64,000 nt of DNA from positions 2,649,877-2,713,876 of the forward strand of contig NMRA01000002.1 in assembly GCA_002633005.1 (NCBI GenBank), written 5' to 3'. The notes below the pieces were generated by a model. The model saw only the letters and a program-made list of their open reading frames with translations, did no database searches and was not told the origin of the DNA. The number at the start of each line of letters is the position of its first letter. The stretch's first letter is position 1. The translations under genes were made by a program, and so were the position numbers. The DNA is from Phoronis australis. Taxonomy: Eukaryota > Animalia > Phoronida. Below are positions 1 through 64,000 of this stretch, one piece after another.

Positions 1-78
1 TTCACCCCCACTTCCATACCTGTCAAGCGCTCTATCTAAGTCTTAGTAACTTACAAAATCACTAGTATCCGCCATTGC

Positions 79-96
79 TTATATATATATATATAT

Positions 97-139
<43 letters not shown>
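79..139. repeat. (TA)n microsatellite
   Basis: Nearly pure TA dinucleotide run, followed by an N. Confidence 0.95.
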
Positions 140-867
140 NTGGCTGTAATTTACGAAAAGAGTTAATTTAATTTTAGTGATATCTTTCGATTGGGAAAGC
201 TCAATTTGTGATCTAAGCAGGTGAAAGTAAAGGAAATAGTGACTTTAAGATAAAACTTCAATTTTTCTCCAGACTGTTTCAAGAAAAAGATTTTTCAAGT
301 TTGAATTAAGTTTTTGATAAAAGTTATCTTAATTTCAACTATTTTACGGGATGCGGAAGTTTCAAAAAACGTTATTTTTTCATTAAAATTCAAAATTCCT
401 CAATCATTTCCAAAAGTAAGCGCTTGTTTGGTTAGTTTAAAGGTAAGAAAATTATTACACGGTTGTATTAACGCTTTATTTTCATCAACCTAAATGGATC
501 AGGTTACATTTCAAGATCTTTCAACAAACGTAAAAATTACCTTTGCTGACACCCATGTGGTCTTTCATAAACGCTTGGAAAGAATCTTTTAATTTCTGAA
601 CATCCTTTTCTACTAAGCCCGAAACAGAAGACAAGGCCTTAGCCGTGAATCGATGTGTTACTTCGTCTGCTAGTTCCTAAAAGAAAAGGCAGCAACACAC
701 GTAGCATGCTATCTGAACTGTTGAAGTCAAACGTCATTTACATGTATACGAGACATTACAAAAAAACAGTACAGGTGGCCTGATGTCGCATGCGGTGCAT
801 CGGACGTGTCAGGCCTCATGGTTGGTCCCATTGCACATAACACCTGAGCTACAGCACGTGAGCCCCA

Positions 868-1158
868 TTATGGTTCATCGTGAAGGAAGTTTTCAAGGCT
901 GTCAGTCTCCTTTAAGAAAACGGACAGACATTTCCATTTGTTGCCATGCATTATATGTTGTAGGCATGTAACAGTGCCATCCAGTAGGTGGCTCCTTAGC
1001 CTATAAAAAGCTGGGCAAGACTCTACCAGGTGTTTAGGGGATTCTACGTCAGTACCACACTCGGGACGCACTGGGCTCTCCATATGCCCAGTAATGTGTC
1101 TGCGTCGGGCTAGGTTACAGTGGCCCGTCAAAATTTTAATGACGTGTCTTATGCCCAA
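868..1158 (-). pseudogene. 3' fragment of a non-LTR retrotransposon ORF2 (C-terminal CCHC-type region)
   Basis: ORF contains LTGHCNL...H...ECG...ES.KHL..SCPA, the typical C-terminal signature of I/R1/Loa-group LINE ORF2; no RT domain is visible. Confidence 0.7.
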
Positions 1159-2772
1159 TCTATCAGGCTCAGAAGGTATTTTGAATCTTTTGGTTTGATC
1201 ACTTTGGGAAAATTCCCCTTGGTCTCTTTGTAGAAGTTAAGTCATGCCCACCGGGCTGCTGACATTGCAAACACGAAAGTTAATTCTGCGTCTGCTTAGA
1301 TATCACGAATGTCATCCCCTAACGCACCTTCTCGTTTTTCTGACTTAGAAGCATCACCACACGAGCAGCTGATTTGGTTCTGTCACTGATAACGTAACTG
1401 TCACGTGTCATTAAGTCTTTCATCAGTTTTTCGGCTAGTAGGTCCTCTATCGTGTGCTTTAACAGAAATTAACAATACCTTTAAAAAAACAATAAAATGC
1501 AGTCAATTTCATTTTTGCGTCTATCGGTGAATTAAAAACAGATATTGACATCATTTTGGCGTGGAGACCTGAGTGACGAAAGTTTTTTTTTTGGTGGGCT
1601 TGTTGTTCTTTCAACTTGTGTTCTAGGTTGTAATAAAGAATTTGATCCCATAAGCGTTGAATAAGTTGAGTGCAATACAGCCATGCGATGTTGCTATCCC
1701 GATTGCACTACCAGGACTACTTTAACAGGGCAAAAGGTAGGTCAATGACGACTCGACGTTGTCAGTCAGCCGGCTCGGTCATCAAACTTTCCCAACACAG
1801 CTTAAAAGTAATAGAGTTGCAGCAGTATGAATAACACTCATAGCATCTGGTACAAAACTGTTAATCACACAACACTTCTGTCTGTTTTATTTGCTATACA
1901 CTCTATATTATATCGCTTGCAACCCACATGACTCAGGCACCGATTCCTCAGTAACCGCAGTGTTAATTATTGGTGCTATTAAATACTTTCAGAAAATGTT
2001 ACGAACTTCAATCAAGCCCTGGAATACCAACTCTAGGACTTGACCTATGTATTCCATTGTTAGAGCTTGCGATCCCGAGATTAGAGTTTGCACTGTGAGT
2101 TTCTGGCTGTCTGCCTCGACTGGGTTTGATCGAGTGTTTTAGTTGCCAAATCAAGGTAAATCTCATTGTTTTCTTTTCATTTTGTCATTGTTGTTCATCA
2201 AGAAAAGCTCTTGGAGTTTGGTTCCGGACAACCAGCGATTTCTCGACAAAATTTGCCAACACAATCAGCAATTACACTGGTCTTTCTTTACACGCACCGA
2301 CGTGTAGGCCTGGGTAGAGACACGGAATAGTCTGTCCTTCGACATCTTTTCAGCTCCAGTCGACATCTAATTTCGACAGCCTGTCAAACTACATACCGGG
2401 AGTTTTTCAACAAGACATTTTTTGGTGTTAAGTTCACGCAACAGTAGTTTATGGAAAGAAAAAACATTTTGTTTCTGAGTGTTTGTTCTGCAATTATAAG
2501 TGAAACATTTTGGCCCTACTAACAGGTGTGTTTACGTAACTTTCGAAAACTTTGCTCGGAATTGCGTACCCAAGCGTGTGTGGGCGTGTGTGTGGGAGGA
2601 ATATATACCTTTGAATATTTGCCTGTATAAAAATAATAATTGCAGGCGGTCTGGTAAACGTTGTACCAGACGTGCGCAGGCCACGCATGTGGGCCCATTG
2701 CACTGATCACCTGGAACCATTTTTATGCTTTAATAATATTTAGTTAAAACTGAGCTGAGGAGCTAGAGACTG

Positions 2773-2960
2773 GACTCGAGGGTCTAGCAGTGTGAGTCAG
2801 TGGGTCTAGCAGTGTGACTCAGTGGGTCTAGCAGTGTCACTCAGTGGGTCTAGCAGTGTGACTCAGTGGGTCTAGCAGTGTCACTCAGTGGGTCTAGCAG
2901 TGTGACTCAGTGGGTCTAGCAGTGCGACTCGAGGGTCTAGCAGAGTGACTCAGTGGGTCT
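2773..2960. repeat. 22-bp minisatellite (GGGTCTAGCAGTGTGACTCAGT), about 8.5 copies
   Basis: Direct tandem units read from the sequence, with minor variants. Confidence 0.95.
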
Positions 2961-3020
2961 CAAACCCACGAAGTTGAGTAAAGAAGGCGGGCATCTATCA
3001 TACTAGGCCACACCGCCTCC
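2953..3020 (-). mobile_element. tRNA-derived SINE-like head abutting the minisatellite
   Basis: Minus strand reads GGCGGTGTGGCCTAGTATG (A-box-like) ... GGTTTGAGACCCAC (B-box-like). Confidence 0.45.
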
Positions 3021-4028
3021 TCGTGTTTGCATGTAGCCCCGATGCCGTTTTCTTTTTTTAATTGACTTCAGAGCAGATCTGCTACTTGTATTACCTGTAA
3101 AATAGAATTTTAAAAAATGGAAAGTTTACTTTGTAAAAGAATCCAACCCTATATTGTGTGTTGCCGACAGTGTATTTGTCAATTGCCTCGCTCTTAGCGG
3201 ATGGCCCCAATTTTTTATTTTCCCGCCATCCTGGCACACCATCAAAATGTCCCGCTTTCTGAAAGTCGGCTACACCATTCTAATTTATCACGCGAAATGC
3301 CTATATTTTCAAGTTCGACTAAAGAAACTGAACGCTTTGTGGGTTTTAGTGGCATTTGAAATTTCTCATTGGACTAAAAAACAAAAAAAACTCCGTCGGA
3401 TAGACGATTTTGTGTGTTGCGGTGAACTTTTCTCCCTTGTGTTTTGCCTTAGACCCAGATATCCCCTTTTATCTGGAAGTCCCGCTTTTCAATCCAGTTG
3501 CCCCGTTTTCTTATTCTCGAATGATCGTGACAACTATGCAACAGGGGTTCAAAATAGCATTGTCTTTTCCCTACGAATATTGTTATTTTCCAAAATCCAC
3601 TTTCTTTGGTAACATAACAATCGTAAAAATGTGTTCCAATTTTTCATGTTTACGGTAAAATGTATCAGGATCACTAAATTTTAAAGAGAAATTCAAAAAT
3701 CAGCGCAACAACGTAGATTTTCAAACTCAACTAATACTTATTTACTGGTAGACAAACTTCAGATTGACATTGATGTCACCGATGTATGAATTCTTATTTA
3801 ATCAAAAAATATCGAATTGTGTCGCGGGCCCGCCCTGTTTCACCACGAATTAACAGGGTTCTGTCATTATGTTCTAAGTCTTAGAAGGACCCAAGATTTG
3901 TTTTGTATTAGTCACGTTCTACAAATGGCCCCTTTGCATCCAAACAGTGCAAACAGGCTAGACATTGGGCCATTGGAGCATTCCTAAATAAACTGACCAC
4001 CGTGGGCAGGCTACCTGCTTACAAAGAT

Positions 4029-5706
4029 AACAAGAGCAACGGGGAGCTTTGAAATGCGCCCACGAATGCATTGCAAATGGTGAACTTTTAGGGTTGTTTA
4101 TTTGTGTCATAAAAATGGCCACCAGATGGCGCAAAAATATACAATCCATCCGAAAACGGGAACATGCCATTGCTTCTTTAACAGAAAGCTATTACCCAAA
4201 TTTCATAGAAATCCATCACCGAACTTCAGAGAAACAAAGGAAAACAGAATAAAATAAAACTGCCACTAGGGGAACACTATTCATTGGATCCGCCTGAAAG
4301 TCGTCGTTGTGCCGATGTAAGTTTCATATATATATACACTTACAAATTAAATTAAATAAAAATCCTCCAGTGGGTTTAGGAGATATAGTTATGGTCGCAA
4401 AACAAAACAAAACAAAACTACCACTAAGAGGCGCCACAATAGTCAAACTTGTCATCGTCAACCGTCCTCTTCACACTGAGAACATATACGCCAATTTTCA
4501 AAACCATCCTTAGAATGATTTGGTTGATAGAGGGGTAGACGCCAAAAAACAAACACTAAAATGGCAAAAAATGGCCACTAGGTAGCGCAAAATACTTTTA
4601 TTCTATCCTAAAACTGGAGGATAGCGTCATCTCAACAATAGATGCCCGTATTCAAAATTTTATGAAAATCCGTTGAAGACCTTTCAAGATACAGAGGTAC
4701 ACGTAAAACTAAAATTGCCACTAGGGGGCACACCGGTGATCAAATCCTTCCGAAAGTCGTTGTCATTCGTTGTCAACATCATATAAATACACTTCCTTAA
4801 TTTAGAAAATATCCTGCTAACGGTTTAGGAAATACAGCCACTAGGAGGCACCACAGTAGTCAAAGTCGTCGGAAAATCACCCGCAACCGTCCTCTTCATA
4901 CTGAGTAGGAACATACATGCCAATTTTCACAAGTGAATAGTGTCATATTATTAATACATGCCTACATGTATGTGCCAAATTTCATGAAAATCGATTGAGG
5001 ACCTTTGAAGATACAGAGGCAGACAAAAAAACTAAAATTGCCACTAAGGGGCACAGCGGTATTCGAGTCGGTCCGAAACTAGTAGTCGTCTGTTGTCAAC
5101 TTCTTATAAGCACATTTACTGCATTTAATAAAGATCCTGTAGAGCCTTTAGGAGATACAGCTATGGTCGCAAAAACAAACAAAATTGCCACTAGGAGGCG
5201 CCACAGTAGTCGAAGTCGTCGGAAAATCATCGTCATCCGTCCTCTTCATAGTAAGAACATGCATGCCAATTTTCGCAATCATCCTTAGAGTGGTTTGGTT
5301 GACAGAGGGGCGGACGCCAAAAACAGACTCGAAAATACTAAAAACGGCCACTAGATGGCGCAAAATACATCGAATCCACCCGAAAACGTAAGGATAGCGT
5401 CACCTCATTAATAATTGCCTTGTGCCTAATTTCATGAAAATCGGCTGAGGACCTTTGAAGATACAGAGGCAGATGTAAAAAACTAAAATTGCCACTAGGG
5501 GGCACAGCGGTATTTGGATCGGTCCGAAACTCGTCGCCCTCTGTCGTCAACCCCATAAGTACACACCTGCCAAATTTCAATAAGATCCTGCAAGGGGTTT
5601 AGGAGATACAGCCGCGGTCGCCGGACGCTGGACGCCTGACGCCAGGACGCCCAGACAGAGATGATGGCAATATGCACCCACATATAAATATGTGGGTGCA
5701 TAAAAA
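4029..5706 (+). mobile_element. Non-autonomous Helentron-type element (HINE/DINE-1-like), copy 1, with internal ~150-bp tandem array
   Basis: Starts AACAAGAG; 5' subterminal ATGCGCCCAC; internal tandem subrepeats; GACG-type microsatellite; 3' hairpin ATGCACCCACATA-TAAA-TATGTGGGTGCAT followed by an A-run; homologous copy at 46489-47899. Confidence 0.75.
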
Positions 5707-7022
5707 GCAATAAAACTGAGTGGCTATACGACAAACCGTCAGTTGTAATCGTCTCTTGCCTGTTTTGAGCCTTCCTCATTGTTATTGTCGAGTTTAGTCC
5801 CGTCGTTTGCAGCGTTACCAAGCGAATACTTCTCGGATGACGACAGACGCTTTCCGCAGTTGAACAAACGAAAGGTTGTCTCCACAACAAGGCTAAGCCC
5901 GTAAGTCACGAGGCAATATGCGCCAGCTAAAAGCCACGTGCTCTCCAACGGGGCCACACGGCTCGATTCGTCCCCCAGAGTTAGTTTGCGCTGATCGATC
6001 AGGTAGACGCACGCACACATGGCATTCACGAGGAATAGGCCAATGGTGGTGCTGCACTGCCCACGCGATATCTGGCTCGCCGAGTGGTTACCGCAGATGA
6101 TGTTCGCCCAGAGATGATATTCCGAGAATCCTTTGGCAAAGGTGCGCATGAATGCTCTAAAAATGATAACAAATTAATAAACAACCACCACAACGGCGCA
6201 TAAGTTGGATACTTACTACCGTAAACTAATCATTCCTAATTCGTGGCCTGTGATCGTGTTTTGCCGCAAAGAAGGCAGTTCAAGTGTGTTAAGCCGCGGA
6301 ACATTTATGAAAAGGCAGACGTCTGATCATAAAACAGACCAGACCCTTAAAAAGCGAGCGCTCAAAAGGGCTTCTCAGCAGGCGTCTTACAAGTTCTCAG
6401 AATAGCATTAATACACAAACTAATTCTAATATTACGTCACTTAAAACGAACGTGCACAACCACATCCTGTCACACGTCGTCGCAGGAGCATAAACTAAAG
6501 AGCAAAAGGTTACTTTTTGACCAAACTCTGGCGATCACTTTGTGGGCAAACAGAGACTAACCACAAGTTACATCTTTAGTGTAGCGTTCTGACGGCAAGA
6601 ATGCAGCTCTGCCGTCTGACTCGGAACAGGCGATAAAAAGGCAACCGTCTAAAGAAAGTTACCATATTGCTGCGCCGTAAGGCCCATGGGCATCTGAGCG
6701 AAACTTCGCTTACACGCGAAACCTCCAATACGCTAACCACATGGGATGTTAAGCCGCGACAAAGGCATTATTTCGGATATAGGCCATCGATCCAAGTCGC
6801 AGCAATACGGGAACATGTGTTTTTTCAGACAGCGGATCAGACGTCTGATCTACTTCCTGACCGGACTGCGTATGTAAACGCTTACAATACCGCGGTCAGA
6901 TCTGGGATATCTGTGAGAAGCTAAAAAGATAGGACGACTGATAAATGACAGATCCGACACTATAATTGAACGCCCACAGAAGCGTCCTGCTATCCGTCGA
7001 AGAGACATAACATTAAAGGGCA

Positions 7023-7235
7023 GGGACCCGTTCCAAGAAACTGACTTAAGCTCAATTTTGACTTGAGTCTAAGATTTGTCTCAACTTCCAAACTTTGAAA
7101 CTTCAACATCCTGTAAGTTAGACAATATTAAGACAAAACTTAAGACAAAAACTTAAGTCCAACTTAAGATCTCTTTTATCTTAAAATTGAGTGAGATTAA
7201 GATTTGTCTTAGCTATCTTTTCTTGGAACGACACC
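7023..7235. mobile_element. MITE (PIF/Harbinger-like, GGGCCCGTTCCAAGAAA termini), copy 1
   Basis: Terminal inverted repeats; homologous copies at 8711-8959 and 53474-53696. Confidence 0.7.
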
Positions 7236-8710
7236 AGAATGCTAACATTCACTACTTGCGCATTTTGGTGGTGTCGCAAAAAAGATTGTTGCGCATTGTT
7301 GTTCAGGTCCAATGCCTCGTTTTTGGATCTATCGTAACAACACAAACGTGAAAGTGCGTGCGTTCCAAACATGTAGAGCGTTTTGTAATTTGGACGCAAG
7401 ATGGCGTTTTCAAGCATAATGGTGACTTCGTACAAGTAGTGAGATAACTTCTCATATAAGTAGGCAGATCTGCCGTCTGGCGGACGATAAAAGGCAGGTC
7501 AAACGTCAGCCTGGCAATCGCATATGAAATTTTCAACACTGAGACGTGGACCAGTCATCCGAATTTACCTTCTGATCTGTTGTCATGGTAACGTTATAAA
7601 AGTTCACAATTGGCGTCTAGTCAAGTCTTCAAATAATCTTTTGAATGAATAATAGCTGCAAAATTTGTTAGTTTCTCGCTCTTTCTCGCGAAGTTTGCGA
7701 AGCGTGTCTGTGAATGTTGTTTCCTTAACTCTCTGAAGTTGGCGCTTACTAGCTACGCTTTAGTGTTCCCTTATTACATCATGGCGCAGTGCGCTGAAAA
7801 AAGTGGGGCTAAAGCCCCCTAAGCCCCCTGTGGAGAATCGCCTATAGACCATGTGCGGCGTAGCACTGAAAAACGTGGGGCTATAGCCCCCCCCCCCCAG
7901 CCCCCTATGGTGCGCCGCCCATGTACATACTTTGTGAATGGAATTCTTTTGTCGCTTCTGTTCACGAGAAGGTGCGTCCCCTCGGGACAAGGGGCGAGCT
8001 TTTTATTAGCCGGGAAATTCCAGAAATCGCCGGATTCCGGGTTGACTATCGAGATGTCACTCAAAGCCCTAAGAGAGATGTAGAGTAATTTGTAATTCAT
8101 TAAAGACGCAATGCTGGTAGAATCACGTCACCCAAGACGCAAAGTCTACAAGCAAGCAAAAAAATATGTTTTTACACTTTTTAAAGGCATAAAAGTTAAA
8201 GTTGCGTTTCCTCTTCTTGAGCTAAAACAAGAAAAGCTAAATGTGAAACAAGACCAGTTACTCCTGTAAAATATAGTTCGACAAATCCACTATAGCAAAA
8301 CTAGATTCTAAATAATAACCAGACCAACAAGATCACAGATCGGCCAAAAATCAAAAAATAAAAAACACAGGCTATACCGTGACTGGCCTGTTATCTATAA
8401 ATACAACGCAACAAAAGTTGTTTCAACATGTCCCTTATTCGTGTCAGAAATGTCATCTGGGCTTGGAGACAACTGACAGTTCGTAATTACTGAAGAGAAC
8501 GCGCGATTTGTTCACAATCTTTCAGTACTGTTCCTACCGAGCCCAGAAATAATCTCTAGTTTGAGTAATCAACAAGTTGAGAACAATTCCATGACTATAA
8601 AGGGGCTAAATCAAAACGACGGAAGGTCAGTTTTTAACAACTTAAATGTATCTAGTTTATTGACTACACATTCTTGGTACTAAACAGAAGTCAAGAAATG
8701 ATGAAGAACA

Positions 8711-8959
8711 GGGGCCCGTTCCAAGAAACTGACTTAAGTTCATTGTCTACTTAAGTCTAAGATTTCTCTTAACTTCCCACTTTTGAAACTTCCACATCTG
8801 GTAAATTCATCAAAATTAAGACAAAACTTACATCACACACTTAAATCAAGCTTAAAATCTCTTTCTTGAAATGATTTTGAGACAAATTGAACTTTTATTT
8901 TAATATTTAGTAAAATTTAAGAATTGTCTTAGCTAAGTCAGTATTGTTGGAACGGGCCC
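8711..8959. mobile_element. MITE (same family), copy 2
   Basis: GGGGCCCGTTCCAAGAAA ... TTGTTGGAACGGGCCC; internal sequence shared with 7023-7235. Confidence 0.75.
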
Positions 8960-10088
8960 GAGTTTGAGATCTATGGATATAAATAAGTTGCCTCGTTTTG
9001 ATTCCTGTGTTTATCGACAGATAAATGATGATCTAAAGGTTCATGTTTGTGAAATGATTTACAACAAATTGAACACGTTTCATATTCATAGATAGACAAT
9101 TCTCGAGTATAAGACATTGTTTGATTTCTGTTACTTATTGCTCATTTGCTGTCACGGTTTTAACTGAAAAACAACGGTACCATGTGTTTTTCTCCTCGGA
9201 TTCTCCATACAGAGTAACTCCAACGCTCCAAATTGTCCCCAAGTTCACTAGGTGAAGAAATAGCAGTCATAAGCCACACTCAGCTCGAAAGGCGGAAAAA
9301 CCAACAGCACAATTCGAAAGTCATGTCCTTCTGGACCAATACACTAAAAGTTAAGACAATTCTTGTTTGAAAATTGTTTTGGATCTTATTCATAAATAAT
9401 TTCACTCGGAGTCTATTAAAAGTAAATATTTTGCATTCAACGGCCTTAAACATTCAATAATATAAACCATAGAAACAGAACAGTGGTGGATTTTGAGGAC
9501 AGAAGCCCCCTACGGACAAGTCAAAACCGCCACTATATAGCATGACGTCTTTATAGGAGTTACGCCGACACGTTGACCTCTCCCCCGCCTTACCACATCC
9601 TAGAGTCAACAGTGTAGTAAAAGTTCAACGCACAAACTTTGCATATTATGTAATTTTTGTTACCGAAGTGTGTTATGTAGAAGTATGGCTACCTTTGCTC
9701 ATGAGCAGATACGTGTCCTTGCTGCCAGACTTCACAGCAGACGATTGTGAGGAGCTGTCGGCGCGTTGATTTAAAAAATACCAACGCGTTTGGTGGAGGA
9801 CGCCGGCCAATTTTATGGCCACATCGGCTGTAGTGCCAGAATCTAAAGCAGACAAGTGGAGTTTGTTAAAGAAAGTATAACGTTTCAAAGCCAAGTCATG
9901 TCGTTTCAGATTATGGCTCACCCACAACTTACCATACGCCTATTTTTCAAGAGTCGATTATCAGTGTCTACGGAGAAAATTGAACATTTCGTCGACACTT
10001 ACGAATGCCAACTTTACTCATTTTATTCAAGTCGCCGATCACGTTAATGCCGAACACGCCCAAAATACATGAGCACTTCGGGGATTAC

Positions 10089-10270
10089 CGACACTCTCTA
10101 GAACCTTTATTGTCAACAGTTTTAACTTTCTTCACGCACATATTTGGTCTTCCAAAGCCTTTGAACGTGACTGCTTTCTTATTATTGGAACTGAAACATG
10201 GTAACAAAAAATCTTGGACTTCTCGTGACCGCCAAACTGGAACTAAGCTGCCGCGACGAGCAATGACAGC
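10089..10270 (-). CDS. Possible downstream exon of the candidate orphan membrane-protein gene
   Basis: cag|GCT...CG|gtaatc; 60 open codons in phase 0 (AVIARRGSLVPVW...), compatible with the exon at 17717-17905; acceptor is weak. Confidence 0.25.
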
Positions 10271-10937
10271 CTGACAATTTTGTTCTCAAGACAAAAATCC
10301 ATTTTAATCTGAGAAAGGAGCAAGTACGTGGCCTAAATGGCCTAGATGGCCTAGATTTTTTTCACATTAGATGGCCCTTATATCGACCCTTTAAAAGAAT
10401 GTTTAGGCTTCAAAACCACTGGGCTTCTTATCAGACTTTGCGGAAAATGTTATAGTTGAAATTACAGCAATGAAGTTTTGGGCTACGCAAGCGTAACTTA
10501 TAACTGATTCCAGTAGTTTTGCGTTCTCGCAAAATGTTGGGTTAATTCCTTGCCTTTGAATTATTGATCGAGGCCTGTGCTCAAATTTAAGGTAAACGTT
10601 CCCAGTCCTTGAATTTTTGTCAGTTTACAATCTTCGAGATGAGCAGACATGCTTCTTTTCCAAGTGATAGTCAAAAGAGTAAGGATTAAAGGCGAAAGCA
10701 ACCTTTTTTCTTGTCATTTTTAGTAAAAAATAATGTTCGTTGATAATCTCAGACATATTTTTCAGTTAATTACAGCTTTTCGTAATTTAATTAATTACTC
10801 GGTCCCTACTCCGAAAGTGACGTTTTAGGGAGTCAACAATTTCGAGTTATTTGTTTTCGTATAGTGTGAGCTGTAGAATCATACCTCCATTGTGGTAAGT
10901 TCGGTCGTCGTATGCTTTTGTTTACGAGTCAGTCAAC

Positions 10938-11195
10938 ATGCCGCACAGTTGCTGCTTACCGAGATGTACTCGTTATCGTCTCACGCGCACTCTAGGAATT
11001 CCATTACATCGCTTTCCGAAAGATGACACACTTCGCCCTACTCGGCTCGTTCGCGACGTACAAAGCAGTGGAGAGTTGCCGAGTAGTCTAGAGTGTGTGG
11101 CAAGCATTTTCTACCCTCGGATTACGAAAAAGATATGTACGCTGATTTGAAGAAGGTCCTAGCAAAACAACGCCTGAAGAAGGGTGCAGTGCCCC
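10938..11195 (+). pseudogene. Frameshifted THAP zinc-finger (C2CH) domain
   Basis: MPHSCCLPRC...LHRFPKD, then in a shifted frame VCGKHF...LKKGAVP (THAP C-terminal AVP motif). Confidence 0.75.
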
Positions 11196-12312
11196 GTCGA
11201 CACCCCCGAGAAGCGCATTATTGAAGCGCGAAGCCTCTCGCGAGCTGTAACCTCCGCAGAAACTGGAGGTGCTTCATGTATTGTCACCCGTACCTCAGAG
11301 CGTGCAATTGCGGGAACCAACAGTCACTCGCCCTGTACTGTTTTCTCTAGCCCAGAGCCTGTTAGCAACCCGGCAGCGATGTTAAGTAGTGGGAGTGAAT
11401 ACAGGCCCAGTTCGACACCCAGTGAGTGAGGAGCACAGTTCGTCTTCCAGTGAACAGACCGGCGAGCCAAGTTTTTGTGGACTTTCCTTAAGTATTGGAG
11501 CTATTTAGAATGTGCCAGGTGTACATACGTGTGGCGAGGGAGTCACATGGCGGTATCAGTCAGCAGTTTGGGTGCTCAGGTCACCATCCAGTGGGGACAG
11601 CATAGGCATCCCATTGAAGTTGGCATAACAGTGCACACCGTGCATTTGCACCAAGACGTTCCACTACGTCTGTCCTAAGTCTCTGTCTTATTGCTCTAAA
11701 CAGCTGTATGTGCCTGAACGTATTCTGCCTCCGGGCTCAAATATATACCCCATGCGCGCACCTAGGGGCCGGCTCGGGGGGCTCGGACGAACACCCATTT
11801 GGCGAAGTGGGTAAACAGGTCGGCCTCAGAGAAACAAAAAGTCCGAGAAAACGAGACAGAAGTCCACTAAAAAAGCAGGAATTCGGCGAATGCACAATTC
11901 ATAGCTTTGAACGTACCCCGTTTTTTACAGTAAAACGTTCAAATTCTCAATAATTCGAGCCCTCTATAATTTAGGCTGGGTGTGCGCATGTACTCACCCA
12001 CTAACAGCCCGAGAAAAAACTCCACGTCACCACTGCTATGAACAATGTCTCCGTCACTCATGCATGAGCGGTGCACCACAGGAGGCTGTGGAGCTGTACC
12101 CCACACTTTTTTCAGTGCTGCGCCGCCCATGTCACGTCAATACGGTCACTGGGATATGGGTCGCCGACTCCAGTCATTTTCAGGTTACTACAAACTAAAC
12201 AATTCCTAAATCCAACGTAATTGAGTTTTCTAACAATCTAGCTTGTCGTAGAATACTCGTCGATGGGAAGTGGTGACGACAGTTTTAGAAAAACAGTACG
12301 AAAACAACAGGA

Positions 12313-12444
12313 CTTCAAAGTTATCCGCTAGATAAGTTTGATTGTTGCATGACGTCACGAGCATTGTTCAACAATAACAACGTGACGCGTGATAATGCAA
12401 CATCATTGTTGGTATACGGCGTATAACTTTTATGCAACTGGGCC
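12313..12444. mobile_element. Truncated MITE (homolog of 14412-14560)
   Basis: Near-identical ~130-bp block ending TTTATGCAACTGGGCCC. Confidence 0.65.
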
Positions 12445-12917
12445 CTGTAGTACAAATCCTCACAGTAACCTAGAAAGCAGAACCAAGGTGGCACGTAATT
12501 CTTGACTCCCTAAACGTCACTTCCGGAGTAGAGAACGAGTAATTAATTAAATTACGAGAAATTGTCATTAACTGAAAAATATGTCTGGAATAATCAACGA
12601 AGCTTATTTTACTAAAAATGACATGAAAAGGTTGCCTTCGTCTTTATCATGCAGTTTTTCGCGTGAAAGTTACAAGAGACTACCTTGCGCCAGCTCCGTT
12701 CTCAACGTCACCAGATATGGGTAATTCTCGTCGGCGTAACAGTCCAGTACAATCACACTCGACTTCTAAATTAAAAGACTGCATTATCACTCACTTCAAC
12801 ACGTCAGTTTCGAGTCACAACCAAAAGAAAAAGCAGCCAACATGCCAATCTTAGCTGTATTGCACAAAGAGTTTTAGCACGGAGTGTGTATGCTCACCCT
12901 CACCGTGTGACATTATA

Positions 12918-14352
12918 TCAGGTGTCTCAAAAAGGTGAGTCACTTTTTCACAAGTTTTCATATTTCTTACAGATAAACCTTAGGATTTTATCAATAAATG
13001 TGCAAAATATCGAAGAGAACTGTCCAATTGCGCCAGTATTGTATAAATTTTAATTTTACGATACAAAAAACATCAGGTCAAAAAAATAAAATATCAAGGG
13101 GAAGCTCGCTTATTTCAGTCTACGTTCAATGTGGCCTCCATCTTCCTCCACGACAAAACGGAGCCGTTTCTTCCAACCAGAAATGCTCTTTCATATTTCT
13201 TCCATCGAAATTATATCCCATGACATAATTATCTTGTCTTTTAACTCATGCTCAGTCAATTTCTCGCTCATTCCCCAGTAAACTTTCTCCTTCAGAGAGT
13301 CCCAAATGGATTGCAGTAAGGACTGAGCGGAGGTGACTCATTCCTTTAGATGAATTTTGCTCCTCCATATATGAGCCTGGGTTATCTTGCTCGTGTGTGA
13401 AGCAGCCTCGTCTTGCTGAAACATATAATTGCTTCCAGGATAGTCATCCAATAGCTGCATGTAGCGTTGACTGTAAATTTGGCTCTATCAGTGTCAATAA
13501 AATGAATATTTGTTTTTCCTTCTTACAATACTCCAGCGGAAACCATTACTTTTTTGAAAAATCTGGAAGTCTCATGATAGAGTCGAGGAGACTGAATTTC
13601 TCGTTTTTTTTTCCCATAAACACAATTGTTTTGGCGATTTTTAGCGATTTCTAGCCTAAAGTCTTTTTCATCAGTGAAAAATTTCATCAGTGAAAATGAT
13701 TCTTTTCGCATAAATGGCTGAGTAGGGGTCATGCTGGTATTGGCATCGATTTTTTTCTTTCCTTCTAACATTTCGATCTTTCTGTGATACCTACATTCTT
13801 TTGAAGGGGCTTTAGCTCCAGTTTTTGTCATTCTTTGCACAGAAGACTTGCGCACTTGTAAAGCGCCTGCGACTTCTCTCGGAGATTTGTGATTCCCCGG
13901 GTTGTTTTGATGGGATTGAATCTGTTCCTCAACACGATCCTCGTTTTCTTTCGAACACGCGGTCTTGTGTCTCACACTTTTACGTGCAACAGACCCTGTG
14001 TTGCGTATTTTAGCAATAAGCCTATTTATAGCGGCACGACTCCACCGTTTTCCAGGGAACGTCCATGCGATTCTTCTTCCGCCTCACCGTTTCTTCTTGA
14101 AACAGTTTCCAATAGTAAATTCATCACTTAATCTTAAAAGCGTCCATACCAACCGGAATATTGGACAGAACTGAATTGGATACAGATCTGACAATAAAAA
14201 GCAAATATCATAGTACTTCCATAATTTTTAAAATTACTTTAGACAAGTTGATGACTCCCTGAAGATTCGTTGTGAAAATGTTGAACGAATTCGGTTGGCA
14301 AATTGCTAAGAAATTAGCTGTCAAAAAGTGGCTCACTTTTTGGAACACCTGA
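12918..14352 (-). mobile_element. Degenerate Tc1/mariner (maT/DD37D-like) transposon
   Basis: TIRs TCAGGTGTCTCAAAAAGGTGAGTCACTTTTT / AAAAAGTGGCTCACTTTTTGGAACACCTGA flanked by TA; minus-strand ORF 13523-13975 has an HTH-like segment (SPREVAGALQVRKSSVQRM) plus FFTDEKDF, NRQN and VMVSAG; frameshifted. Confidence 0.85.
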
Positions 14353-14411
14353 TAGATTCGTCTTGTGTTTACCGCATATCCAACTGGTACAACGTAAAGT
14401 CAGTTTATCAA

Positions 14412-14560
14412 GGCTGGGTTGCATAAAACTTCAAAATTATCCGCTGGATAAGTTTTACTGTTGCGTGACGTCAGGTGCATTGTTCAACAATAACAACGTG
14501 GCGCGTGATAATGCTACATCATTGTTGCTATACGGCGTATAACTTTTATGCAACTGGGCC
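14412..14560. mobile_element. MITE with GTTGCATAAAA / TTTTATGCAAC inverted ends
   Basis: Inverted termini and a second copy at 12313-12444. Confidence 0.65.
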
Positions 14561-16169
14561 CAGATTTATAAGTATGAGCATTATTGCCGCTGAGTAACTT
14601 GAATATCAGTTAAAGATATTTTTATATAAAGATATTTTTATATAAGGATATAGATGGACAACAACGACAAAATTGTTTCAGCTACTGATACTACTAACTG
14701 CAATGATAGCTAAGTCAGTAATAATTTTGAAATTGCTTCAGATTCAAAGCGCTTCACGTGGAGTCGGACCGTATCCGGCCAACTTCGCCCGAATGGTGTT
14801 TGTGTGGATGACGGGAGATTGGTCAGACGGTAAAAGGAGGCTTGATTAGCATTGAACCCGAGTGGTGGCAGCACCAAAGGGTTACAAAGGAATCTGAAAG
14901 TGACTGTCTATAAGTAGGCATAGATGTCTAGACTTAGACCTACGTAAGCTATATAACAACGAGAGAGGTTCCAAAATGTAGTGCGCTGTGAATGCTCTAA
15001 AATCGACCAAGAAACAAAACAGCCGTAATTTGAGATTTTTTATCCTGCTATTTTGGCTTAATTGCTAGAATAGAACGGTCAAGTTCAGGGATTTTTAAAT
15101 TTTGAATTGAAAATGATCATCAAATATGCAAATATGTTATTCATCCAGTGTCCACTCTGATTGCAGATTGGTGGATTGGCATGCATGCCTGTACACGAGT
15201 GTGCGTTTCCGGTCTTTTACAGTTAGCTGACTGTAAGTTCACTATAGGCTAAAAAAACAGACATTCAACTAACGTGTTTTCTTGCACTGAGAAAACCCTG
15301 TCGAGAATTTTTACTTTATTAGGGATAAGAAGGCCTAGACCTCAGCTTTGGTCAATGAAGGAATTCTTCTCTTGTCAATCAGTGTTCATGGTGCACAGCC
15401 TCGCAGACTTCATACGAGCAACAAACGTGATGGAAAAGATTTCAAACGTTACATGTTGAATGCCGAATGTCCACTACTCCGAAGGCTCACTATGACTCCC
15501 AAAGTAAGCTACCTTTGAAAATTCACCACGTCGAATTTTCCAGTTCCAAAACCAGAACTCCGACAGTTCACTACTCTGATTGTCTGCTCACAACTCGTTC
15601 TCAAGCACGCGGGGACAGCATCTGGGGCCTGGGTCCATGGTTGGCGCGCACCGTAGGGGGCTGGGAGGGCTATAGCCTCCACTTATTTAATTGCTGCAAC
15701 GCGCATGGGGTCAGGGTTGCGGCGACCAACGACGGTTTTCAATTAAATTAAGAAGACTGAATGGGACTCCCTGACTTGGTGAAGACTGGCAGGGATAGGG
15801 TGGCCCGGCTCCGACATTTAGTTTCGTTCAGGCCATACGCGAGGTTTTTTGTGTGAGTTTGAGCTGCAGCGGCCCTAAACTTTTCAGTCGTGCTGCGATG
15901 CGATCTTGACATGGATTTGATGAATGTATCGTGGTTCATAATTCATCAATATTCCTACTTCATTCATTCTTTTAAAATGCAAATGTGTACTCAGTTTTTC
16001 GTGTTAAACAGTACACACCATGGATTTTTGCACATTTCGAATTACCGGTGGCCATAGACTAAATGTATGACGTAAAATTTAGCCAAATCCATGATTATTT
16101 TGTGTCATTAGCTCAAAATTTTGATTTCTCTTTCAATTTTGACAATTTTCACATTTCCCGCCATGTGAC

Positions 16170-16790
16170 ATCATGGGTTGAACACAAGAGATCAGCGACT
16201 AGCATTGAACAACAGCGGAGAGTAGGGAATTTGAAAGCGACAACGATTATGAGCAAGAAATGAACAAATACTACGAAGAAACGTACGAGAATGGTGGCCA
16301 GGATGACGAAATGGGGTTGCACGAAAGCGAGAACGAGTTTGATATGTTTTCAGCTGCGTACTTTTCTATTTTGAGGCCTTACGAACTGGATCCTCCAGCG
16401 AGAGAAGTGGCCTCGGCCTTGGCCAGTCAACCCAGTCATCCAACAGACGATCCTGAATAAAGAGCCGTAACATCTCCTCTGATTGGAGTCGAAACACGAC
16501 TCCTCAAACTGGGCAGAACAGAGTGGCTCCGAACAGAATCGCTTGGTCCACGCTGAGGTCCCACACTCGTTCGGCGCACGAAGCGCGATGCCACTACTGC
16601 GCAACTTTGGCGTCCTTCGGAACACCGAGACGTTCTCCGTCTAACTGCTGTTGCTGCAGCCTCCACAAACACATCTTTTCATCCCTCTACGAACCTTCTC
16701 GACGCTAAATATACTTTACTTTCACTTCACTCTATACACTTAGTTGCTGATCCGAACAGTGTGTCGAACGACTTGGGTTCAACCCATGAC
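16170..16790 (-). mobile_element. Second THAP-bearing transposon remnant (Kolobok-like)
   Basis: Minus strand ~16690-16490 gives RCVCGGCSNS...PKDAK...W...FVRRT...LCSAQFEESCF across stops and frameshifts; inverted segments CATGGGTTGAACACAAG / CTTGGGTTCAACCCATG; true ends uncertain. Confidence 0.55.
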
Positions 16791-16958
16791 GTTGTACATA
16801 ATTATTATTTTTTTCAATTTTTACGTGTTTCTTTATGGGCTGTGCACTAAAGGCACTGAAATCAAGTAAGGTATAATAAGAAAATTGGAGGTACTAGAGT
16901 CATGTTGCGTACACTTTAAGACACGCGGGCAATTTCGCACGCACATTGAAAATGAATC

Positions 16959-17015
16959 TAGACAGTGACCACCGTCTCTAGTTGTACTCGGCAGCTAGAC
17001 GGTGGTCACCGTCTA
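16959..17015. mobile_element. Miniature hairpin sharing TAGACAGTGAC termini with the foldback family
   Basis: TAGACAGTGACCACCGTCT ... AGACGGTGGTCACCGTCTA. Confidence 0.55.
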
Positions 17016-17716
17016 GTATGAAATCCAAACAAAGCGTTTTTGTACCTGTGTGTTGTTTTCTATATAGGTGAATCTAATAACCAAATTATCGTTTATTTTT
17101 GCGTGTAAAAGTATAAAAATTACACGAGTCTAAAAGTTTGATATTTTCGGAGCACTGAACCTTCGGAGAAGAGAATCTTCGTAGTAGTGAGTCTTCGGAA
17201 TAGTGAAACTTAAACCTTCGAAATAGTGGGTTGTTCCCATTTCCAGCGATGTAAAAAAAAACTTTAGTAACCCACAAGAATACAACGAGATAAACAATTT
17301 CGAAAAGTGATTCTCCGACTAAACTTCATATTTCCCGCGTCCGAGCATGTAATGAAGTGTAATCACTCATTTAAGCATGTCTGATTTGAAATTTTGGCAG
17401 GGGCTTACGAGACAATGTTCTCTTGCTGGACCACATTACATCCGAATTTGTGTCCCGGTGTTCTTTTCTAGCAACCGCCACAGCATCGTCATTTATGGTA
17501 TTACAATTAAGTTCCGTCTCATCTCAGAAACCGGATGGGAAAGTCGTGTTTAGTGTCTGTCACTAGGTCAAACCGGGTTTGGTATCCTTTTTAAAGTACG
17601 AGGCGAATTAAGTTGGTAACAACGTGTTCAGTACATCCAGATTGGCCGTACGAAGAAACTCTCCCTCTCTCTCAACACCTGTGTTCTTTCTTGTGCTTAA
17701 ACTGACATGCACTCAC

Positions 17717-17905
17717 CTTTTTAAACTTGTCTACAACCGTGGCCAGGACTACACCGACGCCACATATTGCAAATAACAACGACGCAACTGTCACCATCTC
17801 GTACGAAGAAGTTTCCTCTTCTCCAAAAGCATCAGTCTGGTTGTTTTCATAACCGATAGCATCGTTGGTCAAGTTGTTCAGTACACTGTACTTCGTAAAA
17901 ATCAT
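17717..17905 (-). CDS. Candidate first coding exon of an unknown single-pass membrane protein
   Basis: Acceptor ttccag just upstream of 17922, in-frame upstream stop, ATG at 17905, strong donor AAG|GTGAGT; peptide has an N-L-T sequon, an acidic stretch, a hydrophobic segment (MVTVASLLFAICGVGVVLATVV) and then DKFKK. Confidence 0.4.
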
Positions 17906-19044
17906 CGTTTGGCTTCGTTATCCTGGAATTGAAAGATAATCTTGACAGTCGGACTATGGCCGGGTTCTGCAATGTGCTTCGGCTTTTTGCCTATCTCACA
18001 TACACTACTAAGTTGACTTTTCACGCCAGATTTTCGAGTCAACAGTACACATCGCTTGCGTCGGCGGTCATTTTCACGGCCAGTGTAGTTACTTATTAGT
18101 TGCTGATGTCTCAGGCTCGATTTAGATAATGTTGAGTGGAAGTCTCTGTTAAGAATCGGCGATTTATAATAAATTCACAAAAACACACCATTCGTTTACT
18201 GCTTTATGGCCTAGCTCTGTTCAAAATTAGTAACCTCAAGAATTCAAACCTATCCAAAATATCACCAAATTGCGTTTTTTCCGGCCATAACCGATTGCTG
18301 TTTGCATCTTGTTTTATGAAGTTTTCAATGAAAAGAGTGGAAAGTGTATCTTTAAAATACGTTCTCGTATGTCGAAAGGCAACATAGGTTTCGGTAGTAC
18401 ACGGTGGACAACATGTAATCCTTATTACAACTCGTCTTTTTAAAATAATGAAAAAAAATTGTTTGATACTGGCAGTTTATTATATTTTGTCACTATTTTT
18501 AACACAAAAATCTCGCTTTTGAGTAAAAAAGCAACTTGGAGTTTTGGCGAGGGTATACAATACAAAAGCCGTCTCATCTTGTTCCTTCCTCAGGGTTCAA
18601 GAACTGGGTCAGTATTAGCTTCAGAACGGCTCATCTTTAGTGGCTTGTCACAGCGGCAGTTTCAGTCTCAAAAGGCCTCATTATTATAAGTTGTTAACTT
18701 TTACCCGCGGATCTATAACACAACAAAATCCGTTGCGTTTCTCTGATTTCATCCTATGAAATAGCTGATCTACGTTTGTAAACATGAGGGCGCCGGACTA
18801 TCACAGGCCTATGACTAGTGCACCTTAGTTGCTTGCACATCGCCCTGTTTAGCTGGCTAAAAAGCGGAAATCGGAGGCCTTTTCCTCTCATATCGGCCTC
18901 GTCATAACAGTCCTTACTGTGACAAGAAATGTTACTCCGGAAACTATCAGTGACTGAACGAGACTTTACTTCTTGCGTTGAGCCCGCGAAGTCAAAAACG
19001 GCGCCGTGTATGCCTACGCAGGCATTTCTCGAGTAACTTCTGCT

Positions 19045-20119
19045 GGTGCAGCATTAAAAATGACCCCAGGTCAGTTTCTTTCACGGGGTCTACATTTAAT
19101 GTCATTTTCAACCTAAGTAAAAATGACCTCACGTCAGCGTGTGAAAACTTGTTCGGTCATCCTTCAACGGTTCCCTCGCAACAGGGGGTTGGGACTAGGA
19201 TGAGATCGTCAACGGGGAGCAAGGATCAGAGCCTTTGTCGACCGGGAAAGGGGTCGTCAAAATGAGATGTCGAGAAGGGAGGGTGAGGCAACTAGCCTTT
19301 GTCGACAGGGGGCAGTGGGTGCCACGGAGGTGTCAACCGGGAGATGTGCCAAGGAGCTGGGTCTGAACAAGGGAAGTCAATGGGCCTTCGTCCATCGAGA
19401 ATGCCCCAAGAAAATTCTCTTGAGACCGTGACAACGCCGTAGCCTTGGATGAGTTGCATCCGTGAGAGGGAGTAACCGCGTGTGTGAGTCACAAGAGTTT
19501 TATGCCAGTGAGTGGCGCACGCGGCCAGGGAAATCTACATGACTTGCTTATTCAGTATATGCAATTAAGAAGAGAAAGTAACGGCGTGCAGGTCAGGAAT
19601 ACCATGATGTGTGGGAGCTGGGATGGTCTGTTCACGAGCAAAGAATGTTACTGTCGTGACAATGAGAAGCGAAAACTGGTCATCGGACCTGCTGCCTCAG
19701 TTCGATCGGAAAAATTTGAAACCGTGACAGGGTCAAGCGTGCGCGGAGAAGAACTTTAATTTTTTGGCTGAGCAGCGCGCGGCATATCTGATTAAAGAAG
19801 TGGCGGAAGGGAAATGAACGGTTTGAAATAATGTGTGGGGAGTGAGGCTGATCTTTTTGCAAGTAAATAATTACATGAGTGAAGAATTTTTGTACGCTGG
19901 CAATTCCGAGCGATGCACGGGAAAGGAAGTCTGTGTTCTTTGCTTTTTAACCTTAAAACCGGTCATTTCTTTATAAGTGAAAAATGACCCCTTGGGAGTA
20001 ATGTTTTCACCATAGTTCACATTAAATTTAGACTCCATTAAAAATCGACCTGATCATTTTCAATAGTGAAAATTACCCATGAGTCATTTTCTCATGGGAT
20101 CATTATTTAATACTACACC
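19045..20119. mobile_element. Unclassified non-autonomous DNA transposon with AAAATGACC subterminal repeats
   Basis: Imperfect TIRs GGTGCAGCATTAAAAATGACCCC / GGGATCATTATTTAATACTACACC plus a longer inverted block inside. Confidence 0.5.
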
Positions 20120-20870
20120 CGCTCATCAAGATTAGATGAGTGAGCAGTAACCCTCGTCCAAAGAATTAATGGTCTATGGTTAAGACGTATCAAGTAAACA
20201 ACGCGAGCGGCGAAGGCTCGGACAATCATCGGTTGAGATTTAGCTCAGTCCCTGACAGAGCACTTCATATCGGCGTCAGTCTCGCTAGCCAATGTTAGGG
20301 AACGTGACCGCCAAAATTGCTCCACTGCAATGTTGTGAACTAGAAAGTTCACCCACGTACTACCTGTACCTACACCACACGTACTTGTTCTGGGGTGCCC
20401 CGCGTGGTTAGGTACTCAACTATAAATATAGTTGAGTACACGCTATAGATAGATGATATTTTAATACAAAAAGATATGTCATGCCGGCGGATCCAGGGTG
20501 TCAGGAAGGTCCGGAGTACCCGGCCTTAGTTTTCCCTTGATTTTAATGATATCAAATGTAGAATTTTCAAATTGTTGACTTGAAATATAGACTTTCTAGT
20601 TGTTGGCGTCGTATTATACTGACCAAGGGAATTGCATAATCAGTTTCGGACCCGCGGGGACACCGGCTGTTGGCCACTTAGTACTGAAACCGGGCCGTGG
20701 ACTGCGGCTGTCAGATATCCTGTTACTGTGGGCACTCTTGCTCGGCTATTTAGGTAGGCCTATTCAATGTATTGCCGTAATCAAAGGGTCCTAGTCCGGC
20801 CGCCATCCTCAGCTTGCACTCTACGCCATAGGCCTACAGCGGCTGTACCGCAGCCGGACTAGCCATGCAG

Positions 20871-21100
20871 CAGTGGCGGANNNNNNNNNNNNNNNNNNNN
20901 NNNNNNNNNNNNNNNNNNNNNNNNNNNNNNNNNNNNNNNNNNNNNNNNNNNNNNNNNNNNNNNNNNNNNNNNNNNNNNNNNNNNNNNNNNNNNNNNNNNN
21001 NNNNNNNNNNNNNNNNNNNNNNNNNNNNNNNNNNNNNNNNNNNNNNNNNNNNNNNNNNNNNNNNNNNNNNNNNNNNNNNNCCCCCCCCCGTAGATCCGCC
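20871..21100. other. 200-N assembly gap inside a CAGTGGCGGA-ended MITE
   Basis: N at 20881-21080, flanked by CAGTGGCGGA and TCCGCCACTG, with TGCAG repeated on both flanks. Confidence 0.85.
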
Positions 21101-21578
21101 ACTGTGCAGTAGTGCCATGTGAGATCACTGAAAAGTTCCAACTATAAACTAGGCTTGGTGAAGTTGTGTGGATATTAAAGTGACAAGCTTACCCATCGAC
21201 ATATTACTCCACATTCCTTATCATTCTCACTCCGAATGGAGGTAGAGGTCGCTGCCTTGCCGTGTTACAAAAAGTGAGACGCCAAGTTCGATGCAGCCGA
21301 TGCGTCTAAAAATTTCAACAAGTGAAACTACCTAAATATCAATGAAAATACAAATATATTTACAAAAATAAGGATAACAGGAATGAAGACCGCGACTAAT
21401 TTCATGCTACCGCGTGTCGATAATGCAACATCGTCACGATTACGTGACATCATACAGTGTTTGAAAAAAATGCATCAATCATTGAAGTCTCGTCAGTCAG
21501 CCGCAGAGAGTCTCAGAGCGCTGCGCTTTCGAAATGCTCATACTCGCGGTGGCAGCACGACCTGTAAACCATTGAATG

Positions 21579-21689
21579 TGACGTCATGAGTACAACAATT
21601 TTTATTGGTCGTCGTTGATCAGCTGACCGACACACCTCCACGCTTGAGGTCATACAGTTGGCTTCAGCTGAGGGCTAGCGGCGTATAAA
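21579..21689 (+). promoter_or_regulatory. Putative GDH proximal promoter: CRE, reverse CCAAT, AGGTCA half-site, TATA
   Basis: TGACGTCA 21579-21586, ATTGG 21604-21608, TGAGGTCA near 21645, TATAAA 21684-21689, about 75 nt before the ATG. Confidence 0.55.
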
Positions 21690-21759
21690 GGGTCGTCATC
21701 GTGAACGATTTTTCGGTTATAGCTACGAAATATCCTAGTTTCAGACCTCAGATTAGACC

Positions 21760-22183
21760 ATGTTGCGCTCCGTAGCAACAGGCCTTGCTAGAAGCTATGT
21801 TAAGTCGCTCCCCCTTTCAAGCAACCAAGTAAATTTTCTCAGGAAATGTCTGCCGTCCGTTGGCAGTTTCCACCAATATTGTTCGGCAGCAGAAACTCAT
21901 GACGAAGGTGGAGACGGCGACGATCCAAACTTTTATTTAATGGTGGAGAAGTTCTTCGATAGAGCCGCAGAACTCGTCGAAGATAAACTTATCGAAGATG
22001 TTAAAGTTCGGAACATGAGCACTGAAGAAAAACGAAAGAAAGTTCGAGGTATCCTACAAATCATCAAACCGTGTAATCACGTCCTGGCGTTGTCTTTCCC
22101 ACTCAAGCGTGACAATGGTGAATACGAAATGATTGAGGGGTACAGGGCTCAACACAGCCAGCACAGAACTCCTTGTAAAGGCG
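21760..22183 (+). CDS. GLUD1: Glutamate dehydrogenase, mitochondrial, exon 1 (transit peptide + N-terminus)
   Basis: Arg/Ser-rich presequence, then [16 protein letters not shown]...[16 protein letters not shown]; donor G|GTATGT; 424 nt, phase 1. Confidence 0.96.
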
Positions 22184-22324
22184 GTATGTATGATGCATGA
22201 CTCCAACTGTTTGTAGGAATTTGCCATTCAGCACAAATAGGGCCTACTTCAAGTTTTGATTGACTTCACATTTCAAGTTCCGACTTCAGCATGTTCAATT
22301 ATTTAAAGACGAGTTCAGCAAAAC

Positions 22325-22815
22325 CACAGGCGTCCTCAGCTTCTGATCGTCCCCAAGTAGTATTATATGTAGTGTATTGAGGACGATCAGGGCCCGGTCT
22401 CCAATCTTTTACTCGAAATGGAACTCGAAATGAGGTTTGGCATTTTCTCAGTACTCTACTTTTGGGCCAACTCAAGATAAGTGTCTATTATTCTATGCTC
22501 GAGTACACAATAACTTACGTAGATAATTTATTGCCCTTAGTTCACAGTTTGTAAACCCAATATTAAAGCAATAAGTTCGAGTTTGAACTCGAAATTTCGA
22601 GTTTTTACTCGAGTTTGTAGCATGAATATAAGGGTCTTCAACGGCAAACTTGAACTAGAAACTCCAATGCATAAACTATAATGTAATCGAGCACAGTCTG
22701 ATAACCAATTATCTTAAGTTCACACAAAAGGAGCAGAGAAATTGCCAAAAATAGTTTCGAGTTCGTTTCGAGTACAAAGATTAGAGACCGGGCACAGAAG
22801 CTGAGGACGCCTGTG
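22325..22815. mobile_element. Nested MITEs: ~400-bp element (22391-22794, CAG duplication) inserted in a small hairpin element
   Basis: Outer arms CACAGGCGTCCTCAGCTTCTGATCGTCC / GGACGATCAG...AAGCTGAGGACGCCTGTG; inner TIRs GGCCCGGTCTC / GAGACCGGGC. Confidence 0.75.
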
Positions 22816-22823
22816 AGCAAAAC

Positions 22824-23406
22824 TAGACAATGACGACTGTCTCTAGTCAGCTGGTGTAGCTCCTGTAGGAGCTTCATACTCTGGAAGCTTTTCAGTGAAT
22901 TATGCCTCACACTGACTAAAACATTAAAGTCATGTTGTTATAAATACCTTTTTCGCATAGAGGGACACCTTAGGAAACTGTCGATGGATTTAATTCTTTC
23001 CAACTCGAAGAAATATTCCTATTATCAAATTTTTTCTTTGAGCAGTCCCTCGTTGAGCTCCCAAAATCGGAAACTCCCCATTTTTAACACTGCACACGGC
23101 GGGTGGTATGTCCTCTGGTGTGCGCAATGTAAATAATGGCCAGTTGCCGATTTTGGGAACTGAACGAGGGCTACTCGAAGAAATAGTTTGATAATTGGAG
23201 TATTCCTTTGAGTTGGAAGGAATTAGATACATTGATGGTCTCCTAAGGTGTCCCTCTATGCACTAAAGGTATGTGTAACAACGTGACTGCTGTTTTAGTC
23301 AGTGTGAGGCATAATTCACTGAAAAGCTTCCGACGTATAAAGCTCCTGTACTATGCTATAGGAGCTACCCTGTCTCTAGCCAGTTAAAGACAGTAGTCAC
23401 TGTCTA
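22824..23406. mobile_element. Foldback element with TAGAC...GTCTA termini, copy 1
   Basis: Nearly the whole element is an imperfect palindrome; homologs at 58110-58644 and 59682-60990. Confidence 0.8.
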
Positions 23407-25370
23407 CGGTAGTTCAACAGCAATTCTATGAAGTCAATCATTCATTCAGTTCAGTGTGATTAAGTTTTCTTTCTCTCGCATCAAGATTGTGGATTCGTAG
23501 CATGTTAAATTGTAAAATTCCCTGCAGGTGTTTAAATCGAAATTCTTTTGAAAAGCAATTTTTGTAGTTAGTCTAAACATGTACATGGGTTTAACTCTTG
23601 AACGCCAATTAAATTTAAAATTTTCAACACAATTTCCTGCCTCAAGACTCGGGCTATTTTTAATGTAAAGTTATTTTTTACCTTACTAATTTTGTTCGCA
23701 AATTGTCAATAGCTGTTCCAATAATTTAGGATGAGTTGTGATTTTTACCTTATTTCACAAGAGTTCTGCACTACTACTATACATATTCTAAACAAAACAT
23801 AAATTCACTAAACAGTAAGAGTTGGACACATGGGTCCCTGATTTAAAATTGATTTGGGAACAGTTCCTAACAAAGTTAATCAGTGGGAGCATATGGTGGG
23901 AGTATCTATTTCTCAAATCAGGAACCCGCCTATCCGACTATAGCCCTTTAAACGCATGTGCTTTGTAACAATGCTTCTGGTGGCTGGGGTGATATGATGC
24001 CTAGGATAGTCCTCGAAAGAATGGAAATTACCAGGGGGTTGTTTGAGACTTAGAATGTCAAAGTTGCACTCACGAGACTAGTGTGAGTTGGCTTAACATC
24101 TCCAAAATTTCAAGTCACGATTATGACCTTCAGCTAGTTATAACCAACCCAGTTTAATATAAGCAGCTATAATATATGACATTTACTAGATTTACCTTTC
24201 AAAGTCAATAAACAAAAACATAGATGTGTTGATCTACTTGGCTAGACCAGTGAGTTACTGACATAAGTGATGATGTCATCAGAGGAAGGATTTATGCTTC
24301 TGATGTCACAAAAACAAGCTTGTCATTCATCACTTAGGGGTCATAGTCAGGTCAGACTACACTGTTGAGGAGACCTTTGCCTGTAGATCAGCTGTTTATA
24401 GTGGTCCATTTCTGTTTGTTAGAAGTTCCAGTTGGTCCAACTGACAATTTGTTTACTACACTGAATGTCTGATAGCTCCTTTATAATTGAATGTATGTAT
24501 CTCAGTAGCCAGCAGTAATCTTTTGACCCCAAATTTAAACTTCCTATTCTTGGAAACTGGTGTCAACAGTTTCTGAATGATGCTAACAGGGTGTGTTTTC
24601 TTATTGAATTTTTCTTTGGTGGTTAGTGTCAAGTTAAATGACCAAATCAACATTAGAAGTTTTGAATTGTTCTGTGGGAGTCCTGACCTCAGAAATCTTA
24701 AGTACTAGTAGTGGCACTCACAAATTAGGAATTGATTAAAACTAGCATTCAGAATGGCTGCACTTGATTTATTTCGTCAGTTCCGCTGGGTAAACCAGCA
24801 AAGCATCTGATTGGTCTGTAAGCCAAGTGTCATCTTCCAGAACGAATCAGATGTCTTAGGTGGTTGACGCGGCAACACCAGCTAAGTCTATCAAGTGGGG
24901 CCACAGAAGCTGATAATTATGGTTTTATGTATTTAAGTGAGCTTTTGACCAGTGACTAGCGACATCTATTGATAGTTCACGTAACATTTTTCATTCAAAG
25001 AAGATCTTATAGGTGCCTTAAAGACTGGCGGCTTTGCATTTTTCTGTAAATTCTCATCAGTTTATCATGCAGACATAGAGTGTGGCAGACGAGTGAAATT
25101 TTATTCCATCACTTTTTTTTCTTATATGTTAAGTGGCACTGAAATATTTGTTTTTCCGCTGTCATGTACCCATACCACTAGATATTATTTGAAAAAATTC
25201 TGACCACATTCAAGACAAATTTAGATTCCACTGAAAAATGAAAAAACCAGCAGTTATTTTTGTTGGAAATTGGTGAGATTTTACATGGAATTCCAGAATA
25301 TCAATAGAGATTATGGTGTTTGTGAAGTATAAAGATTTTCTGTTATGTCCAGCTCGTGTTCTCGTTTCAG

Positions 25371-25571
25371 GAATCCGTTACAGCCTCGACGTCAACATCG
25401 ATGAGGTGAAGGCCCTGGCCTCACTCATGACATACAAATGTGCCGTGGTGGATGTGCCGTTTGGGGGTGCCAAGGCAGGACTCTGCATCGACCCCCACAG
25501 GTACTCGGAGAACGAAATGGAGAAGATCACTAGGAGGTTTGCAGTGGAGCTGGCCAAGAAAGGCTTCATTG
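25371..25571 (+). CDS. GLUD1: Glutamate dehydrogenase exon 2
   Basis: tttcag|GA ATC CGT...; GIRYSLDV...[17 protein letters not shown]...LAKKGFI; catalytic Lys motif; donor G|GTAAGT. Confidence 0.97.
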
Positions 25572-26400
25572 GTAAGTGGTGAGAGTATGAATTGGACTAA
25601 ACTTTTTAAAGCTAATTGATAGCTAAAAATAAACTGCCTGCTATGCGTCTGTGGCTAACTGACGATTATTTGACGAGTCAGTTAATGTGTTACAGTTGGA
25701 CAGTTGATGATCTTTGTTTACCTGGGTTGCCATTAGGATGGGCCCGGTGATATTTGATGGACTCATTTTACTAAGAAAGGAAGTATGCTTACCTTTCATT
25801 TCATTTTCTGAAATGTGCGACAACCACTGGTGCCATCATAACCCAGTGCACGAATTTTGCGCAAGTTAAGGATCAAACTGCCTTAAAAGTGGTCATGCTT
25901 GTTTACAAAGAAAACCCCTATTTTTGCATGAGTTTCCATGTCCCAAATTATTCTTAAGACTGTCCATAATTTGAGAATTTTTACCATACCGTTGAATGTT
26001 ATTTGCATGAGACAGATGGTACTTGTTGCCATCTGGTCGCATTGGGAGAAACTTCTACTTTGCTCTAGGTGGCATTGAGCTTGCTGGCTTGAGGAAAAAA
26101 CTGTTTTCATATCGTCTCCTGTAAAGCGACCACATTCAACAACCTGAGGTTTAGTTTTCTGTGCTGTGACGTTCTTTAGAGATTTTTCACATGAAAGAAA
26201 GTGACTTCCAGATCAACGAGAGTTGACAGTCCCTCAGTGATCTTAGGCATAGCAACTGTCAGACTGTGTGACTCTGGAGACTGGGTCATTGGCTTGTAAT
26301 CGACTTTGTCATGTAACATTTTGCTCATTATGTTTGACTTGTTCCTCTGTTATCAGGCAAGTCAAATTCCCAGGGCTAATGTTGCATTGTGTATAATGTC

Positions 26401-26673
26401 CCATCCACACACAGCCTACCCTAGAACAACTTGCATTAGTGCAACTTACCCTAATTTTAAGTAGAGCATCCACACACACAGTATCCGATAACTAGGGTAA
26501 AGCGGAAGTTGTCGCTCTGTGCATGACTATGAAACCTAATGCAAAAGAAAACCTGTCTGTATATGACTGAAGCTGACAATTTCTTCCACCCTACCCCACT
26601 TTCGTGACCACACAGCGATTACCCTAGAAAAAGTAACTTGTTCTAGGGTAAGTCTGTGTGTGTGGACGGCTCT
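26401..26673. mobile_element. MITE (CCATCCACAC / GTGTGGACGG termini)
   Basis: Inverted ends with ACCCTAGAACAA subrepeats; related element at 35955-36870. Confidence 0.55.
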
Positions 26674-29089
26674 AAAGTGACAAGATGCTGTCATTGAAAG
26701 GTCGTTCACGACTTTACAGCTGGTTTTAACGGCGAGTCGTCAAGCGTCAACGCAGCGCGACAGTAGGAACGCCCATGTGCATCAAAATTATTGGCAGGGT
26801 CCGTGCTGTGCCAATGGTGAAGGTTATATTGCGTCATCCTGTGGTTGCTGATAGTGTCACCTAGCAATAACTCCATATCTGTTAACTCAGGAAGCTAGTA
26901 GGAAAGGTCCAGTTAGCTTCAAAGTGCACATATATACTGATGCTTCATAAGTAGCACTGGTAGGCTAGTACCCAGTACCACATTTAACCTGATGGGAAAA
27001 GGTTATTAGAGTTCAGATGCTTGTACTGCAGACAGAGATTTACAACATCTGTGGTACAATGCTCTGTTATCAGTGCATCCATTGTCTGGGTCATACCTAC
27101 AATGAGGGTTATCTGATGGCATTCAACTGAATACTGCTAGGCAGTAGGATAGGTCTTGACTTTCAAAAGTAAGGACAATTACAATAGCTGCTGCCCATGT
27201 GAGGCTGAGATGTTCAGTACTTTAACACATTTAGACTTCAAGTGTTCAACCTTATACAAAATGTTTCAAAAAGGGGTGTCAATCTTACTTTTCAGGTTGA
27301 ATAGATATTGATGAGAATCATACAAATTATGTGTTCGCTGGTGGAAGCATCCAGGAATGTCTGCCGGACGCTCACTGTCCGGCAAGGAACGTAAACCAAG
27401 GTTAGCCGCCACATGCGGCCAGTCTGTTCTCAGTGACAGCATCATTACGCATTTTATCAGTATTGTATGCTCAAGTAATTTATCCCTTGTCCTCACCTAA
27501 TGATCAAAATCTCATGTTCTGTTGCATGCGTTTTTCTCTGGCTGAAGAGCGACCAAATTTAGCCGCCACACCCAGCCAGGCTTAGGGTAAAGAGTTGTAG
27601 AGTAAAGAGACATGGCTAATGTGATTCTAATACACTTGGGGGCCAATATCATACAGCATGACCCGTTTTTGTTTTTATTATATGCAAAGTGAAAGCAATA
27701 GTGGAGAAAAGTGGGGGGTTAACCAGTTGCACAACCTGACGGTATAATTTCTATAAACAGCACTTGGGATGGTCAGCATTGAGTACTTGTTGGAAATACT
27801 GGACCGTGTGAATGTGGGTTGAGAGAACTGAAAGGACAGCCTTTTTGAAGGCATATTATTAAAAAGGAGCCCAGCAGCGCTTTCATGATGAAGGTTGAAT
27901 CAACCACCTCTCAAGGCTCTCATTTAGGGGAATGCTTAAATTCAGCGCATTCAGCTCAGCCATTTCAGGGACATTGTGGCTCATGGTTTCAACATATGTT
28001 GTAGATGACATTTTTACCATAGTTTGTGAACCATTTTGATTAGTTAGATTAACTCCCCTGTTTTGCAGTTGATGCTGGTGAGCTCTTTGTTACATTTATG
28101 ATTTGTTGATCCTGCTATATACTGGTGAACATTGTTAAACACAATTACACATCCCTGGTCATCTCTCAGTTTTATCAAATTACTAAACGATTCATATGAT
28201 TGAAGATTACGCAATGAAGTTGCAATGCTCACAATACACTGAGCATTGTCACCCAAGTTACCATGGTTGGTGAAGTTCATTAGCATCGTATTTTTATGGA
28301 CAGCAGAGCACGTGCTAGCAATCAAATAGTACTGTTCATTATAGCCACACATTGAGGTTAACGCAATTTGCGTTTGACATACACTTATAAGTTCTGCGTG
28401 TGATATTTAAAGTTACAATATTATTAACACTTGATTACCAGTACTGTTTCTTCCCTACCCATAAGGATATTTGGGATACTAGAAAAGTTTGGCTAACTTG
28501 GGAACATCATATTTCAGAAATGACTGATCGTTTCGTTATGACACTAATATGCTACATGTACCTACGATTTATAACCTGAATCTGAATCCATAAAATTGTA
28601 AACAAAAAACAACGTGATGTTCCTTCAACCAATTTTGTGTACAAGAGATGCTATTGCCTAAAACCCTTTAATATGACACTATTAATAAGGATTGCATTCA
28701 AGTGAGTACTCAGTAGCTAAATACACGCACTTATCTATTAAGTCCTGCATATTAAGCTGATTTTGTGCATTGTGTATGAAGTTGGATTGCAGAACTGTTG
28801 GTCATAAAATTACCACAAAGTTGTGATCTTGCAGGACCCCTGCTCACCTGAGGTGCGACATCCCGTGTCATCACCCCTTATCAGTAGTGTCTCGAGTATT
28901 CAAAGTAATTTTTTTCAGAACTGATTCTAACCTTGCAGAATATTTAGTTATTTGGAGAGAATTTTTGGACATTATGATGGGAGTCTGGCATGATTTTCAA
29001 ATATTCTAGGGGAATGGAGCCATTAATTATCCCTTGAATCCAGGCTCCGAGGGCCCTGTCTTGTGACACCTGTGCTTGTGTCAGTATAG

Positions 29090-29275
<186 letters not shown>

Positions 29276-30055
29276 TGAAATATAATGGAGAAGCTAACCA
29301 ATCCCTGCAAATGCTTTTTAGTTCCAGAGATGCAGGTTGCTAAGAGACCCACAGAACTTCTAGAGCTACCCTGGTAACACAGTCAGTAGAAATGTCAGCT
29401 AATCTCCCTTATTGATTCCATATGGCCAATTGGGTTTATATCGATGTCATTTGAGTAGAGTATCCTGAGCTCAGGGGGGCTTGAAGGTTGTCTATTATTT
29501 ACAGCAGATTAATATCGCTGATTTTGTCATGTTATTAGGTTGATGTTGGACAGGAATTGATTCTAGCAATCAAGTATACTCTCTTGATTTCGAAAATTGT
29601 GTCAGACTGAGTGTTATGCTGCACTCCATTCATTTCACACTGTTTAGCCTGTCAATGTTGAGCATTCCTATTGAAGCACGTTGGGGGGTATAAATATTAC
29701 CACACTCACCCCATCTTGAATTGGTGCTGGTCAAATGAGAGTAACTCGAAGCCAATACGGACATGCACCATTTCAGAATCCACTGTTTTAGGGTTGGCCA
29801 GCCCTTATAAAATATATAGTGTATTCCAAAGTCGATGTTCTTGTTGGTAATGGGAATAGAATCCTAGCTTGGAATATTATGAGAACGAATTTAGAGTAAA
29901 AATTCCAGTTACATTTTTAGCCTGTTTAATAGGGCGAAATGCAGATTTAAAAAGTAATGTATCATTTAGTTGAATTTTTTTATTGTATGCGTGTTATCTG
30001 CATTACTTGATCCTTGCCTATCCTGTTGTTGTTTCATGGGGTATGGTTACTTGTT

Positions 30056-31412
30056 ATGTAGGATCCTAGAAAATGTGCAAATTTGGCAAACCTCGGAAAT
30101 CACTATGCTTTACGGCACTGTTCTCCAAAACTGCGTTAGGAATGGTTTTTAAAATATCCCACTTTTGCCCGAGGGACTATCTAAAAACAAAACTTTTTTG
30201 CCCTTCTCATGAATAAGCTCGCATGTTTCATAAAACAAACAAAATCATAATTTAGAAAATTTTATTAGTGTTTTTTAAGTTTCATCTTGAGCATTATATC
30301 ATATTAAATTTGGGCATGTTATTGACTGATTTTGTTGTTTTGCTGTCAATGTACCTTTATTTTTTTGAATGTTACTAAAAACGCGGTCCAATTAATAACA
30401 AATTGTAAAAAGTCAAAGATGGGATGTTTTCAATTAAAGTCAAAAGTTGTATAACGATATTAACCAAATAACTTAAAAACGGCCGCTTTTTTTGAATTTC
30501 ACCGTGAACATTTTTGTCTAACAATCTGACCATACCATTGTTTTGCCGTCGTTGTTTCTTTGTTTTTGCACGATTTTACCAAAAGGACATGACTATGCCA
30601 CTAGATCAATGGTAAAAAGACAAAAATGAAATTCTACAGGCTTTCACCTTTCACAAGGAATATAGTATACTTTTTTTCTGTTAAATTTCGTAGTTTTTCT
30701 AGATATTTCAGTGAATGCACAGACTTGTGGGTAAGACCCTTCAACCTTATGTGTCTGATATGATCATGCGTTGATTTGACTGCATAATGTTATTTATTGC
30801 TTTGGGCCAAATGTACTCTCAATTGATATTTCACTCCTGAACTTTCATTGACCTTTCAAGAATATGTGGTTGGTAAGTTACCTGTAACGATGTGGCCCTA
30901 TGATGAGTCTATGTGCATTCTAGCAAATGGCTACAAAATTATGGATTTTAATTTGGTAAATGCGTTTTCTGACAGTAGATAGACTGTAAAATTTCAGTTT
31001 TGACCTTGTATCAAGCTGCCATTAATTGGGTGAAGTGATTTGCCTTTTTTGTAAAAACGCAAAAAGAAACTAAGGTACATCCATATCAATTTCACGGTAT
31101 GAACAACATGATCATATTTTGTTTGATGCAAATATTCAAGGTGAAACCTCGTTATGTACAACTTTATGAATTATTTCATTTTTAGGTTATGCAGTTTTTC
31201 AGTTTTCACAGTCCTTTTTATGGATAGCAACTCATGCAAAAGTGGGTCATTTTAAAAACTTAAAAACTAACTGCTCCTAACGTTCAGTATTTCTGAAAAC
31301 AGAGCAGTATAAGGCATGGTATCTGAATGTTTCATAACATTCTAACCAATTCATGCAGCGATATGATATTTCATTATGGGATCCAGTTTCGGATATTTTG
31401 TAGGGTCCTACA
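30056..31412. mobile_element. AT-rich non-autonomous DNA element with degenerate inverted ends
   Basis: GTAGGATCCTAGAAAAT / ATTTTGTAGGGTCCTAC plus inverted subterminal blocks; related fragments near 38250-38545 and 49920-50290. Confidence 0.4.
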
Positions 31413-33011
31413 AAACCTTTGTTGTTCCTATTCCAAAGTTTGTGAATGTACTAACTCCAGTCTCATTTTTTTCTGAACTTGATCAATTTGCTCATTTTGG
31501 AGCACCTGTTTTGTACGTAGCTGCAAATAATTTGATATGAGGTGTTTACCACTGGTACACAAGCAACTCAAAAATCTTTTGAAAAATATAAAAGGCCTTT
31601 CCCACTGACTTCAAAGCGTTGGTGTTAGTGAAGTTTTGTTCAATGGGAACACTTAACTTTGGTCTTGGATTGAAGTTAACAGTGCGAGTTTACTCTTGAA
31701 TAAAGAAAGGGAGGATTTAATGGTGCAGCATCGTTGCTTCACTACAATGGGAACGCTTGTCACCAAAGTTATCGGCAGGGGTAACTGCATTTGCCAAGAG
31801 CAGGTGGTCACTGGTTAATATTTGTTAATATTTAGTTCTAGTTTGTTATTTCGGAAGTATAAGCATTCTGTTTCACTTTATCCATGTGTTTATTGGATTC
31901 TTGATATTACGAAAGAAAATGTTTGAACGCATATGCAAAACTTGTACCTGTCATAAGCCATACCACCTTTGTTTAGATCAGCTGATACTCAGCCACCTAG
32001 TGATAATTCCTCTGACTTGGTTGTCTGAACTGTAACACTTACTGGTAACTTCCAAGTTTGTGGTTAACCACTGTTAACATCAATGCTTTGATAGTAGCAG
32101 AGTTAACTGTGTGGGAAAGTGCCTTGAAAGTGAGTTGTAAATATCCAGTGGTTTGTTTCGTGAAAACTGAATTTTGGTCTAGTAATCCTCACAACTATTT
32201 GTGAAAAATAATTAAATCTCACTCGAGCAAATGTACAGTCTCTGAGACTATATAAGCATATCTGCTACGTAGTTGCTGAGATACCTTCTGTAAATAATTT
32301 CTATACTGTGACTCGCTCAGCATTGCTTGGCTAAAACTTAGAAGTGAGAGACACTGTAAAGGGCAGTTGGCATTACGCAGTTGGGGCAGTGGACTAACAT
32401 TCTTAATCGACCACAGGAAGCTTAGATTCAATGCGAAAGGTGATTTTAAACAGTCTATATTCAGTACGATACTAAGTTAGTACTCTAAAATAGAACGGAC
32501 TAGCAAGCGTACGAAAGTTGGTCCAAAAGGTTTGGTTCGGAGTATTTTGTTTGTCGACCATCCTGAATTATCTCCCCAATTCACGTAAGTGTGGTGTTCT
32601 TTCCGCCATTTTGTGCATCCTCGACATTGTTGCTGTTTGTGTCTACTCACTGTTCAGTGTACAAGACAAACTTCAAGTTAAACACACCTCAAAGTAGTAG
32701 AAGTGGTGAACGGTTGTCGTATCTGTATTGCAGTACGGCATAGTGACATCTGATGTTTAGTAAGATGAAGCTTTAAACTTTGGACGATGGAATGTTAGTC
32801 CGGTCAGGTTAGGAAGGTGACAATTATTTGATATGGTGTGTTTTTCATGCTGATTTGTTCCGACTGCGAACTAGTCTAAACTAACTCTAATGCGAAAGCA
32901 GCTTTAGACCAAATTTCTGTCTTCAGTCTTCGTGAAACAAAACTCCAGTAATGTACCTTTAAAACAGTTCTTCCGCACTTGCATTCTCTTCATGAAGTTT
33001 TACCATTGTAG

Positions 33012-33100
33012 GCAGCAACGAGTTGCATGCTTTTGCTTGTGTTACCGGTAAGCCCATTACGCAAGGTGGTATTCACGGGCGCATTTCAGCCACCGGAAGG
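33012..33100 (+). CDS. GLUD1: Glutamate dehydrogenase alternative exon 4a
   Basis: ttgtag|GC AGC...; (G)[29 protein letters not shown]; donor AGG|GTAGGT; 89 nt. Confidence 0.9.
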
Positions 33101-34016
33101 GTAGGTATCCAGCGTTCCCTGTCGTGTAGTGTCCCAACTAACACACTCTTGGCTTTGAAGTGCCTAACACACACGTTCATTCCCAAAATGGTAGCCATGT
33201 CTGTTGGTATTATGTAGAATTTTAAATTTTGGTTTACAGCCCATTCTTAAAGAATCGTCCACCCCTTACTTTTGAAAGTGTCTGATTAAGCACTCACGGC
33301 TCGGTTAAGGGCCTGCCCTCTGCTTTTGATAATGTGAACAGTTATGCGCCCACTGCTCTAGCTAGTGCATACAAGTGATTTACTTGCTGAATTGGCTTTC
33401 AAAACTGTAAGGACTTTCTTGACCGTCATATTGCAGGGCAGTCCTTGAATTTTGTCAAGTATTTTCAACTTGTATTTCTCCTTTCTCAAGTTCATGAATT
33501 TCACGTTTCGGTTAGAGAGGGCCAATTCAACTTCCAGTGTCGGTAACTTGCCCTGTGGCAAATTCTTAAAACTTTAAGTCAATGGAGTTTGATTTCAAAG
33601 GTCGTAAGTTGCTAGGGCAACCGGCTGGCTCAGGTCAAACGACCTTGTTTGGGTACTAGTATGCAGTCACAGTTTCTTGAAATTTATGATATAAGTGCCT
33701 ATCTCGTGTTAGAGTCCACTCTCCTGATTTTCCGGCTTTTCAATTTAAGCGTCACGCTACCCATGGGTGTTAACCCAAATGCTTATTAGGGTTAAACATT
33801 TTTCAAGTAATGAAAACAGACATGAGCAACCATTTTGGTAGTGTTGGAATTTGATTCCGTTGTCTTTCTTTCACTGTGTCTGTTTCTTTTGTTCTCCCAT
33901 TCTGTCATTTCAGTCCATCCCTTTCAGGTGGCAGCACTGTAACACGTGACTTGGTTGGGTGCCGTAACTGTAGCTAACCGTGTCTGTCACTTAGAAGTAA
34001 CCTTATGTTTTTGCAG

Positions 34017-34105
34017 GAGTAAACGATATCCACGCACACGCGTGTATTACTGGTAAGCCCATTACCCAGGGCGGCATTCACGGCCGTATCTCTGCCACTG
34101 GAAGG
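34017..34105 (+). CDS. GLUD1: Glutamate dehydrogenase alternative exon 4b
   Basis: ttgcag|GA GTA...; (G)[29 protein letters not shown]; donor AGG|GTATGT; 89 nt. Confidence 0.92.
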
Positions 34106-35626
34106 GTATGTAGCCTGCCTGTGATCAGTTGCCCTGACTTGTCACTGCAACGCTGCTACAGCTGGTCCCCGGTCTTGGGGTCGGACCAAGATGGGGGGCT
34201 GTGTGTTTTTCTTGTTTGCTCTGGGCTTGTAGATGATGTCAAATCTTGTTTTCTTTGGCTATCATCGGGAGGTGATCGTTGTTGTGTGAATTGCACCTTA
34301 TGATGTCCTGCCATTGCTGGCTTGCACACAGCTACAATCCGGGGATCATTTTGCCAAAGTTCATACGCTTGGTTTTAGCTAAGGTGGTTGTAACATAGAT
34401 ATTTACTGGACATTGTGGTGCTTAATTTATTAATATGATTTCTGAAGCATGATGAATGTTTCGCTAAAAATTTTTTTAAAATTTTGTGTTTGTTATAAAG
34501 TAAAAGTGCCTGTGACCATCTTGGCTTCAACCAGATGTATAACCTTCCGTAAGACGGGTCTCACTCCCAGCCTGATGTTCACTGAAAGTTCACGCCTCGC
34601 AAATTGTTCCAGGCAAACAATTTTTACAGCATCTGCACCAATGTCTTTTGTGGATAGCATGAGCTCTTATATACACTAAGGGTTGTGGGATATCGGTTTT
34701 CCAAAGCAGCACTGTTAACAGAGTGACGTCATTTTAGTAGTTTTAGAGCAGCCTGGTGTTCAGGTCACAAGTAAGCACAGATATCATCTATCCGACATGA
34801 ACTGCCTTGCCGGGCCAATGATCACTTACCTGACATTTCTTTGAAATCGTCAGGATTGGATGACTTGTATCCCTCAATTCTACGCTCTCGGATGCATACC
34901 CATAAGTTTTCGCTATCTGTAAAAATGTCGATAGCAAACCAGAGTTATCTTGGTATCATGATGAACTTGCGAGTGGTGAACAACAGTTTCTGCAGCCTAG
35001 GTCCAATTCACCCTGCCATTTCCTGCCAATTAATTTTAGTTTCCCCTATTACAAAATGCAATGTGGCATATCTGGTTTGGAAAAACTTTTTACCACATCA
35101 GAAGGGACTATATTTAATGCTAACAAATTCTCTGATTTGAGGAGTCCTTTTTTTGATTCATGATTATTTAATGCTGGGACAAATTAAATTGTATTTTGTT
35201 ACTTACGTACTACAGTACTACAAAATCCACCAAAAAGTTTGACGTCGTTCTTATTTTAGCCCAGATATTGTATGGCATTAAGTGATCTGATGCAGTCATT
35301 TTATAAAATACTTGCTTCGTGACAGTTCCATTATTAGTTTACGTGCTGTCAATGTTGTCATGTTTCACCCAGGGGTCGGGGTTGGGGTTGGTATCGGTAT
35401 CGATCTCTCTGTACTCAAAATCAGACTTGAAATTATTGTTGGCTTTTTCTCTTTTACCTTTGTGTGATAAGTGGCTACAGAACTGTGCTCGAGCGCACTG
35501 TGGTTTACGCGTATGCGGATTGCTGATTATATAATTATCCAAATCTCGTGTGAAAAAGGCGAAATGCCGCTCATGGGATGGATGGGAAAATTGTTGGTTG
35601 AAAACAGTAATTGCACAGATATGGGG

Positions 35627-35698
35627 TCCTCAGTAGCTCAGTGGTAAGAGCACTTGACTGTCAATCTAGAGACCTGTGGTTTGGTACCAAGTTGGGGT
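35627..35698 (+). pseudogene. tRNA-Asp(GTC)-like pseudogene or SINE head
   Basis: A-box TAGCTCAGTGG; anticodon arm CTTGA-CTGTCAA-TCTAG; degenerate T-arm GGTTTGGTACC. Confidence 0.5.
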
Positions 35699-35954
35699 TC
35701 CTGATTTTTCTGTGCTTATTTGATATGGGAACACTTCTGTCAGTGAATTTTTGTATGGTAAGTCATATGTACGCAATGAAATACAACTTTTTCCAAGCAC
35801 TCTTTTAGTTAAGCCCTCTGCTGCATGAAAGTATTTTCTGATTACACAGCAGTTCAAGTCTTCTTAGTTCTGTATGAATGTTTATTCGCTATTTTTGCAA
35901 ATAAATTGTTCTCTTTGTTGTTTGTGAATTTCCATGGTCAGTGTTGTTAAGTTT

Positions 35955-36870
35955 TGTCCACACTACGAGTTACCCTAGAGAAACTGGCCCCAGAGCAACT
36001 TACTTTAGAGCAACTAGCCCCGGGGCAAGTTGCCATTATTCAGCCGGCTGTTCACGCTACACAACCTAGACCTGGCGACAAATATGGTGCAAAGGTGATT
36101 AGACTTAGACATTCATATAGCTGTAACAGAGCGAGCGCGGAGTTGGTAATTGCTTCCGCCTTATCTGCAGGGTTGCCTCCATACTAGGAGTTGCTCTGGG
36201 CATGTTGCCCTGTAGCAAGTCTCGTCCCCAAGCCTGAAGATGGCGCTGATCAGTTTAACCGTTTGAGGCTTGGTTTTGAGAAATAGCTTCTGTGCAATGA
36301 TTGGCCGCTGCCTTGATGTTATTAAAACAAAGGCAAATTTAATTATTTTTACAGGCGTTGTTGCTGCCATTCATGAAACAGAAGGCATTGTTTTTGTGAT
36401 TGTTTGAAATAAAAGTTGTTGTTGTACTTATTTTCAATTCTTTTTTATTAATAGTACCATAGATATTAATCTGTTTTCGAAACTAAATACATCATTTTTG
36501 CAATAATTTGGACCTATATTGCTGCAATATACCGTTAGTTTTCATCTTTATATTATACTGCAGAAAATTTCAAAGTTGATATAACTTTATATTACACGTC
36601 ATATTCCAGCGATTTCTGTAAAAATGTGTCAGAATTGTGACACATTTCATTTTCCATAACCATGCCTCAAATTGCTAAACCGTTCATTGCCAACTTGAAG
36701 CTTGGGGACTAGGCTGCCCTATTACAAGTTACCCTACCTCTATTATGTGAGGCAAGTTTTCTCGATCACGCCAAGTTGCCCCAATGTACTATTATTACAC
36801 AACCTAGTGACAATTCATTCCAGGAGTAACTTGACTTGTTCTAGGTTAACTCTTAGTGCGGACGGCACTT
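35955..36870. mobile_element. MITE or non-autonomous element (GTCCACACT / AGTGCGGAC termini)
   Basis: Inverted ends GTCCACACTACGAGTTACCCTAGA / TCTAGGTTAACTCTTAGTGCGGAC. Confidence 0.5.
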
Positions 36871-37093
36871 AGCACCATCTTGTTGTTGACGCCTGCACTA
36901 AATGTGTGCTTCTGTTTCTGCTGCATGATTCCTAGTTTCACTAAAAGTCTTGAGAGTTAACGATTTTTGTTTGATTTCAATTTGTAGATGCTAGGTTAAG
37001 GCTAGTTGTAATTTGCGCAATTGAAATTTCCTGAGAAATTCACGTGTTCCTTCATCAACCTGCAGTTCTCATTCCACATTCTTTCTGCTACAG

Positions 37094-37192
37094 GGTATTT
37101 TCCACGGAATTCAGAACTTTGTGAACGAGGCTAGTTTCATGAGCATGGTTGGCTTGACACCATCTCTAGGTGACAAGACCTTTATTATTCAG
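37094..37192 (+). CDS. GLUD1: Glutamate dehydrogenase exon 5
   Basis: ctacag|GGT...; [33 protein letters not shown]; donor CAG|GTGAGT. Confidence 0.96.
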
Positions 37193-37672
37193 GTGAGTTT
37201 ACAGATGAACACTAGCGGGTGCTACCGAGAGGTTCCTGCTTTGTTGTCCCAGTACAGGAAGCTGTCCTTATCCGTGAGTCTGTATATTTAGCCAAATATC
37301 TGCTAAACTACTGATTTTAACCCTGTAAAAGTGTGTTCAAAGCTAGTAGAATTTGACTTTTTACTTAATACTATTCTGTCATGAACATCATCATGTCTAT
37401 TTAGTAAAATTGGCCAAAAAAGCGTAATCATAGCAAAACAACGTTATCAATGATATGGCCATATTTCATTTGCTATAAATTCTCGAGATAAAATTTGTTA
37501 GTGTTTTCTATAATACCATTTAGTTTTCATTTTACGCAACTTTTCAAGAAAAACACAAAGGCCCTATTTCTTGATAGCCTCTCATACGAAAGTGGATCAT
37601 TTTACAAACAACTCCTTTCTGTGTTTAGGAGAACATCTATCGAATAATTGCTCCAATGTTTTCTCTCCCCAG

Positions 37673-37810
37673 GGCTTTGGTAATGTCGGTCTCCACACAA
37701 TGCGTTATCTGCACAGAGTGGGGGCTCGCTGCATAGGGGTGGCCGAGCTGGATGTCAGTCTATACAACCCCGACGGCATCAGTCCCCGAGAGCTAGAAGA
37801 CTATAAATTA
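37673..37810 (+). CDS. GLUD1: Glutamate dehydrogenase exon 6
   Basis: [15 protein letters not shown] (Rossmann motif and GTP-site residues)...LEDYKL; donor GTAAGT. Confidence 0.97.
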
Positions 37811-38740
37811 GTAAGTCGTCATTCCCCGTACAGTTAAATATTGGCCGCGTAAAAGGAACTTTGGGAATCAGATGTATTTAACTCTGTTATTTCAAAATTA
37901 AGAAAATGTTTTTCAATCTTGTGACTCTTCATTCTAGAATTTTAGTCAAGTGTACTCCAATAGTGGACTTGGTGTTCACTCAACTTACCTGTGTTTGCCA
38001 TTATGCAATAATTATAAAGTATTGTGATTATGCATCATCTGTAATTAAGGTTACTTAGTACTTAATGACAAGACAGTGTACTTACAATAACCAAATATCT
38101 TCAAAATTATAGACTTTAACTTCGTAAAAGTTTATAGTTTCTGAAAGTAGAAGGCCTGCAAATTTTGATTTTTGACTTTTTATTAATCTGCCATCCATTA
38201 GTTCATGTGACCTTGTCTTTTTAGCGAAATGTAGCAAAAGGCAAGATCAATTCACCGCATTTCAATGGTGTCAATAAGATGACCAAATTTTATTTGTAAT
38301 GAATATTCAAGAAAAAATCTCAAAATTGTTTCTAAAGTATGATAAAATTCTTTTTTTTCATGCATTTCTGTTTTTTTTTTTAGAAAATCACAACATTCCC
38401 ATTTTTGATAGCTTTTTTGTGAAAAAAAAACAATTTCTAGCAGCATTATGGAGAATATTGCATAAAGTGCAGTATCTGAAAGTTTCATATAAATCTGATG
38501 AGCCATTTTTAAAAGGTGATGTTCCAAGGTTGGCCAAATTTGCACATTATTCTGGACTCTTGCGTGGGTTCTATTTCATATTTCATTGTCTGTTGGTGTA
38601 GGAGTAGATTGTGCTGATTGTGAACCCAGTGCATTTCCCTTGAAGTACATAGTTGAACATTCAGTTGCTTGACTGAATCATTTAGACCGTGTTGTCTACT
38701 ATGTGGTGCTGTGACCTAGAACCTGTGTTCCTCTCCACAG

Positions 38741-38878
38741 GAGCACGGCACTGTCAAGGGGTTCCCCGGGGCTCAGGAATATGAGGGCAACCTGCTGTTT
38801 GAAGAGTGTGACATCCTGGTACCCGCTGCCAGTGAGAAACAGTTGACTGGAGAGAACTGTCACCTTGTAAAGGCCAAG
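38741..38878 (+). CDS. GLUD1: Glutamate dehydrogenase exon 7
   Basis: ccacag|EHGTVKGFPGA...ECDILVPAASEKQLT...VKAK|gtatag. Confidence 0.96.
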
Positions 38879-39380
38879 GTATAGTATACAGAGGGTGGAG
38901 CTGTAGTGTGAGAAAAGGTGGGAAGGCGCAAGGAGATGGGGGGGGGGGNGGGAATCATAGGTGAGCTATCGTTTGGCTGCTGGTGAAAAACTGCTTTTTG
39001 TTTTAAGGCCAGGGGATGAGGAAGTTTTTTTGTATCGTAGATGGAGTTAATGTTATTCAAGTAAAATCTGTGTTAGGGTAACATTAATATATTAACCGAT
39101 TGGTATTTTAGAAGATGCAGGGGTGTAAAAGAGTGATAACTTGTCATTTGTCTGGATGTAGTTCAGGCTGGACTGTTGTCTTGCTGACAGGACAAATCAA
39201 ATTTTACACTGCCAACTGCCAGTCACTGCTGTTTTGTCATCAAATAATGGTCACACTCATTTGACTACTATGATCACACTGTGGTTTGGATTACTATCAG
39301 TACAGTACTGTGTTTACTAAGAAAAATGGAACTAGACTTATCATGAAGTAAGGGGTTGTAATGTTTTGTGGCTGTTACAG

Positions 39381-39461
39381 ATCATAGCTGAGGGGGCCAA
39401 TGGACCAACAACTAACGCTGCTGACAAGTACTTTGTGGAGAACAAAGTTCTCGTCATTCCT
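39381..39461 (+). CDS. GLUD1: Glutamate dehydrogenase exon 8
   Basis: ttacag|IIAEGANGPTTNAADKYFVENKVLVIP|gtaagt. Confidence 0.96.
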
Positions 39462-39978
39462 GTAAGTTGGTTAACAGAAAAGGTTCTGGGTGAATGATTT
39501 TGATTGGTACATTTCATAACTTGTGATTTGCATTATACTAACTTTAAGACCATTTGACTGTTCAATGTTGAGCTCTTAAACAAATTGTTTTAAGTGTAAA
39601 ACGCCATTGTTCATGAAACTAAAATTTGACTGGAATCCATTCCCTCTTTCAAACTCCACCGATTTGTTTTTACTGACCAATCATTTTTAACCATGAGCGT
39701 AACTAATTGTTTCGGAAATAATTTACTAATTATTTTAAAGAATTTTAGTGTCTGAAACCTTTGGAATTCTACATTGTATCAGTTTCTGAGAGCAGTGGTC
39801 TAATGAGGGCTTAAGCTCCACAAGGTGGTGCTAGTGAATCAAATGTCCTTCCCTTGGACATCCTACACGCAAGTAGTCATGCAGAGGAAGTGCTTTCTGT
39901 GAATATTTAGTCTCCTATCATGTATGAGTGTATTAATCCTTCACATCCACATGTTACGTTGATCAATGTCCCTTGCAG

Positions 39979-40194
39979 GACCTGTATGTGAACGCGGGTG
40001 GTGTTACTGTCTCATACTTTGAGTGGCTAAAGAACCTCAACCATGTTAGTTACGGCCGCCTGACGTTCAAGTATGAAAAGGAGTCCAATTATTACCTGCT
40101 GGATTCTGTACAAAAATCACTGGAGAGGAAATTTGGCCGAAACGGTGGCCAGATTCCCATTACACCATCTCAGGACTTTGAAAAGAGAATTCAT
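39979..40194 (+). CDS. GLUD1: Glutamate dehydrogenase exon 9 (antenna)
   Basis: [33 protein letters not shown]...FEKRIH|gtgagt. Confidence 0.97.
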
Positions 40195-41121
40195 GTGAGT
40201 ATATGACAGGATGGGAGACATCTTTCCTCGCATCGAGTTGTTTTTGTTAAAAAATGAAAATCGTTTCTGTTGCGCTTGCTTTCTGGAAATTATTGTGAAA
40301 TTATAATTTGTAATTTTTTATAAGTTTGAAATGCAACCACCCGTAATTTTTTTTTTGTTCTTGTGGTTGACTGCACAGGCGCTTGAGTTTATCTGTTCCT
40401 CCATCACCTCTAACATCATTCATTACTAAGAAAACATGTGTTTCTTATATATGGTTATTAGCCATCGAGAAATTCGAGCACCTGTGGTTAAATGGTGTTA
40501 TTTGCATGCTGAAGAGGAGATGGAGGGAGTGAAAAAGTCGGAGCTTTTTGCAAGTTGCATTTTTGTTTCAGTTTTTGATTCTGTGCGGATTGTTTATAAA
40601 ATTTACTAAAGTTACCCACCATCAAACATTTATGGCCCAATGAAACAACAGCGACCTGTAAATTTTTATTTTTTTGAAGTACGACCACCAGCCATTTTGA
40701 ATTTAAATCAAACGCAACCACCCATAAATTTTTATTTCAGTTGCCTTCCCCCCCCCTCCCACACAGATTTTGCTGGAACAGCCCTAAGAAACTTACTTCA
40801 AAAACATCTGGATTTGTGATTTTTTTGAAAACCTCCATGCACAACACTTTCATGAACACTTCTACTGCTTGCAAAATAATCCGACATAGTTACAGCTGTT
40901 GGTCTCAGGTTGTCCAGTTTCCCTGATCATCCATTTTTGGTTTCTGACTATAAAACAAAGAAAGTTCAACAAAATAGAAATTGTTTAGTGGACTAATAAT
41001 TCACAATGTTCATGTTTATGGGAAATATTTTACTTTTCGGATAGCCTTTGGAACAGTAGTTGAAGATGACCTTAAAGACAAAGGCTCAGTTCACTGATGT
41101 CATGTGTGTGTTCTAGAGCTG

Positions 41122-41230
41122 GGAATAATCTGATGTACAGTGCCCGTATTTTAAGAACCAGTTTGATGCCCGTCATTCAGTGGAGAAAACTGTTTCTCAA
41201 AATTCGGGCACGTTATATCAGACCATTACC
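41122..41230. mobile_element. ~110-bp MITE family (also ~49298-49412 and ~55775-55873)
   Basis: Palindromic element with shared core TTCTCAAAAT..GGGCA.GTTATATC; three copies. Confidence 0.6.
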
Positions 41231-41388
41231 CTAGAGCTGTTACTAGATGAGTTAGAACTATTGTATTACCATGAAATTCCAAATGTTGCGTTCTGGTTCT
41301 CATTCTATAACTACTGTATCTAATAGCCATTATATGTGTTATTAATTCTGCTAGTTTTTTTATTTATTTGGTATCCTATTTATTACAG

Positions 41389-41451
41389 GGTGCATCTGAG
41401 AAGGATATTGTCCATTCTGGCCTGGAGTACACGATGGAACGATCTGCGCAC
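41389..41451 (+). CDS. GLUD1: Glutamate dehydrogenase exon 10 (pivot helix)
   Basis: ttacag|GASEKDIVHSGLEYTMERSAH|gtaagt. Confidence 0.97.
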
Positions 41452-42900
41452 GTAAGTGACCACAGTTGGGGGTCTGAAGTCATTGGCATCAGTCATATAG
41501 GATTTGCGAACTAGGCAGTGAGACGGTCATGAATACACTTGGGGCCGAAGCCTGGATGTTTTGATTATCTTTATGCCGATGATTTTTAATGAGATAAGGC
41601 CAGGCTTATCTTGTGACACAGATGTGTCAGTGAATGATGGCTAGAAAACATAAGTACAATTATAGAGTAAACTGGTTTGTGAAATATGATGTATCAAAAT
41701 GATCACTTTGTTTTTTGAAACCCACTGTGGCATGCAAAAAGGCTTTCTAATAATGCTGCTATCCAACTGAATATTTAAACTAAGCAATTTGGATACAATT
41801 TCAATTTCATTCTTTCAGTTTACTTAAAAGCTCATGTTATACCATCTTTGAAAACCATTGGTTTATTTTGGGTGGAACCATTTTGTTTTCATTTACTTTG
41901 GGGTGGAACCATTTGTTTTTGTTTTCTAACATTGTGCGTTAGCTTTTGGAATTTGCGCATTTAATTTGTGGCACTGTTATCATTTTTCAAATGCATTGTG
42001 GGGCAGTTGTCGGTGACATCACAAGACATGATTGGTGCCATGTAAACAATATGGCAGAAAACAAACACTTGTTATTTAAGTGCAGCATAATGAAAAGTAA
42101 GGGTCCACTATAATATGCTTTATGGTACGAGTGTGACAAGGTAACTGTCATAGAAAATTAAAGAATTTAGTTTCAAACGTCCACAAAATTCGTGTCACCA
42201 GATGTTTGCCAGCTGACAAATATCCCACACTTCATTTGAGATATTAAAGCAATGTCGCCAATCTGATTTGTTCTTGGATGAAATCTCGGGAATGACAAGA
42301 TACAACCATGGACGGAATGGATTCCATTGGTTATTTCAACTGGAAAATCCATCTCAACTTGATTCATTCCATTTTGAAGTTTCCGGTTATGGTTAGGCTT
42401 AAGTGGGGTTGTGGGTCACTTTAAGTGCATAAATTTGAAGTGTCATAATCATCATTTGAAATGCACACTGTCCCGGTGGCCCAGGGCAGCGAATTTACAG
42501 CAAGGCCAGTAACTACTAAATGTTATTGGCCCGCCACAGATATAAGCCCATGTGAATGTGTTCTCATATTGTATTAATTCAAAAAAGGTTTATTGACTAA
42601 TAATTCTGTTGCTGTTGAACACCAACGAGTTTGCTTTTGAACCTTGTGGGCAATAAATTCTCACCTAGAGTTAATAGCAAGACAAATGAGAGTTCTCAAG
42701 CACAGTGCACATTTATTGTAAATGTAAAAGATTGAGAAAAACATAGTTATTTAGGATTTAGGATTCTAAAAGCTGGGCCACAAACTTGGCAGCCGGACCA
42801 ATAATTTTCCAGATTAACTGGCACGGCGGATCAGCACATTTATTTGCTGAAGTTCGAATACTCGTCATACATAATATGATGCGTGACCTCTTTCTTGCAG

Positions 42901-43020
42901 AACATTATGAGGACAGCCATGAACTATAACCTCGGTCTTGACCTAAGAACTGCTGCATACATCTCATCTATTGAGAAGATCTTCAGAGTGTATAATGAGG
43001 CTGGCTTGACGTTCACATAA
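42901..43020 (+). CDS. GLUD1: Glutamate dehydrogenase exon 11 (last)
   Basis: ttgcag|[20 protein letters not shown]...YNEAGLTFT*; total CDS with one exon 4 is 1656 nt (551 aa). Confidence 0.97.
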
Positions 43021-43746
43021 ACTAGTCTTCATGCATTGCATTTTTAAGCACTTGGCAGTGTTTATATAGTGTCGACTTTAGATTTACCCTCTGGTAACGC
43101 GTGATGTAGCATTGTCAAATAGAGTTCTGAATGAAGATTACTGGGTTATTTATTGGCTTCTGTGCCATATTGATTGTGGTTTACAAATTACCAAGAAATT
43201 GTTTTATAAAATCGTTATGCAGTCATTAATTTGGAAGGAATCAAAGTTTTGAAGTGTCTCATTCTATGGATTTTCTTTTTCACTTCAAAGCACACCAGCC
43301 ATTCTCAGATTACTGTTGAGATTAAGAATTCAAGTTCCATCTCTACTTTTGTGATATTTTGCGCCATGTTGTTAACTTTGAGCTTGTATATATTTGACAT
43401 AGGCACAGGCATTGGATACGGAGGGTTGAAACTGTTTTTTGACTAACAGAAACTCAGTCTACGGCCAAATTTGAAGCACAGGAAAAATTTTTTTGATCTA
43501 CGGTATACTAAGAGATGTTGCAGTTATATAAGAAATAATTATAGCTAACGAGTGGAATTTTGTGGGAGGTAATTCACCTGGTAGTCATTGGGATGATTGT
43601 CTTTTGGCGTGATTGTCAGGATAAACAGGACTTGGTTTATTTTAATATTAACATCCACAGGATATTAGAGATTCTTGACCGAGTCATTCAACTTTTGAAC
43701 GGTTTGGTATTTTGTGCATTTAATGTGAACCTGGATAATAATATTG

Positions 43747-43752
43747 AATAAA
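43747..43752 (+). terminator. Probable GDH polyadenylation signal
   Basis: AATAAA about 730 nt after the stop codon, followed by a GT-rich tract. Confidence 0.55.
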
Positions 43753-46237
43753 CATTTTACAGTCTTAGTAAGTATTGTCTTTGGTCGTAATGCAATATGT
43801 CTGACATTCACAAAGCAATTAGATCTGGTCACACGGATTCATTCTCAGTCTTTCTTTTTTGCTTCCTGTATGAACGTGCACAATAGGATGTCGCAAATTT
43901 GGATGACTGTCTTTTCGAGTACCCTTCTCCAGAGAATGCTTCAAGCGCAACAAACTTTTTGCAGAATTCATACCATGAAACTACCGGTGGTTGATATATA
44001 TACCACTACTTTCACCAGTACCAACAGTAATTTTCAAAACTTAACTGGACAATGAGTTTCTATCGTGGCGGTGAGGAATATGGGTAAATGCGGTGTTGTC
44101 GCAAAGCTGTATGGAACAACTGTATTTTGAAACTACCATATCAGTGCATAGACAAAAATTAGAACGCTGATAGCAATCTCTCTGTTAAAACAACCTTGTA
44201 ATAGCACCTCATCGCCCAGCACATGCTTGAATTTTCATGGACGTCTGTCATGCTTAGATTTGTTATTTAAAGAAACTGTCTCATAAACTTGTAATGCAAA
44301 TCAAGTACTAGTTTACAAACAACTTCGGATCTTCTGGTGTGGCAGAAACCATCCGAGAACCAGTTACCATTACATTCTGGTGAAAGTCTGGTTTTGCGAG
44401 ACTCTTTTTATGTAAATGAGTATGGTAATATGTCATCATTACCGTTATAAAACAACGCAGCTTTTATTATTGTCAAATAATGATTGCGTAACTTTTGGAA
44501 TTACTAGCTAAGGGTTTTCTATATGTTCATACTTGTATCAGTTTTGGTGTTTTCTTTAAAACTGCATTTTATTTATAAATTGTTTCTTTTCCTGATTATA
44601 CTTGTACACAAAGTTCTCCAAGAAGTCACAAGGCGGCACTTGTTACAAATTTAAATATTCAGTTTTAATGAGACCTAGCATCTTTAAGCCACTGGTACTT
44701 TTATCACCTAAAATTATCCTGGAGGTGTTTCATATCTGCGCATGAGTGAACTTTCAATTATCATGTCTGCTAATAAAAATGCAAGATACAGCAGTCTTGT
44801 CTGAGACCAGGGGTGTAAATTTTTGTAACCTTTGCTAAAATGGTGGATATGACTGCTGACACTCTATTGCTGGCTAGTCTCTGAAGTTTTGACCTCTAAA
44901 GATACGCTAGCTATCCTTTTTATATAGAGACAAGATCTGGTTTCCAGAAAGAAAAGTAAAATGTTTGCAAAACATCCAGTATAAGCCACAAGCGAACTTT
45001 ATTTAAACTACTTTCCGCTGTATAAAATTGGTATTGACTTCATCCTTTCTCAGATGAGTCATGATTTCTGAGTTCACAAAGAACTGACTATTCTGTTCAT
45101 TCCTTCAGACCGTGTTCGACACATAAAATGATTAACCAGGACAAGTCCAGTTGCAGAGCCTGGTCTCGAGCAATCCTTGAAATCACCTCCAGTTTGACTA
45201 ACTTCATAACAACACAACAGATTCATTAAAGATTGTTGATTGATCCATGGGTGCATTGAACAGAGTTGGCATAATGTAACAATACACAAACTTGATTACT
45301 TTGTAACTGTACTTTAGGTCGGTGGCCTGTATACTGAATAAATATTTCTTGAATTTGAGACCAGTTCCATACTGATAAGTGATCTAAATTGAAGTATTGT
45401 GATAAAGGGGGGTTTACTGCAACTAGCAAGGCTTGCATTGTTAAGATGTCGTAAAACAGCATTTGGTTCAAAGGATACCAAAGCCGATTTTAGCCTATTA
45501 AAAGCAACTAAAAATGACTTTCCCATCTAATTCTTTGAAACAAAATGATGATCTTTAACCCTCGACAACCCTCAAAAGTTTTGAGGAAAATTTGAAAACT
45601 CCTTTCAAAGTCCGCTAATTGGGCAGGCATAACCCACGCTTTTAGCGAATTACATGGCAACTGTGGGAAAAGACCACCCACCAAGGAGCATAATTTGTGA
45701 GACGGGGATGATGAGTTTTTAGTTGATTACTGCCTTTATTTTTCAAGATTGATGCCAATGATGCATTAACAGGTGACAGAGCGAGAATTGGTTCATATCA
45801 TCAACGCAGGGTTTAGTGTCCTTGTAAGTTTACATTAGCAGAAATGTAATCAACATGAAAAATGACACTAATTTTGGCAATCATTTTTGTGTTGAATAAG
45901 TAGAAAATTATGGTTTGCTTACCAAAAAAAAACACCTGTTGGGTCCAAGTGCCTATAGATTCACAACCCGCAAACCCAAAACTATGGTACAAGCAACCAA
46001 TGTGACAAATCACTTTAATTAATAATATTTATATTCAATTAGCATAACATCAGGTAACATTTGATACAAATGAGAACCCGTGACCTTAAATAACACAAAA
46101 TTTGATTTGATACAAGTGAGAGCACATCACTTTCAAAATCTTCAACCATGATGAATTCAAAATTTACAGTCATCAGCCACTTTAAAAGAAATGCCTAAAG
46201 TGGCGTTATCTGCAAGAAAAAATTTTCCCGGTATCAG

Positions 46238-46309
46238 TCCCAGAGAGGAATCGAACCTCATAAAACTAATGTGTCGTAGTCAAATGCTCTTCTGGCTGAA
46301 CTCAGTCGC
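46238..46309 (-). mobile_element. Degenerate tRNA-like SINE head
   Basis: Minus strand has a B-box GGTTCGATTCC and a decayed D-arm and anticodon arm. Confidence 0.35.
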
Positions 46310-46488
46310 ACTTAGTATACAGCGCGGTAGTTAAGCGTATTCACCAGCCATGATTTTAGAGAATGTCTGACAGACAACTGACAGAATTGGCACCTTGTAT
46401 TAAAATCACAAAAAGTGTTCATGGGTTTTGTTTTACAGCTCTGACCAAAGCTGAAAACTTCCAAGAAGTCTATCCCAACAATAATCTC

Positions 46489-47899
46489 AACAAGAGCAGC
46501 ACGGAGCGTTGAAATGCGCCCACGAATGCATCGCAAATGGTGTGCTCTTAGGGTTGTTTATTTGTGTCATAAAATGGCCACTAGATGGTGCAAAAACGCA
46601 CAATCCATCCGAAAACGAGAACATGTCATTACTTCTTTATTTGAAAGCTATAAACCAAATTTCATAGAAATCCGTCACAGAACTTCAGAGAAACAAAGGA
46701 AAACAGAATAAAATGAAATTGCCACAAGGGGGCACACTGTTCATTGGATCCACCTGAAAGTCCTCATTGTCTGTTACATTTTCAAATAAATACACTTACT
46801 ACTTAAATTTAATAAAGATCTTGCAATGGGTTTAGGAGATACAGCAGCTATAGGCGCAAAACAAAAGAAAACATAACTACCACTAGGAGGTGCCACAGTA
46901 GTCAAAATTGTCATCGTCAACCGTCCTCATCACACTGAGAAAATATACGCCAATTTTCAAAACCGTCCTTTGAATGATTTGGTTGATAGAGGGGTAGACG
47001 CCAAAAAACAGACTCAAAAACAGCAACAAATGGCCACTAGGTGGCACAAAATACCTTGATTCCATCCGAAAACGGGAGAATAGCTTCATCTCACCAATAG
47101 ATGCCCTTTCAAAATTTTATGAAAATCCGTTGAGGACCCTTGAAGATACTAAGGTAAACGTAAAACTGAAATTGCCACCAGGGGCACACCAGTAGTCAGA
47201 TCCATCCGAAAATCGCCGTAGTCCGTTGTCAACATCATATATACACACATTTAATTTAGTAAAGATCCCGCAAACGTTTAGGAGATACAGCCATGGGCAC
47301 AAAAAACGAAACTGCCACTAGGAGGCACCACAGTAGTCAAAGTAATTGGAAAATCATCGTCAGCCCTCCACTTCTTAGTAAAAACATACATGCCAATTTT
47401 CACAATTATCCTGAAAGCAGTTTGGTTGATAGAGGGGTGGATGCCAAAAACAGAATCAAAAACAGTAAATATGGCCACTAGATGGCGTAAACTAGGTCGA
47501 ATCCATTTGAAAACAAAAAGATAGTGTCACCTCACTAACAGAAGGCTGTACACCATATTTTATGAAAATATGTCGAGGACCCTTGAAGATATCCAGGGAA
47601 ATGTAAAAAAATAAAATTGCCAATAGGTGGCACACCAGTAGTCAGATCTGTCCGAAAGTCGTCGTCCTCCGTTGTCATCATCATATAAATGCACTTACTA
47701 AATTTAGTAAAGATACTGCAAACAGTTTAGGAGATATGGCCATAGGCACAAAAAATGCCACTAGGAGGCGCTATGGAAGGAACACATGCAAAATTTCATG
47801 AACATATGTCGAGGGGTTTTGTAGATAGAGCGACGTCCAACGGACAGACGGAGATGACGGCATAATGTGTCCACATATAAATAAGTGGGCGCATAAAAA
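46489..47899 (+). mobile_element. Non-autonomous Helentron-type element (HINE-like), copy 2
   Basis: Colinear with 4029-5706: AACAAGAG start, ATGCGCCCAC, tandem subrepeats, ACGG/ACAG microsatellite, 3' hairpin and A-run. Confidence 0.75.
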
Positions 47900-48324
47900 T
47901 TGTGACTTTCAGCCTGAACACCCCTTTTGTTACACACTATTTAATTATTTTAACGGCAAATCCAGATAAACCACGACAAACAAATATTTGGCAAATGCAA
48001 AGGGATTCCCCCATATCTGAGCATTACCTCGAACTTTTGAAACACGACTTATCTTTGATTGGTAAGCAATTAAAACTCCAATCTTTTCAACTTATAATGC
48101 AGCAGCACAATATTTCTGGACTCATCCATTCAACCACCAAACTCTCGTGCTTCACACAAAATGCTTGTGCAGATCTGAACACGGACCTAGGTATTGGATT
48201 AACTAAACTGTATGACTAACATAACGTACAATCCATAATAAACCAATATACCCATAGTATATTATAACACAAATCACATGTTACTACACGGTCAAATGTT
48301 AGCTATGATCACATGATCATGTGT

Positions 48325-48479
48325 CTAGTCATCATCAGAGTCACTTCCTGCTTTGATCACTTCTTCATCTTCTTCCTCCAGTTCAGGAGAGCTCAGTCCT
48401 GGCACATACCCACTCAGATTTAGCGAGAATCGCTCACTAGAAGGAGGACATGTGACGAAAGCCTTCGTTACAAATGGAC
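48325..48479 (-). CDS. MRPL1: Mitochondrial ribosomal protein uL1m, exon 8 (last)
   Basis: ttgtag|(G)PFVTKAFVTCPPSSERF...acidic tail*; phases consistent; total CDS 1047 nt (348 aa). Confidence 0.88.
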
Positions 48480-49811
48480 CTACAATAAATGCACATAAAA
48501 GAGAATTAAAATCAAACAATCCACTAATATTCTCTAGTCTTGCACTAGACTCAAAAGCATTGTTAATAATTAAGGTCAAAATGAAAACATACCTTGCTCA
48601 ATTCATCATCGCTTAACTCACTCATCTGTACAAGTCATTACATTTCTTTGGTTCATATTACACGCCCATTTGCTTACAAGTAAAAAATGTGCGATAAGTC
48701 AGCATTTTCACGTAACTGGCCACTTAAAAGTAGAATCCATCTCACTTATTATAATCATGCACAAGTTGTCACCACATTTAATCTGTGCCGCGGGTACACA
48801 CTTGATTGCAAAATTGTGCTCGTTCCAAGAATTGTTGGAAAGTGCCACTAACGAAAGTAAATAAATAAAATAAAAATTAGTTTGTTTGCCTCTTCATAAC
48901 TCGCTCTTCATTATAAAATGTGTCAAATGGAGAACCATATGAAAATCACGCTAAGCAAAAGCATGGGATGGTGTCCCAATACTTAGTCGTCCCACATGTA
49001 TACACCATATGTGCTACCATTTTATGACAGCACAAAATGTTGAAACTAAAATACATTGAACAATAACCTATACATTCATTTGCCTCTTATGAAACAAATA
49101 AGATTATAGGTGGTACACGTATGATGAAAATTTATCGAAAAAATCAATCATGACAGTGACAATTTTCCATTACAAATTAAGCTGTGTGTGAAACTTTTAC
49201 AGAAGATAATGTGGCACTTGTTGCTTAAAATCAAACTCTTTTCAAACAATTATTGGTGCAGGCTGTTCATTTCATGAACTCAAGGTGCAGGATAAGTGGT
49301 AATGGTCAGATATAACGTGCCCAAATTTTGAGAATCAGTTTTCTCCACTGAATAACGGTCATCAATTGAAACTGGTTCTCAAAATATGTGCCCATTGTAT
49401 CTGAATATTGCCGGAAGTGTAGCAAAATCTAAAAGTACTGCCATACCACACTGATTCTTATAATGTGCGACACAGGTCTAACATTTTGATGAGGCGGACT
49501 GGGGATGGGCAGAAACTTTGGACGAACTCACGCCCCGAATACAATGCCATCTATGGGGTTTACAAGGCATACTCGGTTCCCACTAACTTTTTCCTGTGTT
49601 CTAGACCGTACTGAGAATTGTCTTCGTATGACACAGCACTAACATGTTATTCCCAACAAGAGTACTTGAATTTCTTTAACTCATAACAAATTATATTAAA
49701 AAGTAAATAAAGGAAAAATGACAACTGTTTACAAAATATTGATCTTTGGGTTTTAAGTGAACAGAGCTCCATTCTTGGTCTATTTAATATTTGAGTTGAG
49801 AAGAGACATAC

Positions 49812-49893
49812 CTAAGTTGACGTTCCGGTGTTCACAAATGGCACTGAGGAGAGAAGCTGCATTCTGAACAAGATCTTCATTGGACATTTCAAG
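49812..49893 (-). CDS. MRPL1: MRPL1 exon 7
   Basis: tctcag|LEMSNEDLVQNAASLLSAICEHRNVNL G|gtatgt. Confidence 0.88.
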
Positions 49894-50301
49894 CTGAGAA
49901 AGAAAAGAAAGGTTATGAAAAATCCTAGAAAAATGCCATCTCCCAAATATGGCTGATAGGTTTCATACGAAACTTGCATTATGCACTGCTCTAAATACTG
50001 TTTCTAAAATGTTCCATTTTTGCATGAGGCGCTTTAAGAAAATAGGACTTCCATGATTTTCAAGAAAACTTCTATAAAATGAAACTACAGCACTTTCACG
50101 AAAAAATCAAAAGATGTACAAAACAAAATAATTCAGAAAACTATAACAGCATTTTTGAGATTTCATCTTAAAATTTTTGTCAAATGAAATTTGGCCATGT
50201 CATTGATAAAGTCATTTTGCCTTTTTTGGTAAAATTTACTAGAAATACATGGTTATATGACCCAATTAAAGGCACATTTGGCAAAAAGTAGAAAAACATC
50301 A

Positions 50302-51174
50302 AATAGCTCACTTGCGAGTTTCTCGTTAGTCACTGTGACGTCACCGGAAAGGGGTCAAAACCCGCCATATTGCTCTTGTTTTGCCCCGAGTCTTTGCTAC
50401 ACACGCTAAAACTTACTGGAGTTCTTATGGTGAATTTTACGCTTAAAACGTTAAAACAACTTAAGATATGGTAGATGGGTCGAGGAATAACTGTGAATGG
50501 ACGAAGAAAATGTGAACTTGTTATGTTGTGCGAAGCTGTGAACGGACTGAAATTGGAACTTAACCCGCTCTAGGCCTGAAAGGCGCTAGGCACAGGCATA
50601 CAGGGGCGATAGTGTATCCCCATAAAAAGATTTTCACTTCAAAATACAGCGAATAAAATCTAATGAAACATGCATATGTGCACATGAAGTTATAATTAAC
50701 ACATACCCTGACTCTGGACACAATTTAGTCTACAAATAACTTGAGCATATTCCGGCGAAATGAAAACCTCACGGTTCTCTCGAGTTTCTCTCACTAGCCG
50801 CCATTTTGAGGAAGTTACATGAAATCACGCCTGTTGACGAACAAAAAGTCCAAGGGACACAAATCTTACAAATTTCACTTGATAGTTTCTCATGCTATTT
50901 TGCAAGTGTCACGCGCCAGGTCACGCGCCAAATCTCGTGCTTCGCTCAGTCTGGCGCTAGCCTTTGCCTCATACTCATCTGACTCAGTTGAAATACTTGA
51001 TTGTGGTTATCGCGCAAGCGGACAAAGTTAACAGTAACCACAAAGTGGAGTTGGAATTCTTCGCCAAAGTCACCTGAATGACCAAACGACAAGCTTTTGC
51101 CCCACTTCCCGTGACGTCACAGTTAAGTCTCACATAATCTCGCGTTATTGTTATAAACTCGCAAAAGGCCTATT
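50302..51174. mobile_element. Non-autonomous DNA transposon (PIF/Harbinger-like ends)
   Basis: AATAGCTCACTTGCGAGTTT / AAACTCGCAAAAGGCCTATT and inverted GTGACGTCAC blocks. Confidence 0.55.
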
Positions 51175-52024
51175 CTTCAGGACTTCTACTTTCAGACAAT
51201 ATATAATTTTACTGCAAGTTAAAATCTATAGCTTCCTACATGATAGGCTTATTACACAGACTTGTCCAAAAGATCCTGAATAACTGAAGGATCGTGTGAC
51301 ATTTCAAGTCGACTAATTGTGGAAGACATATTGTTCACCAGTACTCATAGTTATCATCAGAAAGTTCTCTCCATAGTGAGAGATTTTCACATTCATTTAA
51401 TCGTGAAAGCAAAAATTTTACCTGCAGTTTAGCTTTAGTGATTAATTTATTTACTAAGAAAGCACGATGTCACATGCACTCAAGAAAAGTTGACAAATTT
51501 CATCGTAATAAATCTTGGTTCTTTGAAGTCATGAAGAAGACCAAAAAGGGAATCGGATGTAAAACAATAATCATTTGAAAACTGGGCAAACTTTTGGCTT
51601 AAAAATTCCCAAGAATTGATTTTTTTCAAAACGGCACTGCAATTACATAGCAACAACATTTTGATGAAACACTAATTAAGCGCTAGAATTTGATAACTTA
51701 CAATATCTATGGTAAAAAGGCTTCAGTTTGGGGACACAATATGGCCGCCAAGTGAAATTCCATTTCGTCATTATTTCTCATCAAAAACAACTTTTCAGGA
51801 AAATTTACGTCTTTTGCTTTTAGCATGTCCACTATGACGTAGCGATTAACAAACAACATTTGCAATAATGAGGTAAGCCTGTGAAAAATAGAAATATTAT
51901 TAAACCAATTTAGCAATTATATCTTATTACCTAAGTTGAAGTGTTTTTACCATAAGGGGAGTTCACATTCAATCTCTTGATATGAAGTAACGCATCAAAT
52001 GGTTAAAGTACTTCGAAAACTTAC

Positions 52025-52137
52025 GGTTCCGAAAGGGATAGTGGCTTGTGCTTCCGACTCGGATATTTTCACGGATTCATACGTCACTCCTTTTAAAAAG
52101 AGATGCATCATGGGAATGACGTCCATGTCAACACTTC
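52025..52137 (-). CDS. MRPL1: MRPL1 exon 6
   Basis: ttgtag|(G)SVDMDVIPMMHLFLKGVTYES...IPFGT|gtaagt. Confidence 0.88.
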
Positions 52138-53473
52138 CTACAAAGACACACATGGTCACATTATGCCACAACTTATAATGCATGTCAGGAAATCTATAAG
52201 GCATTACTTTATACGAAACCAATGTGGAGTGTTGATACCTACTCATTGTGTGCATCGCATACGCCACAGACACAAGAGATGACCACTAATTTTAAACATT
52301 CCCACAAGCCGGAGCAATGCTGGTAAACTTAATAATAGCCCCTAGGGGGTGCTGAGTTGTAATGGCTCCACACGGGAACTACAACTTCATTAACTGAGAT
52401 AATGCTTAAAAATAAAAACATTCATTCTAGATTGGACTTAAGCTTTAGTAAAAATACAAATACATGCATTTTCCGCATTAATTACATTCCCTTTGCATGA
52501 ATTTATTATTCACGCAACAGTAAGAAAGTGACGTAAATGGCCCTCACCTTAGTTCTACATTCACGATCACTCAACAAACACAAAATTAATGAAAAGCGAG
52601 TAAGACATTGCCTTTGCTCAATGTAATCGTATTCAGAACCAAGACGCAGGCCTTTTCATGTTCCACCCGTGTCACATTCTACTATTCTTAATCCACAAGT
52701 AGTAAATACACAACCCATCTTCAAAATAACCAGAATATATTTTTACAAAAAGTAACGTCAAAAACCATTGACTTCCCCTTTGAAACTTATCTATGGTCAG
52801 CAGAAAATCCAAAATCCATTCCATGTAGAAGTCAGCCTTGTTTAAAAACATTCAATTAGTTTCATGAACTGCTGTCTACATTGCGCAAAACAAATCAATT
52901 TCTGGTCTTACTTTACATAACTGATAACGTAGCGTCCCCATCACGGAGACTTAACAGATCATATGACGCCGATGTGATGGCGTATCCGCATTGGCGGAGA
53001 TTGTTGTCATATGCGTTGTGACATAATTTCTTTGGTTGGTGACATGCCAGCACATCAGCTTCAGATGATCTGTAGAAGTCTCCGAGATGAGGACGCTACG
53101 TTATCAGTTATATAAAGTAAGTCCGGAAATCGATTTATTTTATTTTGCATTATGTCATAACCGGATGAGTAACATACATTCAATTATACTAACTACATTG
53201 AATTTTAAAACACGCTTGATTTACAATGAATGGCTGAATCTGCAGAATGGGATTGATTTAACGATTAAGTTGACATTGAAAACTCACTCAGTGAGACTGA
53301 ATCTTCAAGACAATATACGATTTCTTAAAAGCATGAAATTCTCAAAAGGAGGTTGAATTTATCAACTAGCCTGACTTTAACAAAATACGATAACTTTATA
53401 ATAAAAAATTTTCAGACTTACTTGCAACTGACTGTTCAGGTCAAAGACTATCTTGACATTTCTAGATGAACCT

Positions 53474-53696
53474 GGGGCCCATTCCATTTCATTTTTAACT
53501 GAAGTCTAGCATTTGTCTCACCTTCCAAGCTTTGAAACTTCCACATCCAGTAAGATAGTCAAAATTAAGACAAAACTTATGAAGATCTCTTTCTTGATAG
53601 ACTGGAGACAAAATTAAAGTAATTTAATTTATCTTAAAATTGACTTACGAAAAATTAAGAATTGTCTTAGCTATGTCGGTTTCTCGGAACAATCCC
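53474..53696. mobile_element. MITE, degenerate copy 3 of the 7023/8711 family
   Basis: Shared internal sequence TTTGAAACTTCCACATC...AATTAAGACAAAACTTA. Confidence 0.6.
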
Positions 53697-53710
53697 TGAG
53701 CAGTACTAAC

Positions 53711-53831
53711 CTTTCTGCTTCATAGGGAACTTGTCTCGAAGGAGAGTGCGAATGGAGATTAACTCAGGGATAATGTCCGGCGTACTGATGCAGAACTTGA
53801 ACTCATTACTGGTAATAGCACCATCTTTCAC
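53711..53831 (-). CDS. MRPL1: MRPL1 exon 5
   Basis: ctacag|VKDGAITSNEFKFCISTPDIIPELISIRTLLRDKFPMKQK G|gttagt; L1 family core. Confidence 0.9.
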
Positions 53832-54366
53832 CTGTAGGGTTCAAAACAACCACGATAACATCAAAAGACTGGCTAATGAGTATCAACGTTACATGAACTT
53901 CACAGCACATTTGTTGCCGCCGTCACAATCACAACAGTTATCAAGCAATACCACATGACCAAATGTTCACCAAGACTGCATGGGAATAGTCGCATCCTGA
54001 AATACCACAGTGTAGCTCTTGATTTGGAGTTATCTACCCACAATTCTGTGGATGCGTTACTACAGTTATCGTTTACATATAAATTAATTCATACATAATT
54101 TTCAAGACTAAAATAAAATTTTACTTTATCGTAGTGAGTTTCACTGCTGACATAATCATTGACATTATTAACTACATGTCTGCAACAAACCACTCATTTT
54201 TTACCGTAAGTTTACAAAAACAGAGTTGTAACAAGGACATTGCCATTAGACTAGTGCCATGGAACTGACCATTACACACAAAAGTTTGGAAAACCAATAA
54301 CTGTTCAGTTTACTACTGTCAACTCAGTCTATTGACGATGTCGGTTTTGGGCCAAATAAGCAGTAC

Positions 54367-54763
54367 AAACCCCAGCACCAATTTTGTTAACATACACGAG
54401 TCCAACGTTTTGACGAAGCTTATTTCATCATTCTCAAGGAGTTCACCAAAACCCAACAACAGGTTCTAAAGTAACAAAATCAATTGAACCAAAACTCACT
54501 AGTAAAGCAAGCACCTACAAAGATCAAAGTTATCTGCAAAAGGAGAGCTCAGGTGACCCAACTTGCCATTCATCGAAGCCCTTTGAGGCTAGCCTTGACC
54601 TTTATATATGGCTGCTTTACCAGTGACTTTTGGTTGAACTGATTTAATTGTTACTTGTGACCCTGTTGTTGGGTTTTGGTGAACTCTTTCAGAATGATGA
54701 ACTGAACTTCGTCGAAATATTGACTTTGTACGATAAATGCTAACAACAACTGTGTTGGGGTTT
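54367..54763. repeat. Long imperfect inverted repeat (~165-bp arms), Penelope-like
   Basis: Arms 54367-54530 and 54597-54763 are reverse complements of each other. Confidence 0.65.
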
Positions 54764-54891
54764 CTACGGGCAACTCAATGACATCTAAATTAAAATACAG
54801 TAAGTACATGTCATGCTACAAATGAACTATTGATAGCTCAGCATAACTGTTTTCAATAAAAAGCTGTCATCACAGACACTACAAATAATAC

Positions 54892-54963
54892 CTCATTAAT
54901 CAGGTCCACTCCTCCAACAAACGTTGCACCCATGTCTCTGGCCTTCTGTTGCTGCTCGGGGTC
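54892..54963 (-). CDS. MRPL1: MRPL1 exon 4
   Basis: actcag|DPEQQQKARDMGATFVGGVDLINE|gtatta; A..GA..VGG..LI motif of ribosomal protein L1. Confidence 0.9.
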
Positions 54964-56216
54964 CTGAGTGAAAACACGGTTGAATTACTTTTAACAAATA
55001 AAGAAACAAGACAAGTATGATGATTTTACCCATGAAACATTGGGTATACTCAGCTAGATTCTGGGTTAGTGAAAAATAGCTCTAGAAATCAAATGTTAAA
55101 AAAATAATTTTATGTGTTGTCATTCGAGGAAAAATTAGTTTCCATTTATCATTTACTTAAAGCGACTAGTATAAACATGCCTTTAATGATAGAAACTTAA
55201 TTTTGACTTAGACCAACCAATTAACGTCTATGAAACTGATCTCAAGTTTTCTTTGGACAAATGAAAAGTGATTTCTGGGGATTGAAAGAACGACAATTTC
55301 TTGATTCCTTGAGAACAGACTTTATACATTAGTTTTGTCCCGACGGGTTACAAATGTCTCATATCAAGCAATAATGATCTGTCATTTTTCTCCAAGCTCA
55401 GAAACAACTTTTCGTCTGAGTTAGGAATAGTTGTTCAATCGTAGTATGCATTCTAAATCAGAAATTAGTTTCTTTGGAAGAACTTGGGTTTAAAGCCACA
55501 TCAATAGCATAGGGTGCGCTTGTATAAAAAAAACTACACGCTGGATAACAGCAATGACACCAAACTATCGCATGTCACGGGGCCACTGTTGATTATGGTG
55601 CTTGTTTTGAGCCAGATGTAACCACAATGACGGCCAAGTGCAAGCTGAACTTACTCTCGGAGTAGCTGGAACGAGACATCATGAAGGAGAAAGAGAATTG
55701 CGTCTGATTACTTTTAGCAGGTGAGCATGGACCTCGCTATAATAAATTCCTGGGAGTAACGCCAGGTTAAAGATAGATATAACATACCCGCATTTTGAGA
55801 ACTAATTTTCTCCCATGAATAACGGACATCAAACTGGTTCTCAAAATGTGGGCATGTTATATCCGACTACTGCCGTAATGCCCTGCTTTATGCTGTTTTT
55901 GCGGACACTGCAATTAACTATATAACATACTTCGTAATTCTGAATTATTCAATAAAAGTTTCTGATGCAGGCATTTTGAAAATGGAAGCAAAATGAATTA
56001 CTTTTACAAGCATTTTTGACAAATAGGACTGCAAGCTCTTACCACATGACAGGTCCATGTTTTGAAACACTTAAACATACCAATAGCGAACTGATTTTGG
56101 TACCACAGAAATAAACAAACCTCGAGACTTATCAGTGGAGTTTGTTATAATTTTCAAAGTCTAACCTCTTCTGTGTCACACAAACTAATTAATCATAACT
56201 CGACCTATGACCTTAC

Positions 56217-56520
56217 CTTACTAAACACTATAATCGTCCTCGACTCAGGCATTTCAAACAGGTGAGGTAGTAAGACCGTGCTTTTAATATTTGACATGAA
56301 CTTTGTCTTCTTCTTTGTCTTCATGTCGAGGGTCATCTCTAGGTACACAAGTCCCTCCATATTATCCAACATGGCTGGCTGGGCAAGCTCCTTGTGCATG
56401 TCTAGCGACTGTTCCAGAGGGAAGTCAGGTCGAGGGAAGTCGACGTGACACCACACATTATCTGTCGGCTTTCGACTTAGAAACTCTTCCAATTTTTCCG
56501 CACTCATCGTCTGCTTTTTC
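56217..56520 (-). CDS. MRPL1: MRPL1 exon 3
   Basis: ttgcag|...KPTDNVW...LDMKTKKKTKF...VLLPHLF...IIVFSK|gtaagg. Confidence 0.9.
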
Positions 56521-57425
56521 CTGCAAAATCAACACATGATTTCTTCACACTCAGGAATTTGCATTGGTTCTAACAGCAGTTCAAGTAAAAACTGTAAAAA
56601 CACAAACTACAAATAATATATGAATAAACACTCGATGAGCTTCCAAAATTGAAAGAACTTTGTGACCACTATGTCAATAAACAGTTTAGTCAATTTCCCA
56701 TTTTTATCATGGTAATCCACTCAGCTCGTTCCTAATGAAGTAGCAAATTTAGAGAAAACGTGAAAATTCACAAATATGCCAAACTGTAGAAGTGCATGCC
56801 AAACTCATCAGGATCAAATTATAAACGATGGTCGTTTCAAACCATTCCCCTGGATTGTTAAAACCAAGAAATTTCCAATGCCACGGTCTATTAAACTTGG
56901 CAAACAAGCCTGTTGTGTTGGTCTACAGTGCGTGTGAAGGAGTATGTCACACGTTTTTGAATCAAAAGGAGAAAGTTTAGGCAATATTCTCTGCAAGTCA
57001 AGCGTATTTCATACAACACATGTCTTCTTCACAACAGCTACATTTGTTAAAATCGTTTGCAAATAGTATTTCTTACATTTCATAGTATCAGCCACACTAT
57101 ATACAATATAACTGATGGATAACATGACTTAATCAAATAAACTCAGACAACGAAAGCACTGGACTACATAAATTCTTGTTTACCAACTTTCTATCCTTGC
57201 TATTGCTGCCAAACTGATAACGACACGGCTGTAACCCAAGTTCCCGATCACCGCATTCAGAATTACCCCACCTGCACCGCAGAAAAAAAATTATGAATAT
57301 TCTACAGCTCCGTTTGCGATATCGCAGCAATGTGACTACGAAAATGATGTAAAGATCACCAAAGTTACCCCATCTATACAGAAAGCTTTAACTACGGTCA
57401 TTTAATAGCAGTTCCCCCATCTTAC

Positions 57426-57588
57426 GCCTGCATCACCCTCTTCCGCTGCACCCATTTGTCGGATTGTTTTGCTATGTGCGGTTGCTTAGCTCTGTTTCCT
57501 GATGTCTTTCCTTTCCACCTAACGTGCATCGCCCAGCACGATGGCAACATAGCTGACTTGTGTGGTGTGTGACAAACATCATGTAGTG
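57426..57588 (-). CDS. MRPL1: MRPL1 exon 2 (presequence region)
   Basis: ttacag|CA...GC|gtaag; 163 nt; phases match both neighbouring exons. Confidence 0.75.
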
Positions 57589-58109
57589 CTGTAAGGAAGT
57601 AAACATGGCAATGAGACGACTGCTTGTAAAGCAAGTTGCAAAAATATGAATTTTTTAAAATGCATACCCGAATGACTACTGGTAACTGACAAACGCTACA
57701 AGCTAAAGTACACTTGTAGTTCATTTTAATTGATCTGTCCTGTGTTTTACACAAAAAACAATTGCCTATATTTCAAGTTTTCCACCTTTCGTGGGCTAAA
57801 TATAAAATAACAAATGGCATTGCCATTATTATTATTATTATTATGATCATGTACTATTACCATGCAACCTTATCAATATAACTGCACTATTATAATAATT
57901 ACTACTGGTACAGTAGAAAAGATAATACTCAGTGCCTGAGAAAAACTAAGAATAAAGCTTTCTCGACCCTACCAGTTCCATATAGAATTATGAATTACAT
58001 ATAATTCACTTTTAATCCAATGAACAAAACACTGTAGAGTGTACAAAACTCTAACTGCCTCAAAAAGCCGTCCAAAGGTATCCATCTACAAAGCTACATA
58101 CATATATAC

Positions 58110-58644
58110 TAGACAGTACCCGTCTCAACTGGCTCCAGTAGAGAAGGTGGCAATCCCATGAGCCCTCCATATGCCCGAAGCTTTTCCATGAATTGTGCCT
58201 TACACTGATTAACCCATCCAAGAAATGTTGTTACCTTTTGTCCATAGGGAGAGACACCTTAGGAGACTGCAATCAAATTTTTCTTTCGATGAGTCATATC
58301 GTTCAGTTGCCTAAATCCGCAACTGGCCATTTTTACATCATGTCCCCTGGTGAGAGCAATGTGAAAATGGCCAGTTGCCAATTTGGACAACTGAACGAAG
58401 GACTATTCGAAAAAATAGTTTGATTGCGGGAATATTTGTTTGAACTGGGAAGAGTTAAAGACAACAACCACCTCTGAAGGTGCCCCTCTATATGCAAAAG
58501 GTACTTATAGCAACATGTCTTTGATGGTTCACTCAGAGTGAGGAACAAATCGTCAAAAAGCTTCCAGCATATGGAGAGCCTACAGAGTAGGCTACAGGAT
58601 GGACACTGTTTCACTGAGGCCAGTTGAGATGGAGGTAACATCTA
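58110..58644. mobile_element. Foldback element, copy 2 (MRPL1 intron 1)
   Basis: Homologous to 22824-23406 (GACACCTTAGGA, AAGGTGCCCCTCTAT, AAAAGCTTCC). Confidence 0.7.
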
Positions 58645-58996
58645 AATTAGGTTTGACAGTTTGGGACTTTGGGTTAAGCACAAATTACACAAAATCTTCT
58701 GACATACAGGACAGTTCAAGAAGTTTCACCATCTAGTCCCTCTGTAGCTTCCAATTTTTACCACTCGTGTTGTAAGGCAAAATTTGGCAATTGCTTTAAT
58801 GAATGTTTACAAAGGTGGTGAATAATACGAGATGGTAGCCTTATCACTCATTCTGTTTATTCGCTGAATAACGGGATAGAATTTTATTTCATGTCGTTAT
58901 ATAGTAAACAATACATATAACCTAAAATTAAACAGGATAATGTCACACGATGACAGAACCATACGCTCAGGTAAAGAAAAAGTTACAAAACGTTAC

Positions 58997-59033
58997 CACG
59001 GCATAAAAAAGTTCTCAGCACGGGAGCTGCCAT
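58997..59033 (-). CDS. MRPL1: MRPL1 exon 1
   Basis: aaaaATG GCA GCT CCC... MAAPVLRTFLCR G|gtaacg; typical mitochondrial presequence start; phase 1 fits exon 2. Confidence 0.75.
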
Positions 59034-59419
59034 TTTTGTTTACAACATGTAAAGTCTTGAGTTGAAGTTTCACATTATTAAAGTACAGATTTAATCACCT
59101 ACTTCTCAAAGTTATTCCTTATTGCAACTCATATAAGCTTTTTGTTCTGATAAATTAGCAATACATGTTTCTAATTGTCATTTTTAATGATCACCAATGC
59201 TATATTTTTCATACAAAATAATAGTAATAAAACAGTATTAGCTCTGTATATAGCGGCCTCTGTTGAAAGCAATTTAGAACAGCCAATCAAAAGCTTTTTG
59301 GATTTTCCACTAAACAATCGGCAGCCATGATGAAGAAGTGAGAGCTAAAAGATTCCTATAATTTTCTTTCAGTTATTTCTAAATAGTGGCGTAAATTTTG
59401 TACATTCACTCATGTTTAG
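59034..59419. promoter_or_regulatory. Putative bidirectional promoter of MRPL1/CNOT6 and CNOT6 5' exon
   Basis: NF-Y-type AGCCAATCA at 59281-59289; YY1-like AAAATGGC over the MRPL1 start; strong + strand donor AG|GTAAGG at 59419/59420. Confidence 0.5.
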
Positions 59420-59681
59420 GTAAGGAAAGGAGTTTTTTAGTTTATGAGCTTCTATTTTACGTTGCTCATGGCTCCATTTTTGCATTAAATGTGTTAAAAT
59501 TTCCAGAAATATTCGACAATTGAATCGGTGACCCCCCGATCCTGGTCTGGCTGCTTGCCATGTCGTGGACAGGTCCACCTCTCTCCTGTATTTGCAACAG
59601 AGATATGCCTTCCTTTACCTCTCTATGATGGTTTAGTTTTTTATTAAGGACATTGAAAGTTATATTTTTCTACTTCTGGAG

Positions 59682-60990
59682 TAGACACTGACTACTTCTG
59701 GCCGGAAGCTTTTCAGCAAATTATTCCTCACATTAATTAAAAGATCAAAGGCACATTGTTATAAGTACCTTTTGTGCATAGAGGGACACCTTAGGAGGCT
59801 GTCGATGTATTTTAATGCCTTCTTGGCTATTTCAACACTTTAACACTGCACTTGCTCCTGGCAGTCGCAGTAAAAACAGGAGCGTGTGCAGTGTAAAAAT
59901 GACCAATTGCCCACTGAACGAAGAATAGATCGAAGAAGAAAATTGATTATGGGAGTATTTTTCGAGTTGGAAGGAATTAAAGGCATTGACTTCCTTCAAA
60001 GGTATCCCTCTATGTGCAAAAGGTACTTATGGCTTGCCACCCAGACAAGTTTAGTGCCCCTCACCCTGATCAAAAAACGCCAAATCCAGCCCACCTCCTA
60101 TGTACTTCACAATCACACGCTAAAGTCGGTCAAGGAAGCTAAATATTTGGGCGTTCTCGCATGACCTCAAATGGTCATCCCTCATAAGCAACATCCAGAA
60201 GAAAGAAGTAAAACTCTGGGCTTTCGTAGGTGAAACGTATAAGCAGCCAACGATATAAGGAGTTTGCGTATGAAACAATGATTCGACCCTCCTTGGAATA
60301 CGCCTCTACTGTTTGGGAGCCTTATACCCAAAAAGACATTGAATCTGTAGAGAAAGTACAGAGGAGAGCGGCTCACTGGGTCACGAGATGGTTCAATCGT
60401 CTATCCTCTGTTGGTTCAATGTTAGAAACCTTAAACTGGCCCACCCTCAGCCACAGATACAAATATGATACGAAGTCAGTGATCATCAACTCTGATGTTG
60501 CCCCTATTGCAGATCTTACTATCTCTGGCATCTGTACCAGAAGGTCGTCCAATTATAGTATTCCAATAAAAAGGACAGGTGACAGGAAAAAGACATTCTT
60601 TCCTAGAACAGTCGCGGACTGGAATAGCTTGCCGGGCTGCGTTACATCCGTCCCTTTTCTTGATATCTTTGTCAGCAAGCTATCTGCCTTTCTGAAGTAA
60701 CTGACTGCCTTATCTGTTAACGATCTAGCTATATCAACCGACCTCTGAAGTGACGTCCACTATGTATATGTATCCTTTTAAACCCGTTATAGTTCTCGTT
60801 TTTGTTGATCCTCATTGTTATACAGTGACATAATACTCTGGAGAGAGTGTGGTCACTTAAACCAAGAAGAAGAGGAGAATATGACTGATGTTGTAATCAG
60901 TGTGAGGCATAATTCACCAAAAAGCTCTCATCATATGAGGCCCCTTCACCTTCTCTACTGGGGCCAGCTAGAGACTGTGGTCACTGTCTA
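59682..60990. mobile_element. Foldback element, copy 3, interrupted by a LINE; 9-bp target-site duplication
   Basis: TAGAC...GTCTA flanked by CTTCTGGAG / CTTCTAGAG; the right arm resumes after the LINE tail. Confidence 0.75.
60033..60876 (+). mobile_element. 5'-truncated LINE (CR1/L2-group) RT C-terminal fragment
   Basis: KYLGV; YETMIRPSLEYASTVWEPY; EKVQRRAA; FFPRTVADWNSLP; (GAA)n-like tail; stops and frameshifts upstream. Confidence 0.85.
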
Positions 60991-62249
60991 CTTCTAGAGT
61001 GAACAGTTCCACGGGCCCGAGGAATGGGAGCATTAAGCCATTAAGCCTAACTTTGCTCCCGAAACTTATCAGCATACAACTGACAACTTTACCTTGGTTA
61101 AAGTCGGTTCCAGTGCCTTCCCCTTCCATGTGTAAAGGGAACCTTAGGATATCATTGATGCCTGTATGTCCTTCAGTTTCAAACAAATACTTCAGCAACT
61201 GTGATGCTGTATCTGTTTGTTAGGTTCCATCATTCATTACCGAAACCTTTAGCGCATACCATTTTTCAGTGTTCTTGTAGACATCCGAGACATTATTTTC
61301 CACTATGTATATATTGAGCACACATTGAAAACAATTTAGATACTAATGAGTTCCACTGTCATAGTGGAACTCATTAAAAATAATTCATGCTTGTTAGAGC
61401 ACAGGCACTCTTATCAGCCAGTCGACGCTATACTATATAAATAGAAAGGTACACAACTGCTATCCAATAAGTTCGCCCACCAGGCACTTCCACAACAACT
61501 CAAAGCATGGCATTCTGGGTGTGATTTGTGTCGCACATTTTATCTGCTACTGCAACATGTCTACTGGTTACATTTGTTGAAATCAACACCAATAAATACC
61601 ATTATTACCTCCAGATTTTCCTAATTTTATCAGCAACATTCATGGCAAAGCATCTTGGCCAACATTTTCAATTCACAGCAACCAGTGCGCATGCTCATTA
61701 GGCCGCTCACATCTGAACGCTTACACCAAATAAAGGATGCAAGGTACTAGTACACGGTAATTCGCGATCATGACGAACTGACCTCAGTTTGGCCTTGCGT
61801 GATGAGATTACAAACTCATAGTTGAATGGGACCTGTAAATTCGACTCATTTTGAGACCACCATTTAATGTCAATGTAATATGTGAATTGGCTAAACCAGT
61901 GAATGCATTTGCAATTACCGGAGTATTTGTTCATTTAAGATAGATTTTCGGACCTAACATATGTATTCAAATATTTCCGTCCACATGCCATTGTGCAGCG
62001 CTTTGCCATATCCAGATATAGGCACTTGTTTGTGTTTATATGTGAAGCTCTAGTAAATTCAAGGAGAATAAAATCAAAATAGCATGTCAGCTTGGTATAA
62101 CCAGTCTCTTGTCTACTGAATTTTTTTTCCTTAAGAACTTGTCTTCCTGTTGACACTTGTTTTATCTTTTCAACCGTTATAGTTTGGTTAGAACCATGAA
62201 TATGTTGTAAAATTTCCAGCATGTAAACTTTTATTGTTATTTTTCAGAA

Positions 62250-62361
62250 ATGCCTAAGGAAAAATATGAATCTCCTAACCCTCGCCGGACCCATACAATC
62301 ATGTCAGTAGATGATATTAATGCTGGCAAGAAGTCACAGTGGTATGAATTAGAAATTACAG
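62250..62361 (+). CDS. CNOT6: CCR4-NOT deadenylase subunit CNOT6/6L (CCR4), first coding exon; gene continues beyond the window
   Basis: tttcag|AA ATG; MPKEKYESPNPRRTHTIMSVDDINAGKKSQWYELEIT G|gttggt matches the CNOT6/6L N-terminus (MPKEKYE...GKKS.W.ELEI.G). Confidence 0.9.
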
Positions 62362-62991
62362 GTTGGTAATGAATTCAGTGTCTTGAAGCGTTTGCATCCT
62401 AACAGTTATTTTGTGTGATTACGAGGCCAGACAAGCCATGTATATAATTTATTGCGCGGTGATCTGCGTATGAGGTGGCATGAAAGCTGCTACAAGTTTT
62501 TGTGGTCACGTTTTGTGGCGAAAATTATGCGTCTTCAACATGTGGACAGGAGGCATGTTGATGCAGTTTTTTGGGAATAACTCTGCGGGTTACATGTTCT
62601 TGTAAGACCACGAGACAAAGGTAGTGTTTGCTCACTTTCTATAGGTACAATGTTTATTATATAAGTTGGTATGGGGAAACGTACATTCCTTTTCACCGAA
62701 AATAGATTTTATGTAAAACTGTCTTTTCAGCTGTGTTGACTGTCCAGGCAAGTTGATACCTGGATTTAAATTCTAAAATTCTCTTATTAAATTTAAAAAA
62801 TTGGACCAGGTTTCATAATGTTGAAGTAAACAGTGCGCATTTTGCAGTTTTTGATGAGGAGCTTTGACAACTGAAGCTGCACCTCACTCTGATTAGTGAG
62901 CCAAAAAACGAAAATCAAATTATGCCTTTTACTCTCATGAAATCAGTTTCATAACATTCCTTGCCATGATGAGATTCTATTTCCTTCACCA

Positions 62992-64000
62992 ACTTGAGTC
63001 ACAGGCAATGCATACTTGGGTCACGGACAATGCATACTTGGGTCACAGGCAATGCATACTTGAGTCACAGGCAATGCATACTTGAGTCACAGGCAATGCA
63101 TACTTGGGTCACGGGCAATGCATACTTGAGTCACAGGCAATGCATACTTGAGTCACAGGCAATGCATACTTGAGTCACAGGCAATGCATACTTGAGTCAC
63201 AGGCAATGCATACTTGAGTCACAGGCAATGCATACTTGAGTCACAGGCAATGCATACTTGAGTCACAGGCAATGCATACTTGAGTCACAGGCAATGCATA
63301 CTTGAGTCACAGGCAATGCATACTTGAGTCACAGGCAATGCATACTTGAGTCACAGGCAATGCATACTTGAGTCACAGGCAATGCATACTTGAGTCACAG
63401 GCAATGCATACTTGAGTCACAGGCAATGCATACTTGAGTCACAGGCAATGCATACTTGAGTCACAGGCAATGCATACTTGAGTCACAGGCAATGCATACT
63501 TGAGTCACAGGCAATGCATACTTGAGTCACAGGCAATGCATACTTGAGTCACAGGCAATGCATACTTGAGTCACAGGCAATGCATACTTGAGTCACAGGC
63601 AATGCATACTTGAGTCACAGGCAATGCATACTTGAGTCACAGGCAATGCATACTTGAGTCACAGGCAATGCATACTTGAGTCACAGGCAATGCATACTTG
63701 AGTCACAGGCAATGCATACTTGAGTCACAGGCAATGCATACTTGAGTCACAGGCAATGCATACTTGAGTCACAGGCAATGCATACTTGAGTCACAGGCAA
63801 TGCATACTTGAGTCACAGGCAATGCATACTTGAGTCACAGGCAATGCATACTTGAGTCACAGGCAATGCATACTTGAGTCACAGGCAATGCATACTTGAG
63901 TCACAGGCAATGCATACTTGAGTCACAGGCAATGCATACTTGAGTCACAGGCAATGCATACTTGAGTCACAGGCAATGCATACTTGAGTCACAGGCAATG
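62992..64000. repeat. Homogeneous 22-bp minisatellite (ACTTGAGTCACAGGCAATGCAT), at least 45 copies, runs off the window
   Basis: Near-perfect tandem array with variants only in the first few units. Confidence 0.98.

Follow-up and report, generated by a model that had tools for sequence, protein, structure and literature searches.

The alternative use of PKM exons 9 and 10 gives PKM1 and PKM2, for which both the allosteric difference and the tissue switch have been measured. The exon pair described here, in the glutamate dehydrogenase (GDH) gene of Phoronis australis, resembles it in that two homologous exons of equal, frame-shifting length are used one at a time in a regulatory region of a central metabolic enzyme, whereas for GDH we infer the allosteric difference that was measured in PKM. 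Antenna-insert splice forms of GDH are reportedly made in Drosophila and Bombyx, and shrimp are said to possess two GDH cDNAs; to our knowledge, none of these forms involves the present exon. The GDH pair is of the same kind as the PKM pair and as the tandem-duplicated exon substitutions, a class described in the available parts of PMC9741552 and PMC8373072, and it is already in the databases only as automatic isoforms.

Human GLUD1 and GLUD2 also provide one animal with two differently regulated forms of GDH, but these arose through gene retroduplication and not through splicing, their key changes being at residues 443 and 456; the human GDH splice forms known to date either are truncated or begin with an alternative first exon (accessible parts of PMC5192433 and PMC11050691). 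In its available part, the GDH review PMC5192433 deals only with truncating mammalian splice forms and makes no mention of invertebrates. Vertebrate GLUD1 has a different exon border, with an intron before Asp191 (short frames and the same part of PMC5192433), and no such exon pair occurs among the vertebrate GLUD1 matches listed. No paper on mutually exclusive GDH exons was found among the titles and abstract openings of the open-access literature; supplementary exon catalogues (PMC9741552, PMC8373072, and the lancelet splicing atlases) may list such pairs. The original prediction knew of no such description for GDH, and it did not include that the same exon exists as automatic NCBI isoform pairs in other lineages, which makes the case more general and less unique. 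In Branchiostoma (XP_035668595.1/XP_035668599.1) and Mytilus (XP_071128713.1/XP_071128714.1), as in Phoronis, the differences are confined to residues 189-212 and always include residue 195. Unlike the Phoronis pair, these are predicted proteins with other residue pairs at 195, and Branchiostoma also swaps the neighboring and last exons.

Gene structure and encoded enzyme

The window, i.e., the whole stretch of 64,000 nt that was analyzed, contains a GDH gene on the plus strand at 21760-43020. It specifies an 11-exon transcript in which exons A and B fill the same slot (Table 1). With either exon a complete GDH frame of 551 amino acid residues results, whereas with both exons together or with neither the frame closes early, 818 or 694 nt ahead of the final joint, in keeping with the frame shift that had been predicted. 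Exon 1 presumably encodes a mitochondrial targeting peptide.

The product is an animal-type allosteric GDH of the GLUD1 family, with ELFV domains, the catalytic Lys126, the antenna, and the residues of the GTP, ADP, and leucine sites. It is identical to a mammalian GLUD1 (P0385) at 375-377 of 496 mature positions, and the best identities to database proteins are approximately 73-74% over the full length. Outside residues 189-204, every catalytic, GTP-site, ADP-site, and leucine-site residue that was compared is that of the mammalian reference or the bovine enzyme; the residue lists are drawn in part from PMC7536180 and PMC9570180. A quick-method tree of 63 rows, from which a Timema row was excluded because of an internal repeat, places the protein among the lophotrochozoans and outside the mollusc clade.

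Table 1. Positions of the GDH exons and intronic elements in the window, and of the triple exon copies in two metagenome contigs.
Feature	Position	Strand	Content or evidence
GDH coding exon 1	21760..22183	+	start codon, start of dimerisation domain; Pfam PF02812
Exon 2	25371..25571	+	carries catalytic Lys126; reads that enter exon 3 have their loose end at the end of exon 2
Exon 3, common upstream exon	29118..29204	+	carries leucine-site Asp181; frame and RNA joints
Alternative exon A, 89 nt	33012..33100	+	S189 E191 L192 F195 V198; joints to exons 3 and 5
Intronic element X, behind exon A	33158..33213	+	predicted to pair with Y or Z
Intronic element Y, inside A-B intron	33802..33843	+	predicted partner of X
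Alternative exon B, 89 nt	34017..34105	+	V189 D191 I192 H195 I198; joints to exons 3 and 5
Intronic element Z, behind exon B	34255..34297	+	predicted competing partner of X
Exon 5, common downstream exon	37094..37192	+	frame and RNA joints
Exon 6	37673..37810	+	exon 5 to exon 6 joint: 48, 47, 61 reads in three runs
Exon 7	38741..38878	+	open frame; reads that leave exon 6 have their loose end at the start of exon 7
Exon 8	39381..39461	+	open frame, AG/GT
Exon 9 (antenna)	39979..40194	+	frame, site alignment, Pfam
Exon 10 (pivot helix)	41389..41451	+	frame, site alignment
Exon 11, last coding exon with stop	42901..43020	+	frame, site alignment
Triple exon copies	L016:2182-3124; L017:640-1613		tandem

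Either-or splicing of exons A and B

Three stranded RNA-seq runs (X2, X3, and X4) from one study, all with the same species label and represented by approximately 18-19% of their reads, were mapped onto the region 29000-37900, together with a contig set (X1); three reads were the threshold for listing a joint. Exon 3 is joined to exon A by 23, 14, and 26 reads in the three runs (total 63) and to exon B by 43, 35, and 34 reads (112); the joints leading to exon 5 number 32, 24, and 28 reads from A (84) and 45, 32, and 24 from B (101). All four joints named in the original prediction are therefore present. The joint from A to B is represented by 0, 2, and 0 reads, that is 2 of 86 A-donor reads, and no joint skipping from exon 3 to exon 5 reaches three reads in any of the runs, a rarity that applies to steady-state RNA, where splicing and decay look alike. 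The same five joints are found in X1, with a depth of 43.8 for A to B versus 126-201 for the productive joints. One GDH gene uses tandem exon A or exon B, one at a time, and the mutually exclusive use that had been proposed is reflected in the scarcity of the A to B joint and the lack of a listed skip joint. Since each copy is joined to the same two neighboring exons, two genes or an assembly artefact can be ruled out.

The share of exon A is 0.38, 0.36, and 0.48 per sample (pooled 0.41), with no significant difference among the three samples, which carry no tissue labels (p 0.27, 0.35). Regulated double inclusion or skipping, leading to nonsense-mediated decay, might serve to control the amount of enzyme, the protein differences being incidental. 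An A to B joint does exist, at the read fraction and contig depth given above, and it shifts the frame; both copies are nevertheless productive at similar levels and both are selected at the protein level, and we attach very little weight to this explanation.

Sequence relationship of the two exons

Exon A is preceded by an acceptor AG at 33010-33011 and followed by a donor GT at 33101; the corresponding sites of exon B are AG at 34015-34016 and GT at 34106. The two exons are separated by 916 nt and share length and phase. Re-derivation of the coordinates and translations returned the splice sites, phases, and peptides that had been claimed for two 89-nt exons. With the bovine numbering fixed on PDB chains, where the third residue of exon B is Asp191, the exon covers residues 188-217 and the five A/B differences are S/V189, E/D191, L/I192, F/H195, and V/I198, again as proposed. 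Exon B is the more vertebrate-like of the two copies.

The exons match at 65 of 89 positions, and their codon differences comprise 13 synonymous and five non-synonymous ones (Nei-Gojobori dN 0.14, dS 1.75; Fisher p 1.4e-6). Codons 199-217 contain 10 synonymous and no non-synonymous changes, so the last 19 residues are identical, as was originally noted. On these codon comparisons, both exon copies are under purifying selection, and a pseudo-exon is ruled out by dN/dS together with the RNA joints. Three of three variants listed inside exons A and B are synonymous (40 of the 42 variants of the region being shown). The likeness of A and B ends at the splice sites, the 300-nt flanks aligning at shuffle level (35 and 78 of 200 shuffles reach the score), and no second copy of any other of the 12 exons is present within the 64-kb window.

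The same exon in other animals

Among proteins, same-length isoforms of Branchiostoma floridae, B. belcheri, and B. lanceolatum differ in this exon, with F/N195 throughout and V/I212 in two of them; in the B. lanceolatum pair residue 195 is the sole difference. The isoforms of Mytilus edulis and M. galloprovincialis show five differences in this exon, including S/R195; a mytilid-like isoform pair has S/H195, and one Mytilus gene model (P0269) reads through both copies in tandem. Two copies of the exon lie in a genomic frame (P0129; Y/H195), and the metagenome contigs L016 and L017 carry three AG/GT-bounded copies each, with R/Q/A195. When copies 1-3 are compared between these two contigs, 11 synonymous and one non-synonymous codon differences are found. 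Only a single form of this exon appears among the listed isoforms of oysters, scallops, gastropods, a chiton, a nemertean, and echinoderms; the isoform survey covered 26 protein clusters of at most 15 members each. The teleost isoform pair P0106/P0107 was considered as a further case and rejected, since it differs elsewhere. Of 80 metagenome loci, 12 include the exon with both introns, two of these being multi-copy; among the other ten, L033 alone extends from exon 3 through exon 5 and has a single copy, and most end so early that they may have a second one.

Window copies A and B share His193, which is rare (5 of 113 distinct segments), and both lancelet copies share Ser204. Because these residues are shared within pairs, separate duplications or gene conversion are favored as the likely source of the pairs. 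The nucleotide identity is saturated, A and B matching at 65 of 89 positions and B matching unrelated single copies at up to 65, and thus gives no verdict on single versus repeated origin.

Several further observations concern these genes. Copy 2 of L016 and L017 is changed at residues 203-205 and has Leu in place of Arg217, which we take to be a GTP contact, yet it is conserved between both contigs; a relative, L004, has a near-identical pyrimidine- and GC-rich stretch of 45 nt before copy 1. In Branchiostoma (P0246-P0259) one GDH gene has at least four alternative regions (approximately 179-199, 203-228, 236-253, and the precursor's last exon), from which at least eight isoforms of equal length result. 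Exon 3, which belongs to the active site, is swapped in isoforms of Haliotis, Gigantopelta, and Branchiostoma; the antenna exon in those of Mercenaria and Liolophura; and the last exon, encoding the leucine-site C-terminus, in echinoderms, with the last exon also swapped in Branchiostoma and Lineus. Database pairs with other GDH exons swapped are P0315/P0404, P0323/P0415, P0331/P0417, P0333/P0419, P0167/P0168, and P0291/P0292. An intron-free GDH contig (L003:1608-2005) has three last-exon-like segments in a row.

Residue 195 and the regulatory pocket

Regulation of GDH by a second NADH/ADP site is still debated. Borgnia 2016 reportedly assigned the regulatory nicotinamide to a cavity that His195 lines. 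Regulatory NADH and ADP use a common pocket, and the GTP contacts include His209 and Ser213 (available part of PMC7536180), which agrees with the role assigned to these two residues in the original prediction. In a simulation of bovine GDH with epicatechin gallate, the ligand in the ADP site is surrounded by His195 with His391, Ser204, and Ser393 and by His85 of the neighboring subunit (accessible part of PMC11983793); this one simulation backs the predicted position of His195 near the ADP/NADH pocket. The leucine, ADP, and potassium contacts named in parts 1 and 2 (of five) of PMC9570180 include none of the five A/B residues, and residue 195 has no match in the available text of the PMC7536180 supplement.

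His occupies position 195 in 107 of 115 mostly vertebrate matches; in some fish GDHs (P0012, P0023, P0040, P0048, and P0075) it is replaced by Tyr. Across 113 distinct segments only one other site of the exon varies more; His stands at 195 in 57 of them, and Y, R, F, S, N, Q, and A are also found there as sole forms. It is the only residue that differs in all five lineages with alternative copies, for which the null probability is 0.04-0.07 (0.087 with four lineages), compared with 0.18-0.32 for some shared site.

On balance we lean toward the view that the A and B isoforms differ measurably in regulation centered on the ADP/NADH pocket, chiefly through Phe versus His195. The two 551-residue subunits differ at five positions, and both exon copies are used at similar levels. 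Phe195 would deprive the pocket for ADP or the second, inhibitory NADH of a polar contact, and the swap would thereby retune ADP activation or NADH inhibition while the GTP site is kept; mixed hexamers would give graded regulation. A broader proposal would make invertebrate GDH a splice-tuned enzyme: at least five animal lineages would have duplicated the exon encoding residues 188-217 separately from one another so as to flip residue 195, this residue would set ADP activation and inhibition by the second NADH, and a competing RNA pairing would set the mix in Phoronis. We regard this proposal as possible but doubtful.

The differences may instead act mainly at the subunit interface, where residues 189-192, which follow the helix with the leucine-site Asp181, would change how the hexamer packs, its stability, or activation by leucine, and not the binding of nucleotides. 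Of the five differences, three lie at 189-192, Glu191 of exon A is rare (1 of 113 segments), and residues 186-190 presumably line the hexamer core. Leucine is bound between subunits by Asp181 (bovine D241) according to the accessible part of PMC9570180. Against this, the Branchiostoma pairs differ at 195 (and 212) and not at 189-192, and 195 alone differs in every lineage, which leaves an interface effect quite improbable.

A stronger competitor of altered pocket regulation, though still an unlikely one, is near-neutral redundancy, whereby an old duplicate has been kept since both spliced copies must stay functional, and the five differences drifted between enzymes that behave alike. Four of the differences (189, 192, 195, and 198) are mostly at variable sites or conservative, the A:B ratio does not change among the three samples, and GDH exons have been duplicated elsewhere too (exon 3, antenna, last exon), as if the gene were tolerant of duplication. 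Loss of a copy should be easy, however, and yet both are intact to near-saturation of synonymous sites (dS of approximately 1.75). The retention of the F/N195 pair in three Branchiostoma species and the excess of synonymous differences between L016 and L017 likewise speak against redundancy, and retuning of the ADP/NADH pocket is the reading that we prefer.

Candidate elements for exon choice

In alpha-tropomyosin, the branch point of the second exon lies too near the first donor, with an AG-free stretch up to the acceptor. Steric hindrance of this type is ruled out here, as the 916-nt intron holds 49 AG dinucleotides and the A to B joint occurs. An after-the-fact search in this one species pointed to three intronic elements, X, Y, and Z. 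X:Y is predicted to form two perfect 10-bp helices (-40.7 kcal/mol, pair probability 0.76-0.88), and its 20 chained pairs are reached by 0 of 300 shuffles but by 7 of 68 other tiles of the window. The predicted X:Z pairing is weaker (-37.9 kcal/mol; 2 of 25 shuffles reach it) and is not dominant in the pair probabilities. In a comparison of 209 windows covering 15.8 kb, none pairs with X as well as Y and Z do, and a second partner as good as that of X was found for 1 of 60 random elements. At 33812 a variant replaces a G-U pair of X:Y by A-U, so that the pairing is kept. The first 140 nt of the A-B intron are free of listed variants (P 0.017 for this particular stretch and 0.40 when any stretch is allowed). 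The region of the exon 3 donor is also predicted to pair with that of the exon 5 acceptor at a level reached by 0 of 15 shuffles, this being one of 15 comparisons. No comparable stems are found in L016 and L017, where 55 of 60 and 60 of 60 shuffles reach the best ones.

We tentatively put forward the competing pairing of X as a candidate RNA switch for exon choice, acting on top of nonsense-mediated decay, and judge its chances to be somewhat short of even. X:Z pairing would loop out exon B and favor A, X:Y pairing would leave exon B free, and transcripts with both exons or neither would be removed by nonsense-mediated decay. A similar logic is found in exons 7a/7b of human ATE1, where an element between duplicated exons has two competing partners (R1R3/R3R4); there the pairings cover 3′ splice sites and are proven by compensatory mutation (available part of PMC7797038). 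Predicted Y, in comparison, lies approximately 175 nt before the acceptor of B, and Z lies behind B, so the likeness is one of logic and not of geometry.

Two other candidates were set aside. The X:Y stem is probably not a pair of small transposon ends, as no second copy was found by blastn in the window, to which this search refers, and the reads across it are almost all from one strand. An RBFOX-like motif in exon A (33024) and QKI-like motifs (32880 and 33137) are among 9 and 13 such sites in the gene.

Other features of the window

A tRNA-Asp-like sequence at 35627-35701 (+) lies in the intron behind exon B; it is probably a tRNA-derived repeat, as reads of both strands pile up there. A 107-codon open frame at 56528-56208 (-) resembles an exon of another gene, presumably that of mitochondrial ribosomal protein L1, and has no Pfam match. 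Open frames at 13526-14083 (-), 10899-11147 (+), 60230-60697 (+), and 871-1236 (-) look like mobile-element remnants, which we take to be of transposase, THAP-domain, and retroelement kinds; the Pfam scan of 13529-14083 and 60230-60697 returned no match.

Biological significance

GDH links amino-acid and carbon metabolism. With four different exons alternative in different phyla, it clearly exemplifies recurrent exon duplication. A splice choice in which one pocket residue is changed repeatedly offers natural variants for studying the second NADH/ADP site, and suggests that marine invertebrates may adjust glutamate flux by splicing, a role that in apes fell to a second gene. If this is true, residue 195 would be a dial of the least understood regulatory site of GDH, and the isoform pairs would be ready-made mutants of it.

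Follow-up and report, generated by a model that had tools for sequence, protein, structure and literature searches.

A predicted long-range RNA stem between two exclusive exons of the Phoronis glutamate dehydrogenase gene, and its possible role as a bridge for splicing proteins

An RNA stem that controls the choice between exclusive exons is an already known kind of splicing control. In FGFR2, the IIIb/IIIc stem, formed by ISE-2/IAS2 with ISAR, is reportedly bulged and intronic and brings control elements together (Muh 2002; Baraniak 2003). Frameshifted double-exon mRNAs of FGFR2 are said to be handled by nonsense-mediated decay (NMD) as a back-up (Jones 2001). Other systems work by crowding. 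α-Tropomyosin is said to achieve steric exclusion through a distant branch point, and exon 17 of Dscam reportedly combines steric hindrance with RNA structure (Yue 2013).

Further systems have been described. Around exons 7a and 7b of human ATE1, the elements R1 and R4 compete for R3, and loss of pairing raises the level of double-exon products (PMC7797038). Exons 4.1 and 4.2 of Drosophila srp are governed by bidirectional pairing that acts by approximation, and the structure is dispensable once the loop has been deleted (PMC4691838). STAR proteins form another group of regulators. QKI bound to the upstream intron leads to skipping and bound to the downstream intron leads to inclusion (PMC9122611), while the protein is also a rival of SF1 for ACUAA branch sites (PMC13004596). 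CUAAC repeats allow ASD-2 to repress a 3′ splice site (PMC3469465). Exclusive exons often have the support of NMD, as in 14 of 29 C. elegans clusters (PMC4165533).

The window, that is, the whole 64-kb stretch of Phoronis australis DNA analysed here, holds a glutamate dehydrogenase (GDH) gene of the GLUD/Gdh type at 21760–43020; this gene, its exons and the structural elements and motifs around 4a and 4b lie on the + strand. It has ten constitutive coding exons plus a tandem pair, exon 4a (33012–33100) and exon 4b (34017–34105), placed between constitutive exons 3 (29118–29204) and 5 (37094–37192). Both members of the pair are 89 nt long, share the same phase and translate as (G) plus 29 residues, with 74% nucleotide and 83% amino-acid identity to each other. 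When the exons were joined by script, either choice gave an open frame of 551 amino acids, and the product is 78–81% identical to its closest fetched relatives. In a 39-row tree the Phoronis protein could not be placed and stood outside the groups of molluscs, vertebrates and arthropods that received support. The two isoforms differ at five residues, including His/Phe at human position 199, which we take to be part of the regulatory NADH site. The counterpart of the 4a/4b exon is human GLUD1 exon 6, which lies within the GTP allosteric domain (PMC9887739). No duplication of other GDH exons was found within the 64-kb window. Within the literature collection searched, no paper turned up on glutamate dehydrogenase with exclusive or duplicated exons, and none on the role of His195/199. 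A tRNA-Asp(GTC) or tRNA-derived repeat lies at 35627–35701 in the 4b–5 intron, and both-strand reads occur there. Elsewhere in the window, a neighbouring gene on the − strand has an exon at 56208–56528 that resembles mitochondrial ribosomal protein L1, 22-nt tandem arrays occupy 62992–64000 and 2773–2960 (45.9 and 8.6 copies), and the remnants near 60230–60697 and 13526–14083 are presumably reverse-transcriptase-like and transposase-like, respectively.

Exon usage was read from the raw-read RNA runs X6, X7 and X8, of which about 18–19% each was read; joints were listed from three reads or a contig upward. Exon 3 was joined to 4a by 23, 14 and 26 reads in the three runs (sum 63) and to 4b by 43, 35 and 34 (sum 112). 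The joints to exon 5 had 32, 24 and 28 reads from 4a (sum 84) and 45, 32 and 24 from 4b (sum 101). No joint from exon 3 directly to exon 5 was listed in X6–X8 at this threshold. These reads confirm the first-pass annotation in treating 4a and 4b as a real alternative pair, mostly used exclusively. The joint from 4a to 4b had 0, 2 and 0 reads, so that 2 of 86 4a-donor reads led to 4b (95% CI 0.3–8%). X5, an intron-rich set of contigs taken as RNA by guess, contains a 58-nt contig in which the 4a donor and the 4b acceptor meet exactly, with no letters between (joint 33099–34016). Its depth is 43.8, against 126.5 for the 4a–5 joint, which puts 26% of the 4a-donor depth on the double-exon joint; this share is indicative only, because the depth of a contig reflects level poorly. 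It differs tenfold from that in X6–X8, X5 having the larger value. The 4a-to-4b splice is physically possible though the pair is exclusive in mature RNA, and the idea that the fold of the intron blocks this splice does not hold as an absolute block, given the exact joint in two reads of X7 and in the X5 contig. Most 4a donors skip 4b for an acceptor 3 kb beyond; the use of 4a thus entails an active bias against 4b.

Since the exons are 89 nt long, including both or skipping both gives a premature stop. The double-exon mRNA reads GAG TAA at the joint and stops at codon 269, which is 820 nt before the last junction, and the mRNA that skips both exons stops at codon 251, far upstream of the last junction. 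Both arrangements thus show the premature stops, well upstream of the last junction, that mark NMD-assisted exclusion. Because the 4a–4b splice creates an immediate stop, the double-exon mRNA is a predicted NMD target and is probably removed by that route. Read depth across the 4b–5 intron (34256–37093) is about twice that of intron 3 in X6–X8, which may reflect later removal of the downstream intron or 3′ bias.

The 916-nt intron between 4a and 4b carries a long-range stem as its main structural feature. Its 5′ arm (selector 1, 33183–33205) begins at +83 from the 4a donor, and its 3′ arm (the dock) lies at 33815–33838; the arms can be extended to 33178–33213 and 33806–33843. The first-pass description of this stem proved accurate, with 22 Watson–Crick pairs, one mismatch, one bulge and a 609-nt loop, and every sequence quoted in that annotation was found where it had been placed. 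A helix of 10 bp (33183–33192/33829–33838) is followed by an A–A mismatch, 2 bp, a bulged A at 33825, and a second helix of 10 bp (33196–33205/33815–33824). Folding predicted the stem with a mean pair probability of 0.99–1.0 in all 12 folds, which combined four contexts with three temperatures. When one half of the intron was set against the other, complementarity scored 39 against 19.8 ± 2.3 in dinucleotide shuffles, and none of 1000 shuffles reached it; the energy test was weaker, as −33.2 kcal/mol was reached by 2 of 60 shuffles. Judged by these shuffles, the complementarity of the arms is beyond chance. When the window was divided into 266 overlapping tiles of 916 nt, 12 of them, the intron's own tile included, also scored at least 39, so that inverted repeats of this strength cannot be called very rare in the genome.

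The arms do not look like the ends of a recent transposon, a possibility raised in the first-pass annotation. Each occurs once within the 64-kb window with no second copy, and their depth bins are free of the both-strand reads that mark repeats at 32064–32337 (repeat near 32186–32231). The intron has no Rfam match, and none of 80 loci in a metagenome scan matches it. A nested mid stem (33315–33338/33500–33522) is predicted at 0.96; it carries five variants, one haplotype of which weakens its pairing by 5 kcal/mol, and it is probably not constrained. No strong stem was found around 4a or around both exons. Pairing of the 5′ arm with the 4a acceptor was considered and is weak (−9.7 kcal/mol), and a dock homolog above 4a fell short of significance, with 123 of 1000 shuffles doing equally well. 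Upstream of 4a, inverted arms at 32161–32231 and 32905–32929 match over 21 nt at 86%. Their loose ends, their both-strand reads and a joint at 32231–32906 point to a small palindromic repeat family, not a splicing stem.

Sequence variation was counted from 36 substitution rows, from which ten exonic rows and position 33691 (a contig from another locus) were removed and to which two indels were added, giving 27 sites across the intron. Of these 27 sites, 2 lie in the 307 nt made up of the two intron ends together with the arms, against 9.05 expected (P = 0.0015). Within the arms themselves, none was seen against 1.39 expected over four runs (P = 0.24). Tests on single runs were weak (X1, P = 0.19; X7, P = 0.04), the longest variant-free gap was not significant (P = 0.27), and coverage was uneven, X5 being without both flanks. 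The three variants nearest the structures leave pairing intact or improve it slightly: the extended stem goes from −38.6 to −39.3 with 33812, a hairpin that stands at −3.3 reaches −4.2 with 33859, and 33945 makes no difference. The low variation hints that the intron ends are constrained as far as the stem, but it is no proof of selection for the pairing itself. Splice signals alone suffice to conserve intron ends.

Candidate protein sites lie on both sides of the stem. Below 4a, a Quaking/STAR-type candidate ACUAAC is found at 33137–33142 (+37 of the 4a donor), and a second candidate, CUAAC, at 33164–33168 (its A33167 at +67). Before 4b, a motif scan found four UAAC within 33940–34001 (33940, 33965, 33975 and 33998). 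The last 80 nt upstream of the 4b acceptor hold four TAAC and all ten other acceptors none (Poisson 4e-4), while the first 80 nt after the 4a donor hold two CTAAC and all ten other donors none (Poisson 2e-3); both motifs were chosen after looking at the sequence. This layout, below 4a and above 4b, follows the STAR position map save for an extra site above 4a. That site, an ACUAAC at 32880, 132 nt above 4a, is equally good and misfits the simple QKI position map. A bipartite ACUAAC-N-CUAAU is also present at 32872–32894, about 130 nt above 4a. Phoronis resembles the known STAR switches (QKI, PMC9122611, PMC13004596; ASD-2 on unc-60 and let-2, PMC3469465, PMC4165533) in having CUAAC/UAAC clusters below one exon and over a 3′ splice site. 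Unlike in those switches, most of the Phoronis sites are half-sites, only one of the six UAAC-type sites being a full ACUAAC, and STAR binding is a candidate only.

On the reading that we favour, with a confidence somewhat short of even, the inner stem would be an RNA bridge that joins protein-binding elements in an FGFR2-like, leaky and NMD-backed manner. The 22-bp stem would fold out about 610 nt of the intron and would place the elements below 4a beside the 4b 3′ splice-site region, which would couple the use of 4a to the repression of 4b. A STAR-family protein of the Quaking/How/ASD-2 type could bind ACUAAC/CUAAC below 4a and activate 4a, and the same protein could sit on the UAAC cluster over the 4b branch region and repress 4b in competition with SF1. 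A protein on the long pyrimidine tract before 4b might perhaps aid this repression. Where the STAR protein is scarce, 4b would be the default. Exclusion would then be regulated and leaky, not steric, and NMD would clear the double-exon mRNA. The shortened intron should itself favour 4a–4b splicing, and the bridge model therefore depends on an unproven repressor.

By analogy, the Phoronis bridge would be most like the FGFR2 IIIb/IIIc intronic stem in function. At both loci a single bulged stem of long range is confined to the intron that separates the exclusive exons, reportedly in FGFR2 and by prediction in Phoronis, and both have frameshifted doubles, whose removal by NMD is predicted in Phoronis. 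Unlike in FGFR2, the candidate protein sites in Phoronis are UAAC/ACUAAC, and neither the ESRP-type UGG nor the Rbfox-type GCAUG motif is enriched. The bridge model shares with srp the principle of stems that act by approximation, but both srp stems enclose an exon and the supported Phoronis stem encloses none (PMC4691838).

The first-pass annotation had proposed a second, outer stem nested around the inner one, which would bring the 4a donor to within 50 nt of a branch-point A at 33977 and so block 4a–4b splicing sterically. This is the least probable of the readings weighed here. The arithmetic of the distance (32 + 18 nt) stands if both stems form, CTAAC does sit at 33974–33978, and both outer arms are free of variants; proteins or co-transcriptional folding could also favour a helix that equilibrium folding rejects. 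However, if only the inner stem forms, the path from donor to branch measures 221 nt, where steric exclusion calls for less than about 50 nt. Nine outer pairs can be drawn, but an equally long helix arises in 55% of 500 flank shuffles, and the short duplex is as stable in 34.5% of 200 shuffles. All 12 folds gave the outer stem a probability of 0.000, and imposing it carries a penalty of 13.1 kcal/mol at 37 °C (14.8 at 25 °C). Each outer arm prefers a local hairpin: the 5′ arm (33133–33141) is predicted to pair with 33124–33131, and the 3′ arm, UUGGUUGGG, pairs within a predicted hairpin at 33948–33984 that hides the CUAAC at 33974, although the fold of 33919–33996 is not unusual against shuffles (z −1.2). 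Because the outer stem is at chance level, has a probability of about zero and is costly, the 50-nt geometry fails. Candidate 4b branch points lie at −75, −50, −40, −24 and −17, and two unused AGs (33993 and 33996) stand between the proposed branch A, the −40 site, and the acceptor used. The observed 4a–4b joint, with its quarter share of 4a-donor depth in X5, also speaks against a steric lock. A different steric arrangement would need no outer stem: 4b would branch at A33141, which the inner stem would set about 58 nt from the pyrimidine tract. We regard this as very unlikely. In its favour, the heptamer AACTAAC around A33141 (+41) is the best match to the branch consensus in the scanned intron ends, at six of seven positions, and +41 falls in the 25–46 nt range given for OGDH distant branch points (PMC7969005). 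The gene's most pyrimidine-rich 70-mer (33856–33925, 81% C/T) begins 17 nt past the stem. The branch-like heptamer and the long pyrimidine tract thus recall OGDH 4a/4b, but the Phoronis intron has 916 nt, contains many AGs and permits double inclusion. Known cases have an AG-free zone from branch to acceptor, whereas here eight AGs lie outside the stem before the acceptor used, which argues against the use of A33141 as a branch. Two of them are TTTCAG at the end of the tract; no joint to them was listed, the TTTCAG at 33908–33913 inside the tract included. A recursive site at 33927 (TTTCAG-GT) was likewise rejected, as no joint was listed there. Furthermore, the observed 4a–4b splicing would need a second branch point.

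A further alternative concerns a degenerate copy of the 5′ arm below 4b (selector 2, 34184–34218). Here the dock (33804–33843) would be contested by two duplicated selectors, one below each exon; a dock paired with selector 2 would put 4b in a loop and so yield the 4a isoform, and one paired with selector 1 would free 4b. We judge this competition unlikely. Apart from its cognate arm, the dock has no better partner in 4089 windows of the gene than selector 2 (−28.2 kcal/mol; the next reaches −25.6), which is also the best sequence match to the 5′ arm among 20611 positions (26 versus 24). It lies at +81 from the 4b donor, an offset that matches the +83 of selector 1. The two selector windows are homologous (1 of 1000 shuffles as good), whereas the stretches from +7 to +75 are not (888 of 1000), and the pairing with the dock is strand-specific (−28.2 sense, −16.0 antisense). 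The layout fits the duplication model of PMC6071210, and, as in ATE1, one element would have two possible partners near a two-exon pair. On the other hand, the similarity and complementarity tests depend on each other, 54 of 2000 local shuffles do as well, and the dock ranks only third among the partners of selector 2. The pairing is 10 kcal/mol weaker than that of selector 1, and selector 2 is transcribed later. Even with selector 1 blocked, its pairing probability with the dock was 0.000 in six of six folds, because selector 2, half of which lies in the local hairpin 34164–34200, is held there at −26 kcal/mol; perhaps it is a remnant of the duplication that has been disabled. Unlike the ATE1 pairings, which hide 3′ splice sites (PMC7797038), the Phoronis arms overlap no splice site; both candidate selectors lie below their exons, and folding does not predict the second pairing. 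The 4b donor itself is predicted inside a hairpin (34106–34159), which is followed by the strong hairpin at 34164–34200 (z about −1.9). If A33141 were the branch after all, this duplicated selector could switch the arrangement off: the stem would bring an ACUAAC that is 876 nt from the 4b acceptor to the tract, so that an AG-rich intron of 916 nt would mimic the compact OGDH class. Such a combination is highly improbable; if true, the regulatory exon of glutamate dehydrogenase would be under a steric lock that is built from RNA structure and can be switched. Rather less doubtful than the competition between selectors, and still on the unlikely side, is that the stem is incidental or only shortens the intron, exclusion being the work of NMD together with splicing proteins bound to the conserved ends of the intron. 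This would agree with the frameshift that 89-nt exons impose on double and skipped products, with the double inclusion that does occur, with inverted repeats as strong in 12 of 266 tiles and with the lack of significant variant constraint in the arms alone. Two metagenome contigs with three copies of the exon (L032 and L033) also lack a strong intronic inverted repeat (best scores 11–22). Against it, variant density falls at the outer edges of the stem, the arms, judged from the window and the reads, do not derive from repeats, and a second dock-complementary sequence persists at the matching offset below 4b while the flanking homology has decayed.

The same exon is duplicated in other animals. 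Thirteen isoform pairs were compared. In four of them, from Mytilus, the differences are confined to five positions in the 4a/4b-type exon; the Mytilus pairs duplicated at this exon include P0255/P0210 and P0260/P0259. The Gigantopelta pair differs in the preceding exon (exon 3), and the Liolophura and Mercenaria pairs differ in the antenna exon. These pairs from other molluscs (P0169/P0252, P0251/P0163 and P0219/P0268) are equal in length and suggest that exon duplication has been repeated in the GDH gene. In the metagenome loci, of which the first 45 of 80 were inspected, three tandem exon copies were found at 2180–3125 of L032 and 640–1615 of L033, and neither has a strong intronic inverted repeat or a stem comparable to that of Phoronis. 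The duplications are likely independent in origin, because 4a and 4b share a His that is absent from the Mytilus copies. At human position 199, the copies carry different residues in Phoronis, Mytilus and L032/L033 alike. Since this position varies between copies each time, allosteric tuning of GDH through exon choice seems, on these comparisons, to have arisen repeatedly. Worked examples of exclusive exons controlled by RNA structure come, in the literature surveyed, nearly all from insects, chelicerates or mammals. The Phoronis GDH gene would be a compact two-exon case in another invertebrate lineage, one that falls outside the molluscs, arthropods and chordates in our tree.
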